Source of the DNA: Planctomycetota bacterium
GTDB taxonomy: Bacteria; Planctomycetota; MHYJ01; JACQXL01
DNA length: 64,000 nucleotides
Direction of reading: 5' to 3'
NCBI GenBank assembly: GCA_043801445.1
Contig: JAZDMB010000030.1
Coordinates: 78,178-142,177, forward strand
Shown here: piece by piece, positions 1 through 64,000 of the stretch
How positions within the stretch are numbered: position 1 is the first letter of the stretch
Layout: every line of letters starts with the position of its first letter
Notes under the pieces: generated by a model
What the model was told of the DNA's origin: nothing
Databases searched by the model: none
Seen by the model: only the letters and a program-made list of their open reading frames with translations
Made by a program: the position numbers and the translations under genes

Positions 1-1
1 G

Positions 2-1279
2 TTGCCAGCCGAATCAAAACCGACTTCATCTGACCCCGATGGGACCGCGGTCGAGAAAGGTTCTAAAGGAGAAACCTTACGCGACGATATATACCAGAAA
101 TCGAAGAAGATATATGAGGCTATCGAGAAAATAGACTCCGGGAATATTACTAAACAGCAGGAGGGTTTCGAACAGCTTCGTTTAATGGGTCCAATGGTCC
201 TGCCTTTTGTATCAGCCCATCTAAAAGAGAAATCAATCTTTCTGGAATTAGTCCGTCAGATTATTGAAGACGGTATTTTTAAAGATGGGAAACCGAGCGG
301 TATTTTTACTGCGCCTTTGCATAATATCAACTCTCTGCCGCCGGAAACCGCTCTCGTAGAAAAGTATTTTTATGGGAAATACCTGCAGTCGCTAAAACTA
401 TTTGACCAGGAAAACTATGAATCAGCAAAAGAGTTAGCAACCGCGATTCTTACGATAGAAAGAAAATTGTCATTTTCCAATCAACTTAAACTGCTGAAAA
501 TACAGTGCGAAGAAATGATTATTCAGCGCGGTTTGCTGAAAGCAACGTTAATACCGATTCCCAAAGAAGGGTTGCCTTCATGTCTATATGAAATAGGGGA
601 CCGTATAAAACTTACTTTGAAATTGGAAAATGTCAGTCTTCTGCCGCTTGAAATCATTTTCGGCAGAGATAATTTTATTATGCTGCAAGTCAATCTTAAT
701 CAATACGACCCTTTTGGTAATTTCAATAACAAGGTATTAACGGAAGAATTCCCTGTAAAAATTAATTCAGTAAAACTTAATCCTAACGAGAAAAAAGAGT
801 TTGAATTGGTTTTGGACACTTTACGTGATAATCCTAATAGCGCTTGTTACCGAACATATACTCTTTATACTGAAATCAGACCGGAGACAATTAAGGGCGA
901 GACCTTGGAGAAAAAGATAGGGATGAATGAGACTATCAGGAAAATATCATCGCCAAGTATTATGCTCAGGATATTCCCGCCTGATGTAAAACCAGCTTTA
1001 AATAATCCGATAGAAAAATTAGAAACGGCGCTCCAGGGAGGCATTCCGCTTGATATATTCCTTTGCAGTCTGTTAGTTCCGGAATCAAAACAGACGCAAG
1101 CCATAGAACTATTGATTAAGGCATTAGAATCGCCCCCGATAAAAACTCTTGAGGAAATAAAAATGTCACCGGAGGTCTGGGATTTGGTTATAATGAATTC
1201 GCTCAAGCATGTAACTAATCTGCCATTTGAGATAAATAAAACCACATGGCTGGAATGGTTTAAGCGGAAAAAGAAGTGA
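2..1279 (+). CDS. hypothetical protein, 5' partial (helical/repeat-like, no recognised catalytic motif)
   Basis: Long ORF open to the window edge, ends TGA at 1277-1279. No family recognised from sequence. Confidence 0.5.
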   Translation: MPAESKPTSSDPDGTAVEKGSKGETLRDDIYQKSKKIYEAIEKIDSGNITKQQEGFEQLRLMGPMVLPFVSAHLKEKSIFLELVRQIIEDGIFKDGKPSGIFTAPLHNINSLPPETALVEKYFYGKYLQSLKLFDQENYESAKELATAILTIERKLSFSNQLKLLKIQCEEMIIQRGLLKATLIPIPKEGLPSCLYEIGDRIKLTLKLENVSLLPLEIIFGRDNFIMLQVNLNQYDPFGNFNNKVLTEEFPVKINSVKLNPNEKKEFELVLDTLRDNPNSACYRTYTLYTEIRPETIKGETLEKKIGMNETIRKISSPSIMLRIFPPDVKPALNNPIEKLETALQGGIPLDIFLCSLLVPESKQTQAIELLIKALESPPIKTLEEIKMSPEVWDLVIMNSLKHVTNLPFEINKTTWLEWFKRKKK

Positions 1280-1531
1280 TTTTGCCAACTATTTTCGGTG
1301 GCAGAAACATGGAATCACTATACGAAAACTGTCAGTATAAGTGATGTAACAGATCTTGCATTAAAATTATTAAAATAATTTTACGTAAATACTTGACATA
1401 TTATTAAGTATATCTATTATATAGAAGCGATTAACCGCTCAGGATACTTTCTTACTTAATCTCACTTAATATTTTTAGCCTTTAAAATAACAAAACATTT
1501 CTATTAGCATAGATAATTATCCCAGTAAGAG

Positions 1532-2155
1532 ATGCCATTAAAGCTGATTATTGTTGGGTTAATAGGAGGAATCGGGAGCGGCAAAACCCATGTCGCTGAA
1601 ATATTCAAGCGATTAGGAGCCAGTTTAATAGAAGCAGATAAGATTGCTTATACAGTTATTAATCACCCTCAAATTAAAAGAACTTTATTAAAATGGCACG
1701 GATATAGTATTATTAAAAAGACCGGTCAAATTGACCGTAAGAAACTGGCGGATGTATCATTTAATAGCCGTAAAAATATCGGAAGATTAAATAAATTAAC
1801 TCATCCCTATATTAAAAAGGAGATTTCTAACCGATTAAGGCAACTGAATAGCAATCGCAAATTAAAAGAAACGGGCGTGGTGGTAATTGATGCTCCTCTT
1901 TTATTGGAAACGGGTCTGGACAAGTTTTGTGATTGTATAGTGTTCATCAAAACATCCTATAAAATAAGATTGAAAAGAGTTCTTATCTCGAGAAAATGGG
2001 ATAAAACAGAAATAAAGAAAAGGGAACAATATCAAATACCTCTTTTGAGAAAACAATCTAAAGCCGACATTATTATTAATAACAATAAATCATCAGATAT
2101 AACGACATCACATATCAAAAATGTCTTTCAATTGATAACAAGAAAATATGATTAG
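1532..2155 (+). CDS. coaE: dephospho-CoA kinase
   Basis: N-terminal P-loop 'IVGLIGGIGSGKTHV' typical of CoaE (GLTGGIGSGKS). Size ~200 aa. Confidence 0.8.
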   Translation: MPLKLIIVGLIGGIGSGKTHVAEIFKRLGASLIEADKIAYTVINHPQIKRTLLKWHGYSIIKKTGQIDRKKLADVSFNSRKNIGRLNKLTHPYIKKEISNRLRQLNSNRKLKETGVVVIDAPLLLETGLDKFCDCIVFIKTSYKIRLKRVLISRKWDKTEIKKREQYQIPLLRKQSKADIIINNNKSSDITTSHIKNVFQLITRKYD

Positions 2156-2245
2156 GTCTTCCATAAAATGACACGATTCAATCTCAACCGCAATCAACTT
2201 CTAAACATAAATACGATTAAAATTATTAAATAAAGGAGGTTCATT

Positions 2246-3616
2246 ATGCCAAAGGCTGTTAAAGACAAAGAAAACGGTGAAATAAATACTACTACCGCTC
2301 CGGAAACAAAGCCTGTTACGCCTCTCAATAACGATAAATACGAGGAAGTAAAAAAGTCGGAATTATATCTTACCAAACTTCAAAAGATGACTATTGCGGA
2401 ACTTGTCCAAGTCGCCAAAAAAGAAGGCATGGTCGATTACAGCGGCTTGAAAAAGCAGGATTTAATATTCCGGATTCTGAAAGAGCGCGCTAATAAAAAC
2501 GGATTAACTATCGGAGAAGGCGTTTTAGAAATACTGCCTGAAGGTTTTGGATTCCTCAGGTCAACAGATTATAATTATTTGCCTTCACCCGATGATATTT
2601 ATGTTTCGCCCTCGCAAATTAAACGCTTCGGCATGCAAACAGGTTTAATCGTAACCGGCCAGATTAGACCGCCTAAAGAAGGCGAGAAATATTTTGCCCT
2701 TCTCAAAGTTGAAGCAATAAATCATGAAAATCCAGAGCTAAGAATCGGAAGAGTCGTTTTTGATGATTTAACACCGCTGTATCCTAAAGAACGGATTCTT
2801 CTCGAAACCACACCGGATGAAATTTCCATGCGTATTATGGATATGATAACTCCGATTGGAAAAGGACAACGCGGATTAATCGTTGCGGCGCCTCGAACCG
2901 GCAAAACGGTTTTCCTCCAGAAAATAGCCAATAGCATTGCTGTAAATCATCCCGAAGTTTATCTTATCGTTTTACTGATTGATGAAAGACCGGAAGAAGT
3001 CACCGATATGCAAAGGTCGGTAAAAGGAGAGGTGATAAGTTCTTGTTTTGACGAACCGGCCAGCCGTCATATTCAAGTAGCTGAAATGGTTTCAAATAAA
3101 GCCAAGAGATTAGTGGAATACGGGAAAGACGTGGTCATACTATTGGATTCTATTACTCGTTTAGGAAGGGCTTATAATACCGAGGCGCCTCATAGCGGCA
3201 AGATTCTTACCGGCGGTATTGATTCTGCGGCATTACAGGGACCGAAGAAGTTCTTCGGCGGAGCCCGTAAAATCGAAGAAGGCGGCAGTCTCACTATTAT
3301 CGCCACCGCCCTGATTGATACCGGCAGCAGAATGGATGAAGTTATTTTTGAGGAATTCAAAGGAACGGGTAATATGGAAATCCATCTTGACAGGCCGTTA
3401 GCAGACCGCAGAGTTTTCCCGGCAATTGATATGACTATGTCCGGTACGCGTAAGGAAGAATTAATACTTGATCCGGAAGAACTTAGACGCATCTGGCTGC
3501 TCAGAAAAGGGCTGTTAAGCGAAAGGAAAAATCCTTTAGAAATAATGTCATGGCTGATTGAAAATATATCTAAGACGAAAACCAATGCCGAATTCCTGAT
3601 GAAATTCAAGGTTTAA
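2246..3616 (+). CDS. rho: transcription termination factor Rho
   Basis: N-terminal '[21 protein letters not shown]' Rho_N domain, RNA-binding CSD region, and RecA-like ATPase with 'AAPRTGKT' Walker A. Strong RBS 'AAAGGAGG' upstream. Confidence 0.9.
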
Positions 3617-3865
3617 TAATGATGAAACCACGGATACACACTGATAAACACTGATTTTCATTATTCGTATTAATCAAATCCATAAATAAACACAGATTAT
3701 CTGCGTTCATCTGCCTGCCTACTTGGTGTTAATCTGTGGTTGCAATTTTAGATATCATCATTTTTGGAATATAATCATTCTTACAAATTAATCTTCAATT
3801 TATTTGACCTGACTCATATCGAATGTTATGCTTTATAAAAAGTCATAGGATTCCTATAAAATAAT

Positions 3866-4420
3866 ATGCCGAAAGACAAATTAATAATAAACGGGAAAAC
3901 GCTGGAGCATATTCTAAAAAACATTTCCGATGAAATCATTTCTCATCATTCTTCTAAGTCGGACAAGAATCAATTGGTTCTTATCGGTATCCACCGTCGC
4001 GGAGTTCCGTTAGGACAAAGATTGAAAAATCTCATAGAAAAGAAGATAAACAGGAAAATATTATTCGGGACATTGGATATTACTTTGTATCGTGATGACC
4101 TCGATACGATAGGGCATGCGCCGGTAGTTAAAAACACCGATATCCCATTCGATTTAACCGACAAGAATATTATTCTGGTGGATGACGTTTTATTCACCGG
4201 ACGAACCGTACGCTCGGCTCTTAATGAACTGACCGATTTCGGCCGTCCGAAACGAATCCAGCTATCCGTTCTTATAGACCGCGGTCATCGTGAACTGCCT
4301 ATCGCCGCTGATTATACAGGTAAAGAGATTAAAACAACGTCAAACGAAATCGTAATGGTCAGGTTGAAGGAAATTGACGGTGTTGATGAAGTGGTTATCA
4401 GACAGAAAAAGATAATATGA
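3866..4420 (+). CDS. pyrR: bifunctional pyrimidine operon regulator / uracil phosphoribosyltransferase PyrR
   Basis: '[17 protein letters not shown]' and PRTase motif '[17 protein letters not shown]'. 4-nt overlap with downstream pyrB indicates an operon. Confidence 0.85.
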
Positions 4421-5379
4421 AATCAGAGAAACAAATTATCTGGAAACATAAACACCTTTTGGGTCTGGAAGAGCTTACTTCCGCTGAAATCAATCATATC
4501 CTGGATACGGCCGAGTCATTCAAGGAAATCTCTACGCGGAATATCAAGAAGGTTCCCACGCTCAGAGGCAAGGTAGTCGTTAATATGTTTGTCGAGCCGA
4601 GCACGCGGACCAAGATGTCATTTTCTCTGGCTGCAAAAAGACTCAGTGCCGATATAATAGACTTCTCGCCTTCTACCAGCAGTCTTTCCAAAGGAGAAAC
4701 CCTGAAAGATACGGCTCGTAATATCGAAGCAATGGGCATTGATATCGTAATTATCAGGCATACCTCTCCGGGCGCTCCTCATATGTTATCGCGTATCATA
4801 GATGCCAGTGTTATTAATGCCGGCGACGGCGCTCATGAACATCCGACTCAGGGACTGCTGGACATTTTTACTATGCGCGAACAAAAAGGCAAAATAAAAG
4901 GGCTCAAGGTCGCGGTCGTGGGGGATATTCTGCATAGCCGTGTGGCAAGAAGCAATATCTGGGGGCTGACAAAACTCGGCGCCGAAGTCATTGCGGTCGG
5001 TCCGCCTACTTTAATACCGGTCCAGCTCCGTGATATGGGAATTAAGATTTCTTATAATCTCGATGAGGTTATACCCGAAGTGGATGTAATAAATATTTTA
5101 CGGATTCAACTGGAACGCCAGAGAAGTAAATTCTTTCCTACAGTCAGAGAATATGCCAGGCTATTCGGAATAAATCCGGAACGGCTCAAAAATGCAAAGA
5201 AAGATGTAATGATAATGCACCCCGGACCTATTAACCGCGGTGTGGAAATTACACCGGACATTGCCGATGGTAAACAATCAGTCATATTACGACAGGTAAC
5301 TAACGGATTATCGGTCCGTATGGCTGTCTTATACTTGGTTTCAGGTTCTTATGGAACAGATGAAACGGAACCATTGTAA
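4417..5379 (+). CDS. pyrB: aspartate carbamoyltransferase catalytic subunit
   Basis: Carbamoyl-phosphate binding motif '[10 protein letters not shown]' (STRTR), 'HPTQGLLD' (HPxQ), and 'HPGP' near the C-terminus. Confidence 0.9.
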
Positions 5380-5584
5380 AGGAGTGAAGTTAAGCCACCG
5401 ATTACACAGATTGAAAAGATAGTAAGCGGATTGAACTGATAATACGCCTATACGGGTGTTAAATCAGATTACTCTTTAATTAAAAATTAATCGGTGAAAT
5501 TCGGACATAAATATAAATTAAACAACAAATTACACTGATTTAATAACTTAATCTGTGTAATCTGTGGCTAAATGATTAATCATT

Positions 5585-6859
5585 ATGAATAGCATACTTA
5601 TAAAAAATGGGCATGTGATAGACCCGGCTAATAAGATAGATAAGATTACCGATGTTTTTATACAGGATGGCAAGATAAAATCTATCGGGAAACAATCCTT
5701 CAAAGCGGATAAAATCATAGATGCCAAGGGATTAATAGTCACGCCCGGATTGATAGATATGCATGTCCATTTACGCGAGCCCGGTAAAGAAGACGAAGAA
5801 ACCATTGCTTCGGGTTCAGCCGCTGCAATAAACGGCGGTTTTACCTCGGTTGCCTGTATGCCTAATACTGACCCGGCCATTGATAATGAAGCGTCAGCCG
5901 AATTTGTTTATCTTCAGGCAAAACGCGCCGGTCGCGCCAATGTCTTCCCTATCGGCGCCGTAACTAAAAACCGGAAGGGCGAAGAACTCTCCGAAATGGG
6001 GCAGTTATACCGTGGCGGGGCTGTCGGATTCTCAGATGACGGCGAACCGATTAAAAGCGCCGAAGTTATGCGCCGCGCCTTGGAATACAGCAAGATGTTC
6101 GATAAACCTATCATTGACCACTGTGAAGACATTGATTTAATCCGTGACGGCACTATGAATGAAGGCAATGTTTCTGTCTCGTTGGGATTGGTTGGAATGC
6201 CTTCGGTAGCAGAAGAAATAATGGTCTATCGGGATATAGCATTAGCCAAACTAACCGGCGGTAAATTACATATCGCCCATATCTCCACCAAAAAGGCAGT
6301 CGAACTCGTCCGTCAGGCGAAAAAAGAAGGTATAAAGATTACGGCTGAAGTTACTCCTCACCATCTTATCCTTACTGATGATTATATTAAATCGAGTAAA
6401 TTTAATACGAACTATAAGGTCAACCCGCCGTTAAGAACGAAAACCGATGTACAAGCCGTAAGAGAAGGACTTGCCGACGGGACAATAGATGTAATCGCCT
6501 CTGACCACGCGCCTCATTCAGAAGAGGAAAAGGATGTGGAATTCAATGTCGCGCCATTCGGAATTATCGGAATGGAATCATTTCTGGGAATAATTCTCAC
6601 GGAACTCGTTGCCAAGGATGTCATTACACTGCCGCAATTAATATCATCTCTGACTATCAATCCCGCCCGGATTTTAGGAATACCGAAAGGAACGCTTTCG
6701 GTTGGAGCCGACGCTGATATCACTATCATAGACCCCAAAAAAGAATGGGTAATTGACCCGGCGCAATTCAAATCCAAGAGTCGCAATTGTCCCTTTGCCA
6801 ACTGGAAGGTCAAAGGCAAAGCCGTAAAAGTCATTGTCGCTGGGCAGATTATCATTTAA
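5585..6859 (+). CDS. pyrC: dihydroorotase
   Basis: Amidohydrolase metal-binding 'DMHVHLREPG' and 'DHAPH' motifs. ~420 aa class I DHOase. Follows pyrB. Confidence 0.85.
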   Translation: MNSILIKNGHVIDPANKIDKITDVFIQDGKIKSIGKQSFKADKIIDAKGLIVTPGLIDMHVHLREPGKEDEETIASGSAAAINGGFTSVACMPNTDPAIDNEASAEFVYLQAKRAGRANVFPIGAVTKNRKGEELSEMGQLYRGGAVGFSDDGEPIKSAEVMRRALEYSKMFDKPIIDHCEDIDLIRDGTMNEGNVSVSLGLVGMPSVAEEIMVYRDIALAKLTGGKLHIAHISTKKAVELVRQAKKEGIKITAEVTPHHLILTDDYIKSSKFNTNYKVNPPLRTKTDVQAVREGLADGTIDVIASDHAPHSEEEKDVEFNVAPFGIIGMESFLGIILTELVAKDVITLPQLISSLTINPARILGIPKGTLSVGADADITIIDPKKEWVIDPAQFKSKSRNCPFANWKVKGKAVKVIVAGQIII

Positions 6860-6951
6860 TAAGTTATTGGCTACAGAGTTAGAGGTTAACTTGCAACTTC
6901 TAACTTAATAAGGTGATACTTACTTTTGTTTCTTAAGAAATGAGATAAATT

Positions 6952-7998
6952 ATGAGCGAAGAAGTGGTTGAAAAACATAATTGGTGGATACGAAACTGGA
7001 AATGGTTTGTGCCCGTAAGCATTTTGACAGCCATAATTATTTTATGTCTGATATGTTTCGCCTTTGTTTATTTTATCTTCGGAATAATTAAATCCACGGA
7101 TGCCTATAAAACATCCCTTAAATATGCCCAAGAAAATGAAGAGGTCATAAAGACATTTGGAGGAAAAATCGAGCCTAAATGGTATGTCATTGGAAGCGTT
7201 AGAACAGTCGGTCTGGGTGGTCATGCATCACTTCAAATACCTGTTTCATACGGCAATAAATCTGGCAATGTCTATGTTGAAGCCGATAAGGAAACAGGCG
7301 TATGGACAATAAAAAAACTGATTGTACAAGCCGACGATACTGGTAAAAGATTAACGCTAATTGACTGGGGTGTAAAGTGTGACTCGAATGAGAATCAAAC
7401 CGCTGAAACAATAGTAGTAAATCCAACAGACTACTTGCCTTTAAAAATCGGGAATAAGTGGGTTTATAAAGTTACTTCCCACGGTGGAATAGGCAGAAAA
7501 GAAGAAGAGGCGAGTGAGATTATATATACTGTTACAAGTACCCAAAAGTATAATGGAGAAGAATGTTTCGTAATTGAAGGTCAGAGAAAAGAAGCTAATC
7601 CGCAACCGATTTTCTACAAAGCTACATTAGATGGCATTATAAGTTATCACGGTATACGAGGAGGTAACGCGATAGATTTTGATTCTCCTTTTGTGGACAT
7701 CAAGAATCCTTTAAAAATAGGAGAAGCTTGGACTGGTAAAGGGAATTTAGGTAATTTAGAATTCAATTTTTCTACAATATTTACTAAACAAGAGGAAATC
7801 ATTACTCCAGCAGGAAAGTTTCAATGTATCAAGATAGAACGAGTATGTAGATTTGGAAACACGGAAAGTAAAGATATCTATTGGTATGCTAAAAACGTAG
7901 GATTAGTAAAAATGATAAGCTGTTCCTATGGTACCCCGACATTTGGGATATCGGGTGGTGAAGATGTAGAGGAACTAATATCCTTTCAAGTAAATTGA
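6952..7998 (+). CDS. hypothetical membrane-anchored protein
   Basis: N-terminal hydrophobic helix (WKWFVPVSILTAIIILCLICFAFVYFIFGII) followed by a soluble domain. No family recognised. Confidence 0.5.
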   Translation: MSEEVVEKHNWWIRNWKWFVPVSILTAIIILCLICFAFVYFIFGIIKSTDAYKTSLKYAQENEEVIKTFGGKIEPKWYVIGSVRTVGLGGHASLQIPVSYGNKSGNVYVEADKETGVWTIKKLIVQADDTGKRLTLIDWGVKCDSNENQTAETIVVNPTDYLPLKIGNKWVYKVTSHGGIGRKEEEASEIIYTVTSTQKYNGEECFVIEGQRKEANPQPIFYKATLDGIISYHGIRGGNAIDFDSPFVDIKNPLKIGEAWTGKGNLGNLEFNFSTIFTKQEEIITPAGKFQCIKIERVCRFGNTESKDIYWYAKNVGLVKMISCSYGTPTFGISGGEDVEELISFQVN

Positions 7999-8283
7999 AT
8001 TTAGGTGAGAGTTAACCGGGTGACACACACCTTCCGATAAGACCTCCTCCATAGGCGGACAGGCGTTAAATATTTGCGAAGCCGCAGCGAAGTCCCGATT
8101 GTTCATCGGGGACTCGCAGGTTAAATTATCGCTTAATTAATTGTATGGGATTTCAAAGAAGCCACAGATTAAATTTGTGTAATTTATATTTATTAACCGA
8201 ATTCCACCGATTAAGTTAAATCTGTGGCTTAGGGACTTCTGGTTCATATATTTCTCTGTGTCTCTGTGGCTAATTATGTGGTT

Positions 8284-8727
8284 ATGAAAATTAATATAAA
8301 ACCAATCGGTATAATCCATACTCCATATAAAAAACCGCACGATGTTCCATTGCAGGCATATAAATCTAAGAAAAAGGGACGGGTTACGGTTTATAGGGAG
8401 TTCGCTGAAGGACTTGCCGATATTGACGGTTTCTCATATATCATCATTATTTTCTATTTCCATAAGGCGCATGGTTATAAACTTAAAGCCATACCGTATC
8501 GGGATAATGTTCCGCGCGGAATATTTGCAATCAAAGGGCCGTGGCGTCCTAATCATATCGGTGTTACAACCGTCAGATTATTAAAACGCATCGGAAGAGA
8601 ACTGATAATCAAAGGAATGGATATCGTGGATGGCTCACCGCTTCTGGACATAAAACCCTATGTCCCGCCATTTGACGAAAGGACAAACGCTAAAATCGGA
8701 TGGCTTGAAGGTAAAATAAAACGATAA
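8284..8727 (+). CDS. trmO: tRNA methyltransferase TsaA/YaeB (TrmO) family protein
   Basis: 'MKINIKPIGIIHTPY...' matches the conserved N-terminus of the TsaA/YaeB (TrmO) family. The ORF track starts earlier at a GTG at 8266; the ATG at 8284 is the likelier start. Confidence 0.6.
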   Translation: MKINIKPIGIIHTPYKKPHDVPLQAYKSKKKGRVTVYREFAEGLADIDGFSYIIIIFYFHKAHGYKLKAIPYRDNVPRGIFAIKGPWRPNHIGVTTVRLLKRIGRELIIKGMDIVDGSPLLDIKPYVPPFDERTNAKIGWLEGKIKR

Positions 8728-8916
8728 TAGGCTGTCTAAAAAGCAACCACAGATACACACCAAGTAGGCAGGCAGATGGACACAGATAAATCAGTAGGTA
8801 GTAGGTAGAAAATAGTAGGTAGGAAAAACTCCCTACATTCTATCTCTTATAATATCAGTGTTTATCCGTGTTAATCTGTGGTTACGAAGTTTTCTTGAAA
8901 TAAAGGAGGATTTTAT

Positions 8917-10329
8917 ATGAGCGGAATTTTTGGAGTAGTTACCGGGAAAAAGGATTGTTCTGAGCTTTTGCTTTACGGGACTGATTATCATTCGCATTTA
9001 GGCACCGAATACGGCGGGCTGGCAATACTGGGCAAAGAGTTTTTTAGGAAAATCCACCATATCAGCCAGTCGCAATTCAAATCGAAGTTTTATGAGGACC
9101 ATACGGCAATGTCCGGCAACAAGGGCATCGGCGTCATCAGCGCGGATGAGGAACAACCGATGTATCTTAATTCACGCTTGGGTCCTTTCGCCATATGCAC
9201 CAACGGCAGAATTGAAAATATAGACCGCCTCGTTTCGGAAATGCTCAAAAGGGGCGTCTCTTTCACCGAGGTTAAAGAAGGCAAGGTGAATTCTACCGAG
9301 GTCATTGCCAAGCTGATTAATGAGGGCAAGAATATCACGGACGGGATAGAGCGTGTTTTCAGCAAGATAAAAGGCTCATGTTCGCTCTTGCTTCTGAACA
9401 AGGACGGAGTCTATGCAGCGCGCGACCGATACGGGTATTCGCCGCTGATTATCGGCCAGAAAGCCGGCGCCTGGGCCGTTACTTCGGAAACCGCTTCGTT
9501 TCCCAATACCGGATTCAGGATAAAAAAATATCTACAGCCGGGCGAGATTGTCTTAATCCATGAAAACGGATTAAGTGAAAAACGGAAAGGCGGAAAGATT
9601 AACCAGATTTGCTCTTTTTTATGGATATACACCGGGTTCCCGGCCTCCAGTTATGAGGGCATCAACGCCGAGATAGTCAGGGAGCAGAGCGGACGCCTGC
9701 TTGCCCGTAATGATGATATCGCAGCCGAACTGGTTTCCGGAGTGCCTGATTCAGGAACGGCGCATGCCATCGGCTATGCTATGGAATCAGGAATACCTTT
9801 CAGGAGGCCGCTGGTAAAATACACTTCCGGCTACGGACGGAGCTATACACCGCCGGCTCAGGCAACCCGTGATTTGGTTGCCAAGATGAAGTTGATACCC
9901 ATCAAGGATATCATCAATAATAACCGCATTATTGTTTGCGAGGACTCCATTGTCAGAGGAACCCAGCTGAAGAATTTTACTGTTCAGAAGTTATGGGAAA
10001 ACGGCGCTAAGGAAATTCATATCCGTCCGGCATGTCCGCCCCTGATGTTTCCCTGCCGTTTTAATATTTCCACGCGCACTTTGGACGAACTTGCCGCCCG
10101 CCGCGCTATAAAAGATATCGAAGGCAAACCATTAAAAGACATAAGCGCATATATTGACCATAAAACCAAAAAGTATCAGAAAATGGTTGAATGGATTGCC
10201 CGTGATTTAGACGTCACCAGCCTGAGATATCAGACGATAGACGATATGGTTGAAGCTATCGGATTACCGCATGATAAACTCTGCCTTTACTGCTGGACCG
10301 GCCGGGCTCATGACAACAATAAGCAGTAG
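8917..10329 (+). CDS. amidophosphoribosyltransferase (PurF)-like protein with Ser replacing the N-terminal nucleophile Cys
   Basis: N-terminus 'MSGIFGV' (class II Ntn-GATase normally starts 'MCGIxG'). C-terminal type I PRTase motif 'IVCEDSIVRGTQLK'. C-terminal Cys pairs (CPPLMFPC, CLYC) resemble the PurF Fe-S ligands. Strong RBS upstream. Confidence 0.65.
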   Translation: MSGIFGVVTGKKDCSELLLYGTDYHSHLGTEYGGLAILGKEFFRKIHHISQSQFKSKFYEDHTAMSGNKGIGVISADEEQPMYLNSRLGPFAICTNGRIENIDRLVSEMLKRGVSFTEVKEGKVNSTEVIAKLINEGKNITDGIERVFSKIKGSCSLLLLNKDGVYAARDRYGYSPLIIGQKAGAWAVTSETASFPNTGFRIKKYLQPGEIVLIHENGLSEKRKGGKINQICSFLWIYTGFPASSYEGINAEIVREQSGRLLARNDDIAAELVSGVPDSGTAHAIGYAMESGIPFRRPLVKYTSGYGRSYTPPAQATRDLVAKMKLIPIKDIINNNRIIVCEDSIVRGTQLKNFTVQKLWENGAKEIHIRPACPPLMFPCRFNISTRTLDELAARRAIKDIEGKPLKDISAYIDHKTKKYQKMVEWIARDLDVTSLRYQTIDDMVEAIGLPHDKLCLYCWTGRAHDNNKQ

Positions 10330-10436
10330 CAGCCTTTGCTGAGCTTCTCAGCCCGTTAGAAGCCTCGCTTTCAACATGTGATATAATTTTATTCGTCTCT
10401 TTACCCCGTTGAGTTGCTTCTAACGGGGCAGGCGGA
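10326..10436 (+). repeat. hairpin-forming dispersed element, copy 1 (…gcagtagcag…cccgttagaagc / gcttctaacggg…gcaggc)
   Basis: 12-bp perfect inverted repeat cccgttagaagc/gcttctaacggg around a ~50-nt loop. Immediately 3' of the purF-like gene. Confidence 0.6.
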
Positions 10437-10539
10437 AATCATAGGGGTTGTAGAATTAGGAGGCGAGGTGTGTATCACTAGACCTTGACGAGATTTGTCA
10501 ATGTGTCTCTCGAGATACATAATTAATTTTGGAGAAAAG

Positions 10540-11355
10540 ATGAAGAAAATTAAAATATATAAGTTAACTGTGCTTTTGATTGTTTCACTGACAATTGCAA
10601 GCGCGATTTATTATGCGGGTTGTTCAAGAAGTAGAAATGCTGACGAAAATAAAGATATCGATAGGGATCCTCTTGCTGAGATTGAAGGTCAAATTGACAG
10701 GAAATCTAAGGAGTTAAAGAATACCAACGAACGTATTAACGCTTTATATAGTGAAGACAGGTTGACAAGAAGCGCTGGTATCTGGTCATTAATTGAACAT
10801 CCAGACCCCATAGCAATACCTCATATTATGCAACTACTGAAAAATAACGATATAAGACTTAAAACTTTTTATAATAGGAATCATTCTGGCAAGTCACTTG
10901 ATGTATTTATTAGTATTGGTGCGCCTGTAATTCCCTATATTATAGATGAGTTTAGAACTTGTTTAACACAAATGCCCAGTGAGGAAAATGAGTTCTTTAT
11001 TGTGCTACTAGAAAATACGCTGTCGGAGATGACATCTTTTCCTGCGAGATATAATTATATTAACGGTTCATCTCAAGAAAAAATGGCGGTTTTACAATGG
11101 TGGATTGGTTGGTGGGAGAAAAATGGGGGACTGTCAAATATTACTTGGCGTAAAGATTCTATTAGAACTCATCAAAAAGATTTAACCTTAAGAAATATCG
11201 GGAGAGTTTCAACAATCAAGAAATTAAGACAATTAACCGGACTAAAATATAGCGAGGTAATTGTTAATACATCACCTGTAGATTATCCTCCAATGAAAGA
11301 CAGGAATGGTAATTTTCAAGGTTATCCTAATAAAGAAGATTTGAAGAAGTGGTAG
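10540..11355 (+). CDS. hypothetical lipoprotein (W-rich C-terminal region)
   Basis: Start 'MKKIKIYKLTVLLIVSLTIASAIYYAGCS' is a signal peptide with lipobox. The ORF ends at a TAG that is followed in-frame by a further 57 coding-like codons (see findings). Confidence 0.45.
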   Translation: MKKIKIYKLTVLLIVSLTIASAIYYAGCSRSRNADENKDIDRDPLAEIEGQIDRKSKELKNTNERINALYSEDRLTRSAGIWSLIEHPDPIAIPHIMQLLKNNDIRLKTFYNRNHSGKSLDVFISIGAPVIPYIIDEFRTCLTQMPSEENEFFIVLLENTLSEMTSFPARYNYINGSSQEKMAVLQWWIGWWEKNGGLSNITWRKDSIRTHQKDLTLRNIGRVSTIKKLRQLTGLKYSEVIVNTSPVDYPPMKDRNGNFQGYPNKEDLKKW

Positions 11356-11529
11356 GAGTGGTTTGATGAATACGGCGAGATTGATAAATGGAATCAATGG
11401 ATAAATGAAAATTATGATTACTTATATTGGTCTAAAGAAAAAGGTTATTTTATTGTCAATGAAGAAGCCAAACAAAAGAAAATTCCGGTCGACCCAGAGA
11501 CCGGTCATATAAAAAGATAAACAATTCCA
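11356..11529 (+). pseudogene. in-frame coding-like extension downstream of the TAG stop of the 10540-11355 gene
   Basis: Same frame as the upstream gene. Translation EWFDEYGEIDKWNQWINENYDYLYWSKEKGYFIVNEEAKQKKIPVDPETGHIKR ends at TAA 11527-11529. Composition resembles the upstream W-rich protein. Confidence 0.3.
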
Positions 11530-11559
11530 TGGGACGGTGGCACCTCACCCTCCAAAGGC

Positions 11560-11721
11560 CATGCCAGAGGCCCTCCATAGGCGGGTAAACAGGTAAACGG
11601 GCAGGCAGTAGCAGAACAGGGTTGCATCTTCACCCCGTTAGAGTCGCAACAGCCGAATGGATTAAACCAAAACAAAACCCATATCACACATTACGAACGA
11701 CTCTAACGGGGCAGGCAGATT
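11560..11721 (+). repeat. hairpin-forming dispersed element, copy 2
   Basis: 'gggcaggcagtagcag...ccccgttagagtcg / cgactctaacgggg...caggcag'. Stem carries compensatory changes relative to copies 1 and 3 (gagtcg/cgactc vs gaagc/gcttc). Confidence 0.6.
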
Positions 11722-11837
11722 ATCTAATAAGGATTGCTCTTGACATACAAGGGATAATTTTCTATAGAATAGGCATTTAGGGACGATAGAGATATATGAT
11801 GCGTTCATAGAGAATCCCAATTACCGATTAGGTATAT

Positions 11838-12326
11838 ATGACACAGAAACAGAATCTCAAGCTTACGCTCGTTTTAGGATTATTCTTTATCTCGTTAGGC
11901 GGATTCCTGCTCCACCTGCGGATTCACAATCCGGCCGTTAAAGCGGTTAATTATTTCCCTTTTATTATCGGGCTGATTAATATTGTCATTATTCCGTGGC
12001 TTTTCTTGTTCCGTAAATGGGTGCTCACGGCATATCTTTTTAATGGTTTGACGGTTATTTTCGGCATAATTTTCATGGCGCATTTTTCCACCGCTCATTT
12101 AACTGATTTCAGTTTTAAGGGCATTGTTGTGGGTACGCTTTTGGCAGATATTATTGTGCTCGGCACCAAATTTACACTGGGCAAGGCATTATTCGATTTG
12201 GAAATGGGACATGACCCGGACCGGGAATTAAGATACATGAGCCTGCGCTATCCTAATATGGGCTGGTGGTTTATCCATCTTGCGGGTATCGCATTGGTCT
12301 ACGCTATAGGAGCCATTGTATTATGA
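11838..12326 (+). CDS. hypothetical integral membrane protein
   Basis: About five hydrophobic segments. No recognised motif. Confidence 0.5.
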   Translation: MTQKQNLKLTLVLGLFFISLGGFLLHLRIHNPAVKAVNYFPFIIGLINIVIIPWLFLFRKWVLTAYLFNGLTVIFGIIFMAHFSTAHLTDFSFKGIVVGTLLADIIVLGTKFTLGKALFDLEMGHDPDRELRYMSLRYPNMGWWFIHLAGIALVYAIGAIVL

Positions 12327-12444
12327 TGAGATATTTTAGATTGGGTTCGTTAGGCTGGTTTATCCTGCATCTGGCTGTGATTGTTTTAATATTATGGCTG
12401 GGTTCGGTTATAAAATTTATATAGGTAGAAAGGAGATAAGGAAT

Positions 12445-12759
12445 ATGCAAAAGGCAATAGTTATAGGGCTGCTTATGTGCGGCGTGGTGTATTATTGGGG
12501 CTGTGGCAAAGAAAAGACTGCCGAGCAGCCGACTGCGGCAAAAACCGTAGCTCCGGCAACCGATGTTGTCAATCCGCATACGATTACCGATGCCGAGGTG
12601 GGTTTAACTGCCAAGTGTCCGGTAATGGGCAGTGAAGTTACCGTTGCCAAAGATACTCTGGCCGCTGAATACAAAGGCAAGGTCTATTATTTCTGCTGCG
12701 GTAGCTGTCCTGAGCAATTCAAACTCGACCCGGAAAAGTTTATCAAGGAATCAAAGTAG
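12445..12759 (+). CDS. YHS/TRASH-type metal-binding domain lipoprotein
   Basis: Signal/lipobox 'LLMCGVVYYWGCG'. C-terminal 'CPVMGSEV...YYFCCGSCPEQF' matches the YHS-domain cysteine pattern. Confidence 0.6.
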   Translation: MQKAIVIGLLMCGVVYYWGCGKEKTAEQPTAAKTVAPATDVVNPHTITDAEVGLTAKCPVMGSEVTVAKDTLAAEYKGKVYYFCCGSCPEQFKLDPEKFIKESK

Positions 12760-12859
12760 TACTCGAGTACTTAGTACTAAAGTATCTTAGCGGCTAAATT
12801 CACCTGTGCCCGTAGGGTATACTTTCCTATACCGCGAGAAATCAGAAAGGAGAAATATT

Positions 12860-13834
12860 ATGAAAAACAGTGCAGCGATTCTGTTATTGGTAGTATTGGT
12901 AACTGTTTTTAATTATGGTTGCGGAAGCAGCAGCAGTGGTAGTTCTACCACCGCCGGGTCCACGACGGCCGTGGATGACTATGTTTGGGTGGCAAATTCT
13001 GGCGCTGTTACCCGCATTCTGAAATCAGATCCTGCTATCAGCACCACGATTACCGCGGGAGGTGGACGGGGAGTCGCAGTAGATGAAACCTATTGCTGGG
13101 CGGTAGAACAGGGCTCTAATTATATCATCCGCATCCTGAAATCAGACCCCGCTATCACGTCCACGATTGTGGTAGGAACTAACCCCTTTGGAATCGCGGT
13201 TGACGGGACCTATTGCTGGGTAGTAAATACTGGGTCTGCTAATGTCACCCGCATCCAGAAATCAAATACTGCTATTAGCGCCACGATTGGCGTGGGAAGT
13301 TCACCCCAGGACATTGCGGTAGACGCGACCTATTGCTGGGTGGCAAATCAGGGTAACGGCGCTAATAGTGTCACCCGCATCAAGAAATCAGACTTAACCA
13401 CGACCACGATTGCCGTAGGAACTAATCCCACCGGAATCGCGGTAGATGAGACCTATTGTTGGGTGGCAAATTATTATGATAATAATGTCAGCCGTATCTT
13501 GAAATCAAACCCGGCTATCAGCGACACGGTTACGGTGGAAAGTCGTCCAGTTGGAGTCGCGGTTGACGGAACCTATTGTTGGGTGGCAAATTATATTTCT
13601 TGCACTGTCACCCGCATCAAGAAATCAGACTTAACCACGTTCACGAGTCCGGTGGGAACTTCCCCTTGTGGAGTCGCGGTAGACGGAACCTATGTCTGGG
13701 TGACAAATTCTGTTGCTAATACTGTCACCCGTATCCTGAAATCAGACTTAAGCACAACCGCGATTGCGGTCGGAACTACTCCCGTATCGTTGGGCGATAT
13801 GACCGGCTATGCCTACGATAATTACGCCCGGTAG
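12860..13834 (+). CDS. YVTN-family beta-propeller repeat lipoprotein
   Basis: Lipobox 'NYGCGSSSSG'. About eight consecutive ~40-aa repeats 'TYCWVANxGxxxVTRIxKSDxxxxTTIxVGxxPxGIAVD' (YVTN 40-residue repeat). Confidence 0.65.
   Translation: MKNSAAILLLVVLVTVFNYGCGSSSSGSSTTAGSTTAVDDYVWVANSGAVTRILKSDPAISTTITAGGGRGVAVDETYCWAVEQGSNYIIRILKSDPAITSTIVVGTNPFGIAVDGTYCWVVNTGSANVTRIQKSNTAISATIGVGSSPQDIAVDATYCWVANQGNGANSVTRIKKSDLTTTTIAVGTNPTGIAVDETYCWVANYYDNNVSRILKSNPAISDTVTVESRPVGVAVDGTYCWVANYISCTVTRIKKSDLTTFTSPVGTSPCGVAVDGTYVWVTNSVANTVTRILKSDLSTTAIAVGTTPVSLGDMTGYAYDNYAR
12990..13790 (+). repeat. intragenic tandem repeat (~120 bp unit x ~7-8) encoding the YVTN propeller blades
   Basis: Recurring DNA blocks '...acctattgctgggtggcaaat...gtcacccgcatc(c/a)(a/t)gaaatcag...' visible at ~120-bp spacing. 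Confidence 0.7.
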
Positions 13835-14100
13835 TATTCTTGATGTTCAAGCATTGTTTTATTAATTTATATTATCATGGCAACCGCAGAGCAACAACTC
13901 CAATAGTTTAATTAATATGGTATCCCTAGAATTACTAAACATTTTGCTTGACTTATAGAGATCTTTCCTCTAGAGAGTAACTGGCAGAAAACCCAAAAGA
14001 GGATCCGTTAGGTTTTTCGTTTGAGACGACTCTGTTATGAACCATAACCAGTCCCCTGGTGAATATGATGGATTCTGATTAAAATATATTCTTTAAATAA

Positions 14101-16236
14101 ATGAAAATTATCGTATTGGTATTAGGTATTATCACTGGTTTAGCAATCTTGGGTTATGCCGCACAGGATAACAATAATACAGAACTGTCAAAAGCCAAAG
14201 AGGCAGATAAGGAAAAGATAGAAGTGTCAAAAGAGTTCTATAATTTAGGCTCAGATGCTTTCAAGGACAAAAAGTATGATAAAGCGCGTAGCTTCTTAAT
14301 CAAAGCAATTTCCTATAATACCGAATTCATTGAAGCTTATGCTTTACTCGGCGACATATACGCCATACTTAAAGAAGAGACATTGGCATTCGAAAATTAT
14401 AAGAAATGTATGGATTGTGTTGATAAATTGAAGTCACCTTCAGAAGAAATAATCAAGCTTCGTAATGATTTATTTACTAAAACAGCGAAATTCAGAGAAT
14501 GGGAGGCGAAATTATTAACTCTGGATGAGGAATTCGTTGGCCGATTACTTGAATTGGGCTTGAAAGCCAAGGAGGAAAACGATTATTTATTAGCCGAGGA
14601 TATATTTTCTTTGGTTGTAAAAGTAGATAAAAATAATTCAGAGGCTTCAGGTTATCTGCAGAAAGTCAAAGATGAATTAAGCCAGGGAGCCGGAGATGCA
14701 TCAAACGTTGAAGCCGCTCAAATTTATTATCAATCCGGGCTGGCGTTTTTTAAGCAAAATAAATACGAAGAAGCGATTGAAAAATTCAGTAAAGCGGTCT
14801 CGGCCAAAAAGTATTTCCTTGAAGCATTATTTAAGTTGGGTGAATGTTATGAAAAGACTAAAAATAATATTCAAGCGATAAATAATTATAGATTGTGTCT
14901 GAGGTCTTTAGAATTCAGAAAGGAACTTACCCAAGATGAAAAGAATATCTTAACAGCGGTTAAACGTAATCTTGGTGCAATTGATAATAAAAGTAAGGAA
15001 ATTACTACTGTCCGTGAGAAATATGTTACTGAACTGATAAAAACAGCTAAAGATTGCATATCGCAAAACTCGGTTGATTTTGCCAAAAGTATTTATCAGA
15101 AGATTCTCAAGATAGAACCGGGTAATAAAACCGCCGTTGAAGCAATTACCAGAATCGAAAAAGAATCTACGAAAAAGATTGGTTGGTTGTCATTAACTCT
15201 GGGAGGCGCTCACGGAGTCGGCGTGAAAACAGATGGCACTCTATGGAGCTGGGGTTTAAATCAATCCGGACAATTAGGTGATGGAACAAATACTAGCAGA
15301 AACAAACCTGGTCAGATTGGGAAAGATATCAATTGGTTGAGCATTGTAGCCGGTAGCAGTCATACCTTGGCTCTGAAATCGGATGGTAGTCTATGGGCAT
15401 GGGGTGCCAATGAGTATGGCCAATTGGGTGACGGTACGACCAAAAATCGAAATAGTCCAATTAGAATAGGCACTGATACAACATGGTCGGTAATTAATTG
15501 TGGGCTTAATCATAGTATTGCCTTGAAAATTAACGGAACTTTATGGACCTGGGGCAAAAATGGATATGGCGCACTGGGTGACGGCACATGGGAACATAAG
15601 AATGTCCCGATTCAGATAGGCATTGACACAAACTGGGCAATTATTGCGGGCGGGAGCGAGCTTACTGCTGTTTTAAAAACAGATGGGACTTTGTGGACCT
15701 GGGGCTGTAGTCTTTTTGGTCAATTGGGTGATGGGTTACCCAATCATAATAGAAATAGGCCGATGCAAATAGGCACGGATACTGACTGGGCCGCTATGGT
15801 CTCCAATAATGCGTCTATTACCGCTCTAAAAAAGAATGGCACTATCTGGACCTGGGGTAATAATAATTTCGGTCAACTTGGAGACGGTACATGGATAGAC
15901 AGAAATGTTCCGGTTCAAATGGGCATAGATACAGACTGGGCAATGATCCAAGCCGGCGGGGGTAATTTTATGGCTCTGAAATCGGACGGTAGTCTGTGGG
16001 CATGGGGCGCCAACGGTTCCGGCCAATTAGGGATTGGAACTAAAACGAATAAAAATATACCTACCCAGGTCGGCACTGATAAAAATTGGCAAACTATTGT
16101 ATTTGCAGGCTTATCCAATAGTTCTGCTGCCTTTAAGAACGACGGCAGTGTTTGGATTTGGGGTGCCAACGGCGCCGGGCAATTAGGCGACGGCACCACT
16201 ACTGATAAAAATTCTCTTACCCGAATGAGCCACTAA
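14101..16236 (+). CDS. TPR-repeat / RCC1-repeat beta-propeller fusion protein
   Basis: N-terminal signal anchor. TPR-like helical repeats (EAYALLGDIY, KLGECYEKTKNNIQAINNYRLCL). C-terminal seven RCC1 repeats, each with 'G(Q/A)LGDGT' and 'LKxDG(T/S)LW(T/A)WG'. Confidence 0.7.
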   Translation: MKIIVLVLGIITGLAILGYAAQDNNNTELSKAKEADKEKIEVSKEFYNLGSDAFKDKKYDKARSFLIKAISYNTEFIEAYALLGDIYAILKEETLAFENYKKCMDCVDKLKSPSEEIIKLRNDLFTKTAKFREWEAKLLTLDEEFVGRLLELGLKAKEENDYLLAEDIFSLVVKVDKNNSEASGYLQKVKDELSQGAGDASNVEAAQIYYQSGLAFFKQNKYEEAIEKFSKAVSAKKYFLEALFKLGECYEKTKNNIQAINNYRLCLRSLEFRKELTQDEKNILTAVKRNLGAIDNKSKEITTVREKYVTELIKTAKDCISQNSVDFAKSIYQKILKIEPGNKTAVEAITRIEKESTKKIGWLSLTLGGAHGVGVKTDGTLWSWGLNQSGQLGDGTNTSRNKPGQIGKDINWLSIVAGSSHTLALKSDGSLWAWGANEYGQLGDGTTKNRNSPIRIGTDTTWSVINCGLNHSIALKINGTLWTWGKNGYGALGDGTWEHKNVPIQIGIDTNWAIIAGGSELTAVLKTDGTLWTWGCSLFGQLGDGLPNHNRNRPMQIGTDTDWAAMVSNNASITALKKNGTIWTWGNNNFGQLGDGTWIDRNVPVQMGIDTDWAMIQAGGGNFMALKSDGSLWAWGANGSGQLGIGTKTNKNIPTQVGTDKNWQTIVFAGLSNSSAAFKNDGSVWIWGANGAGQLGDGTTTDKNSLTRMSH

Positions 16237-16268
16237 AATTATTTTATCTGACTAGAAAGGAATACTTT

Positions 16269-17846
16269 ATGCTGTCGAAATCAAAATATATTATATTTGG
16301 GATAGTGATTATTTCTTTTTTAGGTGTTTTGAATTATTCGTTGCCTGATGATAATTTAGTTCCAGCTTCAAATCAGGATGTGACCGACCCGCAAAAAATC
16401 GAGCTGGCAAAAGATTCCTATAATTTAGCTTTAGCCGCATACAAGGAGAAGAACTATGAAAGATCCTGTGATTATTTGTCAAAAGCGATTTCGTTTTATC
16501 CAAATTATACCGAAGCGTATGCTTTATTAGGTAACGTTTATTATTCATTGAAGGAAGAAGAACGGGCATACGAATCCTATAAGAAATGCATAGAACTTAT
16601 TGATAAATCCGAGTCACCGTCTGATGATATAAGCAAACTGCGTGCTGAAATATTACCCAAGATTGAGAAAATTCTGGTATTGGATGCCAAAATATCCGTT
16701 TTGGATAAGGAATTTGTGGCACGAATATTGGAATTAGGTATGGAATCTATGCAAAGAGAGGATTATTTATTGGCAGAAGAAACATTTTTACTAATACTTA
16801 AAATAGACGCGAATAACACTGAAGTATCGGATAATCTTCAAAAGGTTAAAAATATATTAGCCCAAAATGATGGCAGCAATAACTACGAAATAGCCAAAGC
16901 ATATTATCAGTCCGGGCTGTTGCTTTTTAATCAAAACAAGTATGACGAAGCAATCGAAAAATTCAATAAAGCCCTTTCAACTAAAAAGGATTTTGTCGAG
17001 GCATTATTTAAGTTAGGCGAATGTTATGAAAACACAAAGGATACCATTCAAGCAATAATCAATTATCGATTATGTCTAAAATCTCTGGAATCCAAGAAAG
17101 AACTTGTCCAGGATGAAAAAAATATCCTGACCAGTGCTAAACGCAATCTTGATAAAATAGATGTTAAAGGCAAAGAATTTAAGATTGCAAAAGAAAAATA
17201 CGTAGCGGAGCTTCTGAAAACAGTCAATGAATACGCCTCTAAAAAATATCTTAATTGTGCAGTAAAGTTATACCGAAAAATTTTGAGTGTTGATCCTGTT
17301 AACAAAGCCGCTTCGGACGGGCTGGCGAAAGTGCGCAATGATATGACGCAAAAGGCGGTTGGCTCTAAGAAAGAACGCCTGATTTTCAGCGGCGAAGATA
17401 TGAGTGGATGGGATGTGAACAGTATATGGTTGCCGCTCTGGTCAGTCGATAAACCATTTCTGGTTTTTAACAGAACATCAAGAGATCAACCCAGCCTTAT
17501 TGAATATAAAACTGCCTTCCCCGAAAATTATATTTTAGCATTCGAACTAATTTTAGAAAAAAGATTGCCTATAACAGGGTATGAAGTTGGTATTTGTTAC
17601 GGTCAAAGTAGCAATGAGGGTAAAATATCATTACAAATAGTTAATACAATTTTTTCCAAACTAAACAACTGGGAAAAAATACGCTTTACTTTTAGCAAAC
17701 AAGATATGACTTTTAAATTGGAGGAAGGGTCTAAGGTGACCAAGAAGGGCAAGCTGGAAGTATCTGGAGTTTATAAAATCGGCATAAACGCACGCGGTTA
17801 TATAGCCAAATTCCGCAATATTACCCTACTGGATTTGGATCAATGA
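16269..17846 (+). CDS. TPR-repeat protein, paralog of the N-terminal module of the upstream gene, with a different ~170-aa C-terminal domain
   Basis: Residues ~20-360 align closely with the 14101-16236 protein (e.g. 'KLGECYENTKDTIQAIINYRLCLKSLESKKELVQDEKNILTSAKRNL'). The C-terminus 'LIFSGEDMSGWDVN...FRNITLLDLDQ' is unrelated to RCC1. Confidence 0.6.
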   Translation: MLSKSKYIIFGIVIISFLGVLNYSLPDDNLVPASNQDVTDPQKIELAKDSYNLALAAYKEKNYERSCDYLSKAISFYPNYTEAYALLGNVYYSLKEEERAYESYKKCIELIDKSESPSDDISKLRAEILPKIEKILVLDAKISVLDKEFVARILELGMESMQREDYLLAEETFLLILKIDANNTEVSDNLQKVKNILAQNDGSNNYEIAKAYYQSGLLLFNQNKYDEAIEKFNKALSTKKDFVEALFKLGECYENTKDTIQAIINYRLCLKSLESKKELVQDEKNILTSAKRNLDKIDVKGKEFKIAKEKYVAELLKTVNEYASKKYLNCAVKLYRKILSVDPVNKAASDGLAKVRNDMTQKAVGSKKERLIFSGEDMSGWDVNSIWLPLWSVDKPFLVFNRTSRDQPSLIEYKTAFPENYILAFELILEKRLPITGYEVGICYGQSSNEGKISLQIVNTIFSKLNNWEKIRFTFSKQDMTFKLEEGSKVTKKGKLEVSGVYKIGINARGYIAKFRNITLLDLDQ

Positions 17847-17849
17847 ACT

Positions 17850-18750
17850 TGACTAAATTATTGTTGTTCTTGTTAAGCATTTTATTTTCTGATTAATATT
17901 TCATATCCCATATTTCTTAACTTTCTTGTTCATATTCCTGCTTGTTGGCATAGGTAGGGGTGTTAGTAAAATTTCTACGGGATACTCGTTAACGGCGAGG
18001 AATACCAAGCCATTCCGGATGGACATTTCATAAACCCTATATTACATCTGGGTTTTGGCGATGACTATCATCCGTCACCTTTAAGTAGGGCAGTTGTGCG
18101 ATAAACAGGCATACCTCTAACACCTTATTTCAGGCAGGTCACAGACTCATCTATCCTTGTAGTCAAATATCCCTAAGATATATAGGTTGGTCGCCTATAT
18201 GTGCTTATTTTATAGGATATACCGGTATAGGCTCTATTGGGTGGTAGGGGATACCCTACCCCCATACCACCAATACCATACCCCTTATAACTTATTCATA
18301 TACCTGATACTATCCTGTGATATATAGTATATACACCGGTAACCGAATATGTATTACCTTATATACTTACTGATACTACGATGTAGTCCATCTGATAGTA
18401 TATGTTATACTACAGGATAATATCAGATAATACAATGTTTAGTCAGGTATATTATATCGTATAGTATTGCATATGATAATTCATACTACCTTATAGTATA
18501 TAGTATAGTATGGGATAGATCAACTCATAGCATGGCATAGTCACACTATGTGGCATAGTTAGACACAGATACCGTATAGGTGAAATTCATTACAGAGAGT
18601 AATATACGGAAAATATATAATTATATTGACCCCATTAGAGATAATTGATATGGTTTACATATATGATAACCCCTCTGTCCCTGCGGGACTACGGGATAAC
18701 TGCCCGTAATTCTTCCCGACGGGACTCAAACAGGCAGTAAGGAGGTGTAA
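17850..18750. other. ~0.9 kb non-coding block of skewed, word-repetitive composition (tata/gtat/catag/ggtag words; near-palindrome GGTAGGGGATACCCTACCCCC)
   Basis: No ORF of 60 aa or more on either strand. Contains 'gggtggtaggggataccctacccccataccaccaataccatacccc' and long runs of 'tatagtata/catagcatggcatag'. Word content resembles the repeat arrays at 47.9-50.1 kb. Confidence 0.5.
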
Positions 18751-18751
18751 T

Positions 18752-19531
18752 ATGCCGATGATAAGTAAGGTGGATATACCGGTAATACCTGATGTGAGGC
18801 CGCACCAGGATATGAGCAGTAAATGGGAGGAGAATAGCAAGAATAACGCCCAGACTGCGAATGAACGCCGTAAATGGCGCATCAAGAACGATAATGACTA
18901 CGGCCAGATTATCGCCACACCTGCCGCGGAGAAATATAAGGCACGGGTTCAATTTACATCCGCCGGCGGTAATGACCGAGATGCCGAGGATATCTACGTT
19001 ATGCACCGCAAGAAACTGCTCAAGTCATACAAGAAATACCAAAAAGGATTGGATATCGTCTATGCCGAGGATGGCAAGAAATTCAAAGAGGCGATAGAGA
19101 AGAAGAAGGGTAACTGGGAAGAGGGCATCGGCACAACATTGCGATTTACCGGCAGTCGCGCCAGAGGCAGGCAGGTAGTCTCGGTAGTCGGCAAATGGCT
19201 GACCGGCGACCCGGCTACAGTCGGTATTTTACCGGAGGGTTCTCAGATTGATGGCGGTCCTTATGACATTGCGCCGGAGCGGCTGAAAGCCACATTACGC
19301 GCCTCGTTGACCCAACTCCTGACCCAGACCGGCATAATTATATCCGAATCAGAGTATAACCCGGCTCTGATGCTCAGGCACAACAGCCGAATAAAGGATT
19401 TTCTCTCGCGGATGTCCGACCCGACTAAAGCCATCAATTGGTCAATAGACCGCCTGACTGATAAATCGTATTGTGTCTGGTACCTGAACCAGGGGCAGTT
19501 GTTTCTGGGCATCCAGATTTATGCGCCGTAG
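18752..19531 (+). CDS. hypothetical protein (ORFan; visibly GC-richer than flanks)
   Basis: Strong RBS 'TAAGGAGGTGTAATATG'. 259-aa ORF with no recognisable motif. Codon composition is GC-richer than neighbouring genes. Upstream leader has several short GC hairpins (tacggg-ataactg-cccgta; gtccc-tgc-gggac). Confidence 0.5.
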   Translation: MPMISKVDIPVIPDVRPHQDMSSKWEENSKNNAQTANERRKWRIKNDNDYGQIIATPAAEKYKARVQFTSAGGNDRDAEDIYVMHRKKLLKSYKKYQKGLDIVYAEDGKKFKEAIEKKKGNWEEGIGTTLRFTGSRARGRQVVSVVGKWLTGDPATVGILPEGSQIDGGPYDIAPERLKATLRASLTQLLTQTGIIISESEYNPALMLRHNSRIKDFLSRMSDPTKAINWSIDRLTDKSYCVWYLNQGQLFLGIQIYAP

Positions 19532-19715
19532 GAACGTGAAACCACAGATAGACACGGATAAACACTGATTTTTATATGGGTTAATCAAATCCCGATTAAA
19601 CACTGATTATCTGTGTTCATCGGTGTTCATCTGTGGTTGTCATACCTGTGGCAGATCCGCCTTTGGCGGACAGTTTTCTTGACCCCGTTTGGAATATTTT
19701 ATATATTCATATAAT

Positions 19716-20186
19716 ATGATAGGTATAGGATTTGATATACATAGATTAATTAAGGGCCGTGAATTTATCTTGGGCGGCATAAAGATCGATTATCCCAGAG
19801 GACTTAAGGGCCATTCTGATGCCGATGTGCTTCTGCACGCTTTGATTGATGCGCTTCTGGGCGCATCAAAATTGGGCGATATCGGTAATTTATTCCCCGA
19901 TACTGACCCTTGTTATACAAATATCCCCAGTTCAATATTGCTTAAAAAGACTTTAGACTTTATTCGTTCACACAAAAAGAGGTTTAAGATGCAGGATGTA
20001 GATAGTATTATATTTTTAGAAGAGCCCAAATTAGGCAGGAAGAAAAAGGTTATGGCGAACAATATCGCTCGCTTATTAAATATACCGATCAACAATGTTA
20101 ATGTCAAAGCCAAGACAATGGAGGGTTTGGGACCGATAGGGCACAAGAGCGCCGTTGCCGCTTTGGTCTTGGTGAATCTGGCCTAA
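19716..20186 (+). CDS. ispF: 2-C-methyl-D-erythritol 2,4-cyclodiphosphate synthase
   Basis: 'MIGIGFDIHRL...GHSDADVLLHALIDALLGA...LGDIG..FPDTDP' are hallmark IspF motifs. Start taken at the internal ATG at 19716. Confidence 0.85.
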   Translation: MIGIGFDIHRLIKGREFILGGIKIDYPRGLKGHSDADVLLHALIDALLGASKLGDIGNLFPDTDPCYTNIPSSILLKKTLDFIRSHKKRFKMQDVDSIIFLEEPKLGRKKKVMANNIARLLNIPINNVNVKAKTMEGLGPIGHKSAVAALVLVNLA

Positions 20187-20352
20187 CAAATATATCAACG
20201 CATATCGCGATTTCAGCACAATTTAAATTCTAAAATCAAATCTATTTAGGTTTTATTTAATTTTATTTGACATCTAATATTATTTTATTGCATATTATAC
20301 TTAGTGAACCTAATTATTAGGTCGCCGTATTATAATTACATAGGGTAATTCA

Positions 20353-20802
20353 ATGGCACGAAAACAAGAAAGTCAGATTGATAAACTGGAAATCCTTTTA
20401 GCGAATATTCGCAGAAAAATCCATTCCATACCTACAAAACAGATTGTTTATAAAGATGTAACCTTTGCCCAGTTAAAAGTTATAAGATTTTTGAGCCACA
20501 AAACTAATGCTCCGATGACGGATATCGCCCAGGCGCTAAGTGTTGCCTTACCGACCGCGACCGGGTTGGTTGATAACTTGGTTCATAATGGGTATTTAAA
20601 AAGGTACCATCAAGCAAGTGATCGCCGGTTAGTGCATGTGGCGCTTTCGGTTAAAGGGCGTAAATTGCTCAACGCCATTTCTAAAAGGCAACGTGAGCGA
20701 TTAATAAAAATTAGTGATTCGATGACAAGCGCCGACAGGAAAAGGTTTATAGGAGCGCTTAAAACATTAGATAATCTTTTAGATAAAAGCAGGCAACTAT
20801 GA
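20353..20802 (+). CDS. MarR-family transcriptional regulator
   Basis: ~150 aa with a winged-HTH pattern ('MTDIAQALSVALPTATGLVDNLVHNGYLKRYHQASDRR'). First gene of the efflux operon, 4-nt overlap with the next gene. Confidence 0.7.
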   Translation: MARKQESQIDKLEILLANIRRKIHSIPTKQIVYKDVTFAQLKVIRFLSHKTNAPMTDIAQALSVALPTATGLVDNLVHNGYLKRYHQASDRRLVHVALSVKGRKLLNAISKRQRERLIKISDSMTSADRKRFIGALKTLDNLLDKSRQL

Positions 20803-22190
20803 CGTTATTCAATAGTAAAATATTGTGCATTAGTTATTTGGTCTTCTCCATTATTATGGCCGGTTGTATGTCCACCCATAGGCCGGCCCGAGATTATTAC
20901 TCCAGGTTTATATATGAGGATTCCAAAGATTACTCAAATCTACCCAAGGACCAAAAGACAGCACAACAGGAAATTAACAAAACAGAAGAAATCCAGAAGA
21001 AAGCTGAGTGGAGCCTGCAGGATTGTGTCAACTTGTCACTTATTAACGAAGAGGGATTAAAAATAAAGGGCGAGGCGTATTATCAAACCAAATGGCTTTA
21101 CCGACAGGCGCTTGCCACATGGTTACCCTCGCTAAGCATAGAAGGTTCAGCTACTAATTATGACCCATCAGCGCCCAATAGTTATTATAATAAGCAAGAC
21201 TATTGGTTTAGAATCAGACAGCCCGTCTTTAATGCCGGCAAGGAATTTATCGGCATAGCCAATGCCAAAGAACTGGATGAACTCCGCAAATATGAACTCA
21301 AACAGGGCAGAAACATTTTAATTCTTGTGGTAGCCGATGCTTTTTATCAGATGTTAGGTTTAAGGAATGAACTGAACGCCCTGGAGACACTTCAGGAATA
21401 TACTGAAAACTATGTGGCTATGGTCAAGGCGCGGGAAGAAGCCAGAATCGGCAAACGCAAGGATACGCTTTTAGCCGAGGCATCTCTTTTTGATATCAAG
21501 GCGCGGATTGCCCGCACCGCTAATTTCCTGAATAATGCCCGTCTGAACCTGCAGATACTGGTGGGTGTGCCGTTAACACAAAATTTCGTTGACACGCTCT
21601 CCGTGCCCGAGATACCGGTGTATAGTAATGAAGTCTTATCTAAGGTAATGGACAACAGGGATGAAATCAGAATAGCTCAACAGCAAATCAAACTGGCTAA
21701 AGCAGAAGTAGACTTAGCCAAAGCAAATTATCTGCCCCAGGTTAATCTGGATTGGAACAAGTATATGCACAACGACCGCAGTTCCGTTTCGGGACTCGAC
21801 TGGGCTTTAATTCTGTCTGCTTCAATACCGATTGATAACGGCGGCAGATATGCCAAATTAAAGGAAGTGTATTCCAAGCTCCGACAAGCCTCTCTGGCAA
21901 AGGAAAAGATGGTTAAGACTATTGAGAGTGACGTGGAGAAGGCATACGGTGATTTGCAATCCATTAAAGCTGATTTAGAGGCGCGGGAAAAAGAGCTTGC
22001 CGCAGCTAAAGAAACCGCTGATATCGTATTAGAGGAATACAAAGTCGGCGCAGCAACTAATGTGGAAGTCCTGTTTACTAAAAATATCTATGAGCAGGCT
22101 AAGGTATCACTGGAAAAATCTAAAATAGACTTGAAAATATCATATTTGAAATTAAAATTTGCCGTAGGTGAATTACCTGAAGAATTTTAA
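20799..22190 (+). CDS. TolC-like outer membrane efflux protein
   Basis: Signal/lipobox 'IIMAGCMS'. ~460 aa with two coiled-coil/beta repeats typical of OEP family proteins. Operon position before MFP and RND genes. Confidence 0.7.
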   Translation: MTLFNSKILCISYLVFSIIMAGCMSTHRPARDYYSRFIYEDSKDYSNLPKDQKTAQQEINKTEEIQKKAEWSLQDCVNLSLINEEGLKIKGEAYYQTKWLYRQALATWLPSLSIEGSATNYDPSAPNSYYNKQDYWFRIRQPVFNAGKEFIGIANAKELDELRKYELKQGRNILILVVADAFYQMLGLRNELNALETLQEYTENYVAMVKAREEARIGKRKDTLLAEASLFDIKARIARTANFLNNARLNLQILVGVPLTQNFVDTLSVPEIPVYSNEVLSKVMDNRDEIRIAQQQIKLAKAEVDLAKANYLPQVNLDWNKYMHNDRSSVSGLDWALILSASIPIDNGGRYAKLKEVYSKLRQASLAKEKMVKTIESDVEKAYGDLQSIKADLEAREKELAAAKETADIVLEEYKVGAATNVEVLFTKNIYEQAKVSLEKSKIDLKISYLKLKFAVGELPEEF

Positions 22191-22204
22191 TAGGAGGTAA
22201 ATCA

Positions 22205-23362
22205 ATGATGAAATCTAAATTTCTTGCGCCGGTTTTATTCCTACTTCTGTTTATGGCGCTATTGCCGGCGTGCTCCAAGCAGAAACCGGTTAAAAATAAA
22301 ACAGCACAAATAGCTAAGGTTACTGTGGCGCAACCCAAAGTCGAAAGGATTGAAAGGATAATTTCTGCAGTGGGCTCTTTGGAACCGGAAGATCAGGTCC
22401 AGTTAACAACCGAGGTATCCGGAATCATTAGCGAAATTAAGTTTGAAGAGGGACAGGAGCTCAATCAAGGCGATGCCATGGCAATATTAGACCCGGCGAG
22501 CTTTAAATTAAATGTGGAAAATTCACAGGCATTACTGGAGCGGGCTAAGACAAATCTGGCGCTGGCTGATGCCAATTACAAGCGCAAGAAAGACCTTTAC
22601 GAGAAGAAATTCATCACCGAGCAGGAACTGCAGGAATTAACTAATGCGCTGGATAAAGCCAAAGCCGAATACACCAGCGCTCTGGTGGCTTGCGACATCG
22701 CGCAAAAAGCGCTTCAGGACTCGGTCATCAAGGCCCCGTTTGACGTAAATAATAAAAACTATACCTGGGCGGTACAACAAAAGATGATATCTATCGGTGA
22801 ATTTATCAGTCCGGGAAAACCGATTGCCGAATTAGTCAACCGAACCACGCTAAAACTGCGTTTCACAGTGCCGGAGCAGGATGCGTTACATCTGACAATG
22901 GATAAACCGGTAAAATTTACCGTGCCGGCATTGCCGAACAGGGAGTTTGATGCTAAAATATTTTACATCAGCCCCAGTGCCGTAGAAAATATTCGCTCGG
23001 TCATTATCAAAGCGCGGCTTAATAATACTGAGCGATTATTAAGACCCGGCTATTCGGCAAATGTCCGCCTGATTGCCGAAATTAAAGAAAAAGCCATTGT
23101 CATACCCAGACGCTCCTTACGCTATGATGTAAATAAATCCTATGTTCTGGTTGTTAATTCTGGCGTATTAAACAGAAAGACGGTTACCCTGGGAGTCGAG
23201 AAAGAGGATTATGTGGAAATCGTCGCGGGAATCAACCCAACCGATTTGATAGTAGTCCGCTCAAGTTCATTTTTAGATGATGGCTCAGAAGTAGAAATAG
23301 TTGAAGACGCTCCTATCGGCGGAACTGCCCCAAAGGACACTTCAACTAATGAAAGAAAATAA
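22205..23362 (+). CDS. RND efflux membrane fusion protein (HlyD/AcrA family)
   Basis: Lipoprotein signal 'LLPACSK'. Biotinyl/lipoyl-like hairpin and coiled-coil segments. Immediately precedes the RND pump. Confidence 0.75.
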   Translation: MMKSKFLAPVLFLLLFMALLPACSKQKPVKNKTAQIAKVTVAQPKVERIERIISAVGSLEPEDQVQLTTEVSGIISEIKFEEGQELNQGDAMAILDPASFKLNVENSQALLERAKTNLALADANYKRKKDLYEKKFITEQELQELTNALDKAKAEYTSALVACDIAQKALQDSVIKAPFDVNNKNYTWAVQQKMISIGEFISPGKPIAELVNRTTLKLRFTVPEQDALHLTMDKPVKFTVPALPNREFDAKIFYISPSAVENIRSVIIKARLNNTERLLRPGYSANVRLIAEIKEKAIVIPRRSLRYDVNKSYVLVVNSGVLNRKTVTLGVEKEDYVEIVAGINPTDLIVVRSSSFLDDGSEVEIVEDAPIGGTAPKDTSTNERK

Positions 23363-23364
23363 TT

Positions 23365-26300
23365 ATGTGGCTTTCTGATACCGCAATAAAAAGGCCGGTT
23401 ACCACTATAATGGTTATCTCGGCTCTTCTTATTTTCGGGATAATCGGTTTTACCAGATTAGGCATTTCACTGATGCCCAATATTCAATTCCCGATGGTAA
23501 CCGTATCCACCCACTGGTTGAATTCCACGCCGGAACAGATAGAAATGAACATTACCAAGCCGATTGAGGACCGTATCGGAGAAGTTGAAGGCGTTAAACA
23601 CATTTCTTCATCAAGCCAGCGCGGCGACTCGCGCATTACCGTAGAATTCGAGCTATATAGGGAGATTGAAAGCGCGGCACAGGACGTCCGTGATGCAGTG
23701 GCCAGGGCAACAAGAGCCTTGCCTAATGATGCCGACCCGCCGGTTATTACCAAGGTAGATATAAATGCCCAACCCATTATGCAGCTGGTGGTATATGGTG
23801 ATTTGCCGGTGGCGGATATCCGCGAGTTCACCGAGGATACCATTACACCGCGCATCCAGCAAAAACCCGGTGTCGGCGCCGTGCAGGTCCGCGGAGGCAG
23901 AACAAAAGAAGTTCGGATTTGGCTCTACCGAGACAAACTAAAACAGTATGGGCTGACGATTCAGGACGTTACGCTGGCGCTCCGGACTCAGAATCTGGAA
24001 GTACCCGGAGGCAAAGTAGAAAACCAAATTCAAGAGCTGGTAATCAACACCAAAGGCAGGATTGATCATCCCTATCGCTTTAATGATGTGATTCTGGCAT
24101 ACCGGGACGGGACTCCGATAAAAATCCGTAATATAGGATATGCGGAAGACGGTTTAAACGATATGGATTCCATCGTCAGATTTATAGATTCAGCCGGAAC
24201 GGAACGTTTAAGCGTCGGTGTTGCCGTTTCACCGCAATCCGGAGCGAACCAGGTAGCTATAGCCAAGGCAATCCGACAAGAAGTAGAAAATATCAGGAAA
24301 ATTCTGCCGCCCGGCATATATATTGAGATTGCTTTTGATAATTCTGTTTTTATCGAACGGGCAATAAAAGACGTAGAAAGCAATCTTATTCTCGGCGCTA
24401 TTTTGGCTTCATTGGTAATTCTTTTATTCCTCCAGAATATCGGCACGGCGATTATCAGCTCTTTAGCCATTCCGACATCTATTATATCAACCTTTGCCTT
24501 TATGCATTTTATGGGTTTTACGCTGAATACCCTGACGATGCTGGGTTTGGCTTTAGCGGTCGGTATTGTGATTGACGATGCTATTATTATCGTGGAAAAT
24601 ATATATCGTCATAAAGAAAGCGGCAAGAATATATTGGAAGCCGCCAAGGATGGCGCCAGCGAAATCAGTTTCGCGGCTATGGCCGCCACCTTTGCGCTGT
24701 TAGCTGTCTTTCTGCCCGTTACTTTCATGTCCGGATTGGTTGGCAGATTCTTTTTTGAATTCGGATTAACTGTCGCATTCTCCATACTTATTTCTCTCCT
24801 TGTCGCGCTGACCCTGACACCGATGCTCGCTTCAAGATTCCTCCACGTCGGCATACCTCATTTCTTCATATTTAGATGGTTTGAATCTTTGATGAAACTA
24901 TTACACAAATTATATGAAAGTATTATAGGCTGGACATTGAAATACAGCCTGACTACGATATCTATTGCGATAGTCCTCTTCCTGGCCAGTTTATATTTAG
25001 TCCAGACACTGGGTATGGAATTTAATCCGCAGGAAGACCAGTCGCGCTTTAGGATACGGCTTGAGACCCCGATAGATTACTCTATTGAAGCCACAGACCG
25101 CGTGACCCAAAAAGTAATCGCTATTGTCAAGAATGTTCCGGAAGTGAATATTTTCCTTGCGTATGTCGATGTTAATTCAGGTTCTATTAATGTAACGCTT
25201 AAGGATAGAAGCCAGCGAACCAAAACACAATTTGAATTAATGGCTGAATTAAGACGAAAACTTTCTCAAATGCCTGATTTATTTGTTTCGGTCTCACCAG
25301 CCGGCGGATTTCAAGGCATGGGCGGCGGGCGCAGCGGAGATATGCAATATATTATTCAAGGGCCTGATATTAATGTGCTTGACATCAAATCAAACGAGAT
25401 TCTCGCGGAATTGAAAAAGATAAACGGCATGGTGGATGTAGACCGTGATTTGCGCATCGGCAAACCGGAACTGGATATTAAGATTGACCGTGAACGGGCG
25501 GCTGATATGGGCGTCTCAGTTGCCGATATATCAAATGTCATCGGCTCAACCTTCGGCGGGCTGGAAGTAGGTGATTACACTGCGCACGGCCGGACATATA
25601 AGGTGCGGGTTAAAGCCGTTGCTAATGAACGCAAAATCGCCAATGACATTTCGGATATAAGCATCCGTTCCAAAACCGGTGAGATAGTGGAACTTGCAAG
25701 CTTAATAGAAATAAAGCCGTCCATAGGGCCCAATACAATAAACAGAACCGACAGGGAACGTTCTGTTACAATCGTGGCAAATTTAGACGGCATCCCTTTG
25801 GGAGAAGGTATTACCAAACTGGAAGAAATATCCAAAAGAATACTGCCACCCGGATATTATGGCAGGAGGTCAGGTCAAACCGAAATATTCGGCGAGACCT
25901 TTTATAATATTGCTTTCGCATTGATTCTGGCGCTTATTTTCAGTTATATGATACTGGCGGCGCAATTTGAAAACTTCATACATCCTTTTTCTATCACGCT
26001 CTCGTTGCCTCTGGCGATTGTTGGCGCACTCGGGTTCCTCTGGATGGGAGCTTCTTTCACCAACCTGAGGGGAATGACCATAAATATGATGTTCTTAATA
26101 GGCGTAATATTGCTGGTTGGGCTTGCCAAGAAAAATGCCATCCTACTGATTGATTATACTAACCAATTACGCCGGAGCGGATTGGAACGTGACGAAGCAT
26201 TGCAAAAAGCCTGCCCGGTTCGTTTAAGACCGATTCTTATGATATCCATTGCAACTATCGCCGCCACCATCCCGGTGCTTTTCGGTCTGGGTGAAGGTTC

Positions 26301-26436
26301 AGAAAGTCGAAGACCTATGGCAATAGCCATATTCGGAGGAATGATAACTTCGACGTTACTGACATTAATTGTAATACCGGCTGTTTATCGGGTCTTTGAT
26401 ATCGTACTCAATAAACTACGCAAGTCATCAGGTTAA
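23365..26436 (+). CDS. RND family efflux transporter (AcrB/HAE1-like)
   Basis: 1023 aa with 12 TM helices in a 1+5/1+5 arrangement. Conserved 'AIGIVIDDAIIIVENI' TM4 motif (GxxVDDAIVVVEN). Confidence 0.85.
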   Translation: MWLSDTAIKRPVTTIMVISALLIFGIIGFTRLGISLMPNIQFPMVTVSTHWLNSTPEQIEMNITKPIEDRIGEVEGVKHISSSSQRGDSRITVEFELYREIESAAQDVRDAVARATRALPNDADPPVITKVDINAQPIMQLVVYGDLPVADIREFTEDTITPRIQQKPGVGAVQVRGGRTKEVRIWLYRDKLKQYGLTIQDVTLALRTQNLEVPGGKVENQIQELVINTKGRIDHPYRFNDVILAYRDGTPIKIRNIGYAEDGLNDMDSIVRFIDSAGTERLSVGVAVSPQSGANQVAIAKAIRQEVENIRKILPPGIYIEIAFDNSVFIERAIKDVESNLILGAILASLVILLFLQNIGTAIISSLAIPTSIISTFAFMHFMGFTLNTLTMLGLALAVGIVIDDAIIIVENIYRHKESGKNILEAAKDGASEISFAAMAATFALLAVFLPVTFMSGLVGRFFFEFGLTVAFSILISLLVALTLTPMLASRFLHVGIPHFFIFRWFESLMKLLHKLYESIIGWTLKYSLTTISIAIVLFLASLYLVQTLGMEFNPQEDQSRFRIRLETPIDYSIEATDRVTQKVIAIVKNVPEVNIFLAYVDVNSGSINVTLKDRSQRTKTQFELMAELRRKLSQMPDLFVSVSPAGGFQGMGGGRSGDMQYIIQGPDINVLDIKSNEILAELKKINGMVDVDRDLRIGKPELDIKIDRERAADMGVSVADISNVIGSTFGGLEVGDYTAHGRTYKVRVKAVANERKIANDISDISIRSKTGEIVELASLIEIKPSIGPNTINRTDRERSVTIVANLDGIPLGEGITKLEEISKRILPPGYYGRRSGQTEIFGETFYNIAFALILALIFSYMILAAQFENFIHPFSITLSLPLAIVGALGFLWMGASFTNLRGMTINMMFLIGVILLVGLAKKNAILLIDYTNQLRRSGLERDEALQKACPVRLRPILMISIATIAATIPVLFGLGEGSESRRPMAIAIFGGMITSTLLTLIVIPAVYRVFDIVLNKLRKSSG

Positions 26437-26504
26437 AGTATTATCTGTCGCCACGGTCCAGAATATAAACTTCTGAACTATGCATCTGTACGTCAAGAGC
26501 AGGG

Positions 26505-26690
26505 TGAATAATTTAAGATTGTTGCCAAAAATAACAATTTCACCCTGAACAAAATAACAAATCTTAAAGCTGTGCTTGATAACCTACCTAAGGTAAATTG
26601 TGATTCTTAGCTAAGTTTATTAAGTTTTCAGCGGGGCTCGAATAACACCGTTAATGAATTTCTAAACGGTCTCATATTGGATAAAGTTTT
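26505..26690 (+). ncRNA. conserved structured element (copy 1) in the cysS 5' leader region; second copy at 53745-53905
   Basis: Shares blocks with 53745-53905: 'agattgttg...caatttcaccctgaac', 'ctgtgcttg', 'acaccgtt...aacggtctcatatt'. Two hairpins are conserved with compensatory changes (attgtt-N9-aacaat vs attgttgac-ttt-gtcaacaat; accgtta-N-taaacggt vs accgttgaaa-N-tttcaacggt). Confidence 0.45.
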
Positions 26691-26742
26691 TTTGTTTTAC
26701 GCTTGACAGATAATAATATTATTTGATATGGTTTGTAGCACT

Positions 26743-28179
26743 ATGCCTTTATATCTTTACAATACCTACTCTAAACAAAAAGAGGAATTTAAACCGATAG
26801 AACCGAGTAAGGTGCAAATTTATTCCTGCGGTCCAACGGTTTATAGCCATCCTCATATCGGTAATTTTCGTTCATTTATCGCCGCTGATATTTTATGCAG
26901 GTATTTACGTTACAAGGGTTATGAAGTTACCCAGGTAATGAATATAACTGATGTCGGTCATCTGACCACTGATGACAACCTATCGGCTGATGCTGAGGGT
27001 GTTGATAAGATTCAGTTAGCAGCCCAATCTGAAATGAAGACGCCAAAAGAAATTACAGAGTTTTATGCTAATAAGTTTTTTGAATTAGTTAAAACATTGA
27101 ATCTACATCCAGCCAATCATTATCCTAAGGCAACTGACCATATCCCCGAAATGATTGAAATGGTGAAAAAATTATTAGAAAAGAATTGTGCCTATGAGGT
27201 TGACGGTAATGTTTATTATGATATTAGCCGTTTTGAGAAATACGGTAAACTTTCAGGTAATACGCTGGAAAATTTGAGGGCCGGGGTAAGGGTTGAGGTT
27301 AAGAGTGATAAAAGAAACCCGATGGATTTTGCATTATGGAAACAAGACCCGAAACATCTGATGCAATGGGATAGTCCATGGGGCAGGGGATTTCCGGGCT
27401 GGCATATTGAATGTTCGGCTATGTCATTAAAATATCTGGAAGATAATATCGATATTCATACAGGTGGCGAGGATAATATCTTCCCACATCACGAATGTGA
27501 GATTGCCCAATCAGATGCTTTTACAGGGAAACAGGTTGTTCAACATTGGTTCCATACAAGACACCTTTTAGTGGATAATCAGAAGATGTCAAAATCTCTG
27601 GGTAATTTCTATACTGTAGATGATATTTTAAAGCAGGGATATCATCCACTGGTCTTGAGATATGCCTTGATGAGCAGTCACTATCGCCAGCAGATAAATT
27701 TCAATATGGAATTATTGAAATCAGCGCACGGTGCAATCGAAAGACTCAGAAATTTCAAAATAATGATAGATAATAATATTAAAATTAATGAACCAATTCA
27801 CGGAACTCTTAAAATCAATAATCTATTAATTAAGGTAAAAAAATCATTTGAGGAATCACTTGATGATGACCTTAATATTTCCGAAGCACTCGGGGTTATA
27901 TTTGATTTCGTAACAGAGGTAAATAAGTTACCAATTTCCTTTAGTGATGCGGCAAATATAAAACAACTTATGAATGATTTCGATAAGGTATTGGGTATAT
28001 TAGAAATAGAAAAAACTGAAAGTCTTGATGATGAAATAACAAAACTGATTAATGAGAGAGAAGATGCACGAAAAAGAAAAGATTTTAAGCGTGCTGATGA
28101 AATAAGAGATATTCTATATAAGAAAAGAATTATTTTGGAAGATAATCTAAATGGTACAAGGTGGAAAAGAGTATTATAA
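26743..28179 (+). CDS. cysS: cysteine--tRNA ligase
   Basis: Class I aaRS motifs 'HIGNFRSF' (HIGH) and 'KMSKSLGN' (KMSKS). 'CGPTVYSHPHIGN' N-terminus typical of CysRS. Confidence 0.9.
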   Translation: MPLYLYNTYSKQKEEFKPIEPSKVQIYSCGPTVYSHPHIGNFRSFIAADILCRYLRYKGYEVTQVMNITDVGHLTTDDNLSADAEGVDKIQLAAQSEMKTPKEITEFYANKFFELVKTLNLHPANHYPKATDHIPEMIEMVKKLLEKNCAYEVDGNVYYDISRFEKYGKLSGNTLENLRAGVRVEVKSDKRNPMDFALWKQDPKHLMQWDSPWGRGFPGWHIECSAMSLKYLEDNIDIHTGGEDNIFPHHECEIAQSDAFTGKQVVQHWFHTRHLLVDNQKMSKSLGNFYTVDDILKQGYHPLVLRYALMSSHYRQQINFNMELLKSAHGAIERLRNFKIMIDNNIKINEPIHGTLKINNLLIKVKKSFEESLDDDLNISEALGVIFDFVTEVNKLPISFSDAANIKQLMNDFDKVLGILEIEKTESLDDEITKLINEREDARKRKDFKRADEIRDILYKKRIILEDNLNGTRWKRVL

Positions 28180-29052
28180 TTGAATAATCTTGTCAATGAC
28201 TGTTTGAAGAACAGAATCGGGGGTGGATGTACCAGTGGTAATCCCGATAGAGTGGTATTTTTTTAATGTGCGTAGCGGTAATTCTGATACTGATGCCACC
28301 TGAAATGCGGGAATTTTCAGGGAACGAACCAGAAGGGCGAGATTAGTTGTATTGGCGCTTTTATGGTCACCGACCACCACAAAAGCATCAACTTGTTTAG
28401 CCAATTCTTTGACTTCAAGTTGACGCCGGGCCGGCGCATGGCAAATCGTATTTAGAATAATCAGTTCATTATCTTTTGAAAGAGTTAATCGTAAAGTATC
28501 TACGATGTCCTCATAAAGTTGCGGTTGGAAAGTGCTTTGTGCCAGAATGCATATTTTCTTCTTTAATAATCTCGGTTTTGAATTTATGAACTTAACAACT
28601 TCCGGCGGAGAACTTATTACTATGGTATGATAATGATACCGACTATTACGAGCATATCCGACTAAACTTATCACTTCGGCATGTTTTTTGTCACCAACAA
28701 TGATTATCTGATAACCTTTATCAGCATATTGCTGAACCATTTTCTGCGATTTCTTGACGTGCGGACAGGTCGCATCTATTATCTTGAAACCTTTTAAGGT
28801 AAGTTTAGCACGAACCAGAGGCGGAATTCCATGAGCCCGAATTACCAAAGCATTTTTTCTAGAAGACTTCATTTTATCAGATGGTAACGGTTCTATACCT
28901 TTGGTCTTGAGCATCTGTACCACATCTTTGTTATGAATCAAAGGTCCGTAGGTATATATCTTACGTGAAGAAGACGAACTTTTAATGGCCAAATCCAAAG
29001 CACGTCTGACACCCCAGCAGAAACCTACATTATTTGTTAATTTGATGTTCAT
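28174..29052 (-). CDS. ispH: 4-hydroxy-3-methylbut-2-enyl diphosphate reductase
   Basis: 'MNIKLTNNVGFCWGVRRALDLA' (IspH GFCxGVxRA N-terminus). ~290 aa with three conserved Cys (C12, C96-like, CHAP). 6-bp convergent overlap with the cysS 3' end. Confidence 0.85.
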   Translation of the reverse strand: MNIKLTNNVGFCWGVRRALDLAIKSSSSSRKIYTYGPLIHNKDVVQMLKTKGIEPLPSDKMKSSRKNALVIRAHGIPPLVRAKLTLKGFKIIDATCPHVKKSQKMVQQYADKGYQIIIVGDKKHAEVISLVGYARNSRYHYHTIVISSPPEVVKFINSKPRLLKKKICILAQSTFQPQLYEDIVDTLRLTLSKDNELIILNTICHAPARRQLEVKELAKQVDAFVVVGDHKSANTTNLALLVRSLKIPAFQVASVSELPLRTLKKYHSIGITTGTSTPDSVLQTVIDKIIQL

Positions 29053-31835
29053 TTGAATATATCCAGAATCGGTAATGGTTTTATTTCAGCCTTGGGGTCA
29101 CTGAATGTACCTTCTACTTTGATTGTATAAATATTCTTCAAGAAGAATTCTTTAATCTGTTCAAATACTGGAATTTTGGGAATAATTGATTTGGGGAATT
29201 GCGTATCAAACTGGATATCCAAAACACCATCCTCAAGTTTCATTTTGCCGGCGCCTTTTAATATGACATCTTTGCTGCTAAAAATTAGTCTTCTTATGTT
29301 CATTTCACCGTTATATATTGAGAATCGTATTTCACCTTCCTTGAATGTTGATTTTTCTTTGAAGGTAAAAAGGTTATAAATACTTAAGAATACAGGAACT
29401 TCCCATAATTGAGCGTTAATAATAGATGCTTTGCCCTGAACATTGAGTGCCTGTTTAGATACTCCCTTACCATTAAAAACTAATTCTGTTGAAAATTTGC
29501 CTGATATATCCTTACTACCAAGAGATGTATCACGTCTGAACTCTTTAATATCAATACCTACCAAATCTATTTTACCCTGATATTCGTATGCTTCTATGTC
29601 TTTAGTCAATGAAGTGGTGTTATTAGATGTAATGGTTTGCGTTAATTCCGGTAATGACACCATAAAGAATCCGGAGACAGCTCCATTATAAGAGTTACCC
29701 TTAATATCATAAAAACTAACATGATTCTTTTCCTGTAAAAATTGAACCGATAGGTTATTGATAAGTTTATTTTCTACTCTTATCTGTGAGATTTTTCCAG
29801 AGCCAGCCATATAATTTGTTGTTGTATTGTCATCAGGGTTCATCGCTAATGAATAACGTCCCTTGAGAATTAACGAACCGGTAATATTGTCGAAGTTAAT
29901 CCCGGTTTTAAATCCGCAATCCAATAATTTCAATTCGCCGGTGTAATTTAAACCGTACTGGGATTTTGAGGGTGATGAATCTTCGTTCCCATCAGTGGTA
30001 ATTTTTAGTGCAACATCTGTTTTTCCATAAAAATCTATTTGTTGAAGCAAATCCTTCAAGTTAGCAGGTATTATGGAGTAAAATCCCTTTTCACCAAAGA
30101 CAAGATTGGAAATTTTAATATCTAATACTATTTTAGGTTCTTCTTGAATATATGAATCAATAGGAGCTAAATTAAAGTTATCAATAGTTCCAATTATTTC
30201 AAAACGTGTTCCTTTATAAATCGCAGAAAGGTGACTGAACAAGACATGTGACTCTTGAGCAACACCGTAATTAGAGTAATATTCTATCTGTCCCTGAACC
30301 TGCGTAATCGGTAATGATGATGAGCCTATTTTAAGTGCTATATCGTTACATTGGACTATAGATTTAACATCTATTTTATGGTTGCTTGAAGATTTCTGAA
30401 GAGTGGTTCTAATATTTATGGTTCCTTCAGGCTGAGATTTGCTCCAAAATTTATCTATATCAGGTATAATTTTTTTTGTTGCCTCTCTCAAGGTATAGTC
30501 ATTAATCTCAATATTTTTGGCGTCTATCGAAACAGAAAGATTTTCAACTTGGCCGGTTGCATTAATAGAAATATCTCCTTCTGTCTTGATTTCTCCACTA
30601 TTACGAGATGCGGAAATATATTTGATTTTTATGGATTGATCTAAGATTTCTATTTCTCCGCTTGCATTAGTAATATGGTAGGGGAAAAAAGAGGGAGTGA
30701 ATTCAACCGATCGACAATATAATTTTATATTGTACTGAATATTCTGATTCATACCAGAACGTTTAGAAATTAAAGACTCCGCATCCACTAAACCACCCGG
30801 CTTTAAATCATTCCAGATATTCCGCATATGAGAAGGTATGGCATTATAGAGTTTATTATCTAATGACATATTAGATATCTTCAACATTAGATTTAATCCG
30901 TCAGATTCTTCATAACCCTCCAGATAACCATTGGCAACGATAATGGTGGAGCCATTTGTTCCTTTTAAATTCTTGATATGAACTTCTGATGGTGTAAATT
31001 CAATCTGTCCATTAATTCCGGACAAGGTATAAGGAAATCCTTTAAAAGTCATAGCGTTTTCCTGACAATCCATTTGAATTTTCATATCAAGAGGCTGGTT
31101 ATTGCCAGCTTTAAAAAAAACGTTTAGATTTACTTTGCCATGTGGTTGGAAACGGTGCCAGATAGTATAATATTTCTCACTTAAACGTGCTGCCAGATAA
31201 TCTCCGATATCTGTATTCTGAGAAATGAGATTGACCTGCATATTGGTTGTTTGAGTATCTAATTCGCCTTGTATTCCCCATCCGCCTAATTCTAAGCCAT
31301 CAAAACCGCCTTCTATACGATAACGCCCATTAACAAGAGGATAGAAATGAATATTTACATCCTTGAGTTTTAGAGTAGTATCTGATTTTAAAAAGGTATG
31401 ATGAACAAATGCTACCGAAGCATTTTTTACAATGATTATCGGTGCTGGGGCATTTCCAGAAGTATTTAATCTTAAATGAGGTGTCTCATTATTAATCAAA
31501 TATATCTCCGGACTATAAAAAATTACTTTATCTATGACAAATTGACCTTTTATTAATTTGGTCTGATCATAAGTAATCCTAACTGTTTTTACTTTAAGAA
31601 AATCATAGCCTTTATCGGTTATGGGTAACCTGATATCAGAAATCTTTATACCCCGCCAGAAATTGAAACTGATTGACCCGACAGAAAATTTCTCGCCAAA
31701 AAGATTGTATAAAGTTGATTCAACATTAGATGGAGTTATTAAAGATGAGGAGATTATTCTTATGTTTATCGCGACGAGAATCAACAATAAGGCAACGATA
31801 AAAAAGAAAACGCTAATTGTACGATACTTGAGCAT
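29049..31835 (-). CDS. AsmA/TamB-like large membrane-anchored protein
   Basis: 928 aa. Single N-terminal TM helix followed by a long beta-rich region. Architecture and operon context (overlap with ispH) are AsmA-family-like. No catalytic motif. Confidence 0.45.
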   Translation of the reverse strand: MLKYRTISVFFFIVALLLILVAINIRIISSSLITPSNVESTLYNLFGEKFSVGSISFNFWRGIKISDIRLPITDKGYDFLKVKTVRITYDQTKLIKGQFVIDKVIFYSPEIYLINNETPHLRLNTSGNAPAPIIIVKNASVAFVHHTFLKSDTTLKLKDVNIHFYPLVNGRYRIEGGFDGLELGGWGIQGELDTQTTNMQVNLISQNTDIGDYLAARLSEKYYTIWHRFQPHGKVNLNVFFKAGNNQPLDMKIQMDCQENAMTFKGFPYTLSGINGQIEFTPSEVHIKNLKGTNGSTIIVANGYLEGYEESDGLNLMLKISNMSLDNKLYNAIPSHMRNIWNDLKPGGLVDAESLISKRSGMNQNIQYNIKLYCRSVEFTPSFFPYHITNASGEIEILDQSIKIKYISASRNSGEIKTEGDISINATGQVENLSVSIDAKNIEINDYTLREATKKIIPDIDKFWSKSQPEGTINIRTTLQKSSSNHKIDVKSIVQCNDIALKIGSSSLPITQVQGQIEYYSNYGVAQESHVLFSHLSAIYKGTRFEIIGTIDNFNLAPIDSYIQEEPKIVLDIKISNLVFGEKGFYSIIPANLKDLLQQIDFYGKTDVALKITTDGNEDSSPSKSQYGLNYTGELKLLDCGFKTGINFDNITGSLILKGRYSLAMNPDDNTTTNYMAGSGKISQIRVENKLINNLSVQFLQEKNHVSFYDIKGNSYNGAVSGFFMVSLPELTQTITSNNTTSLTKDIEAYEYQGKIDLVGIDIKEFRRDTSLGSKDISGKFSTELVFNGKGVSKQALNVQGKASIINAQLWEVPVFLSIYNLFTFKEKSTFKEGEIRFSIYNGEMNIRRLIFSSKDVILKGAGKMKLEDGVLDIQFDTQFPKSIIPKIPVFEQIKEFFLKNIYTIKVEGTFSDPKAEIKPLPILDIFK

Positions 31836-32175
31836 GTTTTTTAGTTCTTCAGTTAAAATAGAAACAATTCCTTAATAATATAACTTATAAAGTTTGAAGT
31901 CAATGTTTTTGGCTTGCCAAAATTACTATGTGTCTGATGAATAAAACTATCAGTCAAAATTATAGGGTTTTAGTAAGAGGACAATAAGATATATGTTTAA
32001 AGCGCGTTGAATTCTCTTTATCCCTGATCGCCGAGAAGTAATGCTACGGCTGGAAAATGCCGCCATGTTTCTGATGCATATTGTAATCGAACGGAATACG
32101 TGCCAGTTGTATCACGAGTCTGTTTCATTCGGCCTTCCAGCAACAGTTCAAGCAAGTCTGTAGAATGGATTATAA

Positions 32176-32688
32176 TTACATCCTATGGGTATGACAGATA
32201 GCAATTGCCAGAGCATCTGAGATGTCATAAGGTTTGGGTATTGTATCTAAAGATAAAAGGTGTTTAACCATTTCAGCCACCTGGCTTTTATCAGCCCGTC
32301 CGTTGCCGGTGACACTCTTTTTCACTTCTGCAGGGCTATATTCATAGACAGGCGTTTTGGTTATAGCTGCAACGAGTAATGCGATGCCCCTTGCCTCGCC
32401 TATTTTTATGGTTGCTTGCACGTCTTGAGAATAAAATACTGTTTCTATGGCTATTTCATCAGGTTTGTGTTGTTTGATTATCTTGAATAGCTCTTGATAA
32501 CTGATGAGCAAACGGGATGCCAGATTACTAACATCAGATATTAACTTAAAATTCTTAATTTGAGATGTGGAATTTTTAACTGAAGTTTTGATTGCTCCAC
32601 AAGTAATAATTTTTAAGTTAGATTTCTCTGATTGAATAATTCCATAACCGATTATTAGCGTGCCAGGATCAATACCTAATATAATCAT
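32176..32688 (-). CDS. ruvC: crossover junction endodeoxyribonuclease RuvC
   Basis: 'MIILGIDPGTLIIGYGII' N-terminus and ~165 aa size are characteristic of RuvC. Confidence 0.85.
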   Translation of the reverse strand: MIILGIDPGTLIIGYGIIQSEKSNLKIITCGAIKTSVKNSTSQIKNFKLISDVSNLASRLLISYQELFKIIKQHKPDEIAIETVFYSQDVQATIKIGEARGIALLVAAITKTPVYEYSPAEVKKSVTGNGRADKSQVAEMVKHLLSLDTIPKPYDISDALAIAICHTHRM

Positions 32689-32691
32689 ATT

Positions 32692-33543
32692 TTACTCGGA
32701 AGATAATACTTCGCAAATTCGATCCAATCTAAATTGGCGGATTTCATCAGCTTGATGGCAATGTGCTGCCACATATGTACTGCCACGAAATGAAAATATA
32801 TTAAAAGGCGTTATCCATCTTTGAGATTCTTCGCCTTTATTATTGCGGTAGGTTATTTCAATCGGTATAGATTGTTCCATTGCTTTTTTTAAGATTATTT
32901 TGTCAGGTGGTATTTCTATTTTATCAAATATATAATCATTAAACTTTAATCCACCAGTAGAACGAAGAGCAATATCATTTATAGTCATTTTGGAATCTAA
33001 TCGATCAAGACACATCTTATAAAGTTTCATAACTACATACGAATCAGCCAGAGCGCGGTGATATCCGGATTGCTCATTGCTGCCTACAAATGCTTCGACG
33101 GGCGGACAGGCAATATTCAGATATTTGCCCAGAGTTGATAATTTATGATTTTCTACATCTTTGAAGCATATTCTCGCTAATTCACAGGTATCAATCAAAA
33201 GATTAGAAGGTGACTTGATTTTATAAAGAGCCGCTGATGCCATCAGAAAACTGACGTCAAATGATATATTATGTGCAATCAAAGGATTGTTATTGATAAA
33301 CTCTAAAAATTTAGATAATGCTTCTCTTTCAGACGGTGCATTTTTTACCATTTCGTCGGTAATGCCGTGTATTTCTATGACTTCCTGCGGAATAGAAATT
33401 GCCGGATTAATAAAGGTTTGAAAAGTATTAATAATTTCAGTATCCTTTTCAAGATTAAAACAAACAGCACCGATTTCTATTATCTTATCCTTAATCGGAT
33501 ATAAGCCCGTGGTCTCAAAATCAAATGCTACAATATTGGTCAT
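32692..33543 (-). CDS. DnaQ-like 3'-5' exonuclease (DEDDh family) with C-terminal extension
   Basis: Exo I motif 'IVAFDFETTGL', Exo II 'AHNISFDVSFL', Exo III 'YHRALADSY'. Confidence 0.7.
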   Translation of the reverse strand: MTNIVAFDFETTGLYPIKDKIIEIGAVCFNLEKDTEIINTFQTFINPAISIPQEVIEIHGITDEMVKNAPSEREALSKFLEFINNNPLIAHNISFDVSFLMASAALYKIKSPSNLLIDTCELARICFKDVENHKLSTLGKYLNIACPPVEAFVGSNEQSGYHRALADSYVVMKLYKMCLDRLDSKMTINDIALRSTGGLKFNDYIFDKIEIPPDKIILKKAMEQSIPIEITYRNNKGEESQRWITPFNIFSFRGSTYVAAHCHQADEIRQFRLDRICEVLSSE

Positions 33544-33755
33544 ATATTTAGTTTTTGGTTATTAGCGATGGCTAAATAGCGCAGTAAAACCAGAAATTAT
33601 ATAATTTTGTAATATAATCCTGCTAATTTAAGTATGTCAAATAAAAGAGGGTAAATAGTTGACAATGTTAATAATTAATTATTAATATACTGAGTATTAT
33701 CATTATTAAACCCGCCTGACCAGTCGGGGATGCAACTTGAAAGAGGAGGTATTTC

Positions 33756-34511
33756 GTGAATATCATTACCTGCATAAAAAGAGTTCCCTCTACTGAAACA
33801 AATGTTAGAATTGGTAGTGACGGTAAATCATTGGAACAGACCGGAGTTGAATATATTTTGAGCCCTTTTGATGAGATAGCTTTGGAAGAAGCTTTACGCA
33901 TAAAAGAAAAATTAGGAAAAGGAGAAGTTATTGCTATTACTGTTGGTCCAGCAGAGGCATCTACCACTTTAAGGACTTGTTTAGCCATGGGTGCTGATAA
34001 AGCAATCCACATTAAAGACAACGATGCATATAAAAAAGACCCTTTCGCTATTGCATCAATTTTAGCTTCTATTATCCAAACAATCCCATATAATTTAATA
34101 CTTTGTGGCAAACAAGCGGTTGATGATGATAATTCTCAGACCGGTGCAATATTATCACGGCTATTAAATATACCATTTGTTAGCCTGATTACCAAACTTG
34201 AAATTGCCGAACAAAAAGTTACGGTGCACCGCGAGATTGGAAATGGTTATGAAGTATTAGAGGTGTCTTTACCAGCCGTATTAACCGCACAAAAAGGTCT
34301 GAATGAGCCGCGTTACCCTTCACTTAAGGGAATTATGTCCGCCAAGAAAAAACCGTTCGAGGAAAAATCAGTTAATTTTGAAGCTTTATCGATAGAGACA
34401 ATAAAAATGGAATATACGCCCAGCCGCCCAGCTGGACGAGTTGTCGGAAAGGGTATTGAGGTTGTTCCTGAACTTGTTAAGTTGCTCCGCGATGAAGCAA
34501 AGGTTATTTAA
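33756..34511 (+). CDS. etfB: electron transfer flavoprotein beta subunit
   Basis: 'NIITCIKRVPSTE' and 'ILCGKQAVDDDNSQTG' match EtfB. GTG start with RBS 'GAGGAGG'. Confidence 0.8.
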   Translation: MNIITCIKRVPSTETNVRIGSDGKSLEQTGVEYILSPFDEIALEEALRIKEKLGKGEVIAITVGPAEASTTLRTCLAMGADKAIHIKDNDAYKKDPFAIASILASIIQTIPYNLILCGKQAVDDDNSQTGAILSRLLNIPFVSLITKLEIAEQKVTVHREIGNGYEVLEVSLPAVLTAQKGLNEPRYPSLKGIMSAKKKPFEEKSVNFEALSIETIKMEYTPSRPAGRVVGKGIEVVPELVKLLRDEAKVI

Positions 34512-34561
34512 TAAAAAGAGAAATTACATAAACCGAAACAGATGTTAAAGGATTATATAAT

Positions 34562-35533
34562 ATGCAGCCAATATTAGTTTTTATAGAATCTACAGATAAT
34601 CAATTAAAAAAAACATCACTAGAAACACTTTCTGAGGCTAAAAGACTCAATGAAATACTCAAGACGGAAATAGTAGGTTTTATTGTTGGTGATAATGTCA
34701 GTTCTTTAACTAATGAAATTGCATCTTATGGGGCAAATAAGATAATTATAGCGGAAGGCGCTGATTCCACGAACTATATCCTGGCTAACTATACTAAAGC
34801 CATTCTGAGTGCAATAAATAAAATTAATCCTATGGCCATATTACTTTCAGCTACGCCTGTGGGCAAGGATTTAGCCGCCAATATTGCTGCGGAATTGAAA
34901 TCATCAGTAATTCAAGATAGTATCTTTCTTTCCTACGAAAATGGTTCTTTCGTTGCCAAAAGACCAGTCTATGCTGGTAAGGCTATTATTACGGTTAAGT
35001 CACTGAAATCTCCGGCTATAATTACACTTAGACCCAAAGTTTTTCCATTAGGTTTACCTAAAGACCAAACTGTTCAAATTGAAAAAATACAGGTTAATAT
35101 TTCACCTGACGACCAACGTGTAAAACTGAAAGAAACTGTAATGAGTGGTCAGAAGAAGATAGAATTAACCGAGGCTGATATTATTGTGTCTGGTGGACGA
35201 GGCATGAAAGGAACGGAAAACTTCAAGATAATAGAAGAATTAGCGCAGACACTTAATGCAGCAGTTGGGGCATCAAGAGCTGCAGTTGATTCAGGCTGGA
35301 GGCCTCATACTGACCAGGTTGGCCAGACCGGCAAAACCGTTTGTCCAACACTTTATATTGCATGTGGTATTTCTGGTGCTATTCAGCATCTGGCTGGGAT
35401 GTCATCATCAAAATGTATTGTTGCTATAAATAAAGACCCAGACGCACCTATTTTCAAAGTAGCTAATTATGGTGTAATAGGCGATTTGTTTGAAGTAGTG
35501 CCAGCACTATGCCATGAACTCAAGAAAAGTTAG
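34562..35533 (+). CDS. etfA: electron transfer flavoprotein alpha subunit
   Basis: C-terminal FAD-binding '[11 protein letters not shown]...[17 protein letters not shown]' signature of EtfA. Confidence 0.8.
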
Positions 35534-35685
35534 TCCTGTAATTGCTGTTTGCAGCGGATAGGCTTTGCGGTAAAAAATATTACGATTTTTCTTGAAAAAT
35601 ATAAAATTGGTTGTAAAGTGAATAGTTTTTAGTAAGTACATAATTTCTGAAAGGACAATAAGATATTTTTATAGATAGAGAGGTA

Positions 35686-37479
35686 ATGGACCATTTTATT
35701 CCCCATTCACAGATAGTTGAAATTCAGAAAGCTATAGATATAGTCGAGTTGATTTCCGATTATATCCCGCTGAAAAAAACTGGGGCGAATTATCGAACAC
35801 TTTGTCCATTCCATGAGGAAAAAACCGCATCTTTTACAGTCAATCCGAATAAACAAATCTTTCACTGCTTTGGTTGCCACAAAGGCGGGAATGTTTTTTC
35901 ATTTATCATGGCATACGAAAAAGTGGGGTTCCCCGAAGCCGTGAAAATGTTGGCTGAACGCAGCGGTATAAAATTAGCAACAGCTCAACCGCGGGATGAC
36001 GTCACTCGTGAAAAAAGGGCGGAATTCTTAAAAACAAATCGGTTAGTCACAAATTATTATCACCGCTGTTTATTGCAATCGCAAGAAGCCGATATAGCCA
36101 GAACTTATCTTGTTAAAAGAGGATTCACACAAGCAATGATTTCTCGTTTTCTTTTAGGTTATGCACTTCCCGGGTGGAATAATTTAATCGATTATGCAAA
36201 GAATAATAATATATCATTGAAATATCTGGAAGAATTAGGGTTAATCCTGCCGCGTAAAGAAAAGAATGGTTATTATGACCGTTTCCGCAATCGTTTGATG
36301 TTTCCTATTTTTAATCCTCGCGGTGGGGTGGTAGGATTTGGGGGCAGAGTTCTTGATAATAGCGAGCCGGTTTATCTTAATTCACCGGAGAGTATTCTTT
36401 TTTATAAAGGCAAATCACTATATGGGCTCAATTTTATTAAAGAATCATGTCAAAAGGAAGGTAAACTTTGCCTAGTGGAGGGATATACTGATGTAATTAT
36501 GGCGCACCAATGCGGTTTTGAATGGGTGGTCGGAACACTCGGAACGGCATTAACAACAGACCATATAAAATCTATCAGACGCTTTGTCAACAAGGTCATT
36601 ATTGTCTATGACGCTGATGTGGCAGGTGAAACAGCATCGGCTCGTTCGTTAGATTTATTCCTGACTGAAGAGATGAATCTTTTTATTGCCCGTCTGCCTG
36701 ATGGATTAGATCCTTATGATTGTCTCAGAAGCAAAGATGGTGCAAAGATATTCCAAAAGTGTCTTGATGATGCCGTAGACTTATTTACTTATAGACTTGA
36801 TTTAATCCGTCGTAAATATGACCTTAATAATATAGAAGATAAAACCAAGGCAGTAGATGAAATTTCAGAAACAATTCATGCGATTCCTAATGTGGTAAAA
36901 CGAAATTTATATATTAAGCAATTAAGCGAATCAATGAATATTTCCGAGGATATATTACGACACCGCTTTAAGATGATAGAGAAAAGAAATCCATCTAATT
37001 CTAAAACCAATTCAGCTTCTTCATTTTTCAAACCCACTATCTCCTTACAGGATAAAGATGTTAAAGCAGGCGATGAGCTTATAGAATTAATGTTAATAAA
37101 GAATGAATTTATACCGATAATAAAAGATTCGCTTGAATTGGAAGATTATCCCACTTTAATCATTAGACAATTAGCCGAAAAAATATTCGAGAATTATGAG
37201 CAAGAAGGTCAGGTTAGCGTGGAAGGCATTTTAAACTATGTAGCGGATAATCTTGAATTATCAAGTGCAATTGTTAGAATCTCGCAGAAGGAATCTGTGA
37301 TAGATTGCGACAAACATCTACCCGATTTATTGTTCTATATTAATAAGCGCCGGGGGCAAATGAGAGAAAATCCTCTTCTGAAACAACAACTTAAAGATGC
37401 CAACCTGAAAAGTGATGACAAATCAATAAATCGGTTACTTAAAAAATTAGAGGAGATGAAAATAGCAGGTTCTAAATAA
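35686..37479 (+). CDS. dnaG: DNA primase
   Basis: Zinc ribbon '[15 protein letters not shown]...[12 protein letters not shown]', TOPRIM 'EGYTDVI', '[10 protein letters not shown]'. Confidence 0.9.
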
Positions 37480-37505
37480 GACCATTTATAAAATATAATC
37501 ATATA

Positions 37506-39155
37506 ATGAAAAAATTAAGTAAAGCATTAAAACTGTTGGTGGAAGAAGGCAAACGGAAGGGTAAGCTGACATATGATGAAATCAATAAAGTTCTGCCGTC
37601 AGAAACAACCTTTCCCGAAGAACTTGATAAGCTATTAGTTCTTCTGTCTGATTTAGGTATTGAATTGGTTGAGGAAGAAGCGACTGCCGAAACTCAAGAA
37701 ACCGAGAAAGAAGAACGAGAGGGACATGAGGAACAAGAAGAGCCGGAGTTGAAGCCGGAAGTAGAAAAGGAGAAATTAGACGACCCGGTCCGGATGTACC
37801 TCAAACAGATGGCGGAGATACCGTTACTTTCCCGCACCGATGAATTAATGCTGGCAAAAAAGATTGAACAAGCCCGTCATCGCTTCCGTGAGAAAGTGGA
37901 AGAATCACCCGTGGCGGTATTGGAATCCATTAATTTATTGGAAGATGTCCGTAATGGTAATATTGCTCTTGACCGTACTTTGCGAGGTGACAGTGAGATA
38001 GACTTAAGCAAACGCAAGATAATCCGTCATTTACCCCGTATCATCAGTCAGCTCAAACGATTATTAAATAACAATAAAGACGATTATATAAATCTTACGA
38101 CCAATAAGCTCACATCTAAAATTAGGGATAAAATTAAACGTAAAGTTGCATCCAGACAAAAGAAATGGATTGGTATTTTAGAATCTCTTAATATACAGGT
38201 GCGAAGAATCAAACCAATTGCCAACCGCTTGAAAGACATTTATAAACAATGGAACCTGGCTGACAAAGAAATGTTATCTCTGCGGAAGAAACCAGCAAAT
38301 CGTCTGAGACGAAAGGAATTAGAAAGTAAATTTTCAGATTTTAAATTACTTCTGATGGAAGAATTTTTGACTTTAAAGACCAGAGTAAAAGAACTTGAAC
38401 GAAGGTATAATGAATATGAAAAATATAAACGCAGACTTTCGGCGAGTAATTTGAGACTAGTAGTAAGTATTGCCAAGCAATATCGTAATCGTGGCATGGG
38501 CTTTTTGGATCTGGTCCAGGAAGGTAACACGGGTTTAATGCGGGCCGTTGAAAAATACGACTACACACGCGGATATCGGTTTTCGACTTATGCAACCTGC
38601 TGGATTCGACAGGCGATTACTAGGGCTATTGCAGACCAATCACGGACCATAAGAATACCGGTTCATATGGTCGAAACCATGAGAAGGCTTAAGTCAGCTG
38701 CCAAAGAAATCATGCAGGACAAAGGAAGGAAACCGGCAATTGAAGAAATTGCCATACTCTCTGATGTGCCACTTGATGAGGCAAAAAGAATTTATCGGAT
38801 AATCAGACAGCCGGTTTCTATCGACCGCCCCGTTAAAAGCGGAGAAGACGCAGAATTCAGCGATTTTATTGAGGATACCTCCGTTCAATCACCGGTTAAG
38901 CTTGCGACACATGAAATGCTCAGGGAAAAACTTAGAATAGTTCTTCATTCTTTACCTTTCCGCGAACGAGAAATTGTCAAGCTCAGATACGGCATCGGTG
39001 CCGGCTATTCATATACTCTGGAAGAAATCGGTAAAATATTTAAAATTACCAGGGAAAGAGTCAGACAGATTGAAGAAAAAGCTCTGAAAAAATTAAGACA
39101 TCCCACAAAAATCAGAAAACTAGAAAGTTTTATGGAAGGGGTTAAGAAAATTTAA
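37506..39155 (+). CDS. rpoD: RNA polymerase primary sigma factor (sigma-70)
   Basis: Region 1.1 acidic stretch; region 2 '[54 protein letters not shown]'; region 4 '[30 protein letters not shown]'. Follows dnaG. Confidence 0.9.
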
Positions 39156-39893
39156 ATGAACAATCAAATTATTGAAAGACTCAAGGAACTGCAGGAAATC
39201 GATCTGAAAATAAATCGGCTGAATAAAATATGCGTTGAAAAATCGGATTCGATTGATGGAAAGCGGGAAGACATCAGAACGTTACAGCAAATAATCAAAG
39301 AGAAAAAGGATAAGGCCAAACAATTAAAAATAGAAATAGACAAAAAGGATTTGGACCTGAAGTGCAATGAGGAAAAGGCTAATAAATTAACTATCCAGTT
39401 AAACACGGTTCGCACCAATAAAGAATACTCGATTATTACCAATGAAATCAAAGCAGTCAAGGCCGATAATGATGTGATAGAGGATGTCCTTTTGAATTTC
39501 TTCAACCAGAATGATATGATACAAAAAGACATTAAAGAATTGGAAACCAAAATAAAAGAAAAGAATGATGAGATAAATGCCTTGACGGCTGTGATTAATG
39601 ATGAAATCAGCCAGATTAAAAAGGAAATAGATAATAATTGCCAAATCCGCAACAAGAATTCGGAAGAAATAGACAGTGAAGCATTGAATAAATATGAAAA
39701 AATCATGAATAGCAAACCGGATTTAACTGCGTTAGCCAAAGTAGTTGATTTTACCTGCGGGAGTTGTTATATGGATGTACCCCGGCAGCAGGTTAATGAA
39801 ATCCTGCGTGGTAAACAACTGATTTGCTGTAAGTCATGCTCACGAATTCTTTACCTTGATATTACTAATGGACTGCAGGAAAATAATGATTGA
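39156..39893 (+). CDS. coiled-coil protein with C-terminal C4 zinc ribbon (COG1579-like)
   Basis: Long heptad-rich region, then 'CGSCYMDVPRQQVNEILRGKQLICCKSCSRILY'. 1-nt gap after the rpoD stop. Confidence 0.55.
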   Translation: MNNQIIERLKELQEIDLKINRLNKICVEKSDSIDGKREDIRTLQQIIKEKKDKAKQLKIEIDKKDLDLKCNEEKANKLTIQLNTVRTNKEYSIITNEIKAVKADNDVIEDVLLNFFNQNDMIQKDIKELETKIKEKNDEINALTAVINDEISQIKKEIDNNCQIRNKNSEEIDSEALNKYEKIMNSKPDLTALAKVVDFTCGSCYMDVPRQQVNEILRGKQLICCKSCSRILYLDITNGLQENND

Positions 39894-39935
39894 ACTATGC
39901 CACATTATTTAATCGCTTCTGCATAGTTAACTAAA

Positions 39936-41246
39936 ATGGTAAAATTTTCTAACATTTTCAAATTATGGAACGTGGCCAAAGAAGAGGATGCAACAAAAGA
40001 TAAACAGGCAGAAAAGTCGCCTGATAGCAACCTGAAAATTCCGGCTGTCTCTCAGACCCGGGAAATGGAAATCAAAAACGATTCACCGGGTAAAAACATT
40101 CCTCAGAAATCAATAGAATCCATCAAGTATTCGGATATGACGCAAACATCAGCGTCGTCTCAAAAATCTCAAAATGAAGGTGCTGCTGTGAAAAGCGGTA
40201 TTGAAACTCCGGCGTTCAAAGATATTACGGCCGCCAAACTAAAAGAACCTGAAAACACAAACATCGCTTTTAAAAGAGAAGTGGTTACTTCTAATAAACC
40301 TGAGCAGCTTGATTCGGAAAAACCAAAGGAACAAGATAGTAAAAGTATGGCGGATGCTTTGTTGCTTTATGATAAATTATATACAATGAATCAATACACG
40401 CTTAATGTGATTAATAATAAGCTTCCGCTGACTTATATCAACATCAAGGAAATTGCACAGCTTCTTAAAGAAATAGTTGCTTCAATTCAGAATAATCCGG
40501 CTTTTATAGATTTAACTTATCGGGAATCAAAAGAAACCTATCTTGTTTCACACCAGGTTAATGTTACGTTAATATCAATGGTTATCGGATTTGAACTAGG
40601 TTATGACCGTATGCGTTTAGAAGATTTAAGCCTGGCTGCCTTTTTCCATGATATCGGTATGCAGGAATTACTTTTCCTGGTTGAGAAAAAGGAAAAATTA
40701 TCTGAATCCGAATATGAACGCGTTCGCAATCATATCGGAATCGGCATTAAGATTCTTCAGCAAATTCCTGAACTTCCATCTTTTGTAATAGACGTATGCT
40801 CCCAGCATCATGAACGCCTCGGCGGGTCGGGTCATCTCAGCTTAGAAGAAAGCATTATCCATGAACATGCCCAGATTATCGGATTGGTTGACACCTTTGA
40901 ATCATTAACACATAATCGCTCGTACCGGACGGCTAAGACGGTTCAGAATACATTAAGAGAATTGACTCAAATGACAGATACTGATTTCCCAAAAAAAGCG
41001 CTTAAAATATTGATTAGGAAAATCGGTATATATCCGGTCGGCACATTTGTCTTGCTTAATACCCAGGAAGTTGCCGAAGTCATCAAAATTAACGAAAAAT
41101 TCCCTTTAAGACCACTCGTCAAAATAGTTTACCAATCAGGTGATAAATTGATTTCATCAAAGACTCTTGATTTACTGGCTAATCAAACTTTCTATATTAC
41201 TGCCACCTTGACCAAAAAGGAAGCATTATCCCAAAGCCGTAACTGA
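39936..41246 (+). CDS. HD-domain phosphohydrolase (HD-GYP-like with degenerate GYP)
   Basis: 'FFHDIGM' (HD) ... 'HHERLGGSGH' where HD-GYP consensus is HHExxDGSGYP. K/S/E-rich low-complexity N-terminal ~150 aa. Confidence 0.6.
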   Translation: MVKFSNIFKLWNVAKEEDATKDKQAEKSPDSNLKIPAVSQTREMEIKNDSPGKNIPQKSIESIKYSDMTQTSASSQKSQNEGAAVKSGIETPAFKDITAAKLKEPENTNIAFKREVVTSNKPEQLDSEKPKEQDSKSMADALLLYDKLYTMNQYTLNVINNKLPLTYINIKEIAQLLKEIVASIQNNPAFIDLTYRESKETYLVSHQVNVTLISMVIGFELGYDRMRLEDLSLAAFFHDIGMQELLFLVEKKEKLSESEYERVRNHIGIGIKILQQIPELPSFVIDVCSQHHERLGGSGHLSLEESIIHEHAQIIGLVDTFESLTHNRSYRTAKTVQNTLRELTQMTDTDFPKKALKILIRKIGIYPVGTFVLLNTQEVAEVIKINEKFPLRPLVKIVYQSGDKLISSKTLDLLANQTFYITATLTKKEALSQSRN

Positions 41247-41266
41247 GAAACTATAATTTATTCATA

Positions 41267-41887
41267 ATGGAAAAAGTTTTAGTAGTTGAACGTGATAAAT
41301 TGTTGAGTGGTAAACCATTTTTGCACGGGTTCCACAATCAGAATTTAGATGAATTATTAGCCAATATTCACCGCTTTAGCTATTTTGTAGACCGTCCTGA
41401 TGCCGAAAATAATCCGGCACTCAAACAGATAATACCATACCTTTTGATTTCACATAAAAACAGCACAGCTGATGAGTATAAATTGTTCCTGGTTCAGCGT
41501 CTGGCTACCCAGACCGAAAAACGATTGCATAATAAATATTCTATCGGAATCGGAGGACATATTAATCCGGTTACTGCGAAAGACGATTCACCGGCAGAAG
41601 ATATCATCAAAAGCGGATTGGAACGTGAACTGCACGAGGAACTTGAAGTTTCCACTCCGTACCAATACAAACTGGTGGGTTATCTTAATGACGATACTAA
41701 TTCAGTAGGGCAGGTGCATTTCGGATTGGTCTTTCAGGTTATGGTCAACGAGGAAAATGGCGTTAAGGTGGCTGAAAAGGATTTGATGGTCGGAAAGTTT
41801 GTAAGCATCAAGGAGATTGAAAAACAATTCTCATTATTGGAATCATGGTCGCAGATAGTCTACAGCAACTTCGTAAAACATTTATAG
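41267..41887 (+). CDS. probable Nudix-family hydrolase
   Basis: 'GGHINPVTAKDDSPAEDIIKSGLERELHEELEV' approximates the Nudix box Gx5Ex7REUxEExGU. Weak call. Confidence 0.4.
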   Translation: MEKVLVVERDKLLSGKPFLHGFHNQNLDELLANIHRFSYFVDRPDAENNPALKQIIPYLLISHKNSTADEYKLFLVQRLATQTEKRLHNKYSIGIGGHINPVTAKDDSPAEDIIKSGLERELHEELEVSTPYQYKLVGYLNDDTNSVGQVHFGLVFQVMVNEENGVKVAEKDLMVGKFVSIKEIEKQFSLLESWSQIVYSNFVKHL

Positions 41888-42034
41888 TGCCGATTTATTC
41901 ACGCAACACCCCAAACCGTGCCAGCCAATACTTATTATTTTGGTGGCCAAAAAAGTGATTAGTAATTACAAACCCATCATAAATCTATAACGATGTGAAC
42001 ATTAAAGAAGCAATTCTGTCAGTGATAGGCTGGG

Positions 42035-43636
42035 TTAAATCAGCAAGCTGATTCCTTCCATTTCCGAAGGTTTTTCTATGCCGAGAATTCCCAGCATAGT
42101 CGGCGCAATATCGCATAATCTCCCATTCATTTTGAGTTTGCGATTCTTGAATTTCTCTCCAACCAGAGTAAAGGGAACTACATTAGTGGTATGATAAGTA
42201 TGCGGCTGGTTATTATTTTTATAATCTATCATCTCTTCGGCATTGCCGTGGTCTGCAGTAATGATAACAACGCCTTTTTTTCTTAATACCGCATCGACTA
42301 TTCTGCCGACTCCGCCGTCAACAGTCTCGACTGCCTTGATAGCAGCATTTATAATACCGGTATGTCCGACCATATCACAATTGGCATAATTCATAATAAT
42401 TACCTGATGGGCATTATTTTCAATATCTTTTAAGACCTCGCGGGTAACCTCAGGAGCATTCATTTCCGGTTGCATATCATAGGTCGGCACTTTGGGTGAA
42501 GGGATGAGTTTTCGGTCCTCGTATGGGAATGGAGTCTCTTCACCGCCATTAAAAAAATAGGTGACGTGGGCATATTTTTCCGTTTCGGCAATACGAAGTT
42601 GCGTTATCTGCTTCTCAGACAGGATAGCGCTCAGAATGTTTTTAAGGCTAACCGGTTTAAAGGCAACAGGCAGAGTAAAATGCTCGTCATACTGGGTCAT
42701 TGTGGTATATAAAACCTGCGGGAATGTTTTACGCTTGAATTCATTGAAATCAGGTTCGGTCAGTGTCCGGGCAATCTCTCTGGCGCGGTCAGCCCGGAAA
42801 TTAAAGAATATCACCGAGTCTTTGTCTTTGATTGAGCCGATGGCAAGATTATTCTCGGTAATGACGATAGGTTTGATGAATTCATCGGTCTCGCCTTTTT
42901 GATACGCATCTTTTATGGCTTCGATTACTGATGTTCGTTTTACGCCTTCTCCCAGCGTAAGTGAATGATAAGCCTTTTCCACGCGTTCCCATCGTTTATC
43001 GCGGTCCATTAAATAATAACGGCCACAAATCGTGGCTATCTTTCCTACGCCGAGCAAATTCATTTTATTGAGTAGTTTTTCAATATGATTGACTCCACTA
43101 TCAGGCGGCGTATCGCGTCCATCCGTAACGACGTGGAAAAAGAGATTGCTCCGGTTAAATCCGTTCTTTTTAGCCATTTCCAAAAGGGCGAAATAGTGAT
43201 TTTCAGAACTATGCACGCCGCCATCAGAAACAAGCCCGATTAAGTGGAGGTTGGTTTGATTACGGCGGGCATAGGTCATTGCATTGACGAGTTCGGGGTT
43301 GGCAAAAAATGAGCCGTCTTTGATAGTGTTATCAATCCGGGTAATTTCCTGCCAGACCACGCGTCCTGCGCCGATATTGAGATGTCCGACTTCAGAATTG
43401 CCCATTAAACCGGCCGGCAATCCGACGGCATTACCCGAACATTCAAGTTCGGTATATGGATATTCCTTCTCTAAACTGGTTAAGTTAGGAGTGCGCGCCA
43501 GTTTTATGGCATTACCTTCTTTACGCTCCGATGTCCCGCCTTGGCGGGAATATGGAGCGTCCCGTATCGAAGCATCGGGACGCTTGTTCACACCCCAGCC
43601 GTCCATTATGATTAATACAAATAAAGGAATTTCCAT
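42035..43636 (-). CDS. gpmI: 2,3-bisphosphoglycerate-independent phosphoglycerate mutase
   Basis: 'LIIMDGWGVN' N-terminus, 'SEVGHLNIGAGR', 'ADHGNAE' metal site. ~530 aa. Confidence 0.85.
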   Translation of the reverse strand: MEIPLFVLIIMDGWGVNKRPDASIRDAPYSRQGGTSERKEGNAIKLARTPNLTSLEKEYPYTELECSGNAVGLPAGLMGNSEVGHLNIGAGRVVWQEITRIDNTIKDGSFFANPELVNAMTYARRNQTNLHLIGLVSDGGVHSSENHYFALLEMAKKNGFNRSNLFFHVVTDGRDTPPDSGVNHIEKLLNKMNLLGVGKIATICGRYYLMDRDKRWERVEKAYHSLTLGEGVKRTSVIEAIKDAYQKGETDEFIKPIVITENNLAIGSIKDKDSVIFFNFRADRAREIARTLTEPDFNEFKRKTFPQVLYTTMTQYDEHFTLPVAFKPVSLKNILSAILSEKQITQLRIAETEKYAHVTYFFNGGEETPFPYEDRKLIPSPKVPTYDMQPEMNAPEVTREVLKDIENNAHQVIIMNYANCDMVGHTGIINAAIKAVETVDGGVGRIVDAVLRKKGVVIITADHGNAEEMIDYKNNNQPHTYHTTNVVPFTLVGEKFKNRKLKMNGRLCDIAPTMLGILGIEKPSEMEGISLLI

Positions 43637-43798
43637 ATATGTTTTTCAACATTTTATACTAAAGATAAATTAACTTAGCAAGAAGAAAGAGAAAGATATG
43701 ACAATTAATCTGTGTAATCTGTGGCTCAAGTTTAGCTCCTAAAAAGCCGATAAATACTTAACATCACTAATATATAATTCTTCAACAAGGAGTATGTT

Positions 43799-44593
43799 AT
43801 GGCGAATATATTAATCGTTGACACACTGCAAGAAACCGGCTCATTGATGAAGAGCCTGCTCAGCAATTATTACGGCGTATCACTGTCAGAAAATACCTCT
43901 GACGCCATAAAGAAAATAGAAACGGCTTTATTTGATGTCGTTATAATGGAATTGGAAAAGCTTAATCCCGATGCCGAGAAGTTTATAAAGGAAACAAAAG
44001 AAATGCTGCCTCAGTTGCCGATTATCATTATGAGCGACCACGAAGTGACCGCGGTCAGGGATGCTTCTAAAGGGAAAGCCCTCAGCGAACATCAGGACAA
44101 CCTGCAATCTTTAGACTGTCTCAAAGTAATGAGACGGCCTTTCCGGTGCACTGCATTAATGGAATCTATCGCCGATGGTCTTCTCAAATACAATATCGGT
44201 TCTGAGGTAAACGCTCATCATCGTTCCATGGCATACAATGTAGAAATATCCCAGAATAATAATAAGACATTGATACCGTTAAAGTGTTCTATAATTGATT
44301 TAAGTTTAAAGGGAATGATGATAGAACCATTAACTGTTTTCGCAGGCCGTTCCCAGGAGACCGAAAAGAACCAGTTCCAGAGTTTCTTTAAGACCCTGTG
44401 CCCTGAAGGGCGTATTTATTCGAAGCCGCTACATACCAATATTCTTATAAAAGAACAAGAATCAATCGGTCTTGACGCAAGCATTGCCTTCGTGGAAAAC
44501 AGTCCCGGCGATATTTTTAATAGGGCAGGCTTGAGTTTTAACGATTCCAATCAGCAGAACAATCGCCTGATGGAATTATTGAAACAAGCATAA
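43799..44593 (+). CDS. receiver-like (atypical, Asp->Glu at phospho-acceptor position) plus PilZ-like domain protein
   Basis: N-terminal CheY-like fold 'ILIVDT...FDVVIMELEKLNPD' with Glu where the phospho-Asp is expected. C-terminal 'HHRSMAYN...IIDLSLKGMMIE' resembles the PilZ RxxxR/DxSxxG pattern. Confidence 0.4.
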   Translation: MANILIVDTLQETGSLMKSLLSNYYGVSLSENTSDAIKKIETALFDVVIMELEKLNPDAEKFIKETKEMLPQLPIIIMSDHEVTAVRDASKGKALSEHQDNLQSLDCLKVMRRPFRCTALMESIADGLLKYNIGSEVNAHHRSMAYNVEISQNNNKTLIPLKCSIIDLSLKGMMIEPLTVFAGRSQETEKNQFQSFFKTLCPEGRIYSKPLHTNILIKEQESIGLDASIAFVENSPGDIFNRAGLSFNDSNQQNNRLMELLKQA

Positions 44594-44705
44594 TTTCAGA
44601 AAACTTCGTAACTTCTGCCACGAAAGCACAAAGACACCAAGAAGAAATTAACGAGTTGTTTTCTTTGTGCCTTAGTGTCTTTGTGGCTAAATTTTATGAC
44701 TTTCT

Positions 44706-46169
44706 ATGCTATTAAAGAAATTTGTATTAGGCATTGCGATTGCTTTTATCCCCTTTTTAGTCACGACAGTTTTGTCTACTGAGCCACCTAAACCAGAAAC
44801 AACCCCTACTACGGGACAAGCGGCAGTTGAAGTTCCGCCAGGGACAATAGAATCCGCTCTGACCTTTTCAGACGACTGGACATTTCTTTCATCAATAACA
44901 ACCCCTTTACCGGGCATCGGCAGGGTGGATACTGGCTTTATATCTTTACCAAATGATAAAAATCCTCAGGGTTACCGTTGTTCCGCGCAACAAAAGACCG
45001 TCCAATTAGATGTAGATGGAAACGGCTCTTATGATACCGAAATAGAAAAAAAAGATAATTTTGTAACCTATAAAATAAAATACCCGAATGGCGTTCAATT
45101 AAATTACCGCATGCGTGTATTTATCAAAGGAGCATCAAAAAGTATCTATACTGATGGTTCTACCAGCCAGCCGGTTTGGGCATATCAGCGGGCTTGTTTT
45201 CTTACGGCTAAAACACCGTTAGACACATTGGTCATTATTGATGACAACAACAATGGTTATTTTGGTGATTATGGACAGGATGCCATTATTATCGGCGCAG
45301 CAAATAAACAGTCAATCCCTCTTTCTTCTATTATTCCTATAAAGGGAAAATTTTACACAATTAAAGTAGAGGTGATTAATGAAATACCTGAAGAGAGTAA
45401 AAAGAACCCCAAGTTCAGCGGCATGAAATTAGTGCTTACTCCTTATACCGGCGATATGGGTAAAATAGACGTCACTAAGAATCTAAAACCTCCGAAAGAG
45501 AAGATATCTAATATTATTATCAAACGTGATACCGATATTTTCCTGCAATTGGCGGAGAGGGGCGAGACAACTGTCCCGACCGGAGAATATTATCTGGTAT
45601 CCGCTGTTTCCGGCAGCCGAATCCGGGTGCGGCTTGGCGAAAAATCTTTTACCGCAGTTGAAAAAGGTAAAACCAGCGCTCCCAAATGGGGCGGACCTTT
45701 TAAGTTAGAAGTTAAACCATATTGCGAAAAGGGCGGAGCAATTATTTTCGTGCAACCTTTCACTCAGACTACAGGACCGGCATATGCGCCGAAATCCAAG
45801 GATTGCCCATTTATTAAAATGAATTTCCCTGCGCTTATCGGTTCATTAGGCGAAGAATATTACATACCTGATGAGTTTCAGGATGAAGTCGGTAATACTT
45901 TCCCTGAAAAAGTCAGTTCCTTTAATGTGGAAATAAAGACCAAAAATACGGCATCCGAACAAAGAACATTCAACAAAGGCGTAAGTCCTTACACTGACAG
46001 ATGGATACCGATTGACCTCTCCGGCCCGCTCTATCAAAAGACGCCTTTCTGGGAATCATACCGCTGTCCCATAGAAAGATACCTTGGACCGGTAATAGTC
46101 AAAGTATGGGTTTCAGGACCAGCCTTCGGCGACCTGATTTCCGAGCAGGAAGTCCAGGTTACCGAGTAA
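44706..46169 (+). CDS. hypothetical secreted protein
   Basis: N-terminal signal peptide (LGIAIAFIPFLVTTVLS). No recognised domain. Confidence 0.5.
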   Translation: MLLKKFVLGIAIAFIPFLVTTVLSTEPPKPETTPTTGQAAVEVPPGTIESALTFSDDWTFLSSITTPLPGIGRVDTGFISLPNDKNPQGYRCSAQQKTVQLDVDGNGSYDTEIEKKDNFVTYKIKYPNGVQLNYRMRVFIKGASKSIYTDGSTSQPVWAYQRACFLTAKTPLDTLVIIDDNNNGYFGDYGQDAIIIGAANKQSIPLSSIIPIKGKFYTIKVEVINEIPEESKKNPKFSGMKLVLTPYTGDMGKIDVTKNLKPPKEKISNIIIKRDTDIFLQLAERGETTVPTGEYYLVSAVSGSRIRVRLGEKSFTAVEKGKTSAPKWGGPFKLEVKPYCEKGGAIIFVQPFTQTTGPAYAPKSKDCPFIKMNFPALIGSLGEEYYIPDEFQDEVGNTFPEKVSSFNVEIKTKNTASEQRTFNKGVSPYTDRWIPIDLSGPLYQKTPFWESYRCPIERYLGPVIVKVWVSGPAFGDLISEQEVQVTE

Positions 46170-46345
46170 AGAAACCACAAAGAGCGTGAGTATTTTATAA
46201 GGAGTCCATGAATTCAGGAAAATTAATCTTAGTTTCCTGGGTTCCTTATAGAAATTATCTGTGAAATCTGCTTGCCTCGTTAGAAAATGCAATTTCACCA
46301 CAACGAAATTCATTGATTTTATGGAATAAGAGGGCATAATCTGAA

Positions 46346-47530
46346 ATGATGAAAAGAGAAATCACGAACGCCCCGAAGTTATCGGGACGGAGTTTATCCC
46401 GCTGTTGGCGGGGTTGCGACTTCGCAAAACAATGGTTTCTTATTCTCCTGACCTGTCTTTTACTGGTTGCCTCTGTTGCCTACGCCGATAAAGAACAACC
46501 ATCTGATTTAACGCCTTCTATCAACACACCTATAACACCTACCGCTGTTTCCGGCATTCCCCTTAAGGTTCATTACATAGATGTTGGGCAGGCGGATTGT
46601 ATTCTTATCCAGATTCCAAATGGCAAAAATGTTCTCATTGACGCAGGTAATAGCTGTGACGCGGATAAAATAGTTTCTTATCTTCAACATCAAAAAGTTA
46701 AGAAATTAGATAACGTAATAGCCACACATCCGCACGCAGACCATATGGGCGCAATGGATACAATAATCAACAAATTTGATGTTGGTAAATTTATAATGCC
46801 TAATGCAACCTCTATTTCCAATACATTTAGTAAGGTAGTTACCACAAATATTGCATATATTGAAAAGCATCTTGAGATTACCTACGCCCATCCGGGGTTA
46901 CTAATAGACCTCAGTCCCAATATAACCGCACAAGTTATAGCGCCAATCTCTCCTACTTATCAAGGCAAGGACAAAGAAAATAATTATAGCATTGTTATTC
47001 ATTTGGAATTCGGCAAAACTTCCTTTTTATTTATGGGTGACGCGCTAGAAGAATCAGAAAATGAAATACTCAAATCCGGATTTGATATTAAGTCTGATGT
47101 ATTGAAAGTCGGCCATCACGGAAGCAAGACATCTACCGGCACAAGTTTTTTACGGAAAGTTCACCCATCGTATGCTGTTATTCCTGTCGGTAAAAACAAT
47201 ATATATGGACATCCTAAACAGATCACTTTAAAGAGACTTGAAGATGATAGGGTGCAAGTATTTAGAACAGACGAAAGCGGGACAATACTAATAGAATCCG
47301 ATGGCAAGGATTTAAAAGTTACTACTGAACGTAAACCAGAAAGCATACAAACAGGTTCTAAAAAAGCTGACGAAAACCCGGAAGAAGTTAAGATTTATGT
47401 TACAAGGACAGGGACAAAATACCACCGTGCCGACTGTGAATATTTAGCCAAGTCAATGATACCAATTTCGCTTAAGGAAGCCAAAAAGAGAGAGTATGAA
47501 CCTTGTAAGGTATGCAACCCTCCTAAGTAG
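46346..47530 (+). CDS. metallo-beta-lactamase fold protein (ComEC C-terminal domain-like)
   Basis: 'VHYIDVGQADCILIQ...VLIDAG', 'ATHPHADHMGA' (HxHxDH), 'KVGHHGS'. C-terminal 'YHRADCEY...CKVCNP' Cys-rich tail. Confidence 0.65.
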   Translation: MMKREITNAPKLSGRSLSRCWRGCDFAKQWFLILLTCLLLVASVAYADKEQPSDLTPSINTPITPTAVSGIPLKVHYIDVGQADCILIQIPNGKNVLIDAGNSCDADKIVSYLQHQKVKKLDNVIATHPHADHMGAMDTIINKFDVGKFIMPNATSISNTFSKVVTTNIAYIEKHLEITYAHPGLLIDLSPNITAQVIAPISPTYQGKDKENNYSIVIHLEFGKTSFLFMGDALEESENEILKSGFDIKSDVLKVGHHGSKTSTGTSFLRKVHPSYAVIPVGKNNIYGHPKQITLKRLEDDRVQVFRTDESGTILIESDGKDLKVTTERKPESIQTGSKKADENPEEVKIYVTRTGTKYHRADCEYLAKSMIPISLKEAKKREYEPCKVCNPPK

Positions 47531-47984
47531 GCAACGACTTGCGGGAGTCCCGACCGAACGTCGGGGGATGCCTGCCTGCGCTAAAGCTTCGGCGGGTAAT
47601 CCATACCTAATTATCCATCCGTAAAATCTGTTTTATCAGTTTAATCCACTTACAGATTCTTCGTATTTCTTACACACTAATATTAAATCCGTGTTCATCT
47701 GAGTTCATCTGTGTCCCATATTTCTTTGCGGTGAATCTTCTCTTAACCTACCTACTACCTACTTCATACTGCATACTACATACTATTAATTCGTGTCAAT
47801 CTTGTGAAATCTGTGGTTACGTTTCGGTTTTTATTTACCGTATTCCTCTTTCTTCTATCCGTAAGGATACCATAAGTAACGGGTTTGTTACTTATCCGGC
47901 AGGTATGAGAAATGAAGGTTTCATCTAACTTCTTGATTTGAAATGGATTAGAAAAAATAAAAAAATATGCAGAAATCCGAAAAT

Positions 47985-48250
47985 AGCACTCTCTGTTACT
48001 TATGGGGACCTATCCACTACGGGATTCTACCCTACCTACCTATGGTTATATGGGGTATATCCTATGGTTAGTAGGGATACTACCTATGGTTATATGGGGT
48101 ACTACCTATGGTTAGTAGGGATACCTCCTATGGTTATATGGGATACTACCTATGGTTATATGGTATACCTCTACTGGAGGGTACGGTATCCCCCCTGGGT
48201 AGGTAGGGTAGTATAGGGGGGAGATAGGGGGATGGGGGTATACCTAATTT
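47985..48250 (+). repeat. degenerate tandem array (~22-bp unit 'tacctatggttatatgggGatac', ~8 copies) ending in a G-run block
   Basis: Unit copies are visible directly. Ends '...ggggggagatagggggatgggggtatacc'. Read-through ORF 47938-48216 is periodic and judged non-coding. Confidence 0.75.
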
Positions 48251-48647
48251 TGGTAAAGTGATGCCTTAAAACTGGTTTATATCGTTGGATTAACTAAAGA
48301 CGGTGGGTGTCATTAAGCCAAGTGTATAGTATAAAGTATGAAGTAGGTAGTATGTAGAAGGTAGGAGAAGAGAAGACGTAAGATTTGCCACAGATTAAGC
48401 GGATTTGGCGGAATGCCTCAAATAAACGGTGAATTGTCTTGACAAAGGATTAGGGAATATGTATTAATTCACAATAGATATGGATAATTCGGGTGACGCT
48501 CTCCTACGCTCTTTGAGCGGAGTTTATCCCGCTCACAGCGGGGGAAGGGCAAGCCATACCGCATAGTTAAGATGTCCACGGAATTATGCGGGTGACAGCA
48601 TACTGAATTCCAATAATAAATATGTATTATGTATCCTGAATATAAAT

Positions 48648-49337
48648 ATGAAAAAAGTATTTAACTTTCTGATTGTTATTGGGTTATTTATTATCGCTTA
48701 TATATGCTGGAAGTATCATGACGAGATTCGTAAAGATTGGTATTTATACTCAACTCTTATCCTTGCAAGCATTGCTATCTTTCAAGACCCAATAAAACGA
48801 TGGTGGAATAAACCAATATTAGTTTTCACCCACAAGGAAACAAGCCCTTTCAGAAGAGAAAATACACTACTTATAGAACCTACTCTAACAACTTCTAAAG
48901 TTCTTAGTACCTATGAATGTTTTATGGTAGAAAACAATGGACGAGGTTCTGCTTTACAATGCCGATGCCAAATTCGTGAAGTAAGACAAAATGGTAAATC
49001 TTTTGGTTGTTACAGAGGATATCCTTTACATTGGGCCCGTAGGCCAGATGCAGAAATTGACCCATTGAAAGCTGAAAGACTTAATATTGGTCCAGGGGAA
49101 AGCGAGTTTCTAGATTTATGTTTCACCGCGTCTATAGATTCCGATATCCATTTAGCAAAATATCATACAATACCTATCGGTATTCCCGACTTCATTCCAT
49201 CTGGCGTATATGAGGTTAAATTAATATTTAGTGGTGATAATTTTAAACCGTATTTCATAGTCTTTGAGATTAAAAAAGATAACTCAGCGAATATCAATAG
49301 TATCAGTGTCAAACTAATAAAATACTGGCAAGGATAA
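48648..49337 (+). CDS. hypothetical membrane-anchored protein (ORFan) enclosed by inverted repeat arrays
   Basis: N-terminal TM helix (FNFLIVIGLFIIAYICW), Cys-containing soluble domain. No family recognised. Confidence 0.45.
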   Translation: MKKVFNFLIVIGLFIIAYICWKYHDEIRKDWYLYSTLILASIAIFQDPIKRWWNKPILVFTHKETSPFRRENTLLIEPTLTTSKVLSTYECFMVENNGRGSALQCRCQIREVRQNGKSFGCYRGYPLHWARRPDAEIDPLKAERLNIGPGESEFLDLCFTASIDSDIHLAKYHTIPIGIPDFIPSGVYEVKLIFSGDNFKPYFIVFEIKKDNSANINSISVKLIKYWQG

Positions 49338-49595
49338 CTTACTAATTCGGGGGGACACCCAGCACATAACGGAATTATGTGCTGGGCAGGCCCTAATTCA
49401 TAATTCTTAATTATTAAAACTCTATGCCTTCAGACACCTTTCTACATCCTGATTCCGGTAAGGATATCCGCACAGACGAGACATTAATTGAATTCTGAAG
49501 ACACCACACCTAATTCGCACTTATTCTGACCCCCAAACCCCCATTTTCGGCTATTTTCGTTATTACAAAACCTTATAAATCAACCACTTATACAG

Positions 49596-50100
49596 GCAGG
49601 GGGGGGTATACCCCCTCTACTGCCTCAGTAGAGGGCATCTACTGGATTATTAACCCATATCTCCTGAGGTAGTAGGTGGCGTCTGCTGAGGTATCTGACC
49701 ACCTCTCCTAAGATAGTAGACTGTATCTGCTGAGGTACCTGACCATCTCTTCTGAGATAGTAGACGGCATCTGCTGGATTGTCAACACCCCGCCACTGAG
49801 TTAGGGGGTGGTATCTGCCGGATTGGCAGCCCATGTCTCCTGAGATAGGGGATAGTATCTGCTGGATTATTAACACATCTCTCCTGAGGTAGTAGACGGT
49901 ATCCGGTGAGTTACCCGACCATATCCCCTGAGGTAGTAGATGGTATCTGCTGAGGTATCCAACCATATCCCCTGAGGTAGTAGATGGTATCTGCTGAGAT
50001 ATCCAACCATATCCCCTGAGATAGTAGATGGTATCTGCTGGATTGTCAACACCCCTCCACTGAGTTAGGGGGTAGTATCTGCTGAGTTACCTCCACCCTG
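49596..50100 (+). repeat. degenerate tandem array (~45-bp unit 'ccatatcccctgaggtagtagatggtatctgctgaggtatccaa', ~9 copies), inverted relative to the 47985-48250 array
   Basis: Unit contains 'ggtatccaaccatatcccctgaggtag', which resembles the reverse complement of the upstream unit ('ggtatccccatataaccataggtag'). Begins with the palindrome 'ggggggtataccccc'. Confidence 0.7.
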
Positions 50101-50127
50101 ATTAGAAATTTTGGTTGTTAGATTATG

Positions 50128-50269
50128 GTTCGGCAGGCAGTAGCAAGACACTGATGCAGTAGCAAGTTTTCTGGGCTTCTCAGCCAGTTAGAAGCGTCCT
50201 TTGAATGAGATGTAAGGCTTTCTGATAGGTTATTATTTTCTCTTGGTTTCGCTTCTAACGGGGCAGGCT
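50128..50269 (+). repeat. hairpin-forming dispersed element, copy 3
   Basis: 'ggcaggcagtagcaag...cagccagttagaagcg / cgcttctaacggggcaggc'. Lies between the tandem array and the gatC 3' end. Confidence 0.6.
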
Positions 50270-50296
50270 CCCGACCAGAATGACGAGGGATAATCA

Positions 50297-50623
50297 TTAT
50301 TCTATAATTCTCGGCACCTCGAAGAAATTACCTTTCCGTTTTGGCGCATTTTGGAGCGCTTTGTCAGGTGTCAATGAATTCTGATGTGCCTTATCATCCC
50401 GCCAAATACCCGCCTGACCGGCCGTCAGTTCGGGCAGGTTCAAGTGTTTTTCGTCCAAGGAATGTATTAATGGCTCGATATTAGTTACGTCTATTTCCTT
50501 AAGGCTGTCCACATAAGCGAGTATCTCTGACATGCCTTGTTTGAGTGATTCTTTGTCTTGAGGAGATACGGAAAGCCGCGCCAGTGAACAAAGATGCTCG
50601 ATAAGTTTATCGTCTATTTTCAT
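50297..50623 (-). CDS. gatC: aspartyl/glutamyl-tRNA amidotransferase subunit C
   Basis: 'MKIDDKLIEHLCSLARLSVSPQDKESL...ILAYVDSLKEIDVTNIEP...NFFEVPRIIE' matches GatC over its full length. Start taken at the internal Met. Confidence 0.75.
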   Translation of the reverse strand: MKIDDKLIEHLCSLARLSVSPQDKESLKQGMSEILAYVDSLKEIDVTNIEPLIHSLDEKHLNLPELTAGQAGIWRDDKAHQNSLTPDKALQNAPKRKGNFFEVPRIIE

Positions 50624-50802
50624 AGTGAATTTCCTTACTAACCACAAGATTTCACAAGATTAACACGAGAAAATAACCTTTATATAAAATCTGGTGAAAA
50701 TCTCGTGCTAATCTCGTGGTTTATATTTACCTACTACTACCATTCCCTCAAGCGGGACAAATTAGTGTCCCATTATTAAATTTAATAAATCTGTGTACTT
50801 AT

Positions 50803-51303
50803 TTATCTTATATACGATGTTGTATCAGTTATAGGCGCCTTATTCCGCCTCGGCGTAGTTATTATATTCGATTTTACTAATGAAATAAACCGGTTATCCG
50901 CTGTCCGGACACCGAATTCTGATTGGTATTTCGTATCCGGTAATACAGTCAGATAGTAATTGCCCTGGATACCGGAATAATTTTGCGGAGTTGGTATCGC
51001 AATATCATTGAATGATTTTTGCGAAATGTTTTGAACCCTCAATATCCATTTCAGATTGGGTTCTCTTTTGTTTCCTAATGCAGCCGTTACGGCTGTTCCT
51101 GAGAGTTCCCAATAGCAAAAGACACATTCGGGGTCACGGATTAGCAGTACGATGATATTCTGATTGTATGAATCAGGCAGCAGGGGACCATAATCAAGAT
51201 AGATAGCATCACGGTCGGGTTCGCTGTGGGTTTCTACTTTAGTGTGACCAACTGCGGTCACTTCGGGTTCAACATGATATTTTTCTTCAGGTATACTATT
51301 CAT
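50803..51303 (-). CDS. DUF4912-family protein (typically adjacent to GH57 enzymes)
   Basis: ~165 aa. Conserved 'LLIRDPECVFCYWEL' region. Genomic pairing with the upstream GH57 gene matches the known DUF4912 context. Confidence 0.5.
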   Translation of the reverse strand: MNSIPEEKYHVEPEVTAVGHTKVETHSEPDRDAIYLDYGPLLPDSYNQNIIVLLIRDPECVFCYWELSGTAVTAALGNKREPNLKWILRVQNISQKSFNDIAIPTPQNYSGIQGNYYLTVLPDTKYQSEFGVRTADNRFISLVKSNIITTPRRNKAPITDTTSYIR

Positions 51304-51478
51304 AGTATTTATTAATAATTTATCGTATGGAATTCCAGAGATAACAACGGAATTAAACTAATTAAAGAGAACACGAATAAGACGAATACGGCGAATCTCG
51401 CGAATAATTCGTGCTATTCGTTCCATTCGTGTGATTCGTGTTGAAATCTGATAAATCCGTTAAATCCTGTTGTTTAAT

Positions 51479-53677
51479 TTATAAGAATTTAATTACTTTA
51501 CTGATACGCACGGTCCATTTTTCCTGGGGCTGCAGTTTTATTTCCCAGCGGGGCAGAATCACGGATGATTGGTAAACCAGTTCGAATCCGCTTTCGGACT
51601 GTGACACAGTCTGCACAGGGAAATACCATATCTGAGCCGGTTTAGTCAATTTAAAACCGATGTCTATCTTTTGGAATAAGTCCTTGATTCCGAATATTTT
51701 TTCATTACTTGATTCGCCTTCTGTAATAAGCGGTCCCAGATTGGGTTTACTGTCATAATAGAATCTGTCAGGCGCATTGCCGGCTAACATCGACAGGTTG
51801 AATTCGGGAGCAAAGATAGTTTCAAGATAGTCCGAACCGGTGTTTATAATCTCGTAATCTATCAAGAGGGTTTTATTGTCATTGGAATCAAATGCTATAT
51901 TCTTGCTGACTTTTATCGGGCATGGTTTTTCAGGTTTTTTAAGATAGCCGTCCCGATGGAATTGAACCGCAGTGTTGTTTTTAAGAATGGATATTTGGTA
52001 TTCATTGAGTATAAAATCGCCTTCTTCGTCATAATTACAACAGGCAAAATTCTTCAATGATGTATTTTTATCCAGGAAATGGTCAAGAAGACTCTGACGC
52101 GGGTACTTATCATAGTAGAGCAGGTTTTCCAAGCCGGCCACTTTGGACACAATAATATCGTGTATGGTGGCGACATTAGTAACATAATTTTTATCCTGCG
52201 CCTGAAGTATTTTCTGGTGATAGGATTCCTGTCTGCGTCTGAGCGTGGCTAAAGGATTGAACTTTTTAGGGATGATATCCATCTCGTAAAGAGCCGCTCC
52301 TTGAGATGGTTTGAAATAACAATTAATAATCCTGTTGGAATAACGTAATTCAGGATATCCGTCATAATCAAAATCACCCTTGTCTATCCGGTTTTTAGCC
52401 GTCTTTTGGGATGTTTCTGATTCGGAGATAATTTCTTCAGCCGTTATAAGATGCTGATAAATAGCGTGCCTGAGGTGGGGGAGATAGAATCCGCCGAAGA
52501 CGCCATGCCAATAGGCGCAATTACCCTGGCCTTGATAAAGTTCACGCCCGGCATCTGCCAATTTCCGGCTGTCTTTTTTATGATGTTGTTCTGCAGACGA
52601 TGCCAAAGCCTTGCTGACTTCCATCATCTTGGAATACATTATGTTTATCTCAGGGTATTTCACTAAGAAATTACGCCAGAAACCGCCGGGGTTAAGTGTA
52701 AATTCGGAAGAAGATGTCTGATGTTGCTTATTAGCCAGAGGCGGATCTGCCTCAGGCACAGGGTAGCAAGAAGAAGACCGCTTCCGATAGTTTTCATAGA
52801 GCGTTGCGGCATCAATTGATAAGACCCATTCCATCATTTCACGATAAGAACCGCTGGGGATATATGCTTTACCGATAGGCTTTATTTTATCTATGACTTC
52901 CGAATATGTCGTTATGTTGAGCCAGTCTTGGGCATCATTTAAGGCTTGGAAGAATCGTTCCAGCCAGCCGACGGGACTGCCGTAACAATGCTCGTATGTC
53001 TTGGGCCAAAGCCCGAATTTCTCGCCATCATCGGCATAGCAAATTACCGAATCAGTATTTTTATAACTGTCCTGCCGATAATGAGAGAGGTAATTTATCG
53101 TTTCTATCGGTTCTTTGAAAGGTATCATATAGCGGAGTCTTTCAGGAATAGGGAAAATAGAAATTGCCTTGCCCTGGTCTTCGCTGATAAAATAGCCCGA
53201 GAGTTCCTTATTCAAGAATCCGGTGGTCTTAAAATGGAAATCGTCTATTACAGTATATTCGACACCTGCTTGGGCTAAAGATTTTACGAGGCTTTGTTCC
53301 CAAACCCTTTCAGCCAGCCATATTCCACGCGGACGTTTACCGAAAAGCTTTTCCAGATAATCGCTGAATAGGGCAATCTGCCCGATTTTATCGTCATCTG
53401 TAAGCATCGTCAAAATCGGCTCATAAAAACCGCCGCCCAGTATTTCCAGCCTGCCGTCATTTACCATTTTTTGGAGGCGGCTGATAAATTTAGGATGGCT
53501 GCGTTTTAGGTATTCTAAAAGAGGACCGCTATAATGCATGCATAATTTTATCCGCGGGAATTTGTCTATTAAATTAAGGAATGGTTCATAACTCTGCCGA
53601 TAGGCTGATTCCATAATATCATCAAAATTACCCACAGGCTGATGATTATGGATGCATAAGATAAAATTTAGCGACAT
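51479..53677 (-). CDS. glycoside hydrolase family 57 protein (alpha-amylase / alpha-glucanotransferase / branching-enzyme type)
   Basis: 'LNFILCIHNHQPVGNF' (GH57 HQP motif), 'YEPILTMLTD', 'GIWLAERVWE' catalytic region. Additional C-terminal ~250-aa domain. Confidence 0.8.
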   Translation of the reverse strand: MSLNFILCIHNHQPVGNFDDIMESAYRQSYEPFLNLIDKFPRIKLCMHYSGPLLEYLKRSHPKFISRLQKMVNDGRLEILGGGFYEPILTMLTDDDKIGQIALFSDYLEKLFGKRPRGIWLAERVWEQSLVKSLAQAGVEYTVIDDFHFKTTGFLNKELSGYFISEDQGKAISIFPIPERLRYMIPFKEPIETINYLSHYRQDSYKNTDSVICYADDGEKFGLWPKTYEHCYGSPVGWLERFFQALNDAQDWLNITTYSEVIDKIKPIGKAYIPSGSYREMMEWVLSIDAATLYENYRKRSSSCYPVPEADPPLANKQHQTSSSEFTLNPGGFWRNFLVKYPEINIMYSKMMEVSKALASSAEQHHKKDSRKLADAGRELYQGQGNCAYWHGVFGGFYLPHLRHAIYQHLITAEEIISESETSQKTAKNRIDKGDFDYDGYPELRYSNRIINCYFKPSQGAALYEMDIIPKKFNPLATLRRRQESYHQKILQAQDKNYVTNVATIHDIIVSKVAGLENLLYYDKYPRQSLLDHFLDKNTSLKNFACCNYDEEGDFILNEYQISILKNNTAVQFHRDGYLKKPEKPCPIKVSKNIAFDSNDNKTLLIDYEIINTGSDYLETIFAPEFNLSMLAGNAPDRFYYDSKPNLGPLITEGESSNEKIFGIKDLFQKIDIGFKLTKPAQIWYFPVQTVSQSESGFELVYQSSVILPRWEIKLQPQEKWTVRISKVIKFL

Positions 53678-53744
53678 ATTTAGATTTTGTTCCCTAATTT
53701 CATATGTGTAGATTTAATTTTATATATATGAGATTGTTGACTTT

Positions 53745-53905
53745 GTCAACAATTTCACCCTGAACGAAGTGAAGGGTCTCAAACCCGCCTGACCGGATGA
53801 CCAGTCGAACAGAACTGTGCTTGGTGAGATTCTTCGCTTCCCACCGGGCCCCTGTGGGTCGCTCAGAATGACACCGTTGAAAGGTTTTTCAACGGTCTCA
53901 TATTA
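53745..53905 (+). ncRNA. conserved structured element (copy 2), paralogous to 26505-26690
   Basis: See copy 1. Both hairpins are retained with compensatory substitutions. Not positioned as a 5' leader of any + strand gene. Confidence 0.45.
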
Positions 53906-54055
53906 CGAATAAAGACAAGATTTTAATAAGATTTTGTAAGAGATGGAGAAACGATTGCCTAGAGATAAAAAGAAAAAGGGCGTTCCGATGTTTATCAGAA
54001 CGCCCTTGATTTAAATCAAGATGTTATATCACAGTTTCAGATAAAATGCAGCACC

Positions 54056-54772
54056 TTACTCTGCTGGCCCCCAGTTTCTGCCACCTGCGCCAGTTGACTG
54101 GGTGGGTGAACCACCAGCAGTTGTAGCAGGCCAAGTGAGAGGATTAGCCGCAGCCGGTCCACAATTCCAAGCGGCATTTGCGCCACCTTGGTCTGTTGAA
54201 TAGACTGTGCCACCTTCGTTTACAATAAACATATTGACACCGCTTGACCCATAAGCTTCAGGTGCAGCGGCAAAAGCAAAAAGACTATTATTACACGCGG
54301 CCACAGCTGCAACGCCAACCGTGTTTACTTTATAAAGAGCTCCTGAGGCGATATAAGTGGTTACTAATGCTCTGTATAAATAACCTGATTTTGCAGTCTT
54401 TACAAGTGCTGTTGCTCCTGCATCCCAATCTTCAAAGACTGGAGTTGCACCAAAAACATCATCAACCGCTCTGGAGTCATCAGCTCTGGCATAGGATATA
54501 TCAATGAAATTAACCTTTGTAGTGCCATCTGCCCGCGTCATACGGTTAAAACAAGAAAGATCATATGTCCAATAGTCTTTTGTTCCATTGCCATCACAAT
54601 CTTGCTGTTTCCAGATAGCTTCCTGTGAAGTGAGTGTTTTCAATCCTGCAATCGCGCTGGTCTCATTTGCAGACATACGGCCGGTTAACAGATTCGGGAT
54701 AGCAATAGCCGCGATAATCGCAATAATGGCGATTACTATCATCAGTTCAATCAGTGTAAAACCTTTACGCAT
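54056..54772 (-). CDS. prepilin-type N-terminal cleavage/methylation domain protein (type IV pilin / pseudopilin-like)
   Basis: 'MRKGFTLIELMIVIAIIAIIAAIAIPNLL' is the canonical class III signal peptide (G/FTLIE). Start taken at the internal Met preceding this motif. Confidence 0.7.
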   Translation of the reverse strand: MRKGFTLIELMIVIAIIAIIAAIAIPNLLTGRMSANETSAIAGLKTLTSQEAIWKQQDCDGNGTKDYWTYDLSCFNRMTRADGTTKVNFIDISYARADDSRAVDDVFGATPVFEDWDAGATALVKTAKSGYLYRALVTTYIASGALYKVNTVGVAAVAACNNSLFAFAAAPEAYGSSGVNMFIVNEGGTVYSTDQGGANAAWNCGPAAANPLTWPATTAGGSPTQSTGAGGRNWGPAE

Positions 54773-55424
54773 ATAGCTCCTTTCAGTTATAGTTATATTT
54801 TCGTTCTCTGATGGAGTATAAGAGAACGATTTCAACAATTTGTATCGCTTAGTTTTATGTGTTCTATATATTCTTATCACCTCCTTTATCTTTTATAGAA
54901 CCCATAAATCAAGAATACTCTATTGTTTGATTTAATTATATAGCAATTCTTATACCTGATTCTTGTAAATATGTCAATAAAATAATAAAATATAAGTAAT
55001 ATCCTTAACTTATTTATTAGTATGCAGATAAGAAAATAATTAAATTCAGTTAATAATAAAGCTATTAATAATCAACAATAACCTTACATAAAATACACTA
55101 TTAATTGTCATAATATACCATTTTTTGTAGCTGTTGTAGCAATTTTTTGTGTATATCTCTTATACTGCAGACAAAAGCGAGTAAAGTGCTTTTTGTTTCG
55201 CATGTATTTATCAGCAATAGAGCGATTGCTATAATCATGATTAAATAAATTGATGAAGCGATGCCATTCGGTGAATTTAGACGGCCATGTTCCTTTTCAT
55301 GCTTACCTTCTCAAATCAAGTAAAGAGACAATTCAACTCCACATCCTTGACCTAAAACACACAGCATAATGTTTACCTTGAATTTTTATTGACTATTTCG
55401 AGAATAATTATTTTAGTGTTTATA

Positions 55425-56366
55425 ATGATGAAGGATACTATTGTTGTTACAGGCGGTGCCGGTTTTGTTGGTTCCTATCTGTGTGAGCGTCTTTATGATG
55501 ACGGGTTTAAGATTATTTGTATTGATAATCTTATTACCGGCAGACTTAAGAATCTTTCTAATATATCAGGGAAAGCAGATTTCAGGTTTTTACAGCAGGA
55601 TATATCAGAAAAGGTTACGATTAAGATAAAAAAACTGGTTGCCATATTGCATTTTGCTTCTCCGGCAAGTCCAAAAGATTATCTGCAATATCCTATAGAG
55701 ACCTTAAAAACAGGTTCTTTTGGAACATATTTAGCATTAGAATTAGCACGTTCTTCAGGAGCACGATTCCTTTTAGCATCTACTTCAGAAGTTTATGGTG
55801 ATCCGCTTAAACATCCACAGGATGAAACTTACTGGGGAAATGTGAATCCCATAGGACAAAGAAGCGTATATGATGAAGCCAAGCGATTTGCCGAGGCATT
55901 AACAATGGCCTATCACAGAAAATATAAAATAGATACAAAGATTGCCAGAATTTTCAATACTTATGGACCAAGGATGAGGTTAAACGACGGCAGGGCACTG
56001 CCCAATTTTTTCGCTCAGGCAATTAAGAACAAGGATATCACCATCTATGGAAATGGGAAACAGACACGAAGTTTTTGTTATATTGATGATATGATTGATG
56101 GACTCGTTAAATTGCTTTGGTCAAATGAATATTTCCCGACAAATTTAGGTAATCCGGAAGAGATTAGTATGCAAAAAATAGTTCAAGAAATAATTGAAAT
56201 AACTGAAAGTAAAAGTAAAATAGTATATAAATATTTGCCGGAGGATGACCCTCAACGACGTAAGCCTAATATTAATAAAGCCAAGAAAATCCTCAAATGG
56301 CGACCATTGGTCAGCCGAGACGTAGGATTGATAAAAACACTAAAGTACTTTAGAAAGGAGTGCTAA
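55425..56366 (+). CDS. UDP-glucuronate decarboxylase-like NAD-dependent epimerase/dehydratase
   Basis: 'IVVTGGAGFVGSYL' Rossmann motif. 'YGDPLKHPQDETYWGNVNPIGQRSVYDEAKRFAE...ARIFNTYGPRM' closely parallels the UXS/ArnA-Cterm family (YxxxK catalytic motif). Confidence 0.75.
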   Translation: MMKDTIVVTGGAGFVGSYLCERLYDDGFKIICIDNLITGRLKNLSNISGKADFRFLQQDISEKVTIKIKKLVAILHFASPASPKDYLQYPIETLKTGSFGTYLALELARSSGARFLLASTSEVYGDPLKHPQDETYWGNVNPIGQRSVYDEAKRFAEALTMAYHRKYKIDTKIARIFNTYGPRMRLNDGRALPNFFAQAIKNKDITIYGNGKQTRSFCYIDDMIDGLVKLLWSNEYFPTNLGNPEEISMQKIVQEIIEITESKSKIVYKYLPEDDPQRRKPNINKAKKILKWRPLVSRDVGLIKTLKYFRKEC

Positions 56367-56367
56367 G

Positions 56368-57345
56368 ATGCCAATGCTGATAAAGAAAGAACAGATAACA
56401 AAGGTATTAACAATGGCCGATGTGGTTAAAATCATGGAAACAACCTTTCGGTTCCACGGGCTGGGTAAGATTCAGCAGCCTCCAAAATCTTATTTGATAT
56501 TCCAGCACGGTGATATGAGGTCAATGCCTTCCCATATTAGCGCACCAACAATGGAAATCGCCGGTATTAAATGTGTTACCGTGCATCCTAACAACCGTAA
56601 ACTTGGTCTGCCTACAGTAATGGCAACTATCCTTTTGATAGACCCGAAAACAGGATATAATATTGCAGTAATGGATGGCACATTGATTACTGATATGAGA
56701 ACCGGTGCAGCAGGCGCCTTAGCGGCCAAATATCTTTCCAAGAAAAATAGTAAGGTTGCTGGTTTTGTGGGAGCAGGCCGTCAAGCATATACTCAAATGG
56801 AAGCTTTGAAAATAGTCCGTAATATTAAGGTTGTAAAAATATATGATCTCAATTTGCAAACCGTCAAGACATTCGCACAATGGATAAAGAAAAATTATCC
56901 TGATATCAATGTGCTGACTGCCAAGAGTGTTTCTGACGCCGTTAATCAATGCGATATCGTAGTTACAACTACACCTGCCCGAGGTCCGATTGTTATGGCT
57001 AAAGACGTTAGCCCGGGAACTCATATTAATGCTATCGGAGCCGATGCGCCAGGCAAGCAGGAATTAGAGGATAAACTAACAAAGAAATGTAAAATTGTCA
57101 TTGATGAATGGGAGCAAGCTTCGCACAGTGGTGAAATCAATGTGCCTTTTGCTAAAGGTGTAATTACTAAAAATGATATTTATGGGGAATTAGGTAAAAT
57201 CGTTGCCAAATTACAAAAAGGACGTACTAACAATAACGAAATCACCATCTTTGATTCAACCGGTTTGGCTTGCCAGGATATTGCTACCGCGTATACCGTT
57301 TACAAGAAACTTAAAGGTAAAGCAGTTGAAGTTAAATTCTTCTGA
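56368..57345 (+). CDS. ornithine cyclodeaminase / mu-crystallin family protein
   Basis: 'VAGFVGAGRQAYTQMEAL' NAD-binding motif of the OCD/mu-crystallin family. ~325 aa. Confidence 0.75.
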   Translation: MPMLIKKEQITKVLTMADVVKIMETTFRFHGLGKIQQPPKSYLIFQHGDMRSMPSHISAPTMEIAGIKCVTVHPNNRKLGLPTVMATILLIDPKTGYNIAVMDGTLITDMRTGAAGALAAKYLSKKNSKVAGFVGAGRQAYTQMEALKIVRNIKVVKIYDLNLQTVKTFAQWIKKNYPDINVLTAKSVSDAVNQCDIVVTTTPARGPIVMAKDVSPGTHINAIGADAPGKQELEDKLTKKCKIVIDEWEQASHSGEINVPFAKGVITKNDIYGELGKIVAKLQKGRTNNNEITIFDSTGLACQDIATAYTVYKKLKGKAVEVKFF

Positions 57346-57453
57346 TTACTTTTTAAAATCGAATAAGAGTGTTTGGCGTATAATCACGGTCAGGTAGTGA
57401 CAAATACGGTTTTTAGCTTTATTTGTATTATAAAGCTAAAGTAAGGATATCTT

Positions 57454-58770
57454 ATGGAATTCAATCCGATGATTGAGGCATCAAAATTCTGGACACTAAG
57501 AGGTAATCCAGCATTGATTTCCGGCAAGCGTCTTAAACAAGAAAATATTAAATGGACGCATCAAGGTATTACACACGGAGTTATTTTCTGTAATATCGGT
57601 GATACACATTTAGAAAAAGATATTGTTATTCCACAAGTAGTCAAAAAAGCCGTGCACCGATGCATCGAACAACAAAGAATATGCTATACCTTTTCCGAAG
57701 GCGACCCGTCATTAATTAAAAGCATCTCCGCCAAGTTCGGCGTATCGGATACTGAAATATTTATCACCAATGGCGTTACTGAAGCGATTTTGTTCCTGGG
57801 TCGTTTATTCGGCCAAATTATAGGTAAACCTGAAGACGGATTAACCTGTGCCAGGCGCAAAAGCAATTGGCCTGGTATCGTTTTAGTCAGCCCAGTTTAT
57901 CCGCCCTGGAACGGTATAATGATGGAATACGGACTGAAGGTAAACTTAGCTTGCCGCCATGATTCTGGCAAATTAAAAGGGCAAGCAAATATTGCCGAGA
58001 TTAAAAACAAAATAAACAGCGGAACTCAGGCGGTCGTTTTGATACCAGCTGATAATCCTACCGGTAAAGTCCTGCCGCCAGATAATATAGAAGAGGTAGC
58101 AAAATTGCTGGTTAAGGAAAAGGAAAATGGCAAAGACATATTCCTCATTGTAGATGATGTTTACCGGGAATTTATCGACCCCAAAATGCGGGTCGATTAT
58201 ATCAAACTGGCGGACAAATACAAATTACCTTTGATACTATTAGGCGGTATTGATAAGGTATTAGGAACCGGATTCCACGGTGGTTGGATGATTATTCATG
58301 TGCCAAAGGAATTGGAACGTCTGCATAAATTAACACCTGACACCATGCGCTTGATATTCGCTAAATACACAGGCGCAAATACCATCACTCAATATGCAAT
58401 GATGCCTTATTTCAACGATTACAACAGGGTTTTATCTGATATTAAAAAGAATCTAAAGAAATTTCACAACTGGAGCAATAAATATATTAAAGGATTCAAA
58501 ACGTATAGCAAAAACTATCTTAGGTTTAAATATGGTCCGCCCGAACTACCATTGTATTTATGGTTAGAACTTGTTCCCAAAAATGTCTGGGCGAATGCTA
58601 CTGAATTTGCTGATGACCTCGTAAAGACAACTGGCGTCTTAGTAGCACCAGGAGACCCTTTTGGTGATAAAAATTGTATTCGTATTTCAGTAGTTCGTGA
58701 TCCCCTTAAACCGTTAAATATTCCTAAAATTATTATTGATTTTATGAGAAGGGAAACAGGATTTAAATAA
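57454..58770 (+). CDS. probable PLP-dependent aminotransferase (fold type I)
   Basis: 'LIPADNPTGKV' (NPTG signature of class I/II aminotransferases), 'FLIVDDVYREF' (DExY-like). Confidence 0.5.
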   Translation: MEFNPMIEASKFWTLRGNPALISGKRLKQENIKWTHQGITHGVIFCNIGDTHLEKDIVIPQVVKKAVHRCIEQQRICYTFSEGDPSLIKSISAKFGVSDTEIFITNGVTEAILFLGRLFGQIIGKPEDGLTCARRKSNWPGIVLVSPVYPPWNGIMMEYGLKVNLACRHDSGKLKGQANIAEIKNKINSGTQAVVLIPADNPTGKVLPPDNIEEVAKLLVKEKENGKDIFLIVDDVYREFIDPKMRVDYIKLADKYKLPLILLGGIDKVLGTGFHGGWMIIHVPKELERLHKLTPDTMRLIFAKYTGANTITQYAMMPYFNDYNRVLSDIKKNLKKFHNWSNKYIKGFKTYSKNYLRFKYGPPELPLYLWLELVPKNVWANATEFADDLVKTTGVLVAPGDPFGDKNCIRISVVRDPLKPLNIPKIIIDFMRRETGFK

Positions 58771-58833
58771 TTCATGAAAATATGTCGCAAACAAATTGCA
58801 AACTGCATATATTATAAAATAAGGTGAAATAAT

Positions 58834-59037
58834 ATGCGGAAAAAAGAACTATTTGGAGAAATAGCTGTTAGATTAAGACTTGCAACACCACAACAGGTAA
58901 AATTAGCTCTAAAAAAACAACAGCAACTGAAAGAAAATAATAGGCACCGTTTAATTGGGTTAATCATGCTTGAGATGAATATTCTTGATACTACAGGTTT
59001 TATTAGTATTCTGAAGGAAATTGACAAGTCTATTTAA
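58834..59037 (+). CDS. small T2SSE_N/MshEN-like domain protein (possible c-di-GMP-binding module)
   Basis: Two tandem ~24-aa motifs 'LFGEIAVRLRLATPQQVKLALKKQ' and 'HRLIGLIMLEMNILDTTGFISILKEI' resemble the RLGxxLVxxGLITxEQLxxALxxQ repeats of GspE/MshE N-terminal domains. Confidence 0.4.
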   Translation: MRKKELFGEIAVRLRLATPQQVKLALKKQQQLKENNRHRLIGLIMLEMNILDTTGFISILKEIDKSI

Positions 59038-59554
59038 AACTCATACAAAAATAAAACAGCAAAAGAAAGGTTACATGAAAAAAAATAAGCCCTCTAAGAA
59101 AAAGATTCCTAATCAACAATCTTTAACATTTCCTTGCCACCCTAAATATTTAGTGACCGTACGAAAAGTAGTGTCTAGAATGTGGCGTCTAAATAAATTG
59201 CCGTTAAAAGATATGAGATTAGTAACGTTAGCAATTGATGAAGCAGCCAGTGTTATTGTTCAACATGCATTAGCGATAAAACAAAGCGGGAATATCAATA
59301 TTCATTTGGATATAAACGATGTAAGGTTTAAAGCTGTTATACAAGATAATATTCATTATTTTGATATAGATAATCTTTCCGAAACAGAACGTCGTTCTTT
59401 ATTACTAAAAGAAAGACGTCACCAAATATCCCTTTATTTAATAACTACAGTGATGGATGAAGTTACTTATGTTTATAAAAAGGGATTCGAGAATGAATTG
59501 CATCTCATTAAATTTATAAAACCATCCTCAATTCAAAGAAACAACTTGAAATAA
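59021..59554 (+). CDS. hypothetical protein, possible HATPase-like anti-sigma regulatory factor
   Basis: 'VTLAIDEAASVIVQHA' resembles the N-box (ExxxNAxxHA) of RsbW/SpoIIAB-type kinases. G-boxes not evident. Overlaps the upstream small ORF by 17 nt. Confidence 0.3.
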   Translation: MTSLFKTHTKIKQQKKGYMKKNKPSKKKIPNQQSLTFPCHPKYLVTVRKVVSRMWRLNKLPLKDMRLVTLAIDEAASVIVQHALAIKQSGNINIHLDINDVRFKAVIQDNIHYFDIDNLSETERRSLLLKERRHQISLYLITTVMDEVTYVYKKGFENELHLIKFIKPSSIQRNNLK

Positions 59555-59567
59555 TACGATTTTATTT

Positions 59568-60485
59568 ATGCTTAATAACAATGAAGTTGCTACAGAGTTA
59601 CTGCCAAATAATAATTATAAAGCCACAAAAGTCTCGGAAAGATTACGATATTTAGAAAATGTCTTGAATTTTTCTCCTGACATTATTATTTGTGGTGATA
59701 GCAATGGTAAAATCGTGGAATTTAATAGGGGAGCTGAAAAATTATTGGGTTACTCGCGAGGAGAAGTATTAGGCAAGCCGATTACCGACCTTTATTTTAA
59801 TCCTCGCGACAGATATAAAATGATTAATCTTTTACAACGAAAAGGTCAAGTTGTCGATTATGAAACCAGGCTTAAAAATAAAGCGGGACGAATGATTTAT
59901 ATATCAACCAGTGTAGCTTATCTTTATAACGAATTCGGGAAACTTATTGGTACAATTGGTATTGCTAAAGACATTAGACGCAGAAAGGAATTAGATAAAA
60001 AATTAGAGCGTTTAGCAATTACAGATGGATTAACCAACTTATATGATAGAGGCCATTTTAATATTTCCTTAGTTAAAATTATTGAAAAAGCTCGAAAAAC
60101 ACGACAATTGCTGAGTTGTATAATGATTGATTTAGACGGATTTAAAGAATATAATGATAAAGAAGGACATCTTGGAGGCGATGAAGTTCTGCGGAAAGTA
60201 GGTTCAATCATCCTAAAAGTTATACCTTATAACACAGGCTCAGCTTATCGTTATGGGGGAGATGAGTTTATCATGTTGATTACTGGGAAGAAACAAATGG
60301 TGGTAACATCTTTAGCTGAAAGAATCAGGAAAGAAATAGAAAATAATTTTAATAAACGAATTACGGCAAGTATTGGTGTTACTTATTGGCAATTATTTCA
60401 GACACCGCACCAACTGGTCAAAAATGCTGATGATGCGATGTATCGGGCAAAATCGTATGGCGGTAATAGAGTCTGTTTATCATGA
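59568..60485 (+). CDS. PAS-GGDEF diguanylate cyclase
   Basis: N-terminal PAS-like region, then 'RYGGDEF' active site with preceding 'IMIDLDGFKEYND'. 4-nt overlap with ruvA. Confidence 0.8.
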   Translation: MLNNNEVATELLPNNNYKATKVSERLRYLENVLNFSPDIIICGDSNGKIVEFNRGAEKLLGYSRGEVLGKPITDLYFNPRDRYKMINLLQRKGQVVDYETRLKNKAGRMIYISTSVAYLYNEFGKLIGTIGIAKDIRRRKELDKKLERLAITDGLTNLYDRGHFNISLVKIIEKARKTRQLLSCIMIDLDGFKEYNDKEGHLGGDEVLRKVGSIILKVIPYNTGSAYRYGGDEFIMLITGKKQMVVTSLAERIRKEIENNFNKRITASIGVTYWQLFQTPHQLVKNADDAMYRAKSYGGNRVCLS

Positions 60486-61096
60486 TAGAATATATTTGCG
60501 GACAACTAAAAGAAAAGAACCCAGCTACAGCAATAATAGATATTAATGGCATTGCCTTTAAGTTGTTTATTCCATTATCTACCTATGAAAAACTGCCAGA
60601 AAAAGGTCCCGTTTCACTTTTTACAACTCTTGTTATTCATGGTGGAATGTCATCTTCCGGTGAATTAAAAATATATGGTTTTGGCTCTAAAGAAGAACGC
60701 CAGTTTTTTCAGCTTCTCTGTTCGGTTACTCGAATCGGTCCATTAGTAGCATTACGAATACTTTCTGGTTCTTCAATTTATAATATCAAACAAGCCATTA
60801 TTTCTGAGGACGTTAAATTTCTATCTAAGGTAAAAGGTGTAGGCCTTAAAACTGCTCAAAGGATTATTATGGAACTTAAAGATTCTCTCAAGGATTTTGA
60901 AATAATGACGACTGCAACAACCCCCATAAAAAATATAGCGGTTACTGAAGCAATATTAGTTTTAAATGCTTTAGGATATCCTCTAAATATTGCCGAGAAA
61001 ACTGTGAGACAAGTATTACAAAAACCATTATCAGAAATATCTACTGAAATTTTAGTTAAACAAGCATTAAAAGAATCTCAATATGAACCATTATAG
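60482..61096 (+). CDS. ruvA: Holliday junction DNA helicase RuvA
   Basis: 'MIEYICGQLKEKNPATAIIDINGIAFKLFIPLSTYEKL' OB-fold N-terminus, HhH 'VKGVGLKTAQRIIMELKD'. ~200 aa. Confidence 0.85.
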   Translation: MIEYICGQLKEKNPATAIIDINGIAFKLFIPLSTYEKLPEKGPVSLFTTLVIHGGMSSSGELKIYGFGSKEERQFFQLLCSVTRIGPLVALRILSGSSIYNIKQAIISEDVKFLSKVKGVGLKTAQRIIMELKDSLKDFEIMTTATTPIKNIAVTEAILVLNALGYPLNIAEKTVRQVLQKPLSEISTEILVKQALKESQYEPL

Positions 61097-61715
61097 ATTA
61101 TACCACGTATTATTTGTTGTAATAAGTTTATTTGTCAGTTGTAGTTCACCGCAATTAGACAGAACTGGATTCTCACCACAAGATCATTATAAATTCGGGT
61201 TAAATTGGATAGGAGCTCATGACTTTCAGAGGGCGGAATTTTCCTTTAAGAAGGCAGTTGAATTAGATAGTAATTTTGGAGATGCCTACATCCAATTAGG
61301 ATTAGTGTATTATATTCTTTATGAAAAAGAAGTATCTTCTACTAAGAATCCAGATACTATAATGCAATATTATAACTCCGCATATAATTGTTTTACTAAA
61401 GGGTTAAAATGTGGCTCTAAAAATCCGCAGGCATATACAGGAATCGCAAGATTACAAAAAGTAGCTAATAGATTTGATAAAGCTATTGAAAGCTTGCTAA
61501 AAGCGCATGAACTTACTGAACCGGATGATATCACTACTGAAATTATCATTCATTATGAGTTAGGAGATTGTTATTTGGCACAAGGAAAATATAAGGAAGC
61601 TCTAGCGGAATACAAGGAATATCTGGAATTAGTTCCAACCAGTCAAGAACACGAAAATATTGAGAATGTCATTAAGGAAATCGAAAAACAGTTAGGCATC
61701 AGCTCGCCCCGATAA
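61083..61715 (+). CDS. TPR-repeat lipoprotein
   Basis: Signal/lipobox 'LFVSCSS'. TPR-like repeats (AEFSFKKAVELDSNFGDAYIQLGLVYY; YELGDCYLAQGKYKEALAEYKEYLEL). Confidence 0.55.
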   Translation: MNHYRLYHVLFVVISLFVSCSSPQLDRTGFSPQDHYKFGLNWIGAHDFQRAEFSFKKAVELDSNFGDAYIQLGLVYYILYEKEVSSTKNPDTIMQYYNSAYNCFTKGLKCGSKNPQAYTGIARLQKVANRFDKAIESLLKAHELTEPDDITTEIIIHYELGDCYLAQGKYKEALAEYKEYLELVPTSQEHENIENVIKEIEKQLGISSPR

Positions 61716-61759
61716 ATTTTCAGACCTTTCTCGTACTCATTTATTATTAATTTTTATAA

Positions 61760-61897
61760 AGATTTTTTATGTTTTTTCTTGACAAGTTTATTTACATACT
61801 GTAAATTACATCATGTAAAAAATATTTTAATAATATTTTTTATTTTTCTTGACATTTTTACACATTGTAATTTATACTATGTAAAGAATAAATAATA
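61760..61897 (+). promoter_or_regulatory. tandemly duplicated promoter/operator unit (2 x ~60 bp: TTCTTGACA-N17-TAAATT/TATACT with paired TTACA-N3-TGTAA palindromes)
   Basis: 'ttttttcttgacaagtttatttacatactgtaaattacatcatgtaaa' and 'tttttcttgacatttttacacattgtaatttatactatgtaaag' both visible. Each has a consensus -35 TTGACA and two TTACA..TGTAA inverted repeats. Confidence 0.55.
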
Positions 61898-62161
61898 ATG
61901 ATTATGAAAAATAAAAGGGCATTTGAATACCAGCCTAGAAAATTATATAGGATATCTGAAATCCTTTATTTTTTACAGCAGGGCGGCACAAGAATTTCAA
62001 GACAGACTCTTCATAATTATACTTTAATGGGATTAATTTCTGAAGATTGCCGTACACAAGCCGGTCATCGCTTATATGATGCAAACGTTTTTAAACGTCT
62101 AAGAAAAATAGAACTTTTAAAAAGACACAGAACATTATCAGAAATAAAAAAAATAATATAG
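61898..62161 (+). CDS. small HTH DNA-binding protein (MerR/excisionase-like)
   Basis: 'YRISEILYFLQQGGTRISRQTLHNYTLMGLI' is an HTH-like pattern; 87 aa. Directly downstream of the duplicated operator-like promoter. Confidence 0.4.
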   Translation: MIMKNKRAFEYQPRKLYRISEILYFLQQGGTRISRQTLHNYTLMGLISEDCRTQAGHRLYDANVFKRLRKIELLKRHRTLSEIKKII

Positions 62162-62198
62162 GTATTGATAACGAGAGGATAAATGTGAAAGGAGATTT

Positions 62199-62972
62199 AT
62201 GAAAATAAACACAGAAAATTTAGAACTAATGTCTCTTTGGGGGAAATACAAGAAAACTTATCGTAAAGATTTTCGCAATCAACTAATAGAACATTATTTG
62301 CCTATAGTTAAGAATATTGCCGAGAGATTATCATTACATCTACCTAATTTTATTAATGTCGAAGATTTGATTAGTATGGGGGTACTTGGGTTATTTACTT
62401 CTATTAGGTCATTTAATTTGAAACGGGGTGTACGCTTTGAAACTTATTGTGCCAATAGAGTTCGTGGAGCTATGATAGATGGATTAAGAGAATCAGATTG
62501 GGTTCCTCGTCTGGTAAGAACGAAATCTCATCGATTAGAAAAAACATCCCGCTATTTAGAAAATGTCCTCTGTAGAAAACCGAATGATGTTGAAATTGCT
62601 AAAAAACTTAGAATTTCGTTGAATGAATATAACCGATTACGTCATGAATCAGTTGCAACTTCTATATTGCCTTTTGCTTATAAGGATGATGAGGACGAAA
62701 CCAATATGTTAACGTCTAATATTCTTGAAGACAATAAAAGTCCTGATAATTTGAAAAGGTTTTTAAATCGTCAAATAGTAGAAAATATTAAAAATAATCT
62801 TTCTAAAAAGGAACGGCTTGTTTTAGAAATGTATTATTATGAGGAAATGACAATGGATGAAATCGGTTACGTATTAGATATTACCGAATCACGTGTAAGT
62901 CAGATACTGGCAAATTTGATTAAACGATTGAAAACTTTGTTACAAAAGCATAAATATGAGTGGCTATCCTAA
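62199..62972 (+). CDS. fliA: FliA/WhiG-family (sigma-28-like) RNA polymerase sigma factor
   Basis: Region 2 'LIEHYLPIVKNIAERL...LISMGVLGLFTSIRSFNLKRGVRFETYCANRVRGAMIDGLRE'; region 4 'MTMDEIGYVLDITESRVSQILANLIKRL'. No flagellar genes in the window. Confidence 0.7.
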   Translation: MKINTENLELMSLWGKYKKTYRKDFRNQLIEHYLPIVKNIAERLSLHLPNFINVEDLISMGVLGLFTSIRSFNLKRGVRFETYCANRVRGAMIDGLRESDWVPRLVRTKSHRLEKTSRYLENVLCRKPNDVEIAKKLRISLNEYNRLRHESVATSILPFAYKDDEDETNMLTSNILEDNKSPDNLKRFLNRQIVENIKNNLSKKERLVLEMYYYEEMTMDEIGYVLDITESRVSQILANLIKRLKTLLQKHKYEWLS

Positions 62973-63780
62973 TAAACCGCATATATTATTAACTAATGAT
63001 GATGGATTAGGAAAATCTGAAGGATTGAAAAGTTTGTATTTATCGTTAAGTAAACGGTTCACAGTGACAGTGGTAGCACCATTCTATGAACAAAGTGGCA
63101 AAAGCCAATCTATAACCATTTTGTCTCCTATCTTTATAGATAAAATTAATAATGATAAAAAAGGAGTTGATTATATATATGCTGTAAAAGGCACTCCAAC
63201 TGATTGTGTCAAGATTGCTTTCAGTTATATACTAAAAAGACTACCAGATTTTGTTGTTTCAGGTATTAATTTAGGTGCTAATGTCGGATTAGATGTTTTT
63301 TATTCCGGCACTGTTGCAGCAGCAATTGAATCCTCCTTTTGGGGTGTTACTTCATTTGCGGTATCAGTAGAAAAACATACTCATCAGAAAAAAAAGCTAG
63401 ATTTAAGAAAAATATCTCAAATCGCCGGAAAGGTTATCAGATCACTTATTAAAACTAATCCACCCAGAGGAAGCATTTTTAATATTAATATCCCCTCAAA
63501 TACATCCTCTATCAAAGGTATTAAATATACTCGACAAGATTTACGATTAATCAAAGATAATTTTATCAAAGGCATAGACCCGAGAGGCAGACATTATTAT
63601 TGGATGACATCAGGTCATAGAACCATTTCTCCAACTGATTCGCCTGATGATAAATTTTTATCAGATATAATGACTCTAAAATCCGGCTATATTTCAATCA
63701 CGCCCCTTAAAGCAAATTTTACAAACGATACATTCCTTACTAACCATCCTCAAATTAACCCCGGATTATTCATACGTTAA
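62956..63780 (+). CDS. surE: 5'/3'-nucleotidase SurE
   Basis: 'ILLTNDDGLGKSEGLKSLYLSL...VVAPFYEQSGKSQSIT' SurE N-terminal signature (DDG motif). Confidence 0.85.
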   Translation: MSGYPNKPHILLTNDDGLGKSEGLKSLYLSLSKRFTVTVVAPFYEQSGKSQSITILSPIFIDKINNDKKGVDYIYAVKGTPTDCVKIAFSYILKRLPDFVVSGINLGANVGLDVFYSGTVAAAIESSFWGVTSFAVSVEKHTHQKKKLDLRKISQIAGKVIRSLIKTNPPRGSIFNINIPSNTSSIKGIKYTRQDLRLIKDNFIKGIDPRGRHYYWMTSGHRTISPTDSPDDKFLSDIMTLKSGYISITPLKANFTNDTFLTNHPQINPGLFIR

Positions 63781-64000
63781 TCTGTTTAAAAGCGGATAAA
63801 TCGTAGAGGGAGGATTAACGATATGGTGCATCGAGACAAGCCATATATTTTTCAAGGCAATATTTACTTGATATATATTGAAATTATCCTGACCACTACC
63901 TCCGCACCTTTGCGGCGAATAATGTATGGTATGTAAGATAGGTGGTTTTGTTATAACAGGGTTATTGGGTGATTTTTATTGATTATACCCAAATTATCAG

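What the first reader, a model, noticed from the sequence alone, without database searches (positions are those of the whole stretch)
47531..50296. ORFan membrane-protein cassette bracketed by inverted arrays of degenerate short tandem repeats
A 229-aa ORFan (48648-49337) sits between a ~22-bp-unit tandem array (47985-48250) and a ~45-bp-unit array (49626-50100). The 3' unit ('ggtatccaaccatatcccctgaggtag') looks like the reverse complement of the 5' unit ('ggtatccccatataaccataggtag'), so the two arrays appear to be degenerate inverted arrays. No recombinase, transposase or Cas gene is nearby, and the layout is not CRISPR (no spacers), not a standard IS and not a typical fim-type switch. Long inverted arrays around a single gene could support DNA inversion/phase variation, a large cruciform or stem-loop, replication slippage hypervariability, or a novel mobile cassette. 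The 2.7-kb block is otherwise non-coding, in a genome where intergenic space is normally tight.
Basis: seen in the sequence. Interest (0 to 1): 0.8.

Follow-up and report, generated by a model that had tools for sequence, protein, structure and literature searches.

The report
Defence-type gene between inverted satellite arrays
A small membrane-protein gene of a family usually found inside restriction-modification operons sits between two real, loosely inverted 22-bp repeat arrays, and these arrays belong to a class of hairpin-led non-coding satellites found in every sampled relative but one, not to a CRISPR array, insertion sequence or inversion switch.

Summary
A 22-bp array (core 48036-48167) and a 44-bp array made of two 22-bp half-units (49615-50126) flank a 229-aa gene. 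A shared 20-nt motif occurs only on + in the left array and only on - in the right one. The similarity is modest (16/20; p about 0.005-0.01).

The protein is not an ORFan: 24 clusters by word search and 411 by profile search. Distant homologs lie inside type I R-M operons or beside other R-M genes, so it is a candidate defence gene of unknown family (two TM helices plus a beta-sandwich).

The arrays are not specific to this gene. In about 139 kb sampled from six related Planctomycetota sources, five carry intergenic 21/22-bp arrays, nine in all, against none in 124 kb of other DNA. Unit sequences are unrelated between loci. Several arrays are preceded by a G-run/C-run hairpin and several lie where gene order breaks.

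In the closest relative, synteny stops exactly at the gatC stop codon. A different hairpin, array and gene follow.

No recombinase lies within about 20 kb, and array identity is too low for a switch or cruciform.

Best reading: a variable gene slot bounded by two diverged inverted copies of a lineage-specific satellite module. The function of the module is unproven.

The parts
47601..47643 (-). Possible relic of an insertion-sequence end
   Evidence: 86% identical over 43 nt to L146 7012-7054. That segment lies about 160 nt upstream of a DDE_Tnp_1 transposase gene. It is unique in the window and in all loci fetched.
47736..47786 (.). Left arm of a 51-nt inverted repeat, a (CTACATA)n-type heptamer microsatellite, that brackets the 5' array
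   Evidence: the repeat finder I1: arms 47736-47786 and 48326-48376, 82% complementary. TRF reports a 7-nt period at 47748-47785.
48036..48167 (+). 5' array core: six 22-nt units with a 44-nt superperiod
   Evidence: TRF period 22/44/66 with 82-89% matches. Units are listed in register. Autocorrelation is 0.76 at lag 22 and 0.89 at lag 44.
48168..48244 (+). Degenerate inner end of the 5' array: two or three variant units, G-runs, and the half-leader GGGGGTATACC (48234-48244)
   Evidence: 48159-48210 is 85% identical over 53 nt to the L001 array (8350-8300, opposite strand). GGTATACC lies at 48237, and an 11-mer GGTATACCCCC is shared with the 3' leader.
48326..48376 (.). Right arm of the 51-nt inverted repeat around the 5' array, a (TAGTATG)n heptamer microsatellite
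48648..49337 (+). Gene for a 229-aa protein with two N-terminal TM helices and an Ig-like beta-sandwich. It belongs to an uncharacterised family associated with R-M operons.
   Evidence: Translation. Homologs and alignment. AF2 model with pLDDT 87.5. No Pfam, PADLOC, PHROGs, NCBIfam or PDB match. Genomic contexts.
49358..49386 (+). Perfect 12-bp stem with a 5-nt loop, starting 21 nt after the stop codon. It resembles a terminator but has no T-tract.
   Evidence: Fold of 49340-49400: -16.9 kcal/mol, z = -6.2.
49594..49644 (+). Leader of the 3' array: the G8-TATA-C5 hairpin (49599-49615) with an extended stem, followed by a second hairpin CAGTAGA-GGGCA-TCTACTG
   Evidence: This is the only G{5,}N{2,12}C{5,} match in the 64 kb. 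Fold gives -16.1 kcal/mol, z = -4.3. Analogous hairpins precede the arrays in L001, L145 and L147.
49615..50126 (-). 3' array: about 10-11.6 units of 44 nt, each made of two 22-nt half-units. Its shared motif reads on the minus strand, so it is inverted relative to the 5' array.
   Evidence: Substitutions are spread unevenly along the unit (index of dispersion 1.92, p = 0.0002).
49919..50050 (-). Three consecutive, almost identical 44-nt units, indicating a recent local duplication
   Evidence: The units listed differ at 1-2 positions. The exact 25-mer CTGAGRTAGTAGANNGTATCTGCTG occurs three times at 44-nt spacing.
49757..49785 (-). Sigma-70-like hexamer pair TTGACA-17-TACTAT inside a variant unit. 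A second copy lies at 50021-50049.
   Evidence: scores both at 10 of 12. The total number of promoter-like sites in the region is not above chance (10 found, 9.2 expected), so this is only a lead.
50118..50297 (-). 59-aa ORF whose ATG overlaps the gatC stop. It marks the outer limit of the non-coding block. Whether it is a real gene is unknown.
   Evidence: ORF list. No Pfam hit. Synteny with L145 ends at 50296.

Best explanation
The block 47531-50296 is a variable accessory-gene slot in the core chromosome of an uncultivated Planctomycetota bacterium, with Brocadiia-labelled MAGs among the more distant relatives. It lies at a break in gene order just downstream of gatC.

The slot holds one exchanged gene. 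Its product is a membrane-anchored beta-sandwich protein. In other lineages, members of this uncharacterised family are embedded in type I restriction-modification operons or lie beside other R-M genes. The protein is therefore probably an anti-phage or abortive-infection accessory. This is inferred from context only.

The two arrays are diverged copies of one module, placed in inverted orientation with their hairpin ends facing the gene. The module is a stable G-run/C-run hairpin followed by tandem 21/22-bp units.

Modules of this kind are a trait of the lineage. They are intergenic, frequent, often at junctions between conserved and variable genes, and unrelated in unit sequence from locus to locus.

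Shown: the arrays turn over quickly by local duplication, as seen in three near-identical 44-nt units.

Inferred: the unit length equals two helical turns, and each unit has a conserved 12-17-nt core plus a variable linker of about 5 nt. These features suggest phased binding of a protein along one face of the DNA. The module could then act as a boundary or insulator, or as a recombination landing pad, at variable slots.

The structure is not CRISPR, not an IS, not an invertase switch and not a replicon.
For: Core chromosomal setting:
- Neighbouring genes include dnaG, rpoD, cysS, lytB, ruvA, surE, iPGM, gatC and GH57. No recombinase was found.

The gene family:
- 24 homolog clusters and 411 clusters at 50% identity, with invariant CRCQ, WAxRP, KAERLNIGxGExEF and SGDNFKP motifs.
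- Four distant homologs lie between hsdR and hsdS of type I R-M operons.
- One lies next to an MmeI-type R-M gene and one next to Tsp45I R-M genes.

The array class:
- Nine arrays of period 21/22 or 42/44 occur in 139 kb from the window and six related sources, about 65 per Mb (L144 has none). None occurs in 124 kb of other prokaryotic loci. All nine are intergenic.
- A published survey found that only 18 of 119 bacterial species exceed 4 satellites per Mb (PMC6749651).
- G{5,}N{2,12}C{5,} occurs exactly once each in the window, L001, L145 and L147. Each copy lies upstream of an array: 0-10 nt away in the window, L001 and L145, and about 60 nt away in L147.

Variable slot:
- The closest relative, L145, is 86-87% identical in DNA across the GH57 gene (73-77% across DUF4912 and gatC) and is collinear up to the gatC stop (window 50296). 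It then carries a different hairpin, a different 22-bp array and a different gene.
- L147 and L148 each have an array directly 3' of the orthologous EamA gene. The unit sequences are unrelated and the upstream genes differ.

Relationship between the arrays:
- The two window arrays are the only significantly related pair among 36 comparisons, and the match is in inverted orientation.
- The L001 array shares an 85%, 53-nt patch with the inner end of the 5' array.

Constraint within units:
- Substitutions are unevenly placed: L001 index of dispersion 3.57, p < 0.0002; 3' array p = 0.0002.

Recent duplication:
-.
Against: - No binding protein has been identified. Unit sequences differ even within one genome, so a single sequence-specific binder cannot explain every array.
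- Uneven substitution can be inflated by shared ancestry among the units.
- Only about 139 kb of the clade was sampled, and the sampled loci cluster around two neighbourhoods. The density estimate is therefore rough.
- The source genome was not in the genome collection that was scanned. Whether these unit sequences recur elsewhere in that genome is unknown.
- The polarity 'variable gene, hairpin, array, conserved gene' fits the window 3' array, L001, L147 and L148a, but not L145.
- The defence role of the protein rests on gene neighbourhood alone. PADLOC has no model for it.
- In the window the gene is not next to any R-M gene.
Confidence: 0.5

Rival explanations
1. The arrays are functionless minisatellites. 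Replication slippage or template switching next to stable G/C hairpins creates them, and a lineage with weak purging of non-coding DNA tolerates them. The inverted pair is then an accident of two such events, or one inverted duplication, beside an acquired gene.
For: - Unit sequences are unrelated between loci, even at the orthologous EamA site.
- Turnover is rapid and duplication recent.
- Identity within arrays ranges widely, from 62% to 96%.
- There is no Rfam hit and folding z-scores are weak.
- The satellite survey attributes many unique prokaryotic satellites to replication anomalies without special significance (PMC6749651).
Against: - The period stays at 21/22 nt across unrelated sequences.
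- Each unit has a conserved core and a hypervariable linker.
- The hairpin leader recurs in four genomes.
- An array persists at the same syntenic position in L147 and L148 even though its sequence has been replaced.
Confidence: 0.25
2. The block is a non-autonomous mobile cassette. Its two inverted arrays act as multi-site transposase-binding ends, as in Tn7 or Mu, whose ends carry several 22-bp sites, or as in foldback elements. A transposase encoded elsewhere in the genome would move it.
For: - The arrays are in inverted orientation with a shared motif.
- The 22-bp unit equals the length of TnsB and MuA binding sites (background knowledge).
- The block abuts the 3' end of a conserved gene, gatC, as Tn7 abuts glmS.
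- The closest homolog of the gene also lies 1.4 kb from a related array.
- Relics of IS or transposase HTH sequences lie nearby.
Against: - No transposase lies within about 20 kb.
- 6 and about 22 sites per end far exceed any known transposon end.
- The two ends match only 14-16 of 20 positions.
- Similar arrays occur singly at other loci, and each has a different unit sequence, so each would need its own transposase.
- No convincing flanking direct repeat was found. The best candidate, 47547-47569 against 50268-50291, is within chance.
- DNA homology with L001 covers the gene only, not the flanks.
Confidence: 0.1
3. The arrays act as RNA. One model is a type III toxin-antitoxin-like arrangement: promoter, tandem repeats, hairpin, toxin gene. 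Processed repeat RNA would then neutralise the membrane protein or its mRNA. Another model is antisense or sponge RNA made from promoters inside the 3' array.
For: - The gene family has a defence-type context.
- The order 5' array, G-rich hairpin region, gene on the + strand resembles toxI-terminator-toxN (background knowledge).
- A promoter-like site lies at 47938-47966 upstream of the 5' array. Two TTGACA-17-TACTAT sites lie on the minus strand of the 3' array and read towards the leader hairpin.
Against: - The AF2 model is two TM helices plus a beta-sandwich, not a ToxN/AbiQ-type RNase. There is no Pfam or PADLOC hit.
- The unit is 22 nt, against 34-36 nt in known type III antitoxins.
- About 400 nt separate the array from the gene.
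- Similar arrays lie next to housekeeping genes in relatives, and distant homologs of the gene lack arrays.
- RNA folding is barely better than for shuffled sequence (z = -1.7 and -2.1).
- The count of promoter-like sites is at chance level.
Confidence: 0.1
4. The inverted arrays support DNA inversion (phase variation) of the gene, or they extrude a cruciform.
For: The arrays are in inverted orientation around a single gene.
Against: - The longest complementary stretches are 20-27 nt at 70-81%. That is too short and too diverged for efficient homologous recombination or stable long-range pairing.
- There is no invertase or tyrosine or serine recombinase nearby.
- No asymmetric external promoter is evident.
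Confidence: 0.04

Closest known systems
Non-coding prokaryotic satellites / VNTR-type minisatellites (survey by Subirana and Messeguer 2019, PMC6749651; MIRU-type loci in mycobacteria, from background knowledge)
   Same: They are head-to-tail, non-coding, intergenic tandem repeats of tens of nucleotides. They are abundant only in particular lineages and turn over quickly in copy number.
   Different: - The period here is held at 21/22 nt while unit sequences differ from locus to locus.
- A G-run/C-run hairpin precedes at least four of the nine arrays.
- Arrays lie at junctions between conserved and variable genes.
- One locus has two copies in inverted orientation around a gene.
- The sampled density, about 65 per Mb, is far above the survey's 'rich' threshold of 4 per Mb.
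Modular intergenic mosaic repeats: pneumococcal BOX elements (boxA-boxB(n)-boxC) and E. coli BIME/REP clusters (background knowledge)
   Same: They are intergenic modules that combine a hairpin-forming part with a variable number of tandem internal units. They typically lie downstream of genes or between convergent genes.
   Different: - BOX and BIME copies share one sequence family across the genome. Here each array has its own unit sequence.
- BIME units are palindromic and alternate in orientation. These units are direct repeats without an internal palindrome.
- Multi-copy status in the source genome could not be tested.
Iteron or centromere arrays of plasmids (the P1 and F replicons, with rep flanked by iteron arrays; R6K 22-bp iterons; ParR/parC) (background knowledge)
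   Same: They are contiguous direct repeats of about 20-22 bp, that is two helical turns, with a conserved core and a variable spacer. Arrays lie on both sides of a single gene, and sequence specificity diverges quickly.
   Different: - The flanked gene encodes a membrane beta-sandwich protein, not a Rep or Par protein.
- The locus lies in the core chromosome.
- It matches no plasmid or phage record.
- Similar arrays occur at many chromosomal sites in relatives.
Type III toxin-antitoxin loci (ToxIN, AbiQ/antiQ) (background knowledge)
   Same: Tandem non-coding repeats and a hairpin lie upstream of a single defence-type gene.
   Different: - The repeat unit is 22 nt, not about 35 nt.
- The protein is not a ToxN-fold RNase.
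- A second, inverted array lies downstream.
- Arrays are also found away from such genes.
Accessory defence genes embedded in type I R-M operons (for example PrrC, and the embedded genes described for Vibrio cholerae VPI-2; PMC11411939 was listed but not read in detail)
   Same: Homologs of the 229-aa protein lie between hsdR and hsdS/hsdM in four independent lineages.
   Different: - The family matches no PADLOC, Pfam, PHROGs or NCBIfam model.
- In this window it stands alone, with no R-M genes.

Membership tests
CRISPR array | Identical repeats separated by unique spacers of similar length | tested here: not met
   The units abut head to tail at exactly 22 or 44 nt spacing, with no spacers.
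CRISPR array | cas genes nearby (usual, but not obligatory) | tested here: not met
   Pfam scans of the ORFs of at least 110 aa between about 26.7 and 63.8 kb (all but the 170-aa ORF at 32176-32688) found no Cas domains.
Type III toxin-antitoxin (ToxIN/AbiQ) | Toxin is a ToxN/AbiQ-fold endoribonuclease | tested here: not met
   The AF2 model shows two TM helices plus a beta-sandwich. The best PDB matches are Fn3-like and ApaG domains at E >= 2e-3. There is no Pfam or PADLOC hit.
Type III toxin-antitoxin (ToxIN/AbiQ) | Tandem repeats of about 34-36 nt directly upstream of the toxin gene, separated from it by a terminator | tested here: not met
   The unit is 22 nt. About 400 nt separate the array from the start codon, and no T-tract terminator was found.
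Iteron replicon (P1/F type) | The flanked gene encodes a Rep initiator with winged-helix domains | tested here: not met
   There is no Rep-family hit, and the fold is TM helices plus a beta-sandwich.
Iteron replicon (P1/F type) | Direct repeats of 17-22 bp in phase with the DNA helix | tested here: met
   Period 22 with a conserved core and a variable linker.
Iteron replicon (P1/F type) | Located on a plasmid, a phage or an integrated copy of one | tested here: not met
   The flanks are core chromosomal genes. blastn against plasmid and phage records found nothing, and viral contig scans found nothing.
Tn7/Mu-type transposon ends | Several 22-bp transposase-binding sites in each end, with the two ends inverted | tested here: inconclusive
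   The geometry fits. However, 6 and about 22 sites and 14-16/20 identity between the ends are far outside known examples.
Tn7/Mu-type transposon ends | Cognate DDE transposase genes inside the element, or target-site duplications at its edges | tested here: not met
   The block contains no transposase. No flanking direct repeat stands above chance.
Invertible DNA switch (fim/hin type) | Adjacent site-specific recombinase and short, well-matched inverted repeats | tested here: not met
   There is no recombinase within about 20 kb. The best inverted matches are 70-81% over 20-27 nt.
Non-coding prokaryotic satellite | Tandem head-to-tail repeats that are non-coding and intergenic | tested here: met
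   The periods 22 and 44 are not multiples of 3, and the ORFs overlapping the arrays have no family hits.
Non-coding prokaryotic satellite | Family of related satellites dispersed in the same genome | not testable with these tools
   The source genome is absent from the scanned genome collection. Within the 64 kb only this locus has them. Relatives carry the same architecture with unrelated unit sequences.
BOX/BIME-type intergenic mosaic element | Hairpin module plus a variable number of tandem internal units, located in intergenic DNA | tested here: met
   A hairpin leader followed by an array occurs in the window, L001, L145 and L147.
BOX/BIME-type intergenic mosaic element | Many copies of one sequence family per genome | tested here: not met
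   Unit sequences differ between all arrays compared, except the two in this window. Genome-wide copy number could not be tested.
R-M-embedded defence accessory gene | Recurrent placement inside or beside restriction-modification operons in unrelated lineages | tested here: met
   Four homologs lie between hsdR and hsdS. One lies beside Tsp45I genes and one beside an MmeI-type gene.
R-M-embedded defence accessory gene | Membership of a described defence family, or an experimentally shown anti-phage effect | tested here: not met
   There is no PADLOC, PHROGs, Pfam or NCBIfam hit. The phenotype cannot be tested here.

The most novel reading that the evidence does not exclude
The module 'G-run/C-run hairpin plus phased 21/22-bp array' is a previously undescribed functional element. 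It marks the borders of exchangeable gene slots in a Planctomycetota lineage. It would serve as a landing pad or end structure for a cassette-exchange mechanism with unknown enzymes, or it would be the source of 22-nt-periodic regulatory RNA. The window would then show a complete two-ended cassette carrying a new membrane defence effector.
Probability: 0.15. Interest if true: 0.85.

Novelty: new variant of a known kind. Interest (0 to 1): 0.5.

Why it matters
Non-coding satellites are rare in bacteria, and their role is an open question. This lineage may carry them at roughly ten times the density regarded as 'rich'. The arrays have a fixed two-helical-turn period, a recurrent hairpin leader and a preference for synteny breaks. 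Together these features offer a tractable system for asking whether such arrays organise, insulate or recombine accessory DNA.

Separately, the 229-aa family covers 411 clusters at 50% identity, lies repeatedly inside type I R-M operons, and is absent from the Pfam, NCBIfam, PHROGs and PADLOC-DB v2 libraries searched. It is a concrete candidate for a new membrane-acting anti-phage gene.

Tried and rejected
- Rfam at gathering threshold on the whole window and at E <= 1 on the block gave no hit. There are no tRNA genes.
- blastn of the block against plasmid and phage records gave no match.
- Three repeat patterns scanned against viral contigs gave 0 hits.
- The genome-collection scan with the shared 20-nt motif gave only nine single, evidently random hits.
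- The metagenome scan with three CTCAGNNGA motifs spaced 22 nt apart returned more than 120 unrelated 11/22-bp repeats and no true relative.
- A synteny test through the MBL/ComEC-like neighbour failed. Its only close homolog, at 83%, sits on a 1.5-kb contig.
- A 22-column profile comparison of the two arrays was only marginal, p about 0.06.
- An 11-nt sub-period was not found.
- Coding potential of the arrays was rejected. The periods are not multiples of 3, the ORFs are broken, and there are no family hits.
- Homologs of the L001 sigma and wHTH genes were sought in the window and not found.
- Inverted symmetry beyond the arrays was sought and none was significant.
- Larger fusion relatives of the protein gave no informative domains.
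- The afdb50 fold library was unavailable.


Full report
**1. Checking the observation**

The sequence at 47300-50600 contains two tandem arrays.

The 5' array has six clean 22-nt units at 48036-48167. CTACCTATGGTTATATGGGGTA alternates with a ...AGTAGGGATA variant, which gives a 44-nt superperiod. Degenerate units run on to about 48233.

The 3' array runs from 49615 to 50126, with copies spaced exactly 44 nt apart. Each 44-mer consists of two 22-nt half-units that share CTGAGGTA in the same orientation.

No other array of this kind occurs in the 64-kb window.

The evidence for an inverted relationship is as follows.
- The motif TACTACCTnnGGnnATATGG occurs only on the + strand in the 5' array and only on the - strand in the 3' array. 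It occurs nowhere else, and 0.03 matches are expected by chance.
- The best unit pairs match at 16 of 20 positions.
- A local alignment of the 5' array against the reverse complement of the 3' array scores 27. A column-permuted null gives 18.7 +/- 2.9, and 6 of 500 permutations reach 27. The same-strand score is also raised, at 24.
- A comparison of whole-array consensus sequences is marginal: 14/20, p about 0.07.
- Among 36 pairwise comparisons of nine arrays from related genomes, this is the only clearly significant pair (p about 0.005, inverted).
- Both arrays end, on the side facing the gene, with GGTATACCCCC.

The arrays are diverged inverted copies, not good inverted repeats.

**2. The gene**

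The 229-aa product has two N-terminal transmembrane helices and an Ig-like beta-sandwich. The AF2 model has pLDDT 87.5. Only weak, generic Fn3/ApaG-type matches were found in the PDB.

The protein has no Pfam, NCBIfam, PADLOC, PHROGs or PDB-sequence match.

It is not an ORFan.
- A word-index search found 24 clusters at 36-71% identity.
- A profile search of 1.84 billion representatives found 411 clusters at E <= 1e-3.
- The alignment has many invariant residues.

Gene neighbourhoods are informative.
- P0005, P0006, P0007 and P0011 lie between hsdR and hsdS/hsdM of type I R-M operons.
- P0004 lies beside an MmeI-type enzyme gene.
- P0003 lies among small genes that include an excisionase-like HTH_17 gene.
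- P0002, the closest homolog at 71% aa, follows Tsp45I R-M genes.

Placement inside R-M operons is the classic signature of accessory defence genes (established knowledge; for example PrrC). A defence role is therefore inferred, not shown.

**3. Are the arrays tied to the gene?**

Distant homolog loci have no arrays.

The closest one, L001/L002, has an 18-unit 22-bp array (GGATACCATACCCATCCATAGT, 85% matches). It lies 1.4 kb downstream of the gene, after a divergent ECF-sigma-like gene and a zf-HC2/DUF2582 winged-helix gene.

DNA homology between the window and L001 covers only two segments.
- The gene itself: 78% identity over 48647-49341.
- A 53-nt patch at 85% identity between the inner end of the 5' array and the L001 array, on opposite strands.

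The arrays therefore share some ancestry. The gene and the arrays are not, however, one conserved block.

**4. The wider picture from relatives**

Synteny through the MBL/ComEC-like neighbour failed for lack of close relatives. Homologs of the GH57 gene gave five related loci instead.

- **L145.** This locus is 86-87% identical in DNA across the GH57 gene and 73-77% across DUF4912 and gatC. It is collinear through GH57, DUF4912 and gatC up to the gatC stop codon (window 50296). It then diverges completely. It carries a G8...C6 hairpin, a 3.4-unit 22-bp array with an unrelated unit, and a different convergent gene.
- **L146.** It has a 21-bp array of 7-8 units between two unknown genes, next to GC-rich hairpins.
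- **L147.** It has the hairpin GGGGGGTAGGGTATCCCCCC followed by a 22/44-bp array about 310 nt long (5298-5611), directly 3' of EamA.
- **L148.** It has a 42-bp array at the same syntenic spot with an unrelated unit and different upstream genes. Homology to L147 starts exactly at the EamA stop. L148 also has three adjacent 21-bp arrays after a UPF0102 gene.
- **L144.** No array of this kind was found in its 6.8 kb.

In all, nine such arrays occur in 139 kb of this clade, about 65 per Mb. Every one is intergenic.

The pattern G{5,}N{2,12}C{5,} occurs exactly once each in the window, L001, L145 and L147. Each copy lies upstream of an array: 0-10 nt away in the window, L001 and L145, and about 60 nt away in L147. 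It folds into a stable stem.

A published survey of 119 bacterial species found more than 4 satellites per Mb in only 18 species. Dispersed non-coding satellite families were found in very few (PMC6749651).

I found no description of this array class in three full-text searches.

**5. Signs of constraint and of turnover**

Substitutions are not spread evenly along the units.
- In L001, a core of 12-17 nt is nearly invariant, while about 5 positions take many different states (index of dispersion 3.57, p < 0.0002).
- The 3' array of the window shows the same tendency (p = 0.0002).

Three consecutive 44-nt units at 49919-50050 are almost identical, while the others are 65-80% alike. This indicates recent local duplication.

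The constant 21/22-nt period equals two helical turns. Together with the conserved core and variable linker, it is the pattern expected for phased protein binding on one face of the DNA, as in iterons and centromere arrays (background knowledge).

Because unit sequences differ between arrays, no single sequence-specific binder can explain them all. This step is an inference and may be wrong.

**6. What it is not**

- **CRISPR:** there are no spacers.
- **A known RNA family:** no Rfam match, and RNA folding is barely better than for shuffled sequence.
- **Plasmid, phage or virus DNA:** no match.
- **A replicon or a transposon with its own enzyme:** none of the scanned ORFs from 26.7 to 63.8 kb is a recombinase, transposase or Rep gene. 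The neighbours are core genes such as dnaG, rpoD, cysS, lytB, ruvA, surE and gatC.
- **An invertase switch or cruciform:** the best complementary stretches are 20-27 nt at 70-81%.
- **A ToxIN-type system:** the protein fold, the unit length and the spacing all fail the test.

**7. Most likely explanation**

The site downstream of gatC is a variable slot. Here it holds a horizontally exchanged candidate defence gene for a membrane protein. Two diverged copies of the lineage's hairpin-plus-array satellite module bound the slot, in inverted orientation with their hairpins facing the gene.

In four of the five modules with a recognisable hairpin, the order is variable gene, hairpin, array, conserved gene. 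These four are the window 3' array, L001, L147 and L148a. L145 is the exception.

I put the probability that this overall description is right at about 0.5. The sub-claim that the arrays bind protein in phase is the weakest part.

The rivals, in order of probability, are:
- functionless minisatellites (0.25);
- a non-autonomous cassette with multi-site ends (0.1);
- an RNA-level role (0.1);
- an inversion switch or cruciform (0.04).

**8. Novelty and score**

The gene family and the array class both appear to be undescribed. Each is, however, a variant of a known kind of thing: a defence-island accessory gene, and prokaryotic non-coding satellites or intergenic mosaic repeats.

Interest is 0.5. 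It would rise sharply if whole-genome scans confirm that the modules mark island borders, or if a binding protein or processed RNA is found.

Noticed in passing
window 49665-50027 (+): The 3' array unit begins TGAGGTAGTAG, with 4 exact copies and 2 one-mismatch copies on + (a seventh, one-mismatch match at 49617-49627 lies on - in the leader hairpin). From memory, this equals the first 11 nt of the animal microRNA let-7, and the 22-nt unit matches let-7a at 16/22. It is almost certainly a coincidence, and there was no Rfam hit.
   Followed up: partly
window 47601-47643: A 43-nt segment is 86% identical to L146 7012-7054. That sequence lies just upstream of a DDE_Tnp_1 transposase gene in a related genome. 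It may be the relic of an IS end inside the block.
   Followed up: partly
window 47736-47786 and 48326-48376: Heptamer microsatellites, (CTACATA)n and its complement, form a 51-nt, 82% inverted repeat that brackets the 5' array. The 5' module is therefore itself nested in an inverted structure. Its significance is unknown.
   Followed up: partly
window 50643-50718 and 51373-51440; L147 5800-5860: Other intergenic regions carry small inverted mini-arrays of 9-11-nt repeats: CACAAGATT x3 facing AATCTCGTG x3, and ACGAATA x4 facing ATTCGTG x4. Similar CACGAAT/ATTCGTG clusters occur in a related genome. This looks like a lineage-wide intergenic motif system.
   Followed up: no
window 48195-48244 (+): The inner end of the 5' array has closely spaced G-runs (GGG, GGG, GGGGGG, GGGGG, GGGGG) that could form a G-quadruplex.
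   Followed up: no
window 50118-50297 (-): A 59-aa ORF starts at an ATG that overlaps the gatC stop codon and ends at the outer edge of the 3' array. It has no family hit, and whether it is a real gene is unknown.
   Followed up: partly
window 13070-13782: A 117-123-bp tandem repeat (about 5.7 copies, 69-74% matches) lies inside the ORF at 12806-13834. It presumably encodes a repeat-domain protein.
   Followed up: no
window 32692-33543 (-): This gene encodes a fusion of an RNase_T-type exonuclease with a WYL domain. WYL domains often regulate defence systems.
   Followed up: no
window 46346-47530 (+): The MBL-fold/ComEC-like neighbour has one 83% homolog on a tiny contig. Its next-best hits are 47-52% identical; the few that carry an organism name are mostly Firmicutes, and most are unnamed metagenome sequences. 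It may itself be acquired DNA, in which case the variable region would extend further left.
   Followed up: partly
L001 6867-8502: In the locus of the closest homolog, the 22-bp array starts 30 nt after the stop of a zf-HC2 plus DUF2582 winged-helix gene, which is paired with a divergent ECF-sigma-like gene. The winged-helix protein is a candidate array binder. Neither gene has a counterpart in the window.
   Followed up: partly
L145 4290-4377; L147 4800-5072: A transposase-type HTH lies beside the hairpin leader in two relatives. In L145 it is a relic reading AKRLGQSYRTVQRWVSKYRKSGI. In L147 it is an HTH_23/HTH_28 gene.
   Followed up: partly
L148 17149-17686: Three different 21-bp arrays lie back to back, with 2.4, 11.8 and 6.9 units. 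They sit between a UPF0102/NERD gene and a HepT/MNT toxin-antitoxin pair.
   Followed up: no

What the first reader, a model, noticed from the sequence alone, without database searches (positions are those of the whole stretch)
48215..49625. G-run / GGGGGTATACCCCC palindromes mark the inner edges of the cassette
The 5' array terminates in 'ataggggggagatagggggatgggggtatacc' and the 3' array begins 'ggcaggggggggtataccccctctactgcc'. Both inner boundaries therefore carry the GGGGGTATACC core; the second copy is a perfect palindrome, GGGGGTATACCCCC. G5-N-G5-N-G5 runs are G-quadruplex-competent, and palindromic GC-rich cores of this kind are typical recombinase or resolution-site cores. A near-palindrome of the same flavour, 'ggtaggggataccctaccccc', lies in the 18.2-kb odd block.
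Basis: seen in the sequence. Interest (0 to 1): 0.55.

Follow-up and report, generated by a model that had tools for sequence, protein, structure and literature searches.

The report
Hairpin that starts 22-bp repeat arrays
The G-run/GGGGGTATACCCCC palindromes are not the edges of a mobile cassette: each is the conserved G-run/C-run hairpin that starts a 22-base tandem repeat array, an undescribed array family in anammox-related Planctomycetota that usually lies beside a sigma/anti-sigma gene pair whose anti-sigma carries a DNA-binding domain.

Summary
GGGGGTATACC is at 48234-48244 and 49602-49612. The second copy is the perfect palindrome GGGGGTATACCCCC inside G8-TATA-C5 (49599-49615). The only canonical G4 motif of the window is 48197-48238.

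The interpretation mostly fails. No recombinase gene was found in the window, and the sequence left of the right-hand copy is a conserved leader, not an insertion junction.

Related loci show a family with this layout: leader (TTATAAATCAAYC), hairpin (G5-9, N4-6, C5-6), C-rich first units, then 11-20 units of 22 nt. In 185.6 kb of such sequence the motif G>=5 N3-7 C>=5 occurs 8 times, 6 of them within 60 nt of an array end.

The window holds three members: 49528-50109 (forward), 48036-48312 (reverse, G-run lost) and a decayed one at 18180-18600. The two palindrome copies face each other only because two arrays diverge around a horizontally acquired ORF.

In 6 of 9 loci with a sigma plus anti-sigma(zf-HC2 + DUF2582 winged-helix) pair, such an array lies within 1.3 kb. 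The predicted winged helix is closest to the centromere binder AspA. Uncultured plasmids use the same GGATACCNTACC core as iterons next to rep.

Best reading: a protein-binding lattice with a boundary hairpin. Binding is untested, and a neutral minisatellite remains a serious rival.

The parts
49528..49598 (+). Leader of the 3' array element (GACCCCCAAACCCCCATTTTCGG ... TTATAAATCAACC at 49573-49585 ... CAGGCA)
   Evidence: It aligns with the sequence between the DUF2582 stop codon and the hairpin in L072, L088 and L087. In L072 the same stretch holds a promoter-like TTGACG-18-TATTAT. No equivalent site was scored in the window.
49599..49615 (+). Start hairpin G8-TATA-C5, containing the perfect palindrome GGGGGTATACCCCC (49602-49615)
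   Evidence: As single-stranded DNA, 49590-49640 folds at -11.4 kcal/mol, z -2.3. Homologous hairpins sit at array starts: L001 G6TGTCTAC5, L060 G9TGTCTAC5, L072 G6ATAGTC5, L088 G6AGGTAC6, L090 G5TGGCATC6.
49616..50098 (+). 3' array: 11 units of 44 nt (two 22-nt halves, ATCCCCTGAGGTAGTAGATGGT + ATCTGCTGAGGTATCCAACCAT), preceded by a small palindrome CTCTACTGCCTCAGTAGAG at 49615-49633
   Evidence: TRF finds period 44, 9.7 copies. Register is shown. Autocorrelation peaks at lags 44, 22 and 66. A period that is not a multiple of 3 argues against coding. There is no consensus RNA structure.
50089..50109 (+). Right boundary motif ACCTCCACCCTGATTAGAAAT
   Evidence: It matches the right boundary CACCTCCCCCCTGCAAGAAAAT of the L001, L067 and L060 elements. 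Its reverse complement resembles the left end CAGGGGGG..., so the ends form short terminal inverted repeats.
48036..48167 (-). 5' array: six well-formed 22-nt units. On the minus strand they read TATCCCATATAACCATAGGTAG alternating with TATCCCTACTAACCATAGGTAG.
   Evidence: TRF finds period 22, 6 copies. Searches show the register and the minus strand.
48168..48244 (-). Start of the 5' array read on the minus strand: truncated hairpin GGTATACCCCC (48244-48234), then C-rich first units ATCCCCCTATCT / CCCCCCTATAC..., then GGATACCGTACCCTCC (48191-48176). The plus strand carries the G-runs and the G4 motif 48197-48238.
   Evidence: blastn finds 85% identity over 53 nt to the L001 array in reverse orientation. 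The CCCCCCTAT motif also follows the hairpin in L001, L067, L060 and L072.
48245..48312 (-). Diverged leader of the 5' array (…GATATAAACCAGTTTTAAGGCATCACTTTACCAAAATTA on the minus strand)
   Evidence: It aligns weakly with the other leaders; the hairpin's G-run is replaced by TCACTTTACCAAAATTA. This is the weakest part of the assignment.
48648..49337 (+). ORF229, a real gene lying between the two divergent arrays. It is not part of the array element.
   Evidence: It has 24 homologues. The 71%-identical copy in L001 lies directly upstream of the sigma/DUF2582/array module and next to a Tsp45I-type restriction-modification system. There is no Pfam, PADLOC or PHROG match.
18180..18600 (+). Third, decayed 22-nt-period array (about 19 units). 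It starts with the imperfect palindrome GGGTGGTAGGGGATACCCTACCCCCATACCACC (18239-18271) and C-rich units.
   Evidence: Autocorrelation peaks at lags 22, 66 and 44. Register is shown. GGATACCCTACCCCC (18249-18263) is an exact match to the first unit of L060. The hairpin folds at -10.7 kcal/mol.
18752..19531 (+). ORF (259 aa, no Pfam family) of the 'X26x' protein family that accompanies the sigma/DUF2582 modules elsewhere. It lies just downstream of the third array.
   Evidence: It is 23-30% identical (E 1e-8 to 5e-32) to L001_5474, L074_947, L089_329, L089_3633 and L090_3718. No Pfam or PDB sequence match was found.
47736..47786 (.). Arm A of a 51-nt, 82% inverted repeat. The partner arm A' is at 48326-48376. 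The pair brackets the reversed 5' array.
   Evidence: I1. It may mark a past inversion of 47787-48325. This was not tested, and both arms are CTAC/GTAG-rich low-complexity sequence.

Best explanation
Each palindrome is the start element of a 'leader - G/C hairpin - 22-nt tandem array' unit. This unit family is specific to a lineage of Brocadiia-related Planctomycetota. The window holds three units: one forward (49528-50109), one reversed with its G-run lost (48036-48312) and one decayed (18180-18600). Two of them diverge from either side of a horizontally acquired ORF. Because the hairpin is a palindrome, its two copies read as direct repeats at the 'inner edges'.

Most likely mechanism, which is inferred and not shown: the array is a DNA-level protein-binding lattice. 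It has one site every two helical turns, 11-20 sites in all, and works in the manner of plasmid iterons or partition centromeres. Its usual partner is a neighbouring gene pair, an ECF-like sigma factor and an anti-sigma factor whose C-terminal DUF2582 winged helix resembles the spreading centromere binder AspA. The G-run/C-run inverted repeat lies directly after the upstream gene. It would act as the boundary of the lattice, either as a terminator-like hairpin or as a dimer/nucleation site; its arms (A)TACCCCC repeat a unit sub-motif in inverted orientation. Arrays grow, shrink and change unit sequence by slippage or unequal exchange with concerted evolution. The window's copies have lost the sigma/anti-sigma genes and are probably orphan or decaying.
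For: Family and position (shown):
- The hairpin motif is rare and sits at array ends: 6 of 8 occurrences in 185.6 kb lie within 60 nt of an array end.
- The leader, hairpin and right boundary of the window's 3' array align with L001, L067, L060, L072, L087 and L088.
- The 5' array start matches the L001 array in reverse orientation, 85% over 53 nt.
- The 18.2-kb site has 22-nt periodicity and an exact 15-mer match to the first unit of L060.

Module link (shown):
- 6 of 9 DUF2582 loci carry an array of 11.5-19.6 units of 22 nt within 1.3 kb: L001, L060, L072, L088, L089, L090.
- Unit sequences differ widely between these loci, yet the period is always 22 (44 in the window's 3' array).
- L001 has the gene order ORF229 homologue - sigma - DUF2582 - hairpin - array. 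The window is the same layout without the two regulator genes.

DNA-binding reading (inferred):
- The DUF2582 model (pLDDT 84) is closest to AspA, the pNOB8 centromere-binding protein (4rs8, 5k5q; target TM 0.73, rmsd 1.7 A). ArsR and MarR winged helices follow.
- The core GGATACCNTACC at 22-nt spacing is used as iterons directly downstream of RPA-family rep genes on uncultured plasmids.
- Window unit 48191-48176, GGATACCGTACCCTCC, is identical over 16 nt to the L071 iteron.
- The units have no consensus RNA fold. A period of 22 or 44 excludes coding.
Against: - No binding data exist.
- The arrays do not co-vary with the adjacent winged-helix protein. L060's protein is 25% identical to L001's but its array is 87% identical. 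L088's protein is 88% identical but its units differ. L087, at 91%, has the hairpin and tail but no units.
- L067 carries an L001-type array after a pseudopilin operon, with no DUF2582 gene.
- The window has no sigma, DUF2582 or Rep gene.
- The shared plasmid-iteron core was selected by my own search pattern. I estimate 0.1-1 such families by chance and found 1-3 independent ones.
- BLAST of the arrays against PLSDB found nothing.
- Uneven conservation within units can also arise from duplication genealogy.
- In L067 the C-run is degraded, so that hairpin cannot form.
Confidence: 0.45

Rival explanations
1. Neutral or selfish minisatellite seeded at a terminator-like hairpin. Stable G-run/C-run hairpins just after stop codons stall replication. 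The adjacent roughly 22 nt are duplicated by template switching, then expand and contract by slippage, and concerted evolution homogenises each array. On this view the palindrome is just the seed or terminator and the array has no function.
For: - Turnover at orthologous sites is rapid: L001 has 18 units, L088 has 11.5 different units and L087 has none.
- Stand-alone hairpins occur right after stop codons without arrays (L013, L087).
- First units resemble the hairpin's 3' arm (TACCCCC / CCCCCCTAT).
- The window's arrays are orphaned and one is decayed.
- The related Kuenenia genome is reported to hold 260 short tandem repeats (PMC5854607).
- Arrays do not co-vary with the neighbouring protein.
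Against: - Independent seeding should give varied unit lengths, yet every array has period 22 or 44, and 5 of the 6 module-linked arrays have 17-20 copies (L088 has 11.5), although their unit sequences are largely unalike.
- The association with the sigma/DUF2582 module persists across 25-51% protein identity.
- The same array type, with a conserved roughly 100-nt tail, occurs at unrelated loci: L001 versus L067.
Confidence: 0.25
2. A transcribed repeat RNA. The leader is a promoter, the G/C hairpin is a protective 5' stem-loop, and the 22-nt units are repeated binding sites for an RNA-binding protein or a sponge, in the manner of CsrB/RsmZ. Alternatively the element is a structured 3' UTR of the upstream gene.
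For: - The leader contains a conserved TATAAAT-like element about 20 nt before the hairpin.
- L072 has TTGACG-18-TATTAT at the right place.
- In 6 of the 7 array loci where the upstream gene could be read (L001, L060, L067, L072, L088 and the window's 3' array; not the window's 5' array), hairpin and array lie on the same strand as that gene and directly after it.
- Units contain GGA motifs.
Against: - No Rfam family matches in the window.
- RNAalifold on the units gives -2.2 kcal/mol with no covariation.
- The small ATCCA/TGGAT inverted repeat in L001 units is broken, not compensated, in variant units.
- No promoter-like site was scored in the window's leader.
- The hairpin stems never covary: G is always 5' and C always 3'.
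Confidence: 0.15
3. The two GGGGGTATACC copies are crossover cores or target-site duplications that delimit a mobile or invertible cassette carrying ORF229.
For: - ORF229 was acquired horizontally (78% nucleotide identity to L001).
- Synteny with the closest relative ends at gatC.
- In L001 and L067, copies of the hairpin motif flank the array in direct orientation, and L087 looks like an 'empty' site.
- A 51-nt inverted repeat brackets the 5' array.
Against: - No recombinase or transposase family matched any of the 30 window ORFs scanned against Pfam, which cover 14.1-56.4 kb.
- The sequence immediately left of the right-hand copy is the conserved leader, which precedes the hairpin in loci without any cassette.
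- The palindrome has no central spacer.
- Elsewhere one hairpin goes with one array.
- An exact 11-mer pair within 3 kb is expected by chance (D9).
Confidence: 0.06
4. A functional G-quadruplex or i-motif element at 48197-48238 that acts as a replication or transcription barrier or switch.
For: It is the only canonical G4 motif in 64 kb and has the top G4Hunter score, 2.60.
Against: - The four-run arrangement was not seen at the starts of the other family members examined by eye (L001, L060, L072, L087, L088), where I counted only one or two long runs.
- The 3' copy has a single G8 run.
- The tract is explained as the complement of C-rich first units.
Confidence: 0.04

Closest known systems
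Plasmid iterons with Rep operator inverted repeats (wHTH initiators such as RepA of pPS10 or pSC101; here the RPA family, PF10134)
   Same: Both are tandem direct repeats of 22 bp, two helical turns. Both have a conserved 10-13-nt core and a variable remainder. Both have an inverted repeat, built from part of the unit, at one end of the array. The literal core GGATACCNTACC is shared with iterons found directly after RPA-family rep genes on uncultured plasmids.
   Different: There is no rep gene, no DnaA boxes and no clear AT-rich unwinding element. The arrays are chromosomal and present at several loci. They have 11-20 units rather than 3-7. The partner gene is an anti-sigma factor, not an initiator. 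The pPS10 operator analogy comes from memory and was not tested.
Partition centromeres made of tandem repeats and bound by small DNA-binding proteins (ParR-parC, TubR-tubC, AspA of pNOB8)
   Same: Both are long arrays of short direct repeats next to the gene of a small DNA-binding protein. The DUF2582 domain's best structural match is AspA.
   Different: No ParA-, ParM- or TubZ-type motor gene is nearby. The winged helix is fused to a zf-HC2 anti-sigma domain. The array lies downstream of the gene, not in its promoter.
Intergenic minisatellites / VNTRs such as mycobacterial MIRUs
   Same: Both are intergenic tandem repeats of tens of bases at operon ends. Both vary in copy number and unit sequence between close relatives.
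   Different: The period is fixed at 22 nt. The elements have a conserved leader, hairpin and tail, and a recurrent gene partner.
REP/BIME-type palindromic elements and MITEs
   Same: Both have GC-rich palindromes after genes and dispersed copies with short terminal inverted repeats (CAGGGGGG ... CCCCCCTG).
   Different: The body is a long tandem array. No RAYT or transposase gene and no target-site duplication were found.
CRISPR arrays (leader plus repeats)
   Same: Both have a conserved leader at one end of a regular array.
   Different: There are no unique spacers, no cas genes, and the units abut directly.

Membership tests
Hairpin-led 22-nt arrays of Brocadiia-type Planctomycetota (family defined here from L001, L060, L067, L072, L088, L089, L090) | G-run / short loop / C-run inverted repeat within 60 nt of one array end | tested here: met
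   The 3' array has G8-TATA-C5 one base before the array. The 18.2-kb array has an imperfect copy. The 5' array keeps only GGTATACCCCC.
Hairpin-led 22-nt arrays of Brocadiia-type Planctomycetota (family defined here from L001, L060, L067, L072, L088, L089, L090) | Unit period of 22 nt or a multiple of it | tested here: met
   TRF finds periods 22 and 44. Autocorrelation peaks at lags 22, 44 and 66 for all three window arrays.
Hairpin-led 22-nt arrays of Brocadiia-type Planctomycetota (family defined here from L001, L060, L067, L072, L088, L089, L090) | Conserved leader TTATAAATCAAYC about 12-14 nt upstream of the hairpin | tested here: met
   The motif is at window 49573-49585 and aligns with L072, L088 and L087. 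For the 5' array the match is only weak, and the leader is absent in L001, L060 and L067.
Hairpin-led 22-nt arrays of Brocadiia-type Planctomycetota (family defined here from L001, L060, L067, L072, L088, L089, L090) | Adjacent ECF-like sigma plus zf-HC2/DUF2582 anti-sigma gene pair | tested here: not met
   tblastn of these proteins against the window finds nothing better than E 0.2. Only the accessory X26x protein is present, at 18752-19531.
Plasmid iterons / oriV | Tandem direct repeats of 17-22 bp in helical phase | tested here: met
Plasmid iterons / oriV | Cognate rep initiator gene next to the repeats | tested here: not met
   An HMM built from six metagenomic RPA Rep proteins finds no ORF in the window, L001 or L067. 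Pfam scans of 30 window ORFs (14.1-56.4 kb) found none.
Plasmid iterons / oriV | Adjacent AT-rich unwinding element or DnaA boxes, and replication activity | tested here: inconclusive
   An A/T-rich run at 47945-47975 lies about 60 nt beyond the distal end of the 5' array. No repeated 11-13-mers like those in the plasmid loci are present. Replication activity cannot be tested with these tools.
Site-specific recombination core (att, res, dif, inverton inverted repeat) | Recombinase gene in or next to the element | tested here: not met
   Among the 30 window ORFs scanned against Pfam (14.1-56.4 kb), the only recombination enzyme is housekeeping RuvC at 32176-32688.
Site-specific recombination core (att, res, dif, inverton inverted repeat) | Two core copies that are the junctions of the mobile segment | tested here: not met
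   The right-hand junction is contiguous with a conserved leader in loci that have a single hairpin.
Site-specific recombination core (att, res, dif, inverton inverted repeat) | Variant (excised or inverted) forms in reads or strains | not testable with these tools
   No reads are available and no second assembly of this population was found. Three exact-protein look-ups for the window found nothing on record.
Canonical G-quadruplex motif | Four runs of G>=3 with loops of at most 7 nt | tested here: met
   Met at 48197-48238 only, with G4Hunter 2.60. Not met at 49599-49615.
Canonical G-quadruplex motif | Conservation of the G4 potential in homologous elements | tested here: not met
   By eye, I counted only one or two long runs at the starts of L001, L060, L072, L087 and L088. 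No G4 regex was run on these loci.
Intrinsic (rho-independent) terminator | GC-rich hairpin followed by a T-run | tested here: not met
   The hairpin is present, but the scan found 0 terminator-like sites in 47400-50400, and no T-run follows the hairpin in any locus.
Known RNA families (Rfam 15) | Covariance-model match at the gathering score | tested here: not met
   0 matches in the whole window. No tRNA or tmRNA either.
CRISPR array | Repeats separated by unique spacers | tested here: not met
   The units abut head to tail.

The most novel reading that the evidence does not exclude
The arrays are docking lattices for a DNA-tethered anti-sigma factor. An AspA-like winged helix fused to a zf-HC2 anti-sigma domain would coat about 18 phased sites that start at the G/C palindrome. 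This would park its ECF-like sigma factor on the chromosome until a signal releases it, for example cleavage by the adjacent trypsin-like protease, or competition from incoming plasmid DNA that carries the same GGATACC-type iterons. That would be a new kind of sigma-factor control, or a decoy-iteron device, housed in islands rich in restriction-modification and toxin-antitoxin genes.
Probability: 0.12. Interest if true: 0.8.

Novelty: new variant of a known kind. Interest (0 to 1): 0.55.

Why it matters
The result turns an isolated-looking palindrome into one member of a recurrent, apparently undescribed element of anammox-related Planctomycetota: leader, hairpin and a 22-bp array. It also links that element to a sigma/anti-sigma module whose anti-sigma factor carries a centromere-binder-like winged helix.

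If the arrays are binding lattices, they would give a directly testable example of iteron- or centromere-style DNA architecture recruited to chromosomal gene regulation or to plasmid interference.

If they are neutral, they are a clean case of hairpin-anchored minisatellites with a fixed 22-bp period. In that case they would be useful strain markers for uncultured Brocadiia.

Either way the 'recombination cassette' reading can be dropped.

Tried and rejected
- Target-site duplication or insertion of 48245-49601 at GGGGGTATACC. Rejected, because the right junction is a conserved leader.
- The two arrays as a true long inverted repeat. Local alignment is weak: score 27 against 17.4 +/- 2.1 for shuffles, and 24 in direct orientation. 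They share motifs and start architecture, not overall sequence.
- Coding repeats. Rejected because periods 22 and 44 are not multiples of 3.
- RNA structure in the units. RNAalifold gives -2.2 kcal/mol, and Rfam finds nothing.
- Finding the source genome or strain variants. Exact-protein look-ups failed, and the array 25-mer was absent from GTDB species representatives.
- Synteny. The closest relative (L010, 87% aa) continues after gatC with a sigma-54 activator and has no arrays. The left border of the non-syntenic block could not be found.
- BLAST of the arrays against PLSDB plasmids. One marginal hit, then none.
- Viral-contig scans with other unit cores, plus two shuffled controls. Results were 3, 5 and 1 hits against 0 and 1 for the controls, which is not informative. 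The first viral scan (GGATACC x3) gave heterogeneous arrays, including one in a giant-virus-like contig that ends in GGGGGGTTTACCCCCC. I judged this a coincidence.
- Array units recurring in the sigma gene's own upstream region. Convincing only in L089 (11/12, p about 0.005) and absent in L001, so inconclusive.
- Uneven conservation across unit positions. Significant, but also expected from duplication genealogy, so not used as evidence of selection.
- PADLOC, PHROGs and PDB sequence searches for ORF229, sigma, DUF2582 and X26x. Nothing useful.
- Literature searches. Nothing on these arrays.
Full report
OBSERVATION. GGGGGTATACC occurs at 48234-48244 and 49602-49612. The second copy lies inside G8-TATA-C5 (49599-49615) and contains the perfect palindrome GGGGGTATACCCCC. 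A one-mismatch copy, GGGGGGATACC, is on the minus strand at 48185-48195 (4 matches against 0.57 expected). Of the 29 G or C runs of at least 5 in the window, 14 fall in 47563-50072. The only canonical G4 motif of the 64 kb is 48197-48238, and it has the window's highest G4Hunter score, 2.60. An exact 11-mer pair within 3 kb is not significant on its own; one search contains a chance 12-mer pair. The case therefore rests on position and on homology elsewhere.

ANATOMY IN THE WINDOW. The 5' array is six 22-nt units (48036-48167) followed by decayed, G-rich units up to 48244. The 3' array is eleven 44-nt units (49616-50098), each made of two 22-nt halves. Periods of 22 and 44 exclude coding repeats.

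Read on the minus strand, the 5' array begins at 48244 with GGTATACCCCC | ATCCCCCTATCT | CCCCCCTATAC... | GGATACCGTACCCTCC... and then runs into the regular units.

The 3' array has three flanking features:
- A 70-nt leader (49528-49598) containing TTATAAATCAACC.
- The hairpin (49599-49615).
- A right boundary, ACCTCCACCCTGATTAGAAAT (50089-50109).

The 905-nt non-coding stretch at 17847-18751 also has 22-nt periodicity over 18180-18600, with top autocorrelation lags of 22, 66 and 44. The window therefore holds three arrays of one kind, not two arrays and a stray motif.

CONTEXT. The genes between 14 and 47 kb are largely housekeeping: cysS, ispH, ruvC, ETF, dnaG, rpoD and iPGM, alongside an efflux pump, TPR/RCC1-repeat proteins and several ORFs without a family match. 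The arrays lie between an MBL-fold ComEC-like gene and gatC. No recombinase, integrase, transposase or Rep family matched any of the 30 window ORFs scanned against Pfam, which cover 14.1-56.4 kb; the ORFs at 1-13.8 kb and 56.4-64 kb were not scanned. ORF229 (48648-49337) is a real gene with 24 homologues. The best database hit names the source as a Planctomycetota MAG. In the closest relative available (L010, 87% aa identity in GH57), synteny stops exactly at the gatC stop codon and continues with a sigma-54 activator, with no arrays.

THE FAMILY. Locus L001 is a Hainich groundwater contig with the gene order MTase - Tsp45I - ORF229 homologue (71% aa, 78% nt) - sigma-like gene - DUF2582 gene - GGGGGGTGTCTACCCCC - 18 units of GGATACCATACCCATCCATAGT - a conserved tail of about 100 nt. 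It was assembled independently three times (L001, L002, L003). Part of its array matches window 48159-48210 in reverse orientation, 85% over 53 nt.

A metagenome scan for GGATACCNTACC at 22-nt spacing found the same element type in two further places:
- L067 (identical to L055), after a pseudopilin operon and so at a different locus.
- L060.
Both share the left hairpin, the C-rich first unit, the last unit and the tail.

Homologues of the DUF2582 protein led to more loci:
- L072: a 51%-identical paralogue from the same sample, with leader, G6-ATAGT-C5 and 17 units of AAAGATTAGCCATACGCCTTGG.
- L088: an 88%-identical orthologue, with leader, G6-AGGTA-C6 and 11.5 units of AGTATCCTCTCCCGGTCTATGT.
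- L087: a 91%-identical orthologue, with leader, hairpin and tail but zero units.
- L089 and L090: 17 units each of yet other sequences, one gene further downstream, each with a G-run element at one end.
- L074 and L076: no array.

In 185.6 kb of window plus 15 such loci, G>=5 N3-7 C>=5 occurs 8 times. Six occurrences lie within 60 nt of an array end, a zone that is 1.3% of the sequence. One is the 'empty' L087 site. One is a stand-alone hairpin right after a stop codon (L013).

WHY THE CASSETTE/RECOMBINATION READING FAILS. The leader immediately left of the right-hand palindrome aligns with the leaders of L072, L088 and L087. In those loci it lies between a stop codon and a single hairpin. 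That junction is therefore ancestral, not an insertion or crossover junction. The 5' array has its own diverged leader on the minus strand (48312-48245). The picture is two leader-hairpin-array units diverging around ORF229. Because the hairpin is palindromic, the two copies read as direct repeats. Compared with L001, the window looks like the same island with the sigma and DUF2582 genes lost between ORF229 and the leader; no remnants were found. A 51-nt inverted repeat (47736-47786 / 48326-48376) brackets the reversed array and could record an inversion. I could not test this.

WHAT THE ARRAYS MIGHT DO. Three points are shown.
(i) The period is constant at 22 nt, and 5 of the 6 module-linked arrays have 17-20 copies (L088 has 11.5), across arrays whose unit sequences share little beyond GGATAC-like cores.
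(ii) The arrays recur next to an ECF-like sigma gene and a zf-HC2 anti-sigma gene with a C-terminal DUF2582 winged helix, in 6 of 9 loci. These loci often also carry an unannotated X26x protein and a divergent trypsin-like protease operon, in neighbourhoods rich in restriction-modification and toxin-antitoxin genes.
(iii) The window keeps an X26x homologue right after its third array.

Three further points are supportive but indirect. An AlphaFold model of the DUF2582 protein (pLDDT 84) has as its best PDB match AspA, the pNOB8 centromere-binding winged helix that spreads on DNA (4rs8, 5k5q; target TM 0.73, rmsd 1.7 A), followed by ArsR and MarR repressors. In the metagenome scan, 8-10 of the 17 loci are plasmid-like contigs in which perfectly identical 22-nt units GGATACCGTACC... 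directly follow an RPA-family (PF10134) rep gene, with ParA nearby and a T-run plus 11-mer repeats beyond. In other words, they are iterons. Window unit 48191-48176 equals the L071 iteron over 16 nt. I therefore favour a DNA-level protein-binding lattice, with the G/C inverted repeat as its boundary. The arms of that repeat, TACCCCC, are an inverted copy of a unit sub-motif.

COUNTER-EVIDENCE. The arrays do not co-vary with the neighbouring winged helix: 25% protein identity goes with 87% array identity in L060, 88% protein identity goes with different units in L088, and L087 has no units. L067 has no DUF2582 gene. The plasmid-iteron match was pre-selected by my search pattern; I estimate 0.1-1 families by chance and found 1-3 independent ones. 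PLSDB holds nothing similar. Uneven conservation within units can come from duplication genealogy. A neutral, hairpin-seeded minisatellite therefore remains a serious rival. An RNA role is weaker: no Rfam hit, no unit structure and no covariation, although L072 has a good promoter-like site in the leader. G4 potential is real for 48197-48238, but the four-run arrangement was not seen by eye at the starts of the other family members.

VERDICT. The palindromes are the start hairpins of a recurrent array element that I could not find described. Confidence is high (about 0.85) that they belong to this family and mark array starts. Confidence is moderate (about 0.45) that the arrays are protein-binding lattices, as opposed to neutral minisatellites (0.25) or RNA genes (0.15).

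Noticed in passing
window 48648-49337; L001 10001-10669; L004 4101-4802: ORF229 is a conserved small protein of about 205-233 aa. By eye it has two N-terminal hydrophobic helices. It has no Pfam, PADLOC or PHROG match. In other genomes it sits beside a Tsp45I-type restriction-modification system, and in Pacearchaeota it sits inside a type I restriction-modification operon. It is a candidate defence-island gene.
   Followed up: partly
window 3617-3760, 5380-5580, 8140-8230, 8728-8900, 19532-19640, 43700-43730, 47640-47820, 50640-50720; also L072 5120-5150: A separate intergenic repeat family is built from AACCACAGAT ... (A)ATCTGTG direct repeats ... ATCTGTGGTT. It lies after many genes. Some copies carry GTAGGTAG/CTACCTAC tracts like the inverted-repeat arms at 47736-47786 and 48326-48376.
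   Followed up: no
window 10330-10440, 11600-11720, 50150-50265; also L074 4640-4740, L090 4620-4720: A long hairpin family, CCCCGTTAGAAGC ... GCTTCTAACGGGG, recurs in intergenic regions of this lineage.
   Followed up: no
window 7999-8120, 48484-48612, 49345-49405; L001 10680-10720: AATTCGGGKGAC followed by a long GC-rich hairpin and ...CCTAATTC recurs directly after genes. It looks like a terminator or REP-like element.
   Followed up: no
window 47736-47786 and 48326-48376: A 51-nt inverted repeat (82% complementary) brackets the reversed 5' array and its leader. Inversion between the arms would put that array in the canonical orientation behind the MBL gene.
   Followed up: no
window 50297 (gatC stop) versus L010 2462: Synteny with the closest relative (GH57 - DUF4912 - gatC) ends exactly at the gatC stop codon. 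The relative continues with a small ORF and a sigma-54 AAA+ activator, and it has a GxxExxY-type gene inserted between DUF4912 and gatC.
   Followed up: partly
window 46346-47530: The MBL-fold ComEC/Rec2-like protein has its nearest named relatives in Firmicutes (42-55% identity) and only one close homologue (83%). It also matches PADLOC MBL-type models (LmuA, RTasMBL). It was probably acquired horizontally along with the array region.
   Followed up: partly
window 13070-13782 (inside ORF 12806-13834): Tandem repeats of about 120 nt (5.7 copies, 69% matches) lie inside a coding region, so this is a repeat protein unrelated to the 22-nt arrays.
   Followed up: no
whole window: Several palindromic hexamers are strongly avoided: CCTAGG 0 and GCTAGC 0 against 8.5 expected; ACTAGT 1, and ACATGT, AGATCT, TGATCA and TGTACA 2 each, against 20.8 expected. 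GTATAC occurs 7 times against 20.8 expected, and 3 of the 7 lie in the array region.
   Followed up: no
L058, L061, L063, L064, L068, L069, L071 (metagenome contigs): Uncultured plasmid-like contigs carry RPA-family (PF10134) rep genes followed directly by 3-6 perfectly identical 22-nt iterons GGATACCGTACC + 10 variable nt. A T-run and TCTTTTAAATA 11-mer repeats follow, and ParA is nearby. In L068 the array is preceded by the palindrome TACCGTACGGTA, made from the iteron core.
   Followed up: partly
L087 1053-1110 versus L001 12079-12095 and 12537-12575: An orthologous DUF2582 locus (91% aa) has the hairpin and tail but no repeat units. In L001 and L067 the array is flanked by direct copies of the hairpin motif (GGGGGGTGTCTACCCCC ... 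GGGGGTGTACCCAC..CCCCCC). This fits either array loss by recombination between those copies or an unoccupied site.
   Followed up: partly
L052 1420-1600 (IMG/VR contig with PCNA- and eIF4E-like genes): A giant-virus-like contig has a 44-nt tandem array with GGATACC cores between convergent genes. The array ends in GGGGGGTTTACCCCCC. The likeness to the Planctomycetota array starts is probably coincidental.
   Followed up: partly

What the first reader, a model, noticed from the sequence alone, without database searches (positions are those of the whole stretch)
53745..53905. Structured element copy 2 between GH57 and pilin genes, plus a partial copy 5' of etfB
This is the second full copy, on the + strand between two minus-strand genes, so it cannot act as a cis leader for a + strand gene. 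The block 'aaacccgcctgaccggatgaccagtcgaac' within it recurs as 'aaacccgcctgaccagtcgggg' at 33700-33722, just upstream of etfB, suggesting a modular element family.
Basis: seen in the sequence. Interest (0 to 1): 0.5.

Follow-up and report, generated by a model that had tools for sequence, protein, structure and literature searches.

The report
Nested hairpin mobile element upstream of GH57
The "structured element" is a small non-coding mobile DNA insertion that carries even smaller GC-rich inserts, one of which is the flagged submotif; it shows how layered selfish repeats pepper this genome, even inside genes, and it is not a regulatory RNA.

Summary
Window 53730-53899 (+) is a second copy of the element at 26515-26673, and AAACCCGCCTGACC recurs at 33708.

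The element is not a conserved RNA. It is a 170-nt palindromic non-coding insertion of the MITE type.
- A related Planctomycetota MAG has the same pilin-GH57 spacer without it (an empty site).
- Copies are flanked by 4-5 nt AT-rich direct repeats (ATAT here).
- Five metagenome contigs carry a 120-nt canonical form.
- Rfam has no match.

Copy 2 equals the canonical form plus two nested GC-rich inserts of 30 nt and 20 nt. The flagged submotif is the start of the 30-nt insert. It belongs to a separate family of 21-30-nt modules (CCCGCCTGAC...GGGCAGG):
- in frame in this genome's gatC, absent from two orthologs;
- in frame in the relative's GH57, absent here;
- 44 exact 21-mers in IMG/VR contigs, 41 of them inside long open frames.

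The etfB site is a short member, not a partial copy of the element. A relative has a diverged sequence of equal length there.

The inner hairpins belong to a REP-like unit found in several phyla. The mobilising enzyme is not identified. An IS5/IS1182-type transposase is a weak candidate.

The parts
53726..53729 (+). Left flanking direct repeat ATAT (putative target-site duplication)
   Evidence: Same 4-mer on both sides. The empty site in L023 has 4 nt fewer of the (AT)n run. Flanks match within each other copy as well.
53730..53754 (+). Outer hairpin O1 (GAGATTGTTGAC-TTT-GTCAACAATT), left terminus
   Evidence: 12-bp stem in the consensus fold. The left terminus mirrors the right one: GAGATTGTTGA against GAGACCGTTGA.
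53755..53780 (+). Hairpin unit A (TCACCCTGAACGAAGTGAAGGGTCTC), a REP-like unit
   Evidence: The same unit occurs in Deinococcota, Elusimicrobiota, Bacteroidota and 71 IMG/VR contigs. Its stem positions covary.
53781..53825 (+). Linker between units A and B (AAA...ACTGTGCTTGGT), interrupted by the 30-nt nested insert
   Evidence: Canonical copies read TCTCAAAACTGTGCTTGGTGAGA without interruption.
53784..53813 (+). Nested 30-nt GC-rich module m1 (CCCGCCTGACCGGATGACCAGTCGAACAGA); contains the flagged submotif
   Evidence: Absent from canonical copies L096, L104 and L103b. Same family as the gatC insert and the L104 copy.
53826..53871 (+). Hairpin unit B (GAGATTCTTCGCTTC|GCTCAGAATGA), the inverted partner of unit A, split by a nested insert
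   Evidence: Reverse complement is GTCATTCTGAGCGAAGCGAAGAATCTC, the commonest unit in IMG/VR. The A:B pair forms a long helix in the MFE fold.
53841..53860 (+). Nested 20-nt GC-rich insert (CCACCGGGCCCCTGTGGGTC) at the loop apex of unit B
   Evidence: Absent from canonical copies. L103a carries a different 33-nt GC-rich insert at exactly the same position.
53872..53899 (+). Outer hairpin O2 (CACCGTTGAAAGGTTTTTCAACGGTCTC), right terminus
   Evidence: 10-bp stem. It is compensated relative to O1: TT/AA becomes CC/GG.
53900..53903 (+). Right flanking direct repeat ATAT
26515..26673 (+). Copy 1, an older decayed copy between the efflux-pump gene and cysS
   Evidence: It keeps both termini, the linker CTGTGCTTG and GATTCTT. 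The 3' half of hairpin A has decayed, mostly by G>A changes.
33711..33729 (+). Short m-type module (CCCGCCTGACCAGTCGGGG) in the etfB 5' untranslated region
   Evidence: 14-nt identity to m1. Relative L130 has a diverged, AT-richer sequence of the same length at this place, so it is not polymorphic there.
50409..50438 (+). 30-nt m-type module inserted in frame in gatC (reads LPELTAGQAG on the minus strand)
   Evidence: Absent from the gatC orthologs of L022 and L024, which are 82-86% identical in protein.

Best explanation
Copy 2 is a non-autonomous mobile DNA element of the MITE type, with a mosaic palindromic build. It is not an RNA gene or a cis-regulator. The canonical element is 120 nt and two-fold symmetric. 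It has an outer hairpin at each end (O1, O2) around an inverted pair of REP-like hairpin units (A, B) joined by a 15-nt linker. It inserted into an AT-rich site 53 nt upstream of the GH57 start codon and is flanked by a 4-nt direct repeat (shown). After, or along with, that event it acquired two smaller GC-rich inserts: 30 nt in the linker and 20 nt at the loop of unit B (shown by comparison with canonical copies). The 30-nt insert belongs to an independent family of 21-30-nt modules. These also land in coding sequence, where their lengths are multiples of three, and they add 7-10 residues to proteins (shown for gatC here and for GH57 in a relative). The etfB motif is a short, old member of that module family (inferred). 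Inferred mechanism: the 120-nt element is moved in trans by a DDE transposase of the IS5/IS1182 type, which makes a 4-5-bp duplication. The nested REP-like units and modules spread by a process that leaves no duplication and favours hairpin loops. Any effect on GH57 expression would be a side effect of adding 170 nt of structured DNA to its upstream region.
For: - Empty site: L023 (GCA_043807745.1, GH57 86% identical) has the same pilin-terminator-GH57 spacer, alignable on both sides, with the element and 4 nt of the AT run missing.
- Flanking direct repeats match within each copy and differ between copies: ATAT/ATAT, AAAT/AAAT (three copies), AATAT/AATAT, AATTT/AATTT. Copy 1 has ATTT/ATAT.
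- Multiple copies: 2 in the window, 2 on the 3.2-kb contig L103, and copies in 5 of 104 metagenome hits. Copy 2 is about 97% identical to canonical copies outside its inserts.
- Symmetry and structure: single-strand folds give z about -5 to -6 on both strands.
- Copy 1 has lost hairpin A by point mutation, so there is no sign of selection for an RNA fold there.
- No Rfam family matches, and no terminator lies inside the element.
- Nested inserts are clean indels against canonical copies.
- Module family: 30-nt in-frame insert in gatC, absent from 2 orthologs; 21-nt in-frame insert in L023 GH57, absent from the window, L022 and L024; further copies in L104, L130 and L008; 44 exact 21-mers in IMG/VR, 41 inside open frames of 100 codons or more, in all six frames.
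- Unit A/B: 80 units in 71 viral contigs, 20 of them as inverted doublets. The three variable stem pairs are Watson-Crick in 80, 79 and 80 of 80 units, although the search pattern allowed mismatches.
- Candidate mobiliser: the IS in L025 (DUF772 + DDE_Tnp_1 + DDE_Tnp_1_6) has a 4-bp duplication (TGTG). Its ends GAGCTTGTCTAAAAAC and GAGCATGTCTAAAAACC match the element's ends at 11 of 16 and 12 of 17 positions.
Against: - No transposase lies in the 64-kb window, and no HUH/Y1 ORF was found in any held locus by motif search.
- The link to the L025 IS rests on about 70% similarity over 16-17 nt of one element. That IS duplicated TGTG, not an AT-rich site.
- The duplication at copy 2 lies in an (AT)n run, so slippage could explain 4 extra nt at this one site.
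- Duplication length appears to vary (4 or 5 nt).
- Five of six substitutions in stems among canonical copies give G-T wobbles on the + strand. This hints at selection on one single strand, which a purely double-strand transposase model does not predict.
- The 30-nt insert in copy 2 is itself not a stable hairpin (z about 0).
- The etfB site is not an insertion polymorphism.
Confidence: 0.72

Rival explanations
1. REPIN/BIME-type element: the whole structure, including the outer hairpins, is spread by a single-strand-specific HUH tyrosine transposase (RAYT or IS200/IS605-like) that recognises the hairpins. No DDE transposase is involved.
For: - The A/B units behave like REPs: 25-27-nt imperfect palindromes, covarying stems and inverted doublets with 2-73-nt spacers.
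- Doublets in other phyla show no flanking duplication.
- Subterminal hairpins sit at both ends.
- Nested inserts sit at hairpin loops. REP dimers nested in longer palindromes and REPs inside genes are described in PMC3733652.
- There is a wobble bias toward one strand.
- An IS110-family element, a family that targets REPs, lies next to such units in L030.
Against: - Flanks of the 120-nt element match within each copy as 4-5-nt direct repeats. IS200/IS605-type insertion does not produce this.
- The units carry neither the GTAG nor the CGTC tag of the described REP super-families.
- No Y1/HUH ORF was seen in the window or the loci.
Confidence: 0.2
2. A functional structured RNA: a small RNA, an antisense RNA, or (read on the minus strand) a 5' leader of GH57.
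For: - Strong predicted folds on both strands: z -5.1 and -6.0.
- Several copies lie within 10-100 nt upstream of start codons. One sits directly after a TTGACA-17-TATAAT promoter.
- Stem substitutions are wobble-compatible on one strand.
Against: - The element is absent from the orthologous spacer of a close relative, where the gene is intact.
- Orientation relative to the downstream gene differs between copy 1 and copy 2.
- Two-fold symmetry means no single strand carries both units in their favourable (tandem G-A) form.
- Copy 1 has a decayed hairpin.
- No promoter or terminator signal exceeds shuffles.
- No Rfam hit.
- No compensatory double changes among copies.
Confidence: 0.05
3. For the etfB motif only: the 14-nt identity is a coincidence or convergence in an ancestral untranslated region, not a member of the module family.
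For: - A single 14-mer match occurs in 7% of simulated windows.
- Relative L130 has a sequence of equal length at the same place, so there is no indel.
- The motif is a weak hairpin.
Against: - The same 12-nt core occurs three times in 64 kb, all on the + strand, against 0.22 expected matches.
- The tail CAGTCGGG matches the family (CAGTTCGGG, CAGTCGGG).
- The L130 version differs mostly by GC-to-AT changes and keeps the family tail GGGCAGA, as expected for decay of a GC-rich insert.
Confidence: 0.2

Closest known systems
Bacterial MITEs (for example Correia/NEMIS of Neisseria, RUP of Streptococcus, Nezha of cyanobacteria); named from my own knowledge
   Same: 100-200 nt, non-coding, terminal inverted repeats, short AT-rich flanking duplication, multiple copies, intergenic sites close to gene starts, presence/absence between relatives.
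   Different: No sequence similarity. The termini are long (about 60 nt) and built from hairpin sub-modules. The duplication is 4-5 nt rather than TA. No parent IS is identified. The element carries nested secondary inserts.
REP / BIME / REPIN elements and their RAYT transposases (PMC3733652)
   Same: The inner units are 25-27-nt imperfect palindromes with covarying stems, arranged as inverted doublets and combined in mosaics. The paper describes REP dimers nested in long palindromes, and REPs inside genes.
   Different: Neither the GTAG nor the CGTC tag is present. No RAYT was found. The composite element has flanking direct repeats, which REPs lack.
Rickettsia palindromic elements (RPE); cited in PMC3733652
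   Same: Palindromic repeats inserted in frame in protein-coding genes and tolerated as extra peptide segments. The 21-30-nt modules in gatC and GH57 behave this way.
   Different: RPEs are about 100-150 nt and confined to Rickettsia. These modules are 21-30 nt and occur in Planctomycetota, Bacteroidota and IMG/VR contigs.
IS200/IS605-derived palindrome-associated elements
   Same: Subterminal hairpins at both ends, and a dependence on single-strand structure.
   Different: That family inserts 3' of a fixed tetra- or pentanucleotide without duplication. Here the two flanks match each other within each copy.

Membership tests
MITE | Short (about 50-500 nt) and non-coding | tested here: met
   170 nt in copy 2 and 120 nt in the canonical form. 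No gene is called in it.
MITE | Terminal inverted repeats | tested here: met
   GAGATTGTTGA... against GAGACCGTTGA... The whole element is two-fold symmetric.
MITE | Target-site duplication | tested here: met
   Flanks are identical within 6 of 7 complete copies (4-5 nt, AWWT) and differ between copies. At copy 2 the duplication lies in an AT run, so it is ambiguous at that single site.
MITE | Presence/absence at orthologous sites | tested here: met
   Empty site in L023.
MITE | An autonomous IS with matching termini | tested here: inconclusive
   The L025 IS (DDE, 4-bp duplication) matches the termini at 11 of 16 and 12 of 17 positions only.
REP/REPIN | 20-40-nt imperfect palindrome with a maintained stem, often in inverted doublets | tested here: met
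   True for units A/B: covariation in 80 units, and 20 doublets.
REP/REPIN | Conserved GTAG or CGTC tag at one end | tested here: not met
   The units start with GTCA and end with TC. No matching family sequence is in PMC3733652.
REP/REPIN | Associated RAYT (HUH Y1 transposase) gene flanked by the repeats | tested here: inconclusive
   None found by motif search in the window or in about 1.5 Mb of loci. Whole genomes could not be searched.
Curated structured RNA (Rfam) | Match to a covariance model | tested here: not met
   0 hits at gathering threshold. Only noise at E up to 10.
IS200/IS605-type palindrome-associated element | Insertion 3' of a fixed short target, without duplication | tested here: not met
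   Left and right flanks vary between copies but match each other within a copy.
RPE-like intragenic palindromic insert (for the 21-30-nt modules) | In-frame insertion in a conserved gene, absent from orthologs | tested here: met
   gatC; GH57 of L023; 41 of 44 IMG/VR copies lie inside long open frames.

The most novel reading that the evidence does not exclude
The window shows one instance of a hierarchical, cross-phylum system of nested micro-mobile elements. It has three layers. First, a 21-30-nt GC-rich module; its 21-nt form has no stop codon in any of the six frames, and it inserts into hairpin loops and, in frame, into protein-coding genes. Second, a REP-like 25-nt hairpin unit shared almost unchanged by Planctomycetota, Deinococcota, Bacteroidota, Elusimicrobiota and many viral contigs. 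Third, lineage-specific shells that turn pairs of units into transposable MITEs. This would imply an undescribed structure-targeting insertion machinery, possibly carried between phyla by phages, that remodels proteins in 7-10-residue steps.
Probability: 0.25. Interest if true: 0.7.

Novelty: new member of a known kind. Interest (0 to 1): 0.45.

Why it matters
For annotation: this element, its copy at 26515 and the small GC-rich modules should be masked as mobile repeats. They should not be reported as candidate riboswitches or small RNAs, and contig breaks next to them are to be expected.

For biology: the locus gives clean filled-versus-empty comparisons at three levels, namely a 170-nt element, a 30-nt insert in gatC and a 21-nt insert in a relative's GH57. 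These show that very small GC-rich modules move into hairpin loops and coding sequence in an AT-rich Planctomycetota lineage. The same 21-mer and the same hairpin unit occur in unrelated phyla and in viral contigs. If one mechanism lies behind this, it would be a general source of small in-frame protein insertions and of 5'-region remodelling.

Tried and rejected
- Rfam, at gathering threshold and at E up to 10: nothing relevant.
- Genome-collection scan with TCACCCTGAAC-gap-GAATRACACC: 20 hits, about the chance number, and none with the full element. Four of them revealed the widespread A/B architecture.
- Metagenome scan with the 18-mer: 104 hits, of which only 5 are complete or near-complete copies. 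nhmmer later found half-copies (O1 plus unit A) in two further hit loci, L052 and L109.
- Hybrid-promoter idea (outward TTGACA in O1 plus the AT-rich flank driving GH57): the scan gives no promoter there, and counts do not exceed shuffles. Dropped.
- Sequence-string and peptide-string literature searches: no relevant paper.
- Plasmid BLAST of the canonical element: no match.
- Protein search with the element's open 40-residue translation: no candidates.
- Viral scans for the outer-hairpin termini: 0 hits for O1; 3 hits for the O2 17-mer, which were not examined and were assumed to be chance matches.
- HUH/Y1 motif scan of all ORFs: none found. The regex may be too strict.
- Source contig look-ups by exact protein: not on record.
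- The 13-mer TGAGATTCTTCGC at 32822 lies in coding sequence without a hairpin and was judged to be chance.
- Resemblance of CCCGCnnnnGCGGGATAAACTCCG to a type I-E CRISPR repeat: this comes from memory only and has no Rfam support.

Full report
**Observation**

Copy 2 spans 53730-53899 on the + strand. It lies between the start of a minus-strand GH57 gene (51479-53677) and the end of a minus-strand prepilin-type gene (54056-54880), downstream of that gene's terminator at 53976-54007.

Copy 1 lies at 26515-26673. The two share exact terminal blocks: AACAATTTCACCCTGAAC, GAATRACACCGTT and AACGGTCTCATATT. Their centres differ.

The 14-mer AAACCCGCCTGACC is exact at 33708 and 53781. An overlapping 14-mer is exact at 50408.

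**Organism**

The closest GH57 and EtfB homologues are from Planctomycetota/Brocadiia MAGs. The window is about 40% G+C.

**It is an insertion, not a conserved RNA**

- A related MAG (GCA_043807745.1, locus L023, GH57 86% identical) keeps the pilin-terminator-GH57 arrangement. Its spacer aligns with the window on both sides. The element is missing, together with 4 nt of an (AT)n run: filled ...CGTA ATAT[element]ATAT ATATAAAA against empty ...TGTA ATAT ATATAAAC.
- Two other relatives' contigs break 36-45 nt upstream of GH57. This would fit a repeat lying there but proves nothing.
- Rfam gives no match at gathering threshold or at E up to 10.
- The element contains no terminator. Promoter-like hits do not exceed shuffles.

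**The family**

An 18-mer scan of metagenome contigs gave 104 hits. Five are complete or near-complete copies: L030, L043, L096, L103 and L104. nhmmer then found:
- a second copy on L103;
- half-copies upstream of an hpf-like gene in two further hit loci, L052 and L109;
- inner-only versions in L025 and L003.

The canonical form is 120 nt: GAGATTGTTGACAAAGTCAACAATT | TCACCCTGAACGAAGTGAAGGGTCTC | AAAACTGTGCTTGGT | GAGATTCTTCGCTTCGCTCAGAATGA | CACCGTTGAAGGGTTTTTCAACGGTCTC. These five segments are outer hairpin O1, unit A, the linker, unit B and outer hairpin O2.

It is two-fold symmetric. The differences between the two halves are compensated within each hairpin: TT/AA in O1 against CC/GG in O2, and CCCT/AGGG in A against TTCT/AGAA in B. 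As single strands, both strands fold far better than shuffles, with z about -6. The minimum-energy fold pairs A with B in one long helix, as in a REP doublet.

The flanks are direct repeats that match within each copy and differ between copies:
- ATAT/ATAT in copy 2;
- AAAT/AAAT in L096, L103a and L043;
- AATAT/AATAT in L104;
- AATTT/AATTT in L103b;
- ATTT/ATAT in copy 1.

This pattern is what a 4-5-bp target-site duplication gives. IS200/IS605-type insertion does not give it.

Copies sit 8-100 nt upstream of start codons. One lies directly after a consensus promoter, and one lies downstream of pyrG. They occur in both orientations.

**Copy 2 in detail**

Outside two clean indels, copy 2 is about 97% identical to the canonical copies. 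The two indels are:
- a 30-nt insert, CCCGCCTGACCGGATGACCAGTCGAACAGA (53784-53813), in the linker;
- a 20-nt insert, CCACCGGGCCCCTGTGGGTC (53841-53860), at the loop apex of unit B.

L103a has a different 33-nt GC-rich insert at exactly that apex. L103a and L043 carry inserts in the loop of unit A. The same roughly 32-nt module (CCGCCC..GGGCGAGsCTCGCCAAAGGCGG) occurs in L103a and L043 in opposite orientations and at different positions.

Copy 1 is a decayed relative. It keeps both termini, the linker core and part of unit B. The 3' half of hairpin A is mutated, mostly G>A, and it has its own AT-rich inserts. This argues against selection on an RNA fold.

**The flagged submotif**

It is the first 14 nt (with the preceding AAA) of the 30-nt insert, so it is not a piece of the element proper. 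It belongs to a family with shared ends, CCCGCCTGAC...(G)GGCAGG.

- The third occurrence in the window (50409-50438) is a 30-nt in-frame insertion in gatC. It encodes LPELTAGQAG and is absent from the gatC genes of L022 and L024.
- The reverse case also exists. GH57 of L023 carries a 21-nt in-frame member (PPDRQAG) that the window, L022 and L024 lack.
- Further members lie in L104 (30 nt), in ruvC of L130 (21 nt), and in the loop of a unit-A hairpin in Zunongwangia pacifica (Bacteroidota). That last one is 20 of 21 identical to the L130 copy.
- The 21-mer CCTGCCCGTCCGKCAGGCGGG occurs 44 times in 21 IMG/VR stretches, in unrelated flanks. Forty-one copies lie inside open frames of at least 100 codons. 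All six reading frames are used, and none of them contains a stop.

**The etfB site**

At 33711-33729 there is a short version, CCCGCCTGAC-CAGTCGGGG. The relative L130 has a sequence of the same length there, AGACATACCTAATTAGTAGGGCAGA. It differs mainly by GC-to-AT changes. A more distant relative (L131) is 9 nt shorter and not clearly alignable.

This site is therefore not a presence/absence polymorphism. I read it as an old member that has decayed in the relative. A single 14-mer match arises in 7% of simulated windows, so I keep coincidence as a rival at about 0.2.

The modules are only weak hairpins: -6.8 kcal/mol for the gatC copy and about -1.6 kcal/mol for the copy inside the element. 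"GC-rich, partly palindromic" is a safer description than "hairpin".

**The inner units**

The genome-collection scan returned the chance number of hits. Four of them (Deinococcota, Elusimicrobiaceae, Zunongwangia, and a gut 'cyanobacterium' MAG) show the same architecture: GTCA-hairpin-TCT...AGA-hairpin-TGAC.

A degenerate 25-mer for the unit finds 80 units in 71 IMG/VR contigs. Twenty are inverted doublets with spacers of 2-73 nt and no evident duplication. The pattern allowed mismatches at three stem pairs, yet these pairs are Watson-Crick in 80, 79 and 80 of the 80 units. Five of the six distinct sequences are fully paired. The unit is therefore a maintained hairpin of the REP type.

It lacks the GTAG and CGTC tags of the described REP super-families. 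That same paper documents REP dimers nested in longer palindromes and REPs inside genes, the closest published parallels I found (PMC3733652).

**Mechanism**

Shown:
- insertion polymorphism;
- matching flanks;
- multiple copies;
- nesting;
- in-frame coding inserts;
- hairpin covariation.

Inferred: who moves it. No transposase lies in the window, and no HUH/Y1 ORF was found in the held loci.

The only IS seen in a relative (L025; DUF772 + DDE_Tnp_1 + DDE_Tnp_1_6) makes a 4-bp duplication. Its ends are GAGCTTGTCTAAAAAC and GAGCATGTCTAAAAACC. These match GAGATTGTTGACAAAG and GAGACCGTTGAAAAACC at 11 of 16 and 12 of 17 positions. That is suggestive and no more.

I therefore favour trans-mobilisation of the 120-nt shell by an IS5/IS1182-type enzyme. 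The REP-like units and modules would spread by a separate route that leaves no duplication and favours loops.

One weak contrary hint exists. Five of six stem substitutions among canonical copies are wobble-compatible on the + strand. This would fit a single-strand intermediate.

**Verdict**

The "modular family" idea is right in spirit. The "structured RNA" and "partial copy" readings are not supported. The element is an undescribed member of known kinds: a MITE built from REP-like parts. The nested, coding-compatible 21-30-nt modules and their spread across phyla are the part worth following up.

Noticed in passing
window 52730-52786 (minus-strand GH57): A 57-nt in-frame insertion (RKRSSSCYPVPEADPPLAN) that contains the GC-rich hairpin GAGGCGGATCTGCCTC. 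It is absent from three GH57 orthologs (L022, L024, L025). A 6-nt insert lies at 52970-52975.
   Followed up: partly
IMG/VR loci L206-L226, especially UViG 2820306284: The exact 21-mer CCTGCCCGTCCGKCAGGCGGG is interspersed up to 11 times in 14 kb, almost always inside long open frames and in all six frames. It has no stop codon in any frame.
   Followed up: partly
window 46388-46413 and 48518-48543 (minus strand); L103 and L043 unit-A loops: Module CCCCGCnnnnnGCGGGATAAACTCCG. The first copy sits in a cluster of three GC-rich hairpins at the 5' end of the ORF at 46346-47530. From memory it resembles a type I-E CRISPR repeat, but no Rfam CRISPR-DR hit supports this.
   Followed up: partly
window 3623-3748, 8738-8883, 19537-19635, 43707-43732, 47687-47812, 50647-50730: Another palindromic repeat family (AACCACRGATnAACACnGAT...) in intergenic regions. 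In L025 similar sequences flank an inner A..B element as an alternative outer shell.
   Followed up: no
window 48036-48189, 49615-50126 and 47748-47784/48321-48357: Tandem arrays with 22-nt and 44-nt periods, and CTACCTAC-type inverted repeats, in a gene-poor stretch between the metallo-beta-lactamase-like ORF and gatC.
   Followed up: no
L030 407-1777: An IS110-family transposase gene (DEDD_Tnp_IS110 + Transposase_20) lies between A/B-type hairpin units and truncates a canonical copy. The contig changes from AT-rich to GC-rich across the shared unit and may be a chimeric assembly.
   Followed up: partly
L103 2090-2280: A canonical copy lies between a consensus TTGACA-17-TATAAT promoter and the ATG of a PHP-domain gene 8 nt after its end. 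The whole 120-nt element would therefore form that gene's 5' untranslated region.
   Followed up: no
L052 1759-1812 and L109 3409-3462: A half element (O1 plus unit A only) is kept at the same place, 10 nt upstream of an hpf-like gene, in two related contigs.
   Followed up: no
L130 ruvC (1-482, minus): The relative's ruvC carries a longer palindromic insert that surrounds a 21-nt module. The window's ruvC (32176-32688) has a different AT-rich segment at that position.
   Followed up: partly
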